DNA of 35,502 nucleotides. It comes from a virus. Lineage: Duplodnaviria; Caudoviricetes. Below are positions 1-35,502 of this stretch, in pieces. The stretch spans positions 1 through 35,502 of the IMG/VR virus record IMGVR_UViG_3300020045_007257; one strand, written 5' to 3'. Numbering within the stretch: position 1 is the stretch's first letter; every line of letters starts with the position of its first letter. Below the pieces are notes generated by a model. The model worked only from the letters and a program-made list of their open reading frames with translations. It made no database searches and was not told the DNA's origin. A program made the position numbers and the translations under genes.

Positions 1-81
1 GAGAGATTCTTCTTCGGTTTCTACAGAGTCACCTAGAAGACTACGAACTTTCTTAGATTTTTGCATACCTTTAACCATTTC
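1..81 (-). repeat. Exact inverted copy of 740-820 (probable amplification/assembly chimera)
   Basis: 1-81 is the exact reverse complement of 740-820, which lies inside the scaffold gene; the match decays just after 81-86. Confidence 0.9.
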
Positions 82-181
82 AGCAATTTCAAATTCAATC
101 GTAGAGTCTCAGACAGCAGCTCCGGCCGATCCTGTTGAATCGGATATCGAAAACGTATCAACCGACATCCCTTCGGATCAA

Positions 182-949
182 ATGGGTTCACGCCTTGCGA
201 TTCTGGCCAGAAAAGAGAAGGCCATTAGGGAGCAGGGGTTAACTCACTCCCAGAAGCTTAAAGAACTTGAGGAGCGCGAAGCAAAGCTTTCTAAGTACAA
301 AGGCTTTGACGATGTTAATGATGACAACGCTATTGAGTTCCTTAAAGGCAAGGGCCTCTCACTTGAAAAGCTTCAAGAGAAGTGGCTCTCAACCCTTGAC
401 GATGATGATCTGGACCCGATTCAGAAACAAATCAAGGAATTAAAGCAGCAACTGGCATCAAAAGACGACGAGGTTAAGAAACTCTTGGACGATACCCTGA
501 GTAAGCGCGACCAAACCCAGAAAGAGCAAGAGATCGAGCGGGAATCTGAGTACTACAAAGTCGAATGTAAAAAGTTTCTAACTGAAAACGCTGAAAAATA
601 CGATTTAATTGCCAATTTCGACGCTTCTGATGAGGTTTTCAAGGTTATTAAGGATGTTTATCTGAAAACATCTGAATCAGGAAATCCGAAACTTCTCACG
701 TTTGACGAGGCTGCAGACCTATACGAAGGGAAGCTTGCAGAAATGGTTAAAGGTATGCAAAAATCTAAGAAAGTTCGTAGTCTTCTAGGTGACTCTGTAG
801 AAACCGAAGAAGAATCTCTCGCCAATATGTTCGGGCAACAAACAATCGACTCATCATTCTCTCAATCATCTTCGCATTCCGCTGAGCTAAAGACTCAAGA
901 GGAGCGCGATAGAGCTGCTGCAAAGCTGTTTGAAAGCATGAGGGGTTAA
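182..949 (+). CDS. Capsid scaffolding protein (probably 5'-truncated)
   Basis: Acidic, highly charged, coiled-coil-like protein immediately upstream of the major capsid gene. The frame stays open upstream of ATG 182 (SAISNSIVESQTAAPADPVESD...), so the true start was probably lost at the chimeric junction. Confidence 0.7.
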   Translation: MGSRLAILARKEKAIREQGLTHSQKLKELEEREAKLSKYKGFDDVNDDNAIEFLKGKGLSLEKLQEKWLSTLDDDDLDPIQKQIKELKQQLASKDDEVKKLLDDTLSKRDQTQKEQEIERESEYYKVECKKFLTENAEKYDLIANFDASDEVFKVIKDVYLKTSESGNPKLLTFDEAADLYEGKLAEMVKGMQKSKKVRSLLGDSVETEEESLANMFGQQTIDSSFSQSSSHSAELKTQEERDRAAAKLFESMRG

Positions 950-967
950 CCCATTTAAGAATTCATC

Positions 968-1049
968 CTCCATTAGTTCGGAGAAACGCTAGGTAAGAAA
1001 ACTTCAATGTTTTGTACTTAATTTTTTCACTTAACTAATGGAGTTTCTC
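968..1049 (+). promoter_or_regulatory. Structured leader of the capsid gene with an anti-Shine-Dalgarno helix
   Basis: CTCCATTAGTT (968-978) is the perfect complement of AACTAATGGAG (1033-1043, contains the SD). GAGAAAC (981-987) complements GTTTCTC (1043-1049). Confidence 0.55.
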
Positions 1050-1050
1050 A

Positions 1051-2262
1051 ATGACAGCTACTACGATCAACATGGCGGCAATCCTTAAAACGATCTACCC
1101 GTCTGGCCTTCCAAAAGACTTAACTTATAAAGACAATCCTCTTCTTGCATTAATGGCAAAGAAAGAAGATTTCTACGGTGACTTTGTAAAGGGTCCACTT
1201 AAGTACGCGCCGAACGCTGGACGTTCATCTACTTTCGCAAACGCTCAAGCGAACAACACTAACGTAAAAAACGTTGCTTTCCTTTATGACCGTGCAAGCG
1301 ATTACGCTATTGCTCGTATCAAAAACGAGGCAATCCTAGCTTCTAAAAACAACTCTGGTGCTTTTATTTCTATCCTTAAACAGGAAATGGAATCAGCTCA
1401 CCAGAACCTTGTAAACTCTGCAGCTCAAGCGATGTACGGAAACGAATCAGGCTCAATCGGAAAGATTGCAGCGACTACAACTATTGGTTCTGCAGTAATC
1501 ATCCTTGATAATCCTGGTGATGTTGTTTTCTACGAAGTTGGATACAAGCTTCAATTTTCAGCTACTGACGGTGCTGGTGCTGGTGTTAGAACTGGTACAT
1601 TAACAGTTAGTGGAATTGACCGCGAAGCTGGAACAGTTACTTGTTCAGGAAACATTACGGCCGGAGTAACGGCCGCTGCGGTTGGTGACTTTATCTTCAT
1701 CGATGGAGATTACGACGCTAAAATGAAAGGTCTTGGCGCTTGGAACCCTCAAGTTGCTCCAACTTCATCTCCTTTCTTCGGTGTAGACCGTACAGCGGAC
1801 ATCACTCGTCTTTCTGGATGGAGAGGTGATCTTTCTGCACTTCCAATCGAAGAAGCATTAATCCAAGGTGGGGCCAAGCTTTCTCGTGATGGCGGTAAAG
1901 TAAGTCACGTATTCATGGACTTCGACAAATACGCAGACCTTACTAAATCTCTTGGTTCTAAAGTTCAGTACGTGGACGTAATGGCCAAGGATGCAAACGT
2001 AGGTTTCCAAGGTGTGAAAGTTAACCTTGGTAAATCAATCGCAACTGTTATCCCTGACAGAAACTGCCCTGCTGGAACAATGAAAATGCTATCTCTTGAT
2101 TCATGGTTACTTCACTCGCTTGAAGGCATGCCAATGATTTTAGACATGGATGGATTGAAGCAGCTTCGCGTTTCTAACGAGGATGCTGTTGAAATTCGCG
2201 TTGGTTACTACGCTCAAATCTTCTGTAATGCTCCAGGGCACAACGGTACTTTCTTAATCTAG
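1051..2262 (+). CDS. Major capsid protein
   Basis: 403 aa, follows the scaffold, strong RBS, highly biased codon usage, capsid-like N-terminus (LKTIYP...KDNPLLALMAKKEDFYG), followed by a terminator. Confidence 0.85.
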   Translation: MTATTINMAAILKTIYPSGLPKDLTYKDNPLLALMAKKEDFYGDFVKGPLKYAPNAGRSSTFANAQANNTNVKNVAFLYDRASDYAIARIKNEAILASKNNSGAFISILKQEMESAHQNLVNSAAQAMYGNESGSIGKIAATTTIGSAVIILDNPGDVVFYEVGYKLQFSATDGAGAGVRTGTLTVSGIDREAGTVTCSGNITAGVTAAAVGDFIFIDGDYDAKMKGLGAWNPQVAPTSSPFFGVDRTADITRLSGWRGDLSALPIEEALIQGGAKLSRDGGKVSHVFMDFDKYADLTKSLGSKVQYVDVMAKDANVGFQGVKVNLGKSIATVIPDRNCPAGTMKMLSLDSWLLHSLEGMPMILDMDGLKQLRVSNEDAVEIRVGYYAQIFCNAPGHNGTFLI

Positions 2263-2270
2263 TTCTAATC

Positions 2271-2298
2271 GGGGAGGCTTCGGTCTCCCCTTAATTTT
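2271..2298 (+). terminator. Rho-independent terminator after the capsid gene
   Basis: GGGGAGGC-TTCG-GTCTCCCC hairpin (UUCG loop) followed by TTAATTTT. Confidence 0.85.
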
Positions 2299-2353
2299 GA
2301 CTCGGCAATTTAATCCGAGATAGGGGCCCCACCCTAAAACTAAGGAGTTTCAA

Positions 2354-2719
2354 ATGGCCGCTCGTTATTTCACACAATTCTTCTACTCTTTCTTTAAAAA
2401 ACCCGTTCTCCTGGCCGGACCAATCTCGCTGAATGCTTCTGCTGCTGTAGTGTCTTTCGACATTAAAGGTGTGGCTTCAGTTGTTAAGTCCGGAACAGGT
2501 ACTTACCTCGTAACACTTCAAGACAAGTATTACTCAATTGTTTCTCCATCGGCTTCAGTGGTTGACTCCGCTCAAGATGTTGAAGTGGTTTACTCTGCGA
2601 TCAATTTGACTGCAAAGACATTCACAATCACAACTAAGGTTGCTGGAGCTGCTGCAAACATCTCTGATGCTTGCGTAGTTTACTTGAACATCGTTTTCAA
2701 TGATTCATCAGCAAACTAA
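2354..2719 (+). CDS. Putative minor head/decoration protein
   Basis: 121 aa, beta-rich and Ala/Val/Thr/Ser-rich, strong RBS (AAGGAG), directly after the capsid gene. Confidence 0.5.
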   Translation: MAARYFTQFFYSFFKKPVLLAGPISLNASAAVVSFDIKGVASVVKSGTGTYLVTLQDKYYSIVSPSASVVDSAQDVEVVYSAINLTAKTFTITTKVAGAAANISDACVVYLNIVFNDSSAN

Positions 2720-2730
2720 GGAGCGTTTAT

Positions 2731-2970
2731 ATGCTCTCAATGATTGGACCTAACAAGAAAATCGGCGGCATTGCAGATAAAATTGTTGAATCTTTTGTTA
2801 ATGGAAAGAAAGAAAGCTCTACCGAGAAAAAAGGATACAGCGAAAGTTGTGTCATGGCGGCAAACGAGCTTATTTCTGCCATTGAATCAAAGGATGCCAA
2901 CAGGGTTATCTCGGCATTCGTTGCCTTGAACCTAGAAGCTGAACCTTACCTAGTATCAGAAGAGGAATAG
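2731..2970 (+). CDS. Hypothetical protein, head module
   Basis: RBS AAGGAG; tightly packed in the operon. Confidence 0.55.
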   Translation: MLSMIGPNKKIGGIADKIVESFVNGKKESSTEKKGYSESCVMAANELISAIESKDANRVISAFVALNLEAEPYLVSEEE

Positions 2971-2971
2971 T

Positions 2972-3640
2972 ATGGCCTCATTTACCTTGGCGCAGTTGAA
3001 ATTAAGAGCACGAGAGCGTGGTGACATGGTTAACAGCCGCTTCATCTCGGACACTGAGCTTAATTCTTATATCAATGCCTCGGTATCGGAGCTTTATGAC
3101 CTTTTGATCGCTTCTCGTGGCGAAAACTATTACATTTCAAGCCATCCAATCACCACTTCCGGCGGCGATGATAGTTATCCATTGCCGGATGATTTTCTAA
3201 AGCTAATGGGAGTGGACTGGATTCTTGCAAATGGCTCATCTTGCGACATGAAGGAATTTCAGTGGAAAGAAAGGAATCTTTATACTGATCCAGCATGGTT
3301 TAATGGCAACTTCGGGAACTCTAGATATCAACTAAGGGGTGATAACATCACCTTGTCGCCGACACCGACTAATTCACAGCAAATCAAACTCTGGTACATT
3401 CCAAAACCGCTCACACTTGCCAACGACGCTGATGTGTTCAACGGCATTAACGGATGGGAAGAATACGTAGTGATTGATGCTGCAATTAAGATGCGAGTCA
3501 AGGAAGAGTCGCCGGTGAAGGACCTACAGGAAGCTAAGGAAGAAATGAAGAGAAGGATTCTTCAAGCTTCTACTGGACGTGATTCATCTGAGCCACCGAG
3601 AGTGCAAGATGTAGGAGAGAGAGGGTATCCATGGAGATAA
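2972..3640 (+). CDS. Head-tail adaptor (T7 gp11/P22 gp4-like position)
   Basis: 222 aa, starts TLAQLKLRARERGDM...SDTELNSYIN and has a WYIPKP motif typical of podovirus adaptors; synteny. Confidence 0.7.
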   Translation: MASFTLAQLKLRARERGDMVNSRFISDTELNSYINASVSELYDLLIASRGENYYISSHPITTSGGDDSYPLPDDFLKLMGVDWILANGSSCDMKEFQWKERNLYTDPAWFNGNFGNSRYQLRGDNITLSPTPTNSQQIKLWYIPKPLTLANDADVFNGINGWEEYVVIDAAIKMRVKEESPVKDLQEAKEEMKRRILQASTGRDSSEPPRVQDVGERGYPWR

Positions 3641-3930
3641 AACCTCTTAAGACATTCCAGACAACTGATTACGAGCTTTCGAAATTTCAAGGCTACGTGA
3701 AAGAGTTCATTTCTCAGATATCAGGAAATCAATTTTTGATAGGGCAGGAGTTCTCTGTAGCTCTAACCACGTCCGGCAAGTCTATTGAACATAAGTTAGG
3801 CAGAGTTCCTACTGGCTGGATCGTAACTGATACCGATGCAAACGCTACCATCTGGAGAACAGGGTGGAGTGCTGAAACCATTTCATTCGACGCCTCTGCT
3901 ACTGTAAACGCTAAAATATGGGTGTTCTAA
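3631..3930 (+). CDS. Small virion protein
   Basis: 99 aa with an IEHKLGRVPTGWIV motif common in small tail/neck proteins; coupled to both neighbours. Confidence 0.55.
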   Translation: MEIKPLKTFQTTDYELSKFQGYVKEFISQISGNQFLIGQEFSVALTTSGKSIEHKLGRVPTGWIVTDTDANATIWRTGWSAETISFDASATVNAKIWVF

Positions 3931-6900
3931 ATGTCACTTCAGAAGATAAATGTTTCGATTCCCGTAACTAACGGTCTTGATACCAAGACTGATTCCAAGC
4001 AAGTTATGGCCGGAAACGCCTTGGTCCTTGAGAATGCAAGATTCCAAAAAACAGGAAAGCTATCTAAGAGATTTGGATTAATTCCTAAAACTGTTTCAAC
4101 TAGTTCAGGTCCTGATCTGGACGACACTACCCCGTTCGCAGTAGTCCCAGTCAAAAACTCATTAAGCACAATTACTAACAGTGGAACTTATTCGTACTTT
4201 TCCGGCCAAGACAAATGGGTCAAGGTTTCAGAGTTTTCAAAATCTGTTACTTCAAATATTAAGACAATTCAAAAAACTGGCGGCGATCATCTTGCTCCTG
4301 ATTACGACAGAGATCCAGTTAGTGGGCTAGAGGTTTTCTCCTCGTCTAGGTATAGCGCAGTTTCAGAATTTGATAGAGGGGCTTCAATATCTGTCAGAGA
4401 CGAGTCCACGAATTCCGTAATTACGAAACATATTCAATTCTTTACCTTGAACCCAACGTTTATACAAACAAGGGTCTCGATCATTAATGATAGCGGGGTC
4501 GTTAGAATTATTCTCGCATACAGTTTTTCGACAGGTGTAACAGTTATAAGTTACGACCAATTCCTAAACGAGATAAGCACCAATTCACTGATTCCAGGTT
4601 TAGGAACCGGGAACAACTGGGCAATTGATATTGTAAAAGACGGATCTTATTTCTATGTGGGGTGTGCGAGAAGTACAACCTTGAGCTTCTTTAAACTTAA
4701 CCCAAACGGGACTACTGCATCAACGGCAACAATAGTATTAGCAAATGCCTTACTTCAAGACGGGTTATTCCCTTGTGGGTTTTGCCTATGTATTGATTCT
4801 TCAATAATTCACATGGCCTATTGTGCTGATGGTATTACCGATGGGCGATTTATAGCTATTGGATACGACAAGACATTTACTCAAGCTATAACTCCGCTAA
4901 TAACAACCGATAGAACGGATAAAATCGGACTGGTTTCAGATGGAACCAACTTGTATGCATCATCCAGTTATAGCGTATACACTGACCAATCAAGCTCATT
5001 CCACAATTTCTACAAATTAAACATCTCGACTTCGTACACGATGGATCCGCTTTCGTTTGAATTTAGAAGATTGTCGGTTATTTCCAAGCCGTTCATAAAC
5101 GGGGGCCATGTTTACGCTATCTGTATCAATACAGAGACGCTAAACAAGAGCGCCTATATCTTAGAATTCAACAAAAGAAAGATTGATGCTCATTTTTTAA
5201 CAGCATCAATACCTGTTGACCCTACGGTGGTGGTAATTACCCCGCCAGTCCCAACTCATTATAGCTGCTCAAGCTCGGTATATTCTGATTCTTTTTTAAG
5301 GACTGCAGTATCCAGAGAGTTTGACACATCTACTTACAATTACGTAGAAAACGAATTCCAGGCAACGATAGAATGCTCCTCTGTGACTCTAGGATTTGAC
5401 GAAATGTCTTATTCTAGACAAACAGTCGAAAACTCTTCATACATCGCATCTGGGCTTTTAGTGGAAGCATCGGGTTCAAATATCCACGAAAATAATTTCT
5501 TGTTCACTCCAATGATAACAAGCATTCAAGTGGGTACAGTTGGAACGGCAAACCCTGCTGTGGCAAGCAAGACATTTAGCTATGTTGTTATGTACGAGTT
5601 CTTTGACACTAACGGGACCTTGACAATGTCTACGCCGTCGCTACCTAAGTCGGTAACGACTGGAGCTAATGCGGTTAAGTTAATAGTAGAATTCGTCATG
5701 CCTCCTGGTACGTACAAATTCAGAGACGAGTTCTCAATGAGGGCAGTTCTTTTTAGAACGGAAACACTTGGTTCGGTTCATTACAGAGTTAAAACTAGTC
5801 CCATGAGGCTTAATGATGGATCCCTTAATGGGTTCGAAGACACTCTAAGCGATGCCGATCTAATCAATAACGAAAGGTTATACACTACAGGTGGGGTACT
5901 GCCGAATGATCCTGCTCCGCTCTGCAGATTCTCTACATCTGGTGGAAACAGGTTATTCTTAGGCGGATTAGAGAATAGAGATGAGATAGCTTATTCGAAA
6001 AAACAATTAGCCGGTGAGAGTGTTAACTTTAACGGCAACTTTCGAATCAGGATTTCAACCGCTCAAAATGCTGACTCCTCTGACATGTCTGGGCTCGGAT
6101 ACCTTGACGGAAAAATCATTATCTTTAGAGAGCAGTCGATTTACTACATATCTGGAGATGGGCCACTTGAAACTGGCCTCCAGGACTCTTTCACTGAGCC
6201 TGAAGGCATTGCTACAGACGTTGGATGCGTAGACCCTCGTAGCGTTCTAAGTACTCCTGCCGGAATCATGTTTAAATCACGAAAGGGAATCTATCTTTTA
6301 GACAGGGCCCTTCAGGTTTCATATCGCGGAAAAGAAGTTGAAGATTTCAACAGTGAGAGAATTAAAGCATCTATCCTTTCTGACAAATACAATGAAGCTA
6401 GATTTTATACCGATGCTGGTAACTGTCTGGTGTTTAACTACTTATTCGAAACGTGGTCAGTATTTAAAAACCAAACGATGGTTGATGCAGACACATGGCA
6501 AGGTTCTCCGGTTTCAATTTTGAACAATTCGGTACTCCAAGAAACGGAAGACACCTTTGAAGATAACTCACTCCCATATTCCATGAGGTTCACATCTCCA
6601 TGGCTTAAGATCTCGGACGTTCAAGGATATCAGAGATGTTATCAGATATGGATCATTGGAGAGTTCAAATCGCTTCATACGCTTAAATGTAAAATCTTTA
6701 CAGACTACAATGATTCAGTTTCTGAAGACTATGACCTTATTTATGACGGGACAGATGGAAATCAATACCAGTTCTCTGTAAGCATCCCGAATCAAAAAGT
6801 GGAATCAATCAAGTTTGAAATCTACGACACTGATCAGTCTGGCACTTGCGAATCGTTTAGCCTTTCAAATCTTCAGGCCGAAATCGGCATCAAGGCAGGA

Positions 6901-6933
6901 GGGTATAAGCTTGCAGCAACCAAGTCTTACTAA
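3931..6933 (+). CDS. Tail nozzle / tail tubular protein B-like (T7 gp12/P22 gp10-like)
   Basis: 1000 aa, beta-propeller-like composition. N-terminal GLDTKTD...LENARF..GKLSKRFG and C-terminal NRLFLGG, IIIFREQSIYYISG and DVGCVDPRS motifs; synteny. Confidence 0.75.
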   Translation: MSLQKINVSIPVTNGLDTKTDSKQVMAGNALVLENARFQKTGKLSKRFGLIPKTVSTSSGPDLDDTTPFAVVPVKNSLSTITNSGTYSYFSGQDKWVKVSEFSKSVTSNIKTIQKTGGDHLAPDYDRDPVSGLEVFSSSRYSAVSEFDRGASISVRDESTNSVITKHIQFFTLNPTFIQTRVSIINDSGVVRIILAYSFSTGVTVISYDQFLNEISTNSLIPGLGTGNNWAIDIVKDGSYFYVGCARSTTLSFFKLNPNGTTASTATIVLANALLQDGLFPCGFCLCIDSSIIHMAYCADGITDGRFIAIGYDKTFTQAITPLITTDRTDKIGLVSDGTNLYASSSYSVYTDQSSSFHNFYKLNISTSYTMDPLSFEFRRLSVISKPFINGGHVYAICINTETLNKSAYILEFNKRKIDAHFLTASIPVDPTVVVITPPVPTHYSCSSSVYSDSFLRTAVSREFDTSTYNYVENEFQATIECSSVTLGFDEMSYSRQTVENSSYIASGLLVEASGSNIHENNFLFTPMITSIQVGTVGTANPAVASKTFSYVVMYEFFDTNGTLTMSTPSLPKSVTTGANAVKLIVEFVMPPGTYKFRDEFSMRAVLFRTETLGSVHYRVKTSPMRLNDGSLNGFEDTLSDADLINNERLYTTGGVLPNDPAPLCRFSTSGGNRLFLGGLENRDEIAYSKKQLAGESVNFNGNFRIRISTAQNADSSDMSGLGYLDGKIIIFREQSIYYISGDGPLETGLQDSFTEPEGIATDVGCVDPRSVLSTPAGIMFKSRKGIYLLDRALQVSYRGKEVEDFNSERIKASILSDKYNEARFYTDAGNCLVFNYLFETWSVFKNQTMVDADTWQGSPVSILNNSVLQETEDTFEDNSLPYSMRFTSPWLKISDVQGYQRCYQIWIIGEFKSLHTLKCKIFTDYNDSVSEDYDLIYDGTDGNQYQFSVSIPNQKVESIKFEIYDTDQSGTCESFSLSNLQAEIGIKAGGYKLAATKSY

Positions 6934-7252
6934 GTACGCTAGCTATATTAAAGAAGCTTTTGACGAGGAACTCATTGAACATGAGCACGGCTTTATCACG
7001 TACTGCTTTAAGGATGAAGGTATTTTTATTAGCAATATTTGGGTTGATCCAGAGTTTAGGAATACTCATATCGCAATTAATCTGGCCAAAAAGGTAGAAG
7101 AAATCGGGAAGAATTCTGGATGTAAAAACCTTTTATCCACTGTCTGTAAAGACATTAAACATTTCGAGGCATCCATGTCTGCAAATCTGAAATTCGGATT
7201 AACTGTAAGTCATGAAGATGAAGACAATTATTACTTAATTAAGGAGATCTAG
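6911..7252 (+). CDS. GNAT-fold acetyltransferase-like protein in the virion module
   Basis: Motif-A-like ISNIWVDPEFRNTHIA. Start revised to TTG 6911, which has AGGAGG 8 nt upstream. Position between nozzle and ejection genes matches T7 gp13. Confidence 0.7.
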   Translation: MQQPSLTKYASYIKEAFDEELIEHEHGFITYCFKDEGIFISNIWVDPEFRNTHIAINLAKKVEEIGKNSGCKNLLSTVCKDIKHFEASMSANLKFGLTVSHEDEDNYYLIKEI

Positions 7253-7253
7253 C

Positions 7254-8342
7254 TTGAGCAAGAAAACAAAATGGAAAAGTGTTGCGATGGGTGGATGGGA
7301 TAACCCTAAATCTCTAAAGAGTATTGGAACGCTTGGGTTTAATCAATATGACTTAACTGGAGGATCTGCCGCAAAGAAAGGGCAGGCATATAAGGCCAAA
7401 GGAACGGCACAACCAAGCGGTGGAGCAGGTGGCACTGATCCAAATCAGAACAATTCGGCAGGAGTAACTGATCAACAGGCAGGAACTACCGATACAACTG
7501 GTGCCAATGGTGAAATGATAGCTCAACCAACAGATCAAGAGAAGCAGGCCGCAGTTATCGCGAGTGATCCGAATCCTGTTCTTCCAGTTGCGGAAGCTCC
7601 TAAGTATGTAATCCCTAGGAACATTAAAGAAGCTCAAGCGCAAGTAATCCAGAGGCAGAACGAAATCGCTACCGGAAGAAACTCAATCTCTGACCTTCAG
7701 TTCAGAAGAGCAATGGATGACCTAGCGAAATCACAAAGCTCTGCCGCCGCTTCTGCTCGAGGCGTATCAAATCAAGGATTATTAAATAGGAATATAGCCC
7801 AATCAACTCACCAGATGGGTCTAGATATGGCCAGAGAATCAGCTTCTGCGAAACTCGCGGAAATGAGAGGAGCAGACGAACTACTTGCCGCTCAGGCCGC
7901 TGCTGCAAATGGTGTTTCTCTACAGAGGTCACTGGCAGATCAAGCTGCTGCTACCGCCAAGCGTGGTCAAGATATGCAGATGATGGGGAATATGGCATCG
8001 TCCGCTGCTACTATTGCCTCATCTTCTGATGAAAACTCAAAAACAAATATCAAGGAAGTTAAAGGAGAATCTACGAAGTCAGTAACTGAATTCATGGATG
8101 CTCTTAAGTCTTATGTTTACGAATACAAAAAAGATTCTAAGCAACCAGGCGGTAAACCAAACCCTGAAGGAAAAGTTAAAAGCGTAATGGCACAAGACCT
8201 GGAAAAGTCAGATATTGGAAAACAAATGGTGACGGATACACCAAACGGCAAAGTGGTTGACTACGCTCAAGGCATGGCACCTTTATTCGCCGCTATCGCA
8301 GAACTAAACGAAAGAACCAAACACTTAGGCAAAGGAAAATAA
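7254..8342 (+). CDS. Putative ejection/pilot protein with a C-terminal peptidase S74 (intramolecular chaperone)-like domain
   Basis: Ala/Gln/Gly-rich helical body. C-terminus SSDENSKTNIK...YEYK...VMAQDLE...VDY...LFAAIAELNER matches the S74 pattern (SD.R.K.NI, G.IAQE, VDY, coiled coil). Confidence 0.7.
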   Translation: MSKKTKWKSVAMGGWDNPKSLKSIGTLGFNQYDLTGGSAAKKGQAYKAKGTAQPSGGAGGTDPNQNNSAGVTDQQAGTTDTTGANGEMIAQPTDQEKQAAVIASDPNPVLPVAEAPKYVIPRNIKEAQAQVIQRQNEIATGRNSISDLQFRRAMDDLAKSQSSAAASARGVSNQGLLNRNIAQSTHQMGLDMARESASAKLAEMRGADELLAAQAAAANGVSLQRSLADQAAATAKRGQDMQMMGNMASSAATIASSSDENSKTNIKEVKGESTKSVTEFMDALKSYVYEYKKDSKQPGGKPNPEGKVKSVMAQDLEKSDIGKQMVTDTPNGKVVDYAQGMAPLFAAIAELNERTKHLGKGK

Positions 8343-8343
8343 T

Positions 8344-9672
8344 ATGGCAGACCCAACTCAGGCCAATAGGTCGGCACTTGCTTCGATCATTCCTAAGGGC
8401 ACACCAATTGGTCAATCAATTGCAGCTCAAGAAGCAAGAGCACAAGAGCAGTTAGCGATTGATGAGGCCAATAATCTTGTTATGCAACGTGATCCCGTTT
8501 CTTTACCAGAAGAAGCCTTGAACGTTGTTGACCCAATCATTCCTGAACCTCAGGTTCAAGAAGCTCAACTTCAAATCTCTAAGCCGGCCTCCCAAGGTCC
8601 GAGTCCTGCGTCTGTTTCTTCTAGTCTTCCAGGACAGGTTAAACCTCAAGGTACTGCCGAAATGGAGGCCATTGTTAACAAGCAAGAAGAAGGCGCAGAC
8701 AGGCTAATCTCTGAAGCTGACAAGTTTCACAAACAGGCCGAAGATGATGCCCGGGCAAAAGTTGCTAGGACAGAAGAGGCAATCGCACGAACTAAAAAAG
8801 TGGTTGATGAAGACTATCAAAAAGTTAAAGACTTCAAATTCGATGATAGGTCAGTTTTTAGCAAAGCTTCGACCGGCCAAAAGATTGGACTTATGCTTGG
8901 AGCTTTCTTTTCGTCACTAAGTCCAGATAGTGCCAAGTCTTTCCGTGACGGTGTTCAAAACTCTGTTGATAGAGATATCGATGCTCAGAAACAAGAGTTA
9001 CTAACTCGTAAAGAGAAACTTGGATCGAGTCAAACAGAACTCGGGAAGTTAACCGCAAGACTTGAAGGTAATGTCGATGCTGCAAGTGACGTACTTAAAA
9101 GCCGTATTTATCACGGAATCGCTTTAAAAGCTCAAATCCAAGAACAGACAGCCAAATCCAGGCTCGTAGTTGAAAACGCCAAGGCTGCCAGAACAGAGGC
9201 CTATAACGCCGCTTTAATGCATCAACAGCAAGCAGCTGCCAAGATGGCCGAAAAATCTTCGAAGTCTGCTGTTCCTGGTTGGAATGGAGAGATTCCAGAT
9301 GCTACAGATCGCAGAAACTTTAAGGCCGTGGATCAGTCAGGGCGACTCATTAAGCAACAGATTCAGCAGTTGAGAAAAATAACAGCTCAAAATGGAAAAT
9401 CTCTTAGCCCTACGGCCAGAGCAGATGCAGAAGTTGCAGTCGGGGCCATCACTTCTCAGTTGAAGGGCCTTGAAACTCTAGGTACGCTGGACAAGGGTGT
9501 TCAGGATTTAGTGAAGATGTATGTAGGAAATCCTACGGATGTTATGTCTCTGGATAAGAAGACACTCGCTAAGCTTAACGCCTTTGAAAAATACATTGAT
9601 AATCGCGTAAGTGCTGCTGCTCAAAGCAATGGTGTTACAAGAGTAAATAGCGAAATAGGAAGAGTGAAATGA
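8344..9672 (+). CDS. Putative DNA ejection (internal virion) protein
   Basis: 442 aa, Ala/Gln/Lys-rich, helical, one short hydrophobic stretch (IGLMLGAFFSSL); position typical of podovirus ejectosome genes. Confidence 0.55.
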   Translation: MADPTQANRSALASIIPKGTPIGQSIAAQEARAQEQLAIDEANNLVMQRDPVSLPEEALNVVDPIIPEPQVQEAQLQISKPASQGPSPASVSSSLPGQVKPQGTAEMEAIVNKQEEGADRLISEADKFHKQAEDDARAKVARTEEAIARTKKVVDEDYQKVKDFKFDDRSVFSKASTGQKIGLMLGAFFSSLSPDSAKSFRDGVQNSVDRDIDAQKQELLTRKEKLGSSQTELGKLTARLEGNVDAASDVLKSRIYHGIALKAQIQEQTAKSRLVVENAKAARTEAYNAALMHQQQAAAKMAEKSSKSAVPGWNGEIPDATDRRNFKAVDQSGRLIKQQIQQLRKITAQNGKSLSPTARADAEVAVGAITSQLKGLETLGTLDKGVQDLVKMYVGNPTDVMSLDKKTLAKLNAFEKYIDNRVSAAAQSNGVTRVNSEIGRVK

Positions 9673-12077
9673 GATTATCCGAACTCACGCCAAGCACACC
9701 GGAAGAATTAGAGGCAAGGTCAACTCTGCCCCCAATAGGTGATGAATCTGAGTTCGAAGATACGGATGGTGTACGGAGGATCGTACCCATTGATCAGTAT
9801 CAATCTGCCTTAGACGCTGGCTTTAAATATATTCCACCTGAACAGGTTCAAAGAGAAAATGAGTTCGCAGATGCTGGCGAAAAGCCGGTACTGGCAGGAG
9901 CTCTTTCGGTTCTTCGCGGGACAACTCTTGGACTATCTGACCAAATTATTAAGCAGACAGGTATGCTTTCTGAGCAAGAGCTTGGAGACTTACAGGATGC
10001 TAACCCGGTCTCGTCCATTGGTGGCGAAATTGCTGGGACAATCGCTCCTGCTTTATTGTCAGGAGGGACTTCATTAGCGGCTAGAGCTGCTGTTGCTGCT
10101 CCTTCGGCACTTGCTGAACTAGCCGGAAAGAAAGTCGCTCAAAAACTAACTGGGAAATTCCTGGCAAACACTACTTCAAACGTTGTTAAAAACGCCGTTA
10201 AGATGGGCGTAGGGTCTGCAGTAGAAGGCTCTCTTTACGGAGTCGGGAAGCTTATTTCTGAAGACGCTTTAGGAGATGCTGAGTTCAATGCTGAGAACGC
10301 GCTGGCCTCAATGGGCGAAGGTGCCTTAATTGGTGGCGCATTCGGTGGCGCTGTTGGCGGAGGCGGAGAGTTAATCAAGAAAGGCATGAAGCATGCTGCT
10401 GAAAAAACCAAGGAAGCTTTTAAGGGCCTAATCGATAATGAGATTGGCTTCCTTAAATCTGCCGGTGCCGAAAAAAATCACATTAAACAAATACTAAAAA
10501 AAGAAAGCCTGACCACGAAAGACCTTAACGAGTTCGCTATGGATATCGGGAAAGGGTTCGAGGACTCTGCTGATGACATCCTTATAAACGGTGGAATTAA
10601 ATCTAAAGGGTCAAAGAGCCTTAAGGAAGCCGTAGTAACAAGCATCGATGACCTGGATGCAAACAACCAAGTAGTGCGCGAAGGTGCTGGGAAGATGATG
10701 GGAGATGCTTTAGATAAAGCTCAGACCGATTTCCTTTCCAAACTAGAAAATGGACAACTCAAAAAAGAAGACCTCATCTATGGTGATGATCTAGCGGACT
10801 TTATTCAAGAAGAATTCGCAGACGATATTGGAGACCTCTACAGCCCTAAAAAGGGCGAGTTCGATAAACTGATCGCAGACCTTCGTGATGTAAACGCCAT
10901 GAAAGATGCTGCTGGTAACGTGGTTCAAAAAACTCCACTAACTCCTGCCGAAATTAAAATGCAGTCTCGTATCTTTGCCGAAGAAGCAGGATTCTCTAAA
11001 TTGCAACCATCGCGACTCCAGGAAGCTTATCAAAGGCTCTGGGGCAAGATGGAGGATCAGGTTGATAAAGTCTTAAAGAGTTCTGGCGACACCGCACTCG
11101 CAGACCAATACAAGAAAGGTAAAAAGCTTTTCGAGAAATCAATCACCCTAGAAAAGATTCTCGAGTCGGGAAGATCAAAAGCAGTCAACAATAGAGGCAT
11201 GTCTCTAACGGAAGGACTCGCTACAGTTGCCGGTGGAACAATCGGTGGCTTACCAGGAGCGGCCGCTGGTTACGCTCTTAGAAAAGCCCAAATGGAGTAC
11301 GGCGATAAGGCCGCATCTTACCTGTTAAGAAAGATTGAACTCGCTTCAAATAAAGGCAAGACTGGAGTCTCTGATGCCGTAGACGCATTTTTCAATAAGG
11401 CCCAGAAGGCCGGAAGCATGTCTTCAAAATCAGGACTTAAATACTTAACCGGTCGAGACGTTTCAGAAACCAAAGAAAAAGACATCCAGGATCAGATACA
11501 GATCTATTCTCGAGATCCCGCCATGATTGTCGATAACTTCGTTAAAAATAATCAAGACATGATCCAAACCGCTCCGAAAACTGCCCAAGCATTACAGCAG
11601 AGAGTTCTCAATGCGGCCCAGTTTCTTAACTCTAAGGTGCCAAAGCAAGACGATTCACCTTTTAAAGACACTCCTCGATCTAGGTCTGAGGTGATGAAAT
11701 TTAAAAACTACGTGGAGGCGGTTGAGAACCCTTACAAGACTCTTGAGAATCTTAAGCATGGATACTTTTCTCCGGAATCTATGGAGGCCATGAAAGCTGT
11801 CTATCCAAAAATGTTCGCAGCAGTCAGAGAGGAAATGATACACAGGCTTCCAGAATTCAAGAAAATCTCTGAAAAGCAAAAAGCAGAAATCTCTAAAATT
11901 CTCAATATTGAGACGAAAAAAGCCTACACTCCTCAAGGTTTTGCTCAATTACAGGGCATTTCCGCACAGGGCACTCAACAGAACTTGCAGCAAATTAGTC
12001 GCCCAAAACCAGGCACAAAGAATATCAAATTAGGTGACAGAAGCCAGACGGGACTTGAGAGGGTGCTTGGCCGGTAA
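9669..12077 (+). CDS. Large putative DNA ejection protein
   Basis: 802 aa with Gly/Ala-rich hydrophobic segments (GALIGGAFGGAVGGGG; AGGTIGGLPGAAAGY) and a RGTTLGLSD motif seen in injection proteins. Confidence 0.6.
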   Translation: MRLSELTPSTPEELEARSTLPPIGDESEFEDTDGVRRIVPIDQYQSALDAGFKYIPPEQVQRENEFADAGEKPVLAGALSVLRGTTLGLSDQIIKQTGMLSEQELGDLQDANPVSSIGGEIAGTIAPALLSGGTSLAARAAVAAPSALAELAGKKVAQKLTGKFLANTTSNVVKNAVKMGVGSAVEGSLYGVGKLISEDALGDAEFNAENALASMGEGALIGGAFGGAVGGGGELIKKGMKHAAEKTKEAFKGLIDNEIGFLKSAGAEKNHIKQILKKESLTTKDLNEFAMDIGKGFEDSADDILINGGIKSKGSKSLKEAVVTSIDDLDANNQVVREGAGKMMGDALDKAQTDFLSKLENGQLKKEDLIYGDDLADFIQEEFADDIGDLYSPKKGEFDKLIADLRDVNAMKDAAGNVVQKTPLTPAEIKMQSRIFAEEAGFSKLQPSRLQEAYQRLWGKMEDQVDKVLKSSGDTALADQYKKGKKLFEKSITLEKILESGRSKAVNNRGMSLTEGLATVAGGTIGGLPGAAAGYALRKAQMEYGDKAASYLLRKIELASNKGKTGVSDAVDAFFNKAQKAGSMSSKSGLKYLTGRDVSETKEKDIQDQIQIYSRDPAMIVDNFVKNNQDMIQTAPKTAQALQQRVLNAAQFLNSKVPKQDDSPFKDTPRSRSEVMKFKNYVEAVENPYKTLENLKHGYFSPESMEAMKAVYPKMFAAVREEMIHRLPEFKKISEKQKAEISKILNIETKKAYTPQGFAQLQGISAQGTQQNLQQISRPKPGTKNIKLGDRSQTGLERVLGR

Positions 12078-12156
12078 TAGACAACGCTAAAGAGATGAGC
12101 AATATCCTGATTTAGGCATGCCCAAACAAGGGCTTAACCTATATCAGGGGCAGTTC

Positions 12157-12519
12157 ATGAGTCGCCGAAATATTATTCAAAAATACCAAGTCTACACTGA
12201 TTCAGATTCAACATTAAACGAATCGTCTAAACAATCAGACATAAGTGGAGTAGACAACGTTACATACTCAGCCTTGATCGACTCCTCTGTTAATGGAGAG
12301 TTAAAAGTCACTGTCTGCAACGATAAAGAAATCACCACCGATTCCGAGTTCAAGCCTTTAGATTTTGGGGAACAGACAATTATCAGTTCCGCCAACGGGC
12401 TTGATTATATTTTTAAAATTTCCAATCATGGATTCAAGTGGATGCGATTAGAATTCACTAATAATGGTGGAGCTGGACTGATCAACGCCTGGATCTCTGG
12501 CAATACGGTGGGTGCATAA
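12157..12519 (+). CDS. Hypothetical beta-sandwich virion protein
   Basis: ATG 12157 has AGGGG upstream; C-terminal FKWMRLEFT strand pattern. Confidence 0.5.
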   Translation: MSRRNIIQKYQVYTDSDSTLNESSKQSDISGVDNVTYSALIDSSVNGELKVTVCNDKEITTDSEFKPLDFGEQTIISSANGLDYIFKISNHGFKWMRLEFTNNGGAGLINAWISGNTVGA

Positions 12520-13661
12520 TGAAATTATACATCTATCCACCAACTCCAATTTCAGTATCCGTACCACCTATTGAATTTATCTTAGACGGGACGAGCACTT
12601 CTGTTTCAATGGATACTGCTACACCGTCCAATTCGAAACCATTACCAGTAATTAATCTAGACAGTAATGGAAATGTCACAAACCCTTTAACGGATGCGGA
12701 ATTAAGAGCGTCTCCGATTCAGACAGGGTTGAACATTATTAAAGAGGGTGTTCTTTCGGCAGTTTCAGACAACTCTACCCCTTCGGAAGTGGTTGCTGTA
12801 CCCGTTAAAATCATGGCTGTCGACGGGACCAATATTAATATCACTGCTGGCGATATAAATATCCAGACCACTGATATAGGGTCAAGCTTTGACTCTCTCA
12901 GGGTTGGAGATGGCTCAGGTAACTATATTGGAGTAAATGCTAGTCAGGAAGCCTTGGTCCACGATGCTGATGCTTTGGCAGAACTTCAAACTATCTCGGC
13001 CGTAGACTTCGCCACAAGCGCGCTACAGACAGAGATTAGCGGCAAGTTGGATTTGATGGTTATGGATTTGTCTGAGGCAGCTCAAGACTTAATGCTCATT
13101 CAGGCAGACACCGCGTCTTCACTGACTGTTCAAAATAACATTCTTGCAGCGGTCGGAGACGTAGCCACTGAAACAACCCTGGCAGCACTAGCCGCATCTT
13201 TTAGCGCGGAAGATTTCGCCACAGAAACGACTCTAGTAGCACTCGAAGCCAAGTTCGGAACTCTCGGGCAGAAAGCGAGTGCCGGTTCAGCTCCAGTAGT
13301 TCTATCGACTGAGCAGGAACAACTACTAACAGATCTTAATACGACTTTAACAGATGTAAAAAACTTCTTAGATTTAATCAATGCGAGCACCACTGGAAGA
13401 GTTTTAGACTCAGTAGTTAACGTAACAGCAACCACCTCCAATTCCCCTGCACCTGCTGGAGCCAAAGGGTTCATTATTCAGAACTCAGTAGTTTCTGACG
13501 GAGCAGTAAGATTCACAAATCAGGGGGGAGGAGCCTCGGTAACAGACGGTTTCTATCTCGGAGTGGGCCAATCTACTTCATATATCGATGGAGCGGCTAA
13601 CTTGGCTCTCTTCGACGTAGACGGTACAGGGTTTGACGCTGCAATTATCTGGTTCACGTAA
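12519..13661 (+). CDS. Putative tail fibre/structural protein with short internal repeats
   Basis: Acidic, Thr/Ser/Ala-rich; repeats DFATSALQ / DVATETTLAAL / DFATETTLVAL; LTDAELRASP motif. Confidence 0.55.
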   Translation: MKLYIYPPTPISVSVPPIEFILDGTSTSVSMDTATPSNSKPLPVINLDSNGNVTNPLTDAELRASPIQTGLNIIKEGVLSAVSDNSTPSEVVAVPVKIMAVDGTNINITAGDINIQTTDIGSSFDSLRVGDGSGNYIGVNASQEALVHDADALAELQTISAVDFATSALQTEISGKLDLMVMDLSEAAQDLMLIQADTASSLTVQNNILAAVGDVATETTLAALAASFSAEDFATETTLVALEAKFGTLGQKASAGSAPVVLSTEQEQLLTDLNTTLTDVKNFLDLINASTTGRVLDSVVNVTATTSNSPAPAGAKGFIIQNSVVSDGAVRFTNQGGGASVTDGFYLGVGQSTSYIDGAANLALFDVDGTGFDAAIIWFT

Positions 13662-13670
13662 GGAATACTT

Positions 13671-15566
13671 ATGAAAAACATTATTATCTTTTTATTTTTA
13701 ATATTTACTCTCTCGGCATTCGGTCAAGGTGATGCGCCTCCATTTATTCAAGGACAATCGCAGGCTACTAAATCAGTGGCTACGGTAATCAAGACACCTC
13801 ACAGCCAGGCAACTAAGCTCACATCTTCTCAAGCACTCATTGAAACAGGGAACAAAAACCGCTTAGTGAATCCAGGGTTTGAACATCAAACTATTGGCAC
13901 CGGATGGTCTACATCTTTCACTGGTGATGCTGGCATCCCCGGCGGAGTAGTGGCGGCCGCCACACCTTTTGAAGGCACAAAAAGCGCAGAGATTACTTGC
14001 GTGGGTGGCGCGGTTGGCGGCACTTGTACTTTTTATCAAGACGTTTCAACAGGGTTTGAGACACAGGCCCTTGCCTCTATTTTCATCAAACCTTCTGTAG
14101 CATCGTCTGCTATCAAGGTGTATGCCCGTAAAAACGGAGCTAATACTGCCTTCCTTAAAGACACGTTCAGTTTCCCAATAACGGACTACAGTCTTGTATC
14201 AATCCCTATCGTGGGTGGGACTACTAGTACAGGTATTGCGATTGAAATTACCGTGGGTGCCTTCGGAAGTGTGGCAGTCGTTTTAGATGAAGCGCATGTC
14301 GGGTATCAGTCGGTCACTGCTAGCGTAAACGTTGTTGGGCCATGGACCGACTACACTCCTGCCACTAATTTAACCAACGTAACAGCGGTCGGTAAATGGA
14401 GACAAGTCGGGCAAAACATTGAAACAACTTATCGACTTACTTTTACAGGTACTCCCTCAGCAGTAGGTAGTATATCGGTCAATCTGCCCACTGGGTCCAC
14501 AGTAGACACAGCCAAAATGTCTGCACCAAACGTCCTTACTCCAATTGGAAAAGCTCATTTATTGGACGTTAGCGCAGGAATAAATTATACCATCCAATCT
14601 CTTTACTCAGGAAACGGTGATTTTTTAACATACCAAAATGCTGTTACTGGGCAAGTAGTGGCAGTTACGCATGCGTCTCCGGTAACGCTAACCACAGGCG
14701 ATATTATCGACGGAGGCTTCTCTCTGCCTGTCACTCAATTCGCAGCCTCAACTAACACTCTCTCAAGCACTAATGGAAATACTTCATGGGCTTCATGTGG
14801 TCACACGTTTACTGACTTCAACGGATTCGGGACTGTCACGAATATTGAGACTCAATGCAAGCGTGACGGGGATGATCTTTTAATGAGGGGGAAGTTTACT
14901 CCAGGTACAGGAACAGGAGTCGAAGCAAGATTGAATCTAAAGTTAAATGGAGTCACTTTAACAAGTGCCGGAGCCGGGAAAATCCCAAGTATTCAATCAG
15001 CAGGATTCGGAGCATTTACCGGAACAGGTGCAACAAGCTCGTATAACTTAATAGAGCCATCCGTTGGATACATCACCTTCTCTCAGCAGAATGCAAGCAC
15101 GGGTAGCTTAACAAAACTACTTGGAAGTTCTTACGGGACGGGATCACCCATTACAATCAACGCTCGTGTCCCAATCTCCAACTGGGAAAACTCAAACGTA
15201 ATCGTGGCGAGCTTGAAAGATACGCCGACAACAATTGGTAGTACTGGATCAGATTTTCAGAGTGTTTATTTTGGCGCGAGCGCAGACTGCTCTACCGCTT
15301 GCACAACCGGAACTTGTACTTTATGCAACCAAGTCGGAAATAAAATTACTTCAGTAACATGGAATGCAACAGGTGAGTATAACGTAAACGGAATTGATGG
15401 CAAAAAATACAACTGTAATGGAAGCGGGTTTGGCTCGACTTACGGCATGTTTGTACACAATAGACCCAACTCGACAACAAGTTATGCAAGGGTAGGATTC
15501 ACTAACAACACAGGCACCAACGCAAATACAGGTTTTGCCTCACTCACTTGCACAGGTATCCCATGA
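13671..15566 (+). CDS. Fibre/adhesin-like protein with an N-terminal signal peptide
   Basis: MKNIIIFLFLIFTLSAFG|Q signal-like start; NRLVNPGFE carbohydrate-binding-module-like motif; two repeated beta domains (W.....GKWRQVGQ / W.....QCKRDGDD); Cys-rich C-terminus. Confidence 0.6.
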   Translation: MKNIIIFLFLIFTLSAFGQGDAPPFIQGQSQATKSVATVIKTPHSQATKLTSSQALIETGNKNRLVNPGFEHQTIGTGWSTSFTGDAGIPGGVVAAATPFEGTKSAEITCVGGAVGGTCTFYQDVSTGFETQALASIFIKPSVASSAIKVYARKNGANTAFLKDTFSFPITDYSLVSIPIVGGTTSTGIAIEITVGAFGSVAVVLDEAHVGYQSVTASVNVVGPWTDYTPATNLTNVTAVGKWRQVGQNIETTYRLTFTGTPSAVGSISVNLPTGSTVDTAKMSAPNVLTPIGKAHLLDVSAGINYTIQSLYSGNGDFLTYQNAVTGQVVAVTHASPVTLTTGDIIDGGFSLPVTQFAASTNTLSSTNGNTSWASCGHTFTDFNGFGTVTNIETQCKRDGDDLLMRGKFTPGTGTGVEARLNLKLNGVTLTSAGAGKIPSIQSAGFGAFTGTGATSSYNLIEPSVGYITFSQQNASTGSLTKLLGSSYGTGSPITINARVPISNWENSNVIVASLKDTPTTIGSTGSDFQSVYFGASADCSTACTTGTCTLCNQVGNKITSVTWNATGEYNVNGIDGKKYNCNGSGFGSTYGMFVHNRPNSTTSYARVGFTNNTGTNANTGFASLTCTGIP

Positions 15567-15805
15567 TGAAGCAGCTAATTCAATTCGTCTTCCCAACACT
15601 CAAGGCAGTATGTGGGGTTATTGGGTTCATTGGTACGCTCACTATTGGCGCATATATGACTGTTAAAGGGATCGCTATCACTGAAGCAGGGGTTATGGAG
15701 TCGAGAATCATGGCTGTAAGAAGTGCAGATATGAACCATCTGAACGACCGTTTCGACCGCACTGATAAGAAACTGGACAGTATTCTTAAAGAACTTAAAA
15801 AATAA
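15563..15805 (+). CDS. Putative holin / small membrane protein
   Basis: One TM segment (AVCGVIGFIGTLTIGAYM) and a charged coiled C-terminus; first gene of the lysis region; starts with tandem ATG ATG. Confidence 0.45.
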   Translation: MMKQLIQFVFPTLKAVCGVIGFIGTLTIGAYMTVKGIAITEAGVMESRIMAVRSADMNHLNDRFDRTDKKLDSILKELKK

Positions 15806-15822
15806 CATCCCAAGGAGGGAAT

Positions 15823-15966
15823 ATGGAAAATCAAGTAGTAGAAGTGAAATTTGAAGGCGCTAAAGTAATCATCAATGTTGATCCAAATAAAGATGGTTCA
15901 CCACTGGTTAAAGTTGAGCTTGACCTTCTTCAGATCCCTTCTGAAGTTAAAGACTTGATCAAGTAA
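15823..15966 (+). CDS. Small hypothetical protein (47 aa, not in the ORF track)
   Basis: AAGGAGG RBS; MENQVVEVKFEGAKVIINVDPNKDGSPLVKVELDLLQIPSEVKDLIK; TAATG overlap with the next gene. Confidence 0.7.
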   Translation: MENQVVEVKFEGAKVIINVDPNKDGSPLVKVELDLLQIPSEVKDLIK

Positions 15967-16190
15967 TGAGCTTAGAACTTGCCCTTTCTCTTATTAAGAT
16001 CGCTGCTGAAGTCTTTCAAGATGAGAGAAAGGACAGGTTTTTAAAAAAGTATTTAAAGATCAGTAAGGAGTATCAGGATGAACTTAACAAAGGTCTTAAT
16101 GATCGCTCTGATCTCAAGCTTGATAAGTTGCGCTTCGAAGCCGACCAACTTGCAGAACTCATTGTCAGAGAGCGTAATTCAGGCAAATAG
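15966..16190 (+). CDS. Hypothetical protein, possible i-spanin-like partner
   Basis: Weakly hydrophobic N-terminus plus coiled coil; overlapped out of frame by a lipoprotein gene. Confidence 0.4.
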   Translation: MSLELALSLIKIAAEVFQDERKDRFLKKYLKISKEYQDELNKGLNDRSDLKLDKLRFEADQLAELIVRERNSGK

Positions 16191-16416
16191 TCCGACTGTT
16201 AAAGCTCCTGATATTGCTTTTGAACCAGAGAAAGCATTCTTTCCTTTAAGGCTTGATCCTTCGGATAATAAATTCAAACCATCTTATCAGAATGAAGTTT
16301 GCATCAAGAAGTTTGTCATTTGTCTCAAGTGGGAAAAACGAACTTTATTCTTTGAAGATTTGACTTGGTTTTATCAACTCGGATTCGGTCTTTATAAGAT
16401 GCGGGATTTGAAATGA
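16078..16416 (+). CDS. Lipoprotein, putative o-spanin (Rz1-like)
   Basis: MNLTKVLMIALISSLIS-C lipobox; overlaps the preceding ORF in another frame; two further Cys; lies in the lysis cassette. Confidence 0.55.
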   Translation: MNLTKVLMIALISSLISCASKPTNLQNSLSESVIQANSPTVKAPDIAFEPEKAFFPLRLDPSDNKFKPSYQNEVCIKKFVICLKWEKRTLFFEDLTWFYQLGFGLYKMRDLK

Positions 16417-16544
16417 AAAAGCCGGTTAAGGTTTCATCTTCTCATGACTTGATTCAAAAAATTCTGAATGCTACGGGGAAAGAGCGGGAAAGCTTAATTC
16501 GCATCCTGAAAAATAAGTATCCAGACGTGAAAGTTCCAAAATGA
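16413..16544 (+). CDS. Small basic hypothetical protein (43 aa, not in the ORF track)
   Basis: ATGA overlaps at both ends; MKKPVKVSSSHDLIQKILNATGKERESLIRILKNKYPDVKVPK. Confidence 0.6.
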   Translation: MKKPVKVSSSHDLIQKILNATGKERESLIRILKNKYPDVKVPK

Positions 16545-16945
16545 GAGTGATCGACTTAATCGTCGTTCACTGTAGCGACTCAGATATTCCGGCCCACGAT
16601 AACATTGAAACCGTAAGGGAATGGCATGTTAAAGAGCGAGGATGGAGAGATATCGGCTATCACTATTTCATCAGCAAGGACGGTATACTTCATCCTGGAC
16701 GAGCTGAAGAAACCGCTGGAGCGCATGTCTCAGGTCATAATTCTCGATCCATTGGAATATGCCTCTCAGGAAGAACTGGATTTACTAGAGAGCAATTCGA
16801 GTCTTTAGAAAAGCTTCTAAAAGATATTTGCAACAGATACGCTTTAGAAAAGAAAGACATTCTGGCCCATAATGATTTAGACCCAATGAAAAGCTGCCCC
16901 AATTTTGATCTCCATAAGCTCATAGCTTCGTGGGACTGGCACTAG
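16541..16945 (+). CDS. Endolysin, N-acetylmuramoyl-L-alanine amidase (T7 lysozyme/Amidase_2 family)
   Basis: IVVHCS, GWRDIGYHY, GAHVSGHN..SIGICL and H.D....KSCPNF zinc-amidase motifs. Confidence 0.95.
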   Translation: MRVIDLIVVHCSDSDIPAHDNIETVREWHVKERGWRDIGYHYFISKDGILHPGRAEETAGAHVSGHNSRSIGICLSGRTGFTREQFESLEKLLKDICNRYALEKKDILAHNDLDPMKSCPNFDLHKLIASWDWH

Positions 16946-17274
16946 GCGGGAGGAGTGGCCAGTACAGGTTCGGAAATATCGCCTTCTGGGTAGTCGTAAT
17001 ATTTCACCCAGTGATCTAAGTTGATGTTGAAAAAATCTAATACTTCTTTTTTGCATCTAAACCATTCACCAGTATGTCTGTGGAAGATAAGCTTTTCGTG
17101 AATCTCTTTCTCGTCTCTTTCTGTGCCTGGGATTATGGCCATCGGAGTAAGCTTGAAAGGGCACCCGATCTGAAGGGCACTGAGTCTTTTTTTAAAGGTC
17201 TTAGTGTGACCAATCTTTAAGAAGGCGGGCTCTGAGTGACAATAAAGAACATAAATCATAGCTTCTTCTATCAT
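16942..17274 (-). CDS. GIY-YIG-like T5orf172/MUG113 domain protein
   Basis: IYVL...LKIGHT....KRLSALQIGCP...EKEIH......HTGEWF. Confidence 0.85.
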   Translation of the reverse strand: MIEEAMIYVLYCHSEPAFLKIGHTKTFKKRLSALQIGCPFKLTPMAIIPGTERDEKEIHEKLIFHRHTGEWFRCKKEVLDFFNINLDHWVKYYDYPEGDISEPVLATPPA

Positions 17275-17285
17275 TAAATTCTTAA

Positions 17286-17539
17286 GGGCGGTGGCTGCAT
17301 GAAAAATCTTCTCGGGGGCGGGAGGGGCGGATTTATCTCGAGAAATGGGAAATATAGGGCTACATCGGGAAACAATAGGAACAGAAGAAAAAGGCCCGTT
17401 TCACTCTAAGTTACTGATAAAAATATGTTTCACAAAACCGTCAGTCAGACTTCGGGTAGTTCTGGCATAAGTTTTTCAAGTGTCCGTTTTCGTTAATAAA
17501 AATACAATACAAATCTCTAGGGGCGGGGCGGGGGACGGG
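17286..17539. mobile_element. Putative attP region: GGGGCGG arm-type repeats flanking a core identical to an fpg/mutM 5' end
   Basis: Non-coding gap directly downstream of the integrase. GGGGCGG occurs at 17315, 17324, 17520 and 17525 (GGGCGG at 17286). Minus strand 17468-17445 reads ATG CCA GAA CTA CCC GAA GTC TGA. Confidence 0.65.
17445..17468 (-). other. First seven codons of an fpg/mutM-like gene (MPELPEV) followed by a stop; candidate att core
   Basis: Direct translation; MPELPEV(E) is the conserved N-terminus of Fpg glycosylases. Confidence 0.75.
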
Positions 17540-18751
17540 TCAAGGACGGCTTTCAGCTATTCTAAAATCAGACATATTCACAACCTTGCTGTCATCTGGC
17601 CCCATTCTTATAGAATTTATGTGGGTCATAATCTTTTCCGAAGTCTCTTTCTGAAACTCCTTATCAAGTTTCGAGTAGTGGTCTGCAAGTTTGATATCCT
17701 TGTGTCCGGTCATTGCAAGAACCGCATCTAAGCCACCAAGTTTCCGGGCAAGTTTCGCCATTCCATGTCTTAGAATGTGAGTCCCTGAATAAGGGAGCAT
17801 GGCAACCTTTTGGGCCGTATTGTAATTCTTGCCAATAACTCCCGCATTTAAGGGAATGCCATTAACGTGAAAAACAAATCCACAGCCCTCGACCTGAAAA
17901 GCTTTTCTTCTCTTTAGAAGAAATATCAAGTCGTCTGTTAGGTAGACAGGTCTAGGCTCCTGGTTCTTTGGATACTCTTTAAGCTTCAAAAACTTCTTAT
18001 GACTATCCCAGACACAAGTCTCCATAATTGTCGCTCTACGATTCTCAAAATCAATTCTGTTCCACTGAAGGCCAGCGGCTTCACCAATACGTGAGGCAGT
18101 ATAAAATTGAAAGAGCGCGAGATCCATATAGAGAGGCTTTAGGCATGAGAAGAATTGCAAGGCCGCCTCAAGTGTTATAGATTTATCCTTAATAGGTTTA
18201 GCTCTGATAAATCCCAACTTGTAATGAGAGCGGTGAATCGGACTAGAAAGATTGTTTGCCTCGGCCTTGAAGTCTTTAGATTTTTTATACCAGTTAAAAA
18301 TGGTCGTAAACAAGTCTAGCTCATTGTCGAGGTTGCATCTTTTCGCTAGCCCGCGCTTGTCGCTATACTCTTCGCTTTTAAAATACTTAACCTGCTCTGT
18401 GATCCATTCGTCTATTTCGTCCGAAGTGATTTCTTCCATTCTTAGATGATCAAGCTTCGCCAGTAGCGAGTATCTTCTAAGCCATACAGCTCGTGTATTG
18501 TCTTCGAGTGTCGGGAAATGCTTCAACTGCATAGCCTCCCAGACTTCACAAAGGGTAGAAGTGGTGTGCTTTTTCGGAACCGCTGAGACTTCACCGTTAA
18601 AACTCGTTCTCCAGAGTCTTGCTTCATAGAGAGAGTCGAAGGTTTCTTTAAAGTGTTTGGCCCCGATTTGGAGCCTTGCTTGATATCTTCCGGTCGCGGT
18701 ATTTTCAAAAATACCTTTGTGCTTAGTGGGCTTATAACTAACTTGCTTCAT
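17540..18751 (-). CDS. int: Tyrosine recombinase (phage integrase)
   Basis: Catalytic R (TASRIGEAAGL), K (YPKN), HxxR (HILRH), H (MTGH) and Y (ADHY); N-terminal arm-binding-like domain (GRYQARLQIG). Start at ATG 18751 has AAGGAG upstream. Confidence 0.95.
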   Translation of the reverse strand: MKQVSYKPTKHKGIFENTATGRYQARLQIGAKHFKETFDSLYEARLWRTSFNGEVSAVPKKHTTSTLCEVWEAMQLKHFPTLEDNTRAVWLRRYSLLAKLDHLRMEEITSDEIDEWITEQVKYFKSEEYSDKRGLAKRCNLDNELDLFTTIFNWYKKSKDFKAEANNLSSPIHRSHYKLGFIRAKPIKDKSITLEAALQFFSCLKPLYMDLALFQFYTASRIGEAAGLQWNRIDFENRRATIMETCVWDSHKKFLKLKEYPKNQEPRPVYLTDDLIFLLKRRKAFQVEGCGFVFHVNGIPLNAGVIGKNYNTAQKVAMLPYSGTHILRHGMAKLARKLGGLDAVLAMTGHKDIKLADHYSKLDKEFQKETSEKIMTHINSIRMGPDDSKVVNMSDFRIAESRP

Positions 18752-18959
18752 TTTCAACACTCCTTGGCGTGTTCCATTTACGGATTTCCTGTGGAATGAA
18801 AGCGAGCCTTTTTCTCTGTTTAAAGTGAGGGATCACGCCTAGTGAGCAAAGATTATAAATAGTCTTGCGCTTAAGGTGAGTGAGTCGCATCACATCATCG
18901 ATGTACCATATTTGAATTTCAAAGAGTTTTTCTAACGGTACACTTTTGTTTTTTGCCAT
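18738..18959 (-). CDS. xis: Excisionase / HTH_17 (AlpA-like) DNA-binding protein
   Basis: IDDVMRLTHLKRKTIYNLCSLGVIPHFKQRKRLAF...IRKW; overlaps the start of int. Confidence 0.85.
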   Translation of the reverse strand: MAKNKSVPLEKLFEIQIWYIDDVMRLTHLKRKTIYNLCSLGVIPHFKQRKRLAFIPQEIRKWNTPRSVENEAS

Positions 18960-19035
18960 GACAATTCCTTTGCGCTGCGTTCGCGCGTTATATTCTATTT
19001 GAACTCATAAATTTAGAGAATCAGGGGAAAGTTAT

Positions 19036-19125
19036 TTAGTCCATAAAGTCATCCGAGGCATTTCTGCGCCAGCGATCAGCGGTATAGCAGATGACGATAA
19101 TTGCGACGAGCCAATAGAAGTTCAT
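19036..19125 (-). CDS. 29-aa membrane peptide (not in the ORF track)
   Basis: MNFYWLVAIIVICYTADRWRRNASDDFMD; ATGA overlap with the upstream stop and a GGAG RBS. Confidence 0.5.
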   Translation of the reverse strand: MNFYWLVAIIVICYTADRWRRNASDDFMD

Positions 19126-19406
19126 GGCTTCTCCAGTTGTTTCGTGCGGGACCAGATATTAAATGCGAATGATCTCAGTCTGGGGTGGATCGGAGTAAAG
19201 CCACGGCAAACGCTAAAGAAGTCTTGCCCGTATTCGCTCACAATCTCATTGTGATATTCAGACAATTGCTCAAAGCTGAAGTCTTTGCCGTAATCAAAAA
19301 AATTATAAAAATCAAGCATGCTCTGAGCTGTCTTTAAGGTGAATTGCGTATGGTCTTTCTTATTCAGAATTGCATCCGCAAGAAGTTTTCTTTTCTCGTC
19401 GTTCAT
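19122..19406 (-). CDS. Hypothetical protein
   Basis: AAGGAG RBS; coupled within the early operon. Confidence 0.55.
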   Translation of the reverse strand: MNDEKRKLLADAILNKKDHTQFTLKTAQSMLDFYNFFDYGKDFSFEQLSEYHNEIVSEYGQDFFSVCRGFTPIHPRLRSFAFNIWSRTKQLEKP

Positions 19407-19537
19407 TTCTTCTCCTTCTTCTTTAAAACCCTAACCTTGAACCCGTTCGCGTTCGTGATCCAAACCGGTCGATGCCAGTTGCGACCTTTGACTTCTTTAA
19501 TTACGACCTGTTTTATTTCGGAAACGTGAGGGGTCAT
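19403..19537 (-). CDS. 44-aa basic protein with an NANGFKV motif (not in the ORF track)
   Basis: MTPHVSEIKQVVIKEVKGRNWHRPVWITNANGFKVRVLKKKEKK; ATGA overlaps at both ends. Confidence 0.6.
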   Translation of the reverse strand: MTPHVSEIKQVVIKEVKGRNWHRPVWITNANGFKVRVLKKKEKK

Positions 19538-20028
19538 GAGCGAGCCTTTGTTGGCGCATCCAGTTTAAGCTTTTCTCTTACTTCAAGATTGTGTTCAGCA
19601 AGGTCATCCATGCTAAGACTAGGAGTAAAAGGTGCCGTTAACTCGTCAAGCTCATCTCTCAGCTCTTGAATTGCATCCCATGCTGCCTCTCTATCATCTT
19701 TCAATTGCTCAATCTCTTGGTGCAAGGGTAGGGCGGCGGATTTGAAGAAAGCCTTCTTGTCCCACCAATAAAGATCAGTAAATTCTTTGTCGCAATCGGA
19801 AAGATCAATCTCTTGAATATCCATGACCGCTTTAACAAAATCTTCCTCAATTTTCTTATCGATTTCATTAAAAGGCGCACGGCTGGAGACTTGCACTCCA
19901 TTTCCTTTAGCTTCCTCACTGACTTCTTTTAGCCCGTCAGTGCCGACCGTGCGTTGAATATTGAGTCTTCTCATCTCGCTCTTTGAGTGGAAGCCTTGTT
20001 CTTTGAAGTCTTCTTCAGGGGTGCTCAT
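19534..20028 (-). CDS. Hypothetical acidic coiled-coil protein
   Basis: Coupled ORF in the early operon. Confidence 0.55.
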   Translation of the reverse strand: MSTPEEDFKEQGFHSKSEMRRLNIQRTVGTDGLKEVSEEAKGNGVQVSSRAPFNEIDKKIEEDFVKAVMDIQEIDLSDCDKEFTDLYWWDKKAFFKSAALPLHQEIEQLKDDREAAWDAIQELRDELDELTAPFTPSLSMDDLAEHNLEVREKLKLDAPTKARS

Positions 20029-20315
20029 GATGCTCTCTTTTCTATAATAGTTTTAACCTTGAATCCATTTGCGTTTCGACCGTAGACAATACCTTTAGAG
20101 TTACAATTTCCAGCTAACTCCATACAAGGCTTGCATGCGTTTCTGTTTCCGATCTTTTTAATTGATCGAGTAGGCTTGATGACTTTATTTCCACATTCGC
20201 AAACGCATTCAAACTGAGGGCGAGAATCACCGGCCATGCCTTCGTAATTCTCAGCTCTTTTTACAATCGTAAGTTTTCCAAAGGTTTTGCCTGTTAGGTC
20301 TTCAAATTTCGTCAT
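20025..20315 (-). CDS. Cys-containing domain of the type found N-terminal to phage HNH/AP2 proteins
   Basis: DLTGKTFGKLTIV...FECVCECGN...CKPC. Confidence 0.65.
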   Translation of the reverse strand: MTKFEDLTGKTFGKLTIVKRAENYEGMAGDSRPQFECVCECGNKVIKPTRSIKKIGNRNACKPCMELAGNCNSKGIVYGRNANGFKVKTIIEKRAS

Positions 20316-20338
20316 AGCTAAATCCTGATAATATTGTC

Positions 20339-20737
20339 TTATTGTGCGTCGGTATTAACCATGAGTTTGTGCTCGGGTGAGATTTTATGGCCAAACAACT
20401 CAAGGCATTCCTGTAAAGCTTTGGCATACCCCTTATCGTAATCATTGATAGGCTTCGGGCAGTAGTGGGCGTGATACTTTTGCATCCTGACTAATTCATC
20501 AAGAGCCCCAACCCAGCCACGACTTGACCCACCAGTAGAGGCCCTAATTTTAAATCCATTAATGTTTGTTTCCATGTTATTCCCTTGCGCTCCCTTGGGT
20601 GAGCAATCTTTACAGCTTGGTTGATACTTCATTCTTTCTTTTCTAATAGGGAACTCTCTTCCACATGAGCACCTGGCAATAACCATCTTTTTACCGCCTG
20701 ACTTCTCAGCATGATCCATGACATATTCAAGGCTCAT
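20339..20737 (-). CDS. Putative zinc-binding hypothetical protein
   Basis: ARCSCGREF...SCKDC; AAAGGTGG RBS. Confidence 0.55.
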   Translation of the reverse strand: MSLEYVMDHAEKSGGKKMVIARCSCGREFPIRKERMKYQPSCKDCSPKGAQGNNMETNINGFKIRASTGGSSRGWVGALDELVRMQKYHAHYCPKPINDYDKGYAKALQECLELFGHKISPEHKLMVNTDAQ

Positions 20738-20750
20738 TTCGCCACCTTTC

Positions 20751-21215
20751 TTAATGAAATACCTGATCTTTTCTAGGTCTTCCTGGTTTTCTTAATTCCA
20801 GGTTATGAACGGAGTGGAGGATGTTTTCACTCTTCGTAACCCATTGGAGATTTTCAACTTTATTATTACTTTTATCGCCATCAATATGATTAACGTCTGG
20901 TTTTGATTCTGGATTATCAATAAAGGCAAGAGCCACAAGTCTGTGAATACCAATGATCCCACGTTTTCCGTTAGGTCTTGTAATATGAACTCTGTGATAT
21001 CCAAGCGAACAGACGTTATGAGTAAACTCAAATTCGTAGTTTTCTTTTCTTTTAAACACTCGCCCATCACGGGTAACAAAGACTTTGAATTCCTTGTTAT
21101 ATCTTTCAGTCCCGTAGTCATTTTTAGTGATGGCAGACTTACCTTGGATAAACTCTAGGCCAATTCTTGCAAGCTCATATTTTACGACTTCTTCGCTATC
21201 TAGTAGAAATAACAT
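20751..21215 (-). CDS. HNH homing endonuclease (HNH_3 type)
   Basis: IHRLVALAFIDNPESKPDVNHIDGDKSNNKVENLQWVTKSENILHS. Confidence 0.92.
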   Translation of the reverse strand: MLFLLDSEEVVKYELARIGLEFIQGKSAITKNDYGTERYNKEFKVFVTRDGRVFKRKENYEFEFTHNVCSLGYHRVHITRPNGKRGIIGIHRLVALAFIDNPESKPDVNHIDGDKSNNKVENLQWVTKSENILHSVHNLELRKPGRPRKDQVFH

Positions 21216-21254
21216 ATTTACCCCTTAAGGATTTCTGCAAGGAAAGTTTCACTA

Positions 21255-21461
21255 TCATTCAGTTATTACTTCACAAGCTTCTGGATGGTGACAGCCGCCA
21301 CCTTCTTTAAACCAAATCATTGTCTCGCCACCTTTCCCGAGTTGGGCAATGTCTTCGACGGTTCTGACTTTTGGTTCGCCAGTTTTTCTCTTGATAAGTG
21401 CCCAGCGATTAACTTTGTCGCCGATTTTAATATCAACACCGTTCATATCTTTAGCTTTCAT
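21255..21461 (-). CDS. Hypothetical protein (YopX-like KD.NG..I..GD start)
   Basis: KDMNGVDIKIGDKV motif; GAGG RBS. Confidence 0.5.
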   Translation of the reverse strand: MKAKDMNGVDIKIGDKVNRWALIKRKTGEPKVRTVEDIAQLGKGGETMIWFKEGGGCHHPEACEVITE

Positions 21462-21472
21462 CCTCGCCTCGC

Positions 21473-21649
21473 TTATTTAATTTTCTTAGTTTTATAAACA
21501 TGACCACACTCGCAAGCATAGACCAGAGTTCTCTTTGTGATCACGTTGTTGCCTTGGTTGTCTCTGTGCCATTCATCTTTGGTCATCATTTCAAATTGAT
21601 GATCAGTAGGATGTCTTAGCTTATCCAAGAAGTGCATTAATCCTTTCAT
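21473..21649 (-). CDS. 58-aa hypothetical protein (not in the ORF track)
   Basis: MKGLMHFLDKLRHP...YACECGHVYKTKKIK; ATGA overlap with the upstream gene. Confidence 0.55.
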   Translation of the reverse strand: MKGLMHFLDKLRHPTDHQFEMMTKDEWHRDNQGNNVITKRTLVYACECGHVYKTKKIK

Positions 21650-22086
21650 ACACCCTCGCTTATCTTTTTAAGTGCCTCGTCAATCCCTTTGATTGCTCCG
21701 GGATGATCGTCTTCGTTAAACCATGATCGAGCATCAATGAGTGCATACTTCGCAGTCTTTAGCTTCGTTTTAGCGTCTGACATTTCGTCACAAAGCTCCC
21801 AGCCCGAGAAGCTATAAGAGTGATCATATCCAGAAATATTTACCCCAGTGAAAGATTGGAGATGATTAAGCTTTCTGTCCGCTTCCGCTAGTTTCGATTC
21901 TAATTGAACCGCCCTTGCGAGCACTCTATTAAAGCCATTAACAGTATTTAGAATTGCAGTACCAAAATCACCGATAGTAAGGTTGTATCCCTCGTGCCTT
22001 TTGATAGGAGCATGAATGGTTGTGTACCCATCATCCTCAAGATTTTCTTGGCCACTCTTTATATCTGCCTGGTTTTCCATAATCAT
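21646..22086 (-). CDS. Hypothetical coiled-coil protein
   Basis: ORF in the early operon with an AAAGGA RBS. Confidence 0.55.
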   Translation of the reverse strand: MIMENQADIKSGQENLEDDGYTTIHAPIKRHEGYNLTIGDFGTAILNTVNGFNRVLARAVQLESKLAEADRKLNHLQSFTGVNISGYDHSYSFSGWELCDEMSDAKTKLKTAKYALIDARSWFNEDDHPGAIKGIDEALKKISEGV

Positions 22087-22095
22087 CCTTTCAAG

Positions 22096-22143
22096 GTAAC
22101 GTTTATTACCGTTATAAAATTCTAAACAATCCCGTAACGTTTA
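22096..22143. repeat. 10-bp direct repeat GTAACGTTTA bracketing an intergenic spacer
   Basis: Copies at 22096-22105 and 22134-22143. Confidence 0.7.
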
Positions 22144-22392
22144 CTATTGCTTCTTAGCTCTAGGTAGCCCGATCATCTTTAGGAACTTAGAAATTAAATC
22201 GGTGTTACCCTTTCTTGTTATTCCATCCCACCCACAAGCTCCGCAAAGATCAAAACTAGTGAAAAATCCATAGCCAGAGATTGTTTTAACTTCAACCCTT
22301 GTCCACGAGTGAGGGACTTCGCCTCTATAGCCAACATCCTCGGTCTTTCCGCACAGGTCACAAGTAAAGAAGTGGTTTATTTTATTGCTCAT
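22144..22392 (-). CDS. CxxC...CxxC zinc-ribbon hypothetical protein
   Basis: TCDLCG...W...DLCGAC. Confidence 0.6.
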   Translation of the reverse strand: MSNKINHFFTCDLCGKTEDVGYRGEVPHSWTRVEVKTISGYGFFTSFDLCGACGWDGITRKGNTDLISKFLKMIGLPRAKKQ

Positions 22393-22619
22393 TACTTCGC
22401 CTTAATCTTTTCGAGTGCTTCGCGAGCGTACTTTCCAGCTTCCTGTTCTGACGTTGACTTATTGACTCCTGCCCACCACAATCCGTCCGGGTTTGTGTCG
22501 TCGTAAATCTCCAATGCCTCAACCGCAATTCTTAGCTTCTCTTCGAGGTCGCCAATCATTACAAGCGCCTTACCAAAAGGAGATAGCTCGTTTTGAATAT
22601 CTAGGTTTTCAGTATCCAT
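22392..22619 (-). CDS. Hypothetical protein
   Basis: KLRIAVEALE.Y...AREALEKI pattern common in small phage early proteins. Confidence 0.55.
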   Translation of the reverse strand: MDTENLDIQNELSPFGKALVMIGDLEEKLRIAVEALEIYDDTNPDGLWWAGVNKSTSEQEAGKYAREALEKIKAK

Positions 22620-22642
22620 AATTCCCTCTCATCACTTAGCGG

Positions 22643-22873
22643 TTAATAAAATTTGTGATCATCCCAAGATTCGCCGAAAACGCTAAATCCTTCGCCATCA
22701 TCTTTCGAAGTAGCCTTACGCTGAGATTCTTTGAACCTGGAATAGTTGCCAGTCTTCTTATTGGTCGATGAGGCTGCACAAGATTTAGAGCAGTTTTTAG
22801 CCCAGCCACGTTTAACGTCAGCTTCTCTGGCCTTAAATTTCTTCTTACAGCATATGCAAGTCTGCTCAATCAT
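22643..22873 (-). CDS. Small zinc-finger protein
   Basis: CICCKKKF...KRGWAKNCSKSCAA. Confidence 0.65.
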   Translation of the reverse strand: MIEQTCICCKKKFKAREADVKRGWAKNCSKSCAASSTNKKTGNYSRFKESQRKATSKDDGEGFSVFGESWDDHKFY

Positions 22874-22900
22874 ATTGTCCTCATCGCACGTTAATTTATC

Positions 22901-23131
22901 TTAACGAGACTTTCTTGCTTCTCTAAATTTACTCAGCACACTTGTTGGAGCCTTGTTTTCAATTAACCAACCGCCAAAAGCGTCTAGTGATTCTTCTATC
23001 TCAAGCATTCTCTCGGTGAAGTCTGTCATCATGTGATCTCTTGCCATCTCAGTAGAATAGCCATCGAAAAACGGGCTAGTGCTAATTCCGTTCTGGGTGT
23101 ACCAACCTTGCAGTTTTTTCCAGATATCCAT
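22901..23131 (-). CDS. Hypothetical protein
   Basis: Probable start at MDIWKK with an AAGGA RBS. Confidence 0.5.
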   Translation of the reverse strand: MDIWKKLQGWYTQNGISTSPFFDGYSTEMARDHMMTDFTERMLEIEESLDAFGGWLIENKAPTSVLSKFREARKSR

Positions 23132-23133
23132 AA

Positions 23134-23379
23134 CTATTCCTTTGGTGAACAAAGAGGTTCACGTAATTCAAGCTCAGAAACTCCCGTAGAGTAGTCTCTT
23201 TGGCTCTGATTGATTCTCATTGCACAAGGCGGGCAATACCAAGCATTCATGACTCTATTAAACCAAGTCGCACCTGGTTCTTGGCAGTTTTGACGATTAC
23301 AAGCACCGTCTTCTTTGCCCTTGTCAGGCATTTTGCAATTACAGACTGCTAAGTAATCTTTATGAGTTGGGCAATTCAT
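23134..23379 (-). CDS. Cys-rich hypothetical protein
   Basis: KG..DGACNRQNCQ.PGATWFN.....WYCPPCA..IN. Confidence 0.6.
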   Translation of the reverse strand: MNCPTHKDYLAVCNCKMPDKGKEDGACNRQNCQEPGATWFNRVMNAWYCPPCAMRINQSQRDYSTGVSELELREPLCSPKE

Positions 23380-23407
23380 CTATGGTTCCTATTCACGGTA
23401 AGGTTAT

Positions 23408-23845
23408 TTATTTGGCTTGAATCTTTTTAATGATTGCACCCTCAAGTATGCCGAGGCAGTCATCTTGCAGTCTGGATTCATAGTCAAAATTCTCAATTAC
23501 AGATATCGTCTTATCAGTAATTCTTTCCTTGTTTTCACGAACTGCTTTTTCAATTTCAAGATAGGCGATAGACGGCTTGTCTCTCCAATGAGTCTCCGAC
23601 CTGAAAACATCAGAGCTGCTCATTTTGTCGATAATGGTCACGGTCTTTGCCTGGATAAGAGCCTTCTGACTTTCAGTGATTACGCCGTCCATAATCTGAT
23701 ATGCACAATAGTAGGCGGCGTTAGTTAGTAGTCTCTCAGCCTCTTCGGAAATCTTTTTGCGCAAAACCTCAATCATGATATCTTTTGCATGACCCTCAAT
23801 TTCTTCTTTAGACATTAAGTCGGTAACTTCAAATTCTAGTTTCAC
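23408..23845 (-). CDS. Hypothetical protein
   Basis: AAGGAG RBS with a GTG start. Confidence 0.55.
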   Translation of the reverse strand: MKLEFEVTDLMSKEEIEGHAKDIMIEVLRKKISEEAERLLTNAAYYCAYQIMDGVITESQKALIQAKTVTIIDKMSSSDVFRSETHWRDKPSIAYLEIEKAVRENKERITDKTISVIENFDYESRLQDDCLGILEGAIIKKIQAK

Positions 23846-24126
23846 GCTATCTCCTTATCCATTCTTAAACTTAACAATTTCTTATTTGCTCTCAATCTTC
23901 TTTGGTACTCGTTCTTGTTAATCATGCATCGACCTTTTTTGTTTCTCTTATACGGTCGAGTCTTTAACCCGTGTTGCTTGAAATATATCCAGACCCATTG
24001 TCGAGATAATCCAAATCGAGAACCTGTTTCAGAGAAGCTTAACCCTGTCATGTAAACAACATGCATCTCCTGTATCTTTGCAAGGGTCGGTCTTTTTGTT
24101 TCTGTCTTCTTTTGAAAGTTGAACAC
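23842..24126 (-). CDS. Basic helix-turn-helix DNA-binding protein
   Basis: YMTGLSFSETGSRFGLSRQWVWIYFKQHG HTH pattern. Confidence 0.6.
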   Translation of the reverse strand: MFNFQKKTETKRPTLAKIQEMHVVYMTGLSFSETGSRFGLSRQWVWIYFKQHGLKTRPYKRNKKGRCMINKNEYQRRLRANKKLLSLRMDKEIA

Positions 24127-24188
24127 CGTTTGCCCCTCTGAAAAACGCCATCGCTAAAATCATTGCGATGACTTGGATTAATAGGATT

Positions 24189-24623
24189 TTACAGATCACC
24201 GTAAATCTCGCGAACGTATTGCTCAAAGATAGCGCCGACTTTGTAAGGAACAGAATCTAGATTTTTGCCAGTCGCATAGTTTCCACTGTGAATAAAGCCG
24301 AGTAGGTGAAGCGGCTCATGCATGAAATTGTTTACGCGATCGTAAAGAGGTAGATCGAACTTGCGTGAGTTGCAATAGATTGTGTTACCAGAAGCATAGC
24401 CGATTACTTTGCTCCATGGATTGAACGTCTTGTATTGCTTGATTCTCATGGTTATTGTGCTATTCAAGATAGCAACCGCCACGCCCGGACCATTGGCTTT
24501 AGAAAACTCAAAACTATTGATTGCGCAAATCCGAGCCAAAAAAATGTCATCTTTATAGTGCTTGGTCACCAAGTCCGCCGCTTTGATAATTGTCGCGTTC
24601 TCAATTTCATTTCTAAATTTCAT
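24189..24623 (-). CDS. Putative zincin-like metallopeptidase (HExxH)
   Basis: NNFMHEPLHLLGFIH...SVPY.VG. Confidence 0.65.
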   Translation of the reverse strand: MKFRNEIENATIIKAADLVTKHYKDDIFLARICAINSFEFSKANGPGVAVAILNSTITMRIKQYKTFNPWSKVIGYASGNTIYCNSRKFDLPLYDRVNNFMHEPLHLLGFIHSGNYATGKNLDSVPYKVGAIFEQYVREIYGDL

Positions 24624-24762
24624 GTAGTTCCTTTAAAAAATTACTGGAAGTGCGAAACCAGCAATAGTAAACACTTCGACCCCAAAATTGTTATTTACAC
24701 TTTTTTTACTTTAAAATATTTGGGAGACCGGCAACTCCCGTGCTCATAATTTTTAAAACTGG

Positions 24763-24999
24763 TTAACCGGTTTTTCCTAGCTTTAAGTAAACTTTCTTTT
24801 GTCGATTCTTGTTCTCTGGGCAAGCTTCAAATCTCTTCGATAGCTTGTGCTCAGTGATCTGAATCCTTTCTTTCGTCTCAGGATCTTCAACAACGTAATT
24901 CAACCTATCAACCATTCGTGCTCTCCAAGGAATTACATTTCCTTTTTGTAGCTCTTCAGTCTCGAAGTAGATGAGATTCAGTTCCGGTTTCTTTATCAA
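24763..24999 (-). CDS. Hypothetical protein
   Basis: GAGG RBS; TTG start. Confidence 0.45.
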   Translation of the reverse strand: MIKKPELNLIYFETEELQKGNVIPWRARMVDRLNYVVEDPETKERIQITEHKLSKRFEACPENKNRQKKVYLKLGKTG

Positions 25000-25026
25000 A
25001 GCAACCTCGCATATTTTTATATATGC

Positions 25027-25290
25027 TTAGGCCAACTTCTTTTCTTGTGTCTGTATAGTAAAAATCTTCTTACATTTTCTAAAAGATGTTCCGCCTCGCT
25101 TCGACTTGTTTTTTTTATCAGCGTTGTAAATTTTAAACAGAGAATAGTTCGTGATTGGTACAACTATTCCAGAAGAAGGGCAGATGTATTTATAGTTACT
25201 ATCCATAAGTCTTCTCGCGTGAATAACCACATCAGGAAGCTCCTTGTGTTTAAAAACTAAGTTGTAATCTTTTCCATCTGGGCCAATCAT
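25027..25290 (-). CDS. Hypothetical basic protein
   Basis: ATGA overlap with the upstream gene; GAGGTG RBS. Confidence 0.5.
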   Translation of the reverse strand: MIGPDGKDYNLVFKHKELPDVVIHARRLMDSNYKYICPSSGIVVPITNYSLFKIYNADKKNKSKRGGTSFRKCKKIFTIQTQEKKLA

Positions 25291-25880
25291 GAATTCACCT
25301 CTGGTAAAAAATTCGAATAATCCATCGTTTGCATTTCTGGTTTAGGGAACTCTAGAACCCTTCCTGGGACATCTATCCCGATTGATTCAAGTCTTTGGTT
25401 TACTGCTCTGTTTTTCTTTTGAGCAAGCAGGCCCTTGATGTATCTTTCAAGCTGCGCCTTTGCCGTTTCTGGATTCTCAGAATTTCTATAAACTCGTGAG
25501 TCGCCAATGAGTTCAAAAACGGCTCTTGCTTCAGTTGTTAGCGTTGAAAGATATTTTTCTTCAAGGTCGTAATGGTGAAGTCGAAAAAACTCTAAGAGCT
25601 CGTTAGCGATCACCGGAGCGGAGTCGGCCACAGATTCCTCTTTAGGAATTAGCTGCCCTTCGATCTCGTAAGCACTCGGCATAAACGTTGGGCTCTTTTT
25701 CATAAGCTCACCAAGTGCAAATCCGATCTGTGAAACTTTGTACCCTTTTTCAATGGCCAGATATGAAGCCCAGTCTGAAAGCGTTGCTTCGTTTTCGCGC
25801 TGAGTTTTATTTAAGCGGTTGTTAAACTTTTGCAGCATCGCAGTAGCCGCTTTTAAAATCGCTTGATCTAGATTGTTCAT
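25287..25880 (-). CDS. Putative helicase loader/inhibitor (lambda P/G39P-like position)
   Basis: Directly downstream of the initiator; W...L......I..AL..L.....FMPS..EI pattern. Confidence 0.55.
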   Translation of the reverse strand: MNNLDQAILKAATAMLQKFNNRLNKTQRENEATLSDWASYLAIEKGYKVSQIGFALGELMKKSPTFMPSAYEIEGQLIPKEESVADSAPVIANELLEFFRLHHYDLEEKYLSTLTTEARAVFELIGDSRVYRNSENPETAKAQLERYIKGLLAQKKNRAVNQRLESIGIDVPGRVLEFPKPEMQTMDYSNFLPEVNS

Positions 25881-26737
25881 ATTTGTCCTGCTGCTTTTAA
25901 AAGGGCTGTCTCTTCGTTCGTTAATGGGGTTATCGTATGCTGCCCATATTTCGACGAGGTTGCGTTTTTGGATTTGCGTGTACCAAACTGACCATTAAGA
26001 ACTTTTAAGGCGTTGTCGTGGACTACAAGCCAGTTCAGAGTGGCAACAAAGTCAGAGTCTTCTTGTTGACCTGTTAAAAAATCAGATTCAATAGTTTTTT
26101 GAAAAATTTCGCTCCACGTTTTAATTACTTTGAATTCTTTAAACGAAACGGTGGTGATGAAGTCCTGAATGTTTTTGCTTGAAAGCCCACGGCAGTACGA
26201 GATCTTCCCGTGGCCAGCGCACTTGTCGTTAAAAAGCTGGATTACGTTATCAATTTTGACGCACTCTTCTTTTAAAGAAGAAGAAGAAGGAAGAGAAGAA
26301 TCCTTTACCTCTACCTTTACCTTTACCTTTACCTGTGCCCCTAGTGACTCAAGTGAATCACTCACTAGCCCCTCAGGAGTGTTTGCATTTACTAAGTAGG
26401 GGCTAGTTTGTATGTTGTGGTATTCTAAGAGATTTAAAACGCCTCTATGTGCGTTATTAGCAGGATTCAACAATCCCTTCTGCTGATAGGTGATAAACTT
26501 GGGAACATGCCACTTATCAAGAGAAATGATATTGATGCGTGTGCCTAGCGCGTTTATGGCCGATTGTCGATCAAGTGCTGTTCCAATTGAGTAACTAGCG
26601 AGCTTAAAATTGACCTTCCAAACACCAGCATGATCACATGTGTCTAATATGTAGAGCCATAGGATTTTCATTAATGGCTCGAGCTCTAAAAACCACTCAT
26701 CTTTCCATTTTTCCGTGTCTGTAAAACGCTTAGCCAT
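25877..26737 (-). CDS. Replication initiator (lambda O-like) with an internal origin-like region
   Basis: N-terminal winged-helix-like MAKRFTDTEKWKDEWF..L....KILWLYIL, low-complexity linker, C-terminal FLTG...F.ATLNWL......KVLNG.F domain. Confidence 0.8.
   Translation of the reverse strand: MAKRFTDTEKWKDEWFLELEPLMKILWLYILDTCDHAGVWKVNFKLASYSIGTALDRQSAINALGTRINIISLDKWHVPKFITYQQKGLLNPANNAHRGVLNLLEYHNIQTSPYLVNANTPEGLVSDSLESLGAQVKVKVKVEVKDSSLPSSSSLKEECVKIDNVIQLFNDKCAGHGKISYCRGLSSKNIQDFITTVSFKEFKVIKTWSEIFQKTIESDFLTGQQEDSDFVATLNWLVVHDNALKVLNGQFGTRKSKNATSSKYGQHTITPLTNEETALLKAAGQI
26275..26407. repeat. Repeat cluster inside the initiator gene (candidate origin)
   Basis: (GAA)n purine tract 26275-26300; about 5 copies of TACCTT at 26302-26334; inverted repeats CTAGTGA/TCACTAG (26341/26362) and ACTAGCCCCT/AGGGGCTAGT (26364/26398). 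Confidence 0.55.
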
Positions 26738-27113
26738 TAGAAACCTCTAAAGTTAACACCGAAGCAAAGGCTTCTTCATCTGGACACACGCACGATTCAA
26801 ATTGATTGCACAGGCCTTTAAGGCTCTTTAGGACGCTGTCTACCCGGGCACTGTAATAAAACCACTCCCCAATAGCCTCAAGACCGGAAAGCCTTGAGTG
26901 GCACATTTTCTCAGCTTGTTTTGCCATTTCCTGAGTTTCGAACTCGTACAAATATACGAGATGTAACTTTTTAGCGTTGCCCGTTTGGAGCTGCGCAATT
27001 CGATAATCAACATCGTTGGACGTGAAGCCGATTTTAACCACACTAACGTTAGTAAGGAGTTCATTTGGGCCTTCCTCTGGAGCGATATCCGTAATGACGT
27101 AAACGTAACCCAT
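26730..27113 (-). CDS. GIY-YIG-like T5orf172 domain protein (second copy)
   Basis: GYVYVI...VKIGFT......RIAQLQTGN...AEKMCH..L......GEWF. Confidence 0.85.
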   Translation of the reverse strand: MGYVYVITDIAPEEGPNELLTNVSVVKIGFTSNDVDYRIAQLQTGNAKKLHLVYLYEFETQEMAKQAEKMCHSRLSGLEAIGEWFYYSARVDSVLKSLKGLCNQFESCVCPDEEAFASVLTLEVSNG

Positions 27114-27126
27114 GACGAAAACTCCT

Positions 27127-28218
27127 TTAAAACATTCCAGAAGCGTCTTTCACTGCTTCTTCTACGTGTAGATCGTGTTCATCTTTAGGACCTAGCTTGT
27201 TTTTAATTTTAACAATTGCCCCAACGATCTTCTCAAGCTTCATGTCTTCAATTGCTCTGGCCGAGCTCGTTCCAAACATCTCTTCAAGTAGCTCAATTCT
27301 CTTTTTCTGAGCGTCTTTGGATGTCCCACTTAGATCATATTTAACCAGTAGATCCTTAAGCTCTTCTAGTGCGATTTCTTTCTGTTTCTTGATCTCTGCC
27401 CATGAGTAATCAACGTCGCCAAACATGTCTTGAGAGTTCCTAGTTGTATCCGTACCTAAGTGCTCACCACCAAAATTCAAGAATCCGACTACACTTGCGA
27501 AATCTTTAAACTTCGGCATAGTTAGTTCTCTGCCGTTCATGGTGTCGGTTCTGTCCTTGATCACGATGCATTTATTGGTAAATCCGCGCTCTTGTTTAGT
27601 TTTCTTTTTACCTTTAACGGTCGTGACTGTGATTTTTGGAGCTTTAAACATCTCGAGCAATAGATCAGGCTCAAATCCGGTTTCGGTTTCAACCTTCATC
27701 TTTGTTCCTGACTTTTTGATCTCTTGGTTGCCTTCTTCATCTTCGGTCTGATCGTATTCGTGGCCAGCTCTTCCGAGCATTGCTACAGAAAGTTTCGAGT
27801 TAACATATAGGTCTGTGTATTGGGCCCATTCAGATTTAAGAACACCCCAATCTTTCATAGTTAAGAAGTTTCTGCCTTTGTTCTTAAGCCAAGAATCTAC
27901 CAGGTCACGCCATACGTGGGTAATAGAGTCGATAATTAGGAAGTCGTATCCGTTTGCCTCGGCCTCTTTAATGGTGGCGACAAGATCTTTAAACGCTTTA
28001 GACTTAACAACATCCAGCTGGACGCCAGCGTCTTTAAATCTTTTAATATGGAAGTCTGATCCTTTTTCTGTGTCGAACCAAGCCACTTTCTTTTTTCCTT
28101 TAAGTGACATACCGATAGCGAACTCAACGGCTGTGTAGGTTTTGCCTGATCCTTCGAATCCCAGGATTCCGACTTTTAAAAAAGCTGTCTGGTTAGTTGC
28201 TGGTCTCAAGAGGCCCAT
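27127..28218 (-). CDS. AAA_24 family P-loop ATPase, Sak4-like recombinase
   Basis: Walker A GFEGSGKT, DTEKGS, Walker B LIIDSITH.W. Confidence 0.8.
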   Translation of the reverse strand: MGLLRPATNQTAFLKVGILGFEGSGKTYTAVEFAIGMSLKGKKKVAWFDTEKGSDFHIKRFKDAGVQLDVVKSKAFKDLVATIKEAEANGYDFLIIDSITHVWRDLVDSWLKNKGRNFLTMKDWGVLKSEWAQYTDLYVNSKLSVAMLGRAGHEYDQTEDEEGNQEIKKSGTKMKVETETGFEPDLLLEMFKAPKITVTTVKGKKKTKQERGFTNKCIVIKDRTDTMNGRELTMPKFKDFASVVGFLNFGGEHLGTDTTRNSQDMFGDVDYSWAEIKKQKEIALEELKDLLVKYDLSGTSKDAQKKRIELLEEMFGTSSARAIEDMKLEKIVGAIVKIKNKLGPKDEHDLHVEEAVKDASGMF

Positions 28219-28226
28219 ATAAACTC

Positions 28227-28385
28227 CTATTCTTTTTCATCGCTCAGCTCGACAAAATCGTCGGCTGCTTGTTTTACTGTTCTTAAAATTTCTTTTTCTT
28301 CTTCCGTGTTTAACTCAAGTGCATAAGCATCCAGGAACCTAGTTAGGACGTGGTGATCGATAAACTTAGATTTTGAATCACTCAT
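28227..28385 (-). CDS. 52-aa acidic hypothetical protein (not in the ORF track)
   Basis: MSDSKSKFIDHHVLTRFLDAYALEL...; TAATG overlap with the upstream stop. Confidence 0.55.
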   Translation of the reverse strand: MSDSKSKFIDHHVLTRFLDAYALELNTEEEKEILRTVKQAADDFVELSDEKE

Positions 28386-28615
28386 TATGCGATCTCTTTC
28401 GGATGGTTATAAAAGTTCGAACCATTCCAAGATTCTTCTCTAATTATCTTTATCTTGCGTTCAATTGACTCAACATGGTTTTTCGCTACTAATAGATCCA
28501 GTTCGCAACCCATGCTGTGCTTGATATTTATAGCGAGTAAGGATTCAATTCTTTTCGCATCCAAGAGCATTGAATCCATAAGGGCCACAACCATTAATTC
28601 TGTTACAACTTTCAT
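28385..28615 (-). CDS. Hypothetical protein
   Basis: GAGGCGG RBS; coupled. Confidence 0.5.
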   Translation of the reverse strand: MKVVTELMVVALMDSMLLDAKRIESLLAINIKHSMGCELDLLVAKNHVESIERKIKIIREESWNGSNFYNHPKEIA

Positions 28616-28885
28616 TTACGCCGCCTCTTTTGCTGCTCTGTTTTTCGCCTGTTCTTCAAACTCTGCGTAGTCTGAGTCTGTAGGTGTATAATGACTAATC
28701 TTTGAGTGTGTGATTTTCAGGGCGATTAGGTGCCAGTACATGATTTTCTTTTCGCTGTAGCGAGCAGCCTCGAAGTCATAGATGGCTTCAAACTTGGCTT
28801 CGATATAAACGGCATTTCCGTTTTCTGTTTCTGATTCGAAATCTAAGACTAGGTCGTCCATAAAAATCTCCAAAAAAAGGCGCAT
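28616..28885 (-). CDS. Hypothetical acidic protein
   Basis: Likely starts at the internal MDDLV (GGAG RBS). Confidence 0.5.
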   Translation of the reverse strand: MRLFLEIFMDDLVLDFESETENGNAVYIEAKFEAIYDFEAARYSEKKIMYWHLIALKITHSKISHYTPTDSDYAEFEEQAKNRAAKEAA

Positions 28886-28987
28886 TAATAGAACTCACGC
28901 AAAAGCATGAATAATTTTCAATTGGTCTTGTGTTGGATTCGTTCCGTGGTAATAAAGCGGCGTCTTGCCACTTCGCAGTTGTGAGAA

Positions 28988-29212
28988 CTAGGCGGACTTT
29001 TCTTGTTTCGAAGCAGGGAAAAGTTCGTCTCTTTTAAAACCAGTAGCTTTACAGATTGCAGTCTGTTCAAGCTCGGAAGCCATTCTTACCCCTCTTATAA
29101 TCTTGTCCAGAGTAAAGAATTTAATTCGCGCCTTGTAGGCCAGGTCTTCTTTTGCTAGTTGTCCGTTTTGTGACAGCCAGTAATTTAATTGATCCAAGTT
29201 TGTTGTTCTCAT
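28988..29212 (-). CDS. Cro-like HTH regulator
   Basis: 74 aa XRE-type HTH (KEDLAYKARIKFFTLDKIIRG...AICKATG...DELF), divergent from the repressor, first gene of the early operon. Confidence 0.75.
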   Translation of the reverse strand: MRTTNLDQLNYWLSQNGQLAKEDLAYKARIKFFTLDKIIRGVRMASELEQTAICKATGFKRDELFPASKQEKSA

Positions 29213-29218
29213 AGCGTT

Positions 29219-29246
29219 ATTATAGCTAGCAGCTATGTTTTAGCAA
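29219..29246 (-). promoter_or_regulatory. Early leftward sigma70-type promoter with a palindromic operator
   Basis: Minus strand TTGCTA-16 nt-TATAAT-6 nt-ATG. Palindrome ATAGCT-AGC-AGCTAT (29222-29236) covers the spacer and the -10 edge. Confidence 0.75.
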
Positions 29247-29305
29247 GATAATTCTTAGCGCATAGCTTAGGTGAGAAATTTTTACAATTGAATTAAAGTA
29301 AACGT

Positions 29306-29692
29306 ATGGAAACTATTGAGATTATTTCTAAGAACCTGATCGCGGCTAGAGGCCGTATGTCTCGGCAAGAGCTTGCTGAGAAGGCGAAAATATCTTATCA
29401 GGCCGTAAGGGATATTGAAGAGAAGGACAGGAACCCATCAATAGCGATGCTTCAAACCTTGGCTAATGCTCTAGGGATTACGATAGTTGACCTGTTAAGG
29501 AGCGACTCAGAGCCAAAGCCGGTAGCTATGCCGGTTTCAAAAACCCTTCAGAAGATGATGAATGTTCCAGATCAGGCATACGACTTCGCAGCAGACATTG
29601 ACCCTGGTCACAAAGTTTGGAGAGATGTTTTAACATTGTTGGGCGCAGCTGCTGAGGAATCTAGGCAGGCAAAAATGACTAAGAAGGCTTAA
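29306..29692 (+). CDS. CI-like repressor (XRE HTH_3)
   Basis: MSRQELAEKAKISYQAVRDIE...RNPSIAMLQTLANALGITIVDL; divergent from the Cro-like gene; no S24 autoprotease domain visible. Confidence 0.85.
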   Translation: METIEIISKNLIAARGRMSRQELAEKAKISYQAVRDIEEKDRNPSIAMLQTLANALGITIVDLLRSDSEPKPVAMPVSKTLQKMMNVPDQAYDFAADIDPGHKVWRDVLTLLGAAAEESRQAKMTKKA

Positions 29693-29858
29693 CCAGCTTT
29701 AGGCCAATCTTTTCGCTTTTCTCTGAGAAGATCACAACTAGCTTAAGAATGGACCCATCCTTTAGCTTAACTTCAATCTCTCTTTCTTCAGTCTTTCTAC
29801 CTTCGATGTCGTCCAATAGCCGTACAAATTGCAACAGTATTGCCGCTCTTTCCTGCAT
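29679..29858 (-). CDS. 59-aa hypothetical protein convergent on the repressor (not in the ORF track)
   Basis: MQERAAILLQFVRLLDDIEGRKTEEREIEVKLKDGSILKLVVIFSEK...; GCGGGG upstream; protein-like composition. Confidence 0.5.
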   Translation of the reverse strand: MQERAAILLQFVRLLDDIEGRKTEEREIEVKLKDGSILKLVVIFSEKSEKIGLKLVKPS

Positions 29859-30017
29859 AAAACCCCGCTTGTATAAACAATGTCTAACTAATCGGGTATT
29901 AAGTTTTCTTCATTACTCAAGAATCCTTAATCCGGCACTTATCTCTCATCTCGATACTTGAGCATAGGTGCGAAATCCTAATCTAGATTTTATTCCCGCA
30001 CCTCTTACGATTAGAGG

Positions 30018-30236
30018 ATGAACGCAAAGAAAACATTGAAGAAGTTACGAGGGGAAAGTGATCGCGCTACTCACTCAATCTATATCTCTAAGGCCATCAT
30101 GAAAGAGTTTGGGAAGGCCTGTGAACCGATTGGACACTCCAGGGTACTAGAGGAGCTAATGAGAGAGTTCCTGGATGACCTCTCTTTAAAGGCAAAGACT
30201 GCCACCTTGAAGAAAGTTTCGATTAAGAAAAATTGA
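30018..30236 (+). CDS. Putative ribbon-helix-helix DNA-binding protein
   Basis: RATHSIYISKAIMKEF...SRVLEELMREFL strand-helix-helix pattern. Confidence 0.6.
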   Translation: MNAKKTLKKLRGESDRATHSIYISKAIMKEFGKACEPIGHSRVLEELMREFLDDLSLKAKTATLKKVSIKKN

Positions 30237-30271
30237 GACAAGAAAAGATCACGAGCTCCGATAGGGTTCTC

Positions 30272-30454
30272 ATGAAAACAATGTTGCTGCTTCTTTTAAT
30301 GGTTTCCTGCGCCTCCAGAGGTCCGGCAAACACAAACGGCCAGTCGTCGACTGCAGTCATTAAATCAAACGACAGTATTGTCAGAGAAGTAGTTGAGACA
30401 ACCGCCGGAGTGATAATTGGAGCAGGAATATTGTCAGCAGGCGCTTTGAAATAG
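30272..30454 (+). CDS. Small lipoprotein
   Basis: MKTMLLLLLMVS-C lipobox; Gly/Ala-rich hydrophobic C-terminus. Confidence 0.55.
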   Translation: MKTMLLLLLMVSCASRGPANTNGQSSTAVIKSNDSIVREVVETTAGVIIGAGILSAGALK

Positions 30455-30460
30455 TTTACA

Positions 30461-30535
30461 AATTCGCGAAAAATCCAAAGAATTCGCAATAAATAAGTCG
30501 AAAACACTCAAGAACTCGCAAAAATCTTCTTGACC
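30461..30535 (+). promoter_or_regulatory. Three direct repeats AAYTCGCRA.AAAT upstream of a TTGACC -35-like box (candidate late promoter)
   Basis: aattcgcgaaaaatc (30461), aattcgcaataaat (30481), aactcgcaaaaatc (30513), then TTGACC at 30530. Confidence 0.5.
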
Positions 30536-30564
30536 CCACCAAAATCCTGAGCTGCATCTGAAGA

Positions 30565-30936
30565 ATGCAGACCCTTGTAGATCTCAAGCGACCAAAACGA
30601 AAACCGAAGTCTAGAGAAAATTTGATAGAGCAATCTATCTTACAGTATCTAGAATTTCTACCGGGTTGTTATGCTTGGAAGAATCACACGACTGGTTATT
30701 TCGATACCAGAACCCAAACGTTCAAGAAGCAAAAAAGCAAGTACGCGATTAACGGCGTATCCGACATCCTTGGTATTTATAAGGGTAAGCTACTTGCGAT
30801 TGAAGTCAAAGATCCTCAAAACAAATCTCGCACAGACTCTCAGAACAAATTCATCGAAACAATCACAAGATATGGCGGCCTAGCGTTCTACGCGACTTCA
30901 GTTGATGAAGTTAAAGAGAAGCTGGTGGCAGTATGA
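30565..30936 (+). CDS. VRR-NUC family nuclease (putative Holliday junction resolvase)
   Basis: E..IEQSI..YL...GVSDIL.......AIEVK......T..Q..F......GG.A....SVDEV. Confidence 0.88.
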   Translation: MQTLVDLKRPKRKPKSRENLIEQSILQYLEFLPGCYAWKNHTTGYFDTRTQTFKKQKSKYAINGVSDILGIYKGKLLAIEVKDPQNKSRTDSQNKFIETITRYGGLAFYATSVDEVKEKLVAV

Positions 30937-31118
30937 TCACCACTGAAATTGGCTCATGCTCTGCCATTGTTAAGGCCATTTCAACCACTGCAGACGGTGG
31001 GTACAAACTCACCCTTGAACTCAATCCTGAAGACAGAACCGTTATTAACAAGCTCATGGATCGGTACGGACTAGGAAAAACCCTTGTTCAGCTCGGAATC
31101 ATCGGGGTTGAAGAATGA
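30933..31118 (+). CDS. Hypothetical protein
   Basis: ATGA overlaps at both ends; STTADGGYKLTLEL motif. Confidence 0.55.
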   Translation: MITTEIGSCSAIVKAISTTADGGYKLTLELNPEDRTVINKLMDRYGLGKTLVQLGIIGVEE

Positions 31119-31540
31119 CTAAGAAACCAGTCAAGAAGTCAGCGCCAAACGGAAGACCATCACTGTATAGGCCAGAATACTGTCAGATGCTAATTGACCA
31201 CATGGCGACCGGGATGACTTATGAGTCGTTTGCCGGAGTTGTGAGTGTAGACAGGGACACTTTGTACCAATGGGAAGAAGTCCATAAAGAGTTTTCCGAT
31301 ACCAAAAGAGTCGCCAGGGCAAAGCAGCAGTTGGCGAACGAAAAGAGAATGCACGACATGTCTCTTGGGAAGATTCGCAACGCCTCTGTGACTGCTCAAA
31401 TCTTTATCATGAAGAACTGCCACAAGTGGACTGATCGAGTTGAACACACCGAGAGATCAGTTAAGGGCATGACTGACGAGGAGCTTGAGGCAGAAGCTCG
31501 GGCCTTGCTGGATGCTAGGAAAGAAAAGGAGCGCCAGTGA
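31115..31540 (+). CDS. terS: Terminase small subunit
   Basis: GRPSLYRPEYC...ESFAGVVSVDRDTLYQW...H.EFSD...IF.MKN...W.D; upstream of TerL. Confidence 0.85.
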   Translation: MTKKPVKKSAPNGRPSLYRPEYCQMLIDHMATGMTYESFAGVVSVDRDTLYQWEEVHKEFSDTKRVARAKQQLANEKRMHDMSLGKIRNASVTAQIFIMKNCHKWTDRVEHTERSVKGMTDEELEAEARALLDARKEKERQ

Positions 31541-31740
31541 AGTATAAGGACGTGATCTTGTACAGAATCATTGAGATCGAGAAATCTCTAAAGAAGATGC
31601 AGAAAACTATCGCAACAACAGGAAGCAAGCTCACGCAGGCCAGATACCGGGTCAATTTCAAAACATACCTACTCAACATTAACATATTTAACTCAATGCC
31701 CGGTGAGACTTACGAAGCTCAAGTAGAGGAGCTTAAGTGA
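31537..31740 (+). CDS. Hypothetical protein
   Basis: AAGGAG RBS; GTGA overlaps. Confidence 0.5.
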   Translation: MKYKDVILYRIIEIEKSLKKMQKTIATTGSKLTQARYRVNFKTYLLNINIFNSMPGETYEAQVEELK

Positions 31741-32150
31741 AAATCAACATCAGAGACTTTAAACCGGAAGACACTAACCTTGTGATGGATATGTGGCTCC
31801 GCTCTTATTACGCCAACATGACCGGATACAGAGAAGATGGGAAAGTCTTTTTCTCAAATCATCAGAAGCAAATCGAGAAGCTTAATAGCGAAGAGAAACT
31901 TGTCTGCCAGGTCGCATGCTCATCAGAGGATGAAGATATTATTTTCGGGTTCGCCGTATTTGGCACCGACTACACCCTTCACTATGTAGCAGTAAAGGAG
32001 ACGTTTAAGCGTCTCGGGGTAGCGAGTCTCCTGCTCAAGTCGTTCTATAAGGATCGAAGAGAGGTAACCGTGAGCCACTGGACCAAAGACGTTAACCATA
32101 TCAAAAAAATCTACAAAGTTAACTACAACCGATACCGGTTTTTTCAATAG
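31737..32150 (+). CDS. GNAT family acetyltransferase
   Basis: IRDFKPED...IFGFAV...LHYVAVKETFKRLGVASLLL (acetyl-CoA-binding motif A). Confidence 0.85.
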   Translation: MKINIRDFKPEDTNLVMDMWLRSYYANMTGYREDGKVFFSNHQKQIEKLNSEEKLVCQVACSSEDEDIIFGFAVFGTDYTLHYVAVKETFKRLGVASLLLKSFYKDRREVTVSHWTKDVNHIKKIYKVNYNRYRFFQ

Positions 32151-32158
32151 GGTACATC

Positions 32159-32356
32159 ATGTTTAAAAGCGTTGGAGGATTTATCTTCCTGGTTATTGTT
32201 TTCGCCGCAGCAGTATTAGCAATCACTCTAAAGCTGTATGTTATCGGCTCTGTTGTCACATCAGGTATTAAGTCGGTAAGCGGGAAATGTGGAACCACTT
32301 ATCCCGTAGAGAGAGTTCTGAGCGGCGACTGGTTCTGTGAAACAAAAGGAAACTAA
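32159..32356 (+). CDS. Small membrane protein
   Basis: Long hydrophobic N-terminal segment and a C-terminal Cys pair. Confidence 0.5.
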   Translation: MFKSVGGFIFLVIVFAAAVLAITLKLYVIGSVVTSGIKSVSGKCGTTYPVERVLSGDWFCETKGN

Positions 32357-32629
32357 ATGAAACTCAAGGTTATCAACGCCACACTTGGCGAAGCTGTAAA
32401 GCTACAGACAAACACGCTCCACTCATTCATCACATCTAAAAAATCAGATGCGAAAATGCCTATCTTTGAACTCGAGTACGATACAGAAGCCCAGCTTCTC
32501 ATGATCGGATACCAGGACAAGAACGTGATCGCAGTAGGAATCACAAACATTAAGGTGATGGAACTTGAATCGACTTCAGGAACTAGTACAGGAACTCAAG
32601 CAGCGGGAACTGGCAAGAAATCTAAGTAG
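32357..32629 (+). CDS. Hypothetical protein
   Basis: AAGGA RBS; 3' end overlaps terL. Confidence 0.5.
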   Translation: MKLKVINATLGEAVKLQTNTLHSFITSKKSDAKMPIFELEYDTEAQLLMIGYQDKNVIAVGITNIKVMELESTSGTSTGTQAAGTGKKSK

Positions 32630-33971
32630 CATTAGCTTTGTTGATGAAAGGTTTCCCAAGCAAAAAGAACTCATACTTGATACCGCAAGGTTTCAAGCGT
32701 GGAACTGTACCCGAAGGGGTGCCAAGTCCACGTCATTCGCAAGAAAGGTTTTAAAGAAGCTACATGAGAATCCAGGACACGACGCAATTTACGCCGCTCT
32801 CACACTCGATTCTGCTAAGAAGATTCTTTGGAAGCCCCTTGTCGAGGTATTGGAGGCCAACTCAGTCCCATATATCGGGTATGAGCGAGAAGGCGTTATC
32901 AAGCTTCGGAATGGAACTGGCGATCGCGGTCTATCTAATTGCTCGACTCTCTCCATGTTCGGAGTCAATTCTAACTATAAAGAAATGGCAAAAATTCTTG
33001 GGCAAAAGATTTCCATGGTCGGGATCGACGAGGTCGGATCAATGACGATCGACATGGTTGAGCTTTGCTACCAGAAGATTAAGCCGGCACTCTCAGATTT
33101 GCAGGGTGAGCTCATTATTCTTGGGACATGTGAAAACATTCCTAACACGTTCTTTGAGAAGGTGATTAAAGGCATCGAGGATATGGCGGCGCTATGGAAG
33201 GTTCACGTCTGGACCACTTACGACAATCCTTACATGGCAAAGATTCATCATCAAGAAATGGAAGATGCTAAGAAGATTAACCCGAATGTGGTGCATGCCT
33301 CATGGTTCAGAACCCACTACTTAAACGAATGGTGCTCAGACGATACGAAGCTCATCGTTAAAATGATGGATCACTCATCTTGCGACTTCAAAACTCTTGA
33401 AAACTACCACTATGTATTAGGAGTCGATCTTGGGTTTAACGATTCTTGTGCTTATGCAGTCCTTGCTTACTCAAGTCGCGATCCTTATGGCTATGTTGTC
33501 ACCACGTCTAAACATAAAGGGCAAGACATCACTGATACCGCGAATACTATTCGCAATCTTATGTCTAAATATCCTATCTCTCGCGTGGTTGTGGATGGAG
33601 CTAATAAGCAAGGGGTAGAGGAGATGAGAAACCGGCACCGTCTTCCACTTGATGCCGCTGACAAGCAAGACAAGGCTACCTTCTTAAAGCTTATGGCTGA
33701 CGATATCAAGCAAGGCAAAATCAAATTATTCCCAGATACAAAACAACTCAAGGACGAGTGGGCAATGCTCCAATGGAAGGACGAGTACCAGGACACCGAG
33801 GATGAGCGGTGTGAGAACCATCTGTCAGACGCAACTCTTTACGCGTGGAGATTCATTCGGAACTTCATGTATCGACAACCAATTGAGCAGCCAGAATACG
33901 GCACTAAACAATATATGGACGACTACGCAAAACAACTACAGAAACGAAAGGCGGCAAGACATGACTACTGA
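32565..33971 (+). CDS. terL: Terminase large subunit
   Basis: Walker A TRRGAKST, Walker B VGIDEVG, coupling motif LGT, nuclease LGVDLGFND and HLSDATLYAWR. Confidence 0.92.
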   Translation: MNRLQELVQELKQRELARNLSSISFVDERFPKQKELILDTARFQAWNCTRRGAKSTSFARKVLKKLHENPGHDAIYAALTLDSAKKILWKPLVEVLEANSVPYIGYEREGVIKLRNGTGDRGLSNCSTLSMFGVNSNYKEMAKILGQKISMVGIDEVGSMTIDMVELCYQKIKPALSDLQGELIILGTCENIPNTFFEKVIKGIEDMAALWKVHVWTTYDNPYMAKIHHQEMEDAKKINPNVVHASWFRTHYLNEWCSDDTKLIVKMMDHSSCDFKTLENYHYVLGVDLGFNDSCAYAVLAYSSRDPYGYVVTTSKHKGQDITDTANTIRNLMSKYPISRVVVDGANKQGVEEMRNRHRLPLDAADKQDKATFLKLMADDIKQGKIKLFPDTKQLKDEWAMLQWKDEYQDTEDERCENHLSDATLYAWRFIRNFMYRQPIEQPEYGTKQYMDDYAKQLQKRKAARHDY

Positions 33972-34191
33972 AATGAAAGGCGAGTACACGCCTAAACAGT
34001 TCGAGCAATTTGTAAAGATTATGATTAAACACAAGGTCGAAGAATTCTCTCAAGTTGGGGCAAGTATCAAGCTTTCCCCTCTGGCAATGATCGACAAAGA
34101 AGCAAAGAGATCGAAGCGTGAAGCAGTTTCTCCAAGCATCGATGACGATCTGTTCTACTCATCTGACAAAACAAAAGCCAAGGTTAAATAA
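33961..34191 (+). CDS. Hypothetical protein
   Basis: ATG 33961 with AAGGCGG upstream; lies between terL and portal. Confidence 0.55.
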   Translation: MTTEMKGEYTPKQFEQFVKIMIKHKVEEFSQVGASIKLSPLAMIDKEAKRSKREAVSPSIDDDLFYSSDKTKAKVK

Positions 34192-34665
34192 TGGAAACAA
34201 ATAAACCATGGTGGAAATCGGACGGAGACAACCTTCACAAGGAAGTCTTTAAGGCCGTAAACAACACTAGAAACAATCAGCAGCAACAGGACGACCTAGA
34301 CCAAAGGCACTACCGCCTTTATTCAGGCCTTCCATTATTCTCAGCTTTCACTAATGAAATCGTGGACGCGAACGACATCCGATTCACGATGAACGTGGTC
34401 CAATCAGGCGTTAACACTTTAGTAAGCAAGATCTCTAAGAACAAAGTTCGTCCTTCATTCCTTACAGACGAAGGCGACTGGGGGATGCAGCAACAGGCGA
34501 AGAAGATGGACCGATATGTATTCGGACAATTCTATAAAGGTAAAGTTTACGAAGAGACCAAGAAGTCCTTGAGAGACGGATGCATTTTTGGTGATGGATT
34601 CGTTAAGCACTGGCACGACTCAGATGGTGAGATTCATGTTAAGCGAGTTTTCAAGCCTTCTCTAA
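34191..34665 (+). CDS. Portal protein, N-terminal fragment (interrupted)
   Basis: Follows terL; NVVQS.VNTLVSKI....RP.FLT..GDW..Q..AK......G.F...RDGCIFGDGFVK pattern. The frame ends abruptly at the inversion junction. Confidence 0.8.
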
Positions 34666-35026
34666 TGCCTTGAGGGAAGTTATAGATCGGTGGTTTGTCT
34701 TTGAACTTAACGATTGTTCCCACGTCGTTGTTGAAGTGCGTATCAATCACCTCAGACATGTAATCGATGAAGATTGACGGTGAAGTCATGAGGTTCATAG
34801 CGCGAGAAATGCGGCGAAGAGTTCTGTTAATCTCGACTTGATGGCCAGTAATCAGCTCGGCAACTCCTCGGCTTAGGTATCCTAGAGCGTTTGGAACGAA
34901 AGGAAGCCTGATATACGGGATCTTGTCCATCTTGAACTCTTCATCTAGGAATGTCGCTGTAGCGATCCCGATAAAGTGGCGACCTGACTTTAGTTCTGAC
35001 TCGTCCTTCTCGTCCTTTTTCGACAG
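34665..35026 (-). CDS. Portal protein, internal fragment in inverted orientation
   Basis: Minus frame reads ...SGRHFIGIATATFLDEEFKMDKIPYIRLPF...GYLSRGVAELITGHQVEINRTLRRI...P.IF, the expected mid-portal segment; open upstream of the tracked ATG. Confidence 0.75.
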
Positions 35027-35306
35027 TGAGAGGGAATACGATTACGCCGCCGACGAAGCGATGGCTGTGGGACGATTCTTCCGCAGCAAGTTCTCTCCGC
35101 TTGCCGCCCTTATGATGAATACGGCGACCGGCAGAACGGTAGGGCGCGATGAGGTAACGCCTGCACAAATCATCTACGACAACTCCGTTACACTCTCATT
35201 GAGAGATGTTTCGGATGCCGTTGAGGTACAAGGATTCATGAAGGGTGGAGCCATGTGGCTGACCTCCCTATTTGGGGTCGGCATGAACACCTACGAAGAT
35301 AACTAG
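35027..35306 (+). CDS. C-terminal fragment of an unrelated (probably phage) protein on foreign higher-GC DNA
   Basis: RFFRSKFSP...N.ATGRT.G...FGVGMNTY resembles C-termini of large phage virion proteins; GC is visibly higher from about 35030 to the end. Confidence 0.4.
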
Positions 35307-35502
35307 CGCCCCCACGGCCGGTTCCGAATAGCATCCAGCTGCCGATTGCCTTCAATCTGTTGCAGCGTGTTGTTGAGTTGGCGAATCTCAAACGCCTCAT
35401 CGCCGTAGTACCCGCCGCCGTAAACAGGACGCCCATAGTACGGTCGCGGCGCAACGTATACCGGCGCGGCGGTCCAGTTGAGAATGCGGGCGCCAGTGAT
35501 CG

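Follow-up and report, generated by a model that had tools for sequence, protein, structure and literature searches.

The window, by which we mean the whole 35,502-nt stretch of viral DNA analysed here (35.5 kb), carries capsid, terminase, lysin and repressor genes. A 406-residue integrase is encoded on its minus strand (17540-18760), and 71 nt past the stop codon of this gene the same strand begins to read ATG CCA GAA CTA CCC GAA GTC TGA (17468..17445), that is, MPELPEV followed by a stop, as the initial annotation had reported. Pro2 and Glu3 of Fpg/MutM are the catalytic residues of the enzyme. A degenerate MPELPEV-coding pattern has this single match in the window, even with 2 mismatches allowed, and matched none of 100 shuffled sequences. 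The features of the attachment region and of the phage are listed below.

1051..2262, plus strand: major head protein, closest (50% identity) to one encoded in G066, a genome bin of Bacteriovoracales.
17315..17333, minus strand: C-rich repeats located about 135 nt away from the core in the far arm, with a similar position in L198, L278 and L280.
17407..17419, minus strand: full match to the IHF consensus, TATCAGTAACTTA, in the far arm.
17445..17468, minus strand: copy of the mutM 5' end in attP (MPELPEV-stop), whose first 21 nt match real mutM alleles.
17452..17456, minus strand: putative crossover or overlap region, mutM +13..+17 (CCCGA), possibly extending to +11, from junction pairs and stub conservation.
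17457..17468, minus strand: codons 1-4 (Met-Pro-Glu-Leu, including Pro2 and Glu3), which by junction comparison would be donated by the phage to mutM at attR.
17469..17539, minus strand: integrase-side arm of attP, which would become the upstream region of mutM after integration.
17477..17489, minus strand: IHF-like site at -21..-9, matching 6 of 9 consensus positions.
17520..17541, minus strand: C-rich direct repeats, likely arm-type Int sites, with similar CGCCC repeats in the three nearest relatives.
17540..18760, minus strand: tyrosine integrase of the mutM-targeting clade (PHROG integrase, E 9.8e-36).
18738..18959, minus strand: HTH_17 protein, likely the excisionase, with a homologue upstream of the integrase in most related loci.
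29306..29692, plus strand: repressor-like regulator by annotation, in keeping with a temperate phage.
32565..33971, plus strand: terminase large subunit, by annotation.

The attachment site is located in the middle of the genome with phage DNA on both sides, and the window therefore represents an excised form. It is probably incomplete, as no terminal repeat was found in it and no portal was called with the PHROGs. The last 400 nt (35100-35502) look more G+C-rich, possibly a chimeric end or a sign of incomplete assembly. Just past the far attachment arm there is a small nuclease-like gene of the T5orf172/MUG113 type, both in the window (16942-17274) and in a prophage of genome G001 (L278:1871-2311).

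The initial annotation had expected host mutM alleles to match the stub at the nucleotide level, and they do: its first 21 nt open full mutM genes in Bacteriovoracales (L134, L316, L345, L375, L381, L390 and L424, among others). The host of the phage is likely a member of this order. No close structural relative of the window phage was found integrated at mutM, capsid matches being present in 2 of 238 genomes.

The MPELPEV motif alone is not diagnostic, because it was also matched in 120 viral-contig loci with this integrase family absent from the flanks of all of them (flanks of 3 kb at 80 of the loci and of 300 nt at the other 40). Among these loci, a search with the HMM of this family only gave 0 matches for independent mutM targeting. 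The abundance of such matches is what would be expected if the stub were a chance match, or the relic of a lost phage fpg gene, with no tie to integration. However, the core occupies a fixed place after the integrase throughout the clade, and attL/attR pairs flank a whole prophage (see below), which makes this explanation extremely improbable. The identity of the att site rests on the integrase context and not on the motif; from that context, the stub is predicted to lie in the attP of a temperate phage.

The clade was defined from 130 distinct integrases (including that of the window) in genome, viral and metagenome loci, 9 of which have less than 200 nt of downstream sequence. A scan of viral contigs gave no locus with a single protein as query and one with an alignment. 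The homologues carry PF00589 (Phage_integrase), and residues R221, K262, H325, R328, H350 and Y359, which we take to be the tyrosine recombinase catalytic residues of the window integrase (R-K-H-R-H-Y), are invariant across 53 aligned sequences. The core is found within 300 nt of the integrase stop codon in 116 of the 120 relatives with at least 200 nt downstream, continuing into mutM in 82 cases and into a stub in 34; three of the four exceptions have a core farther downstream. A viral contig (L198/L199) has the same attP layout as the window. The proposal that the stub is the attP core is thus supported across the clade, which shares this locus and this core. All the named homologues are from Bacteriovorax or Bdellovibrio, and nearly all of the 77 genome loci with the integrase are titled Bacteriovoracaceae or other Bdellovibrionota. 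One contig titled Sulfitobacter (L176, G005), with a mutM of the Bacteriovoracales type and an array, is probably mis-binned.

The target gene is a true Fpg/MutM. One such protein (P0122) has the N-terminal glycosylase domain, the H2TH domain and the zinc finger (three Pfam domains), and it aligns over its full length with MutM in the PDB (E 3e-36). The gene is present in 202 of 238 Bacteriovoracales genomes; the 5' regions of 150 were fetched, and 140 were scorable, 10 being cut or too short. With adjacency defined as an integrase end less than 450 nt upstream of mutM on the same strand, a clade integrase lies directly upstream of 59 of these 140 genes (42%). At one locus (L170:1392) the ORF that follows the core is Fpg-like but has 209 residues and differs from the usual mutM; it might be a paralogue serving as the target, or result from faulty assembly. 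Five mutM genes (L350, L351, L397, L420 and L421) have G at +15 and no adjacent clade integrase, and may be integration-resistant attB variants.

A sample of 401 genomes across the phylum gave 20 further Bdellovibrionota integrases. All 10 of those with 45-55% identity precede mutM, and 9 of the 10 with 30-35% identity precede tRNA genes. In a quick tree of 45 rows, rooted at the midpoint, the two groups are separated with an SH-aLRT of 100. A one-time change of target from tRNA to mutM is therefore plausible, in a direction that the tree does not fix. A tRNA target for the mutM clade itself was rejected: of the first 78 loci scanned, 60 lacked any tRNA or tmRNA gene. There is a likeness (CGAAC..CCCGA) between the mutM 5' end and the reverse complement of the T-arm that the sister integrases hit in tRNA genes, as seen just past the integrase in L466, L468 and L474 in comparison with window positions 17452-17465; the mutM version is one base longer. 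This likeness is a possible route for the target shift. From these loci, the integrases form a Bdellovibrionota tyrosine-integrase clade whose target, by sequence, is the first 17 bp of mutM.

The window integrase groups at an SH-aLRT of 99 with three others, those of L198/L199, of an island in G002 and of the G001 prophage. In G001, a 36.3-kb prophage with portal, capsid, terminase, repressor and integrase genes lies between cores at C1:46821 and 83146, and the second core is the start of a full-length mutM. It has four small genes in common with the window, and the structural genes are not shared. This is the arrangement that had been predicted, an integrase homologue directly upstream of mutM with a second stub one prophage length away. 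Together with the junction pairs described below, it indicates that integration rebuilds the full mutM ORF behind element DNA and leaves the stub at the far junction.

Other elements are stacked at the site. Two further units upstream of the G001 prophage, a 13.3-kb element and a segment of 3.5 kb, are each delimited by a core, and hence accreted in tandem. The 13.3-kb element is satellite-like (L277:8504-20000 and L278:1-1822), with Prim-Pol/DUF927, resolvase, reverse transcriptase, DUF4145 and DUF5677 genes. The 11.4-kb island of G002 (L280:6495-17930) carries a CD-NTase, a SMODS-associated NUDIX gene and a HEPN gene, and its integrase has the highest best-segment identity to that of the window among the genome loci (62%). 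As judged from these loci, the mutM site is an order-wide hotspot for prophages, satellite-like elements and defence islands. In G008 (L438:2980-3150), three degenerate cores located 54 and 86 nt apart are probably the scars of deleted elements.

The position of strand exchange was examined in 40 pairs of adjacent junctions, drawn from 26 contigs with at least two cores, the arrays being partly fetched. The two junctions differ at +1 in 8 pairs, +3 in 17, +6 in 22, +9 in 5, +10 in 8, +12 in 4 and +18 in 30. They differ in none of the 40 pairs at +13..+17, where four of the five positions are fixed by the search pattern; the free position, +15, has one variant, which is common to both junctions. 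Conservation of the stubs stops directly after +17. Strand exchange is therefore likely to take place between +10 and +18, with strict identity over 5 bp (+13..+17), possibly over +11..+17, the symmetry centre not being fixed by the comparison. In lambda-like systems the overlap is 6-8 bp long and lies between inverted core-type sites. The initial annotation had placed attB in the first ~20 bp of mutM; the mutM 5' end stands as the site, and the length is reduced to the roughly +13..+17 that are strictly shared. With a crossover near +13..+17, the element would supply codons 1-4 of mutM at attR, including Pro2 and Glu3. In two near-identical elements (L154 and L160), host-specific bases at +6 and +10, to the left of the presumed crossover, are common to both junctions. 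A crossover at +13 does not explain this sharing, and gene conversion or longer branch migration might be considered.

The C-rich repeats in both arms, together with the IHF-like sites, suggest a lambda-like attP of about 230 bp. An IHF-like score of at least 6 at -21..-9 is found in 43 of 59 integrase-adjacent arms and in 11 of 81 other mutM upstream regions. A Shine-Dalgarno (SD)-like motif precedes mutM in 46 of the 59 arms (5.7 in shuffles); it overlaps with the IHF-like site, and its AGG may therefore be kept for recombination alone. Promoter-like sites are present in 23 of the 59 arms (shuffle mean 13, maximum 19), 7 of them near -40. The integrase-side arm of the window phage (17469..17539) has neither an SD-like nor a promoter-like match, and a strict promoter-like match is also absent in its three nearest relatives. 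As a result, mutM expression may be reduced in a lysogen of the window phage. No terminator-like site was found on the minus strand between its integrase gene and the core, making read-through the likely source of mutM transcription for this phage. AGGTTA at -14..-9 was tried as the -10 box of a leaderless mRNA and rejected, as TANNNT occurs there in 7 of 59 arms and in 10.6 in shuffles. In four integrase-free loci (L326, L328, L333 and L370), extended -10-like motifs a few nucleotides before the mutM ATG suggest leaderless transcripts.

These features are consistent with the following mechanism. Integration of the phage would take place at about mutM +13..+17, by lambda-like recombination, with Int, the arm sites, IHF and the HTH_17 protein taking part. 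The element would donate its own start codon and codons 2-4, rebuilding the mutM ORF behind element DNA, and the native upstream region of the host would end up facing the short stub. Transcription of mutM would come from an arm promoter in some clades or from xis-int read-through, and the level of MutM would change once an element has integrated or the mutM-proximal one has been excised.

The 59 integrase-adjacent mutM genes were found by alignment, without use of the motif. In all of them codons 2-7 encode PELPEV, the element-derived codons 2-4 varying synonymously only, and the mutM ORF is at least 260 residues long in 72 of 73 complete loci. The next gene is convergent in 40 of 68 loci and its identity is not conserved, so there is no operon of the SpyCI type to silence. 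An unconserved upstream neighbour was considered as a sign of repeated replacement and set aside as weak, the downstream neighbours being equally unconserved.

The initial annotation had proposed that integration and excision toggle 8-oxoG repair on and off. In this explanation, integration of the window phage cuts mutM from its promoter and supplies none, so that lysogens would be mutators poor in 8-oxoG repair until excision. The bare arm of the window phage and the lack of strict promoter-like matches in its three nearest relatives are in line with it, as is the precedent of SpyCI, going by the available text of PMC4129442. In addition, integration would displace the extended -10 found just before the ATG of some integrase-free mutM genes (4 of 63 by pattern, 0.3 in shuffles). 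However, the site is occupied in 42% of scorable genomes and the mutM frame is nevertheless unbroken in 72 of 73 loci, which is evidence against a plain off-switch; Pro2-Glu3-Leu4 are kept in element-derived sequence with synonymous change only, and the gap from integrase to core would permit read-through. We consider the toggle quite unlikely. The intact frame, the SD-like motifs and the promoter-like sites favour restoration with retuning instead, and mutM is probably rebuilt, and likely retuned, by elements of this clade rather than silenced.

The start codons of mutM bear on this retuning. Those of the 59 integrase-adjacent genes are ATG (37), ATT (9), GTG (5), TTG (5) and ATC (3), and those of the 81 genes with no adjacent integrase are ATG (55), GTG (11), ATT (8), ATC (4) and others (3). 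An ATT or ATC start is thus found in 24 of 140 Bacteriovoracales mutM genes (L285-L434), all 24 with an SD-like motif, and such genes may be mis-annotated or called without the catalytic N-terminus. The similar frequency in the two groups (12 of 59 and 12 of 81) indicates that these starts are not specific to current lysogens, and the idea of an element-only downgrade was dropped. The 18 integrase-free genes with an arm-like upstream score contain only 2 of the 12 integrase-free ATT/ATC alleles.

Fpg requires Pro2 at its N-terminus. In all 12 integrase-adjacent ATT/ATC alleles an in-frame stop is reached after 5-7 open upstream codons with no canonical start among them, and these alleles must therefore initiate at AUU or AUC, or be null. 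An in-frame canonical start is present in 5 of the 12 ATT/ATC alleles with no adjacent integrase. A control N-terminal motif, presumably glmS-like, has an ATG start in all of its 144 matches and an ATH start in 0; ATT is therefore not a freely used start in these hosts.

Start codons cluster on the integrase tree (20 changes, with a shuffled mean of 37.8), a signal that near-copies inflate. More than one start codon occurs within 16 of 26 arrays, one of them a degenerate-scar set, and integration or excision would therefore change the mutM initiation region. The junction starts of G001 are, towards mutM, ATG, ATG, ATT and GTG; G010, G013, G021 and G045 have ATG at the farthest fetched junction and ATT or ATC at mutM.

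All of this could have no phenotype. The site would then be a neutral one, with a conserved attB, fully restored expression and start-codon differences of no consequence, by the same logic as that proposed for dusA-associated integrases in the parts of PMC4482086 available. The mostly convergent gene after mutM, the SD-like motif in all 24 ATT/ATC alleles and the occurrence of such alleles away from an integrase would fit. However, AUU/AUC initiation in E. coli is reported as 1-2% of that at AUG (10.1101/063800, in its accessible portion), and both the control motif and the 12 alleles with no in-frame canonical start argue in the opposite direction. A neutral site is therefore unlikely, and retuning is the preferred reading. 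In its strongest form, which is possible though tentative, the arrays would be a magazine of mutM initiation regions. The mutM-proximal element would set the start codon, ribosome-binding site and promoter, acting as a rheostat on 8-oxoG repair and on the G:C to T:A rate across a predatory phylum, with AUU/AUC starts giving up to ~50-100-fold less MutM, possibly under IF3 regulation.

Weak starts are known from infC and pcnB of E. coli (AUU; 10.1101/063800) and from sigR of Streptomyces, an oxidative-stress gene whose GTC start confers IF3 control according to the available text of PMC5472188. The mutM start codon differs from these in arriving on a mobile element.

The closest parallel is with the dusA-associated integrases (Farrugia et al. 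2015, PMC4482086). As described in the accessible part of that paper, one integrase family is found on prophages and islands, the 5' end of a housekeeping gene is replaced by element sequence, and the old 5' end bounds the island. The function of dusA is argued there to be restored after insertion, and the ORF is likewise restored by an element 5' end at mutM. The present clade is set apart by its target, mutM in Bdellovibrionota and not dusA, dusB or dusC. Moreover, the replaced mutM codons include both catalytic residues, whereas the replaced dusA residues are reported, in the same portion, as non-binding for cofactor and tRNA. Tandem arrays and start-codon exchange are seen here, and the words 'tandem' and 'start codon' are absent from the main text of PMC4482086. 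As to an element promoter of the kind described for the dusA-associated integrases, promoter-like sites occur in 23 of 59 mutM arms (shuffle mean 13) and in the window phage there is none.

The likeness to SpyCI, which the initial annotation had drawn, holds for the 5' end of a repair gene as the target and does not extend to operon silencing, with no conserved co-oriented gene downstream of mutM. SpyCI, which is characterised by excision in step with growth phase and a mutator phenotype, is an island with phage-like features and not a complete phage. At mutM, capsid and terminase are encoded both by the window phage and by the G001 element, and the other elements are island-like. Within the available text of PMC4129442, SpyCI of Streptococcus pyogenes hits the 5' end of mutL with a possible effect on mutation rate, cuts mutL, downstream of mutS, from the operon promoter, silences downstream genes and forms a measured mutator switch; one SpyCI rescues expression with an element promoter. 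In comparison, mutM mostly stands alone, the pathway is 8-oxoG base excision, and full phages are involved.

The nearest relatives found, the tRNA-targeting tyrosine integrases with 30-35% identity, have the same layout of integrase, arm and target. In their case the element donates a tRNA 3' end; in the present clade it contributes a 5' end, the site being the start of a protein. Lambda-like attP features recognised by sequence match are the arm repeats, the IHF-like sites and the HTH_17 gene, and the core adjoins the integrase gene and is duplicated at both ends of integrated copies. A mobile element in mutS of Vibrio is reported to cause hypermutation, interrupting the gene until excision. 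Both it and the present elements sit in a repair gene with a link, for mutM a possible one, to mutation rate, but integration at mutM restores the ORF.

No description of a mutM-targeting integrase was found in a full-text literature search; Mageeney et al. 2020 (NAR) or TIGER/Islander may list mutM. The available portions of PMC12642874 and PMC5760749 contain no mention of this target ('fpg', 'glycosylase'), nor do the main text of 10.64898/2026.09.08.750204 and one supplement of PMC12884075. Halobacteriovorax marinus has a mobile-element hot spot, as stated in the accessible text of PMC5760749.

These observations name a major hotspot for integration in Bdellovibrionota, with an element present in 42% of the scorable genomes of Bacteriovoracales, and the mutM site predicts the host order of the window phage. 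They point to a gene-preserving integrase/att pair for predatory bacteria, with a very conserved attB, and to a host repair enzyme whose start codon and two catalytic residues would be carried by a mobile element. If the arrays do act as a rheostat, stepwise excision in G001 would move the mutM start from GTG to ATT to ATG. If swaps of start codon and promoter change MutM, element-controlled mutation rate would extend from mismatch repair to base-excision repair, and the control would be graded rather than on/off, at the level of translation.
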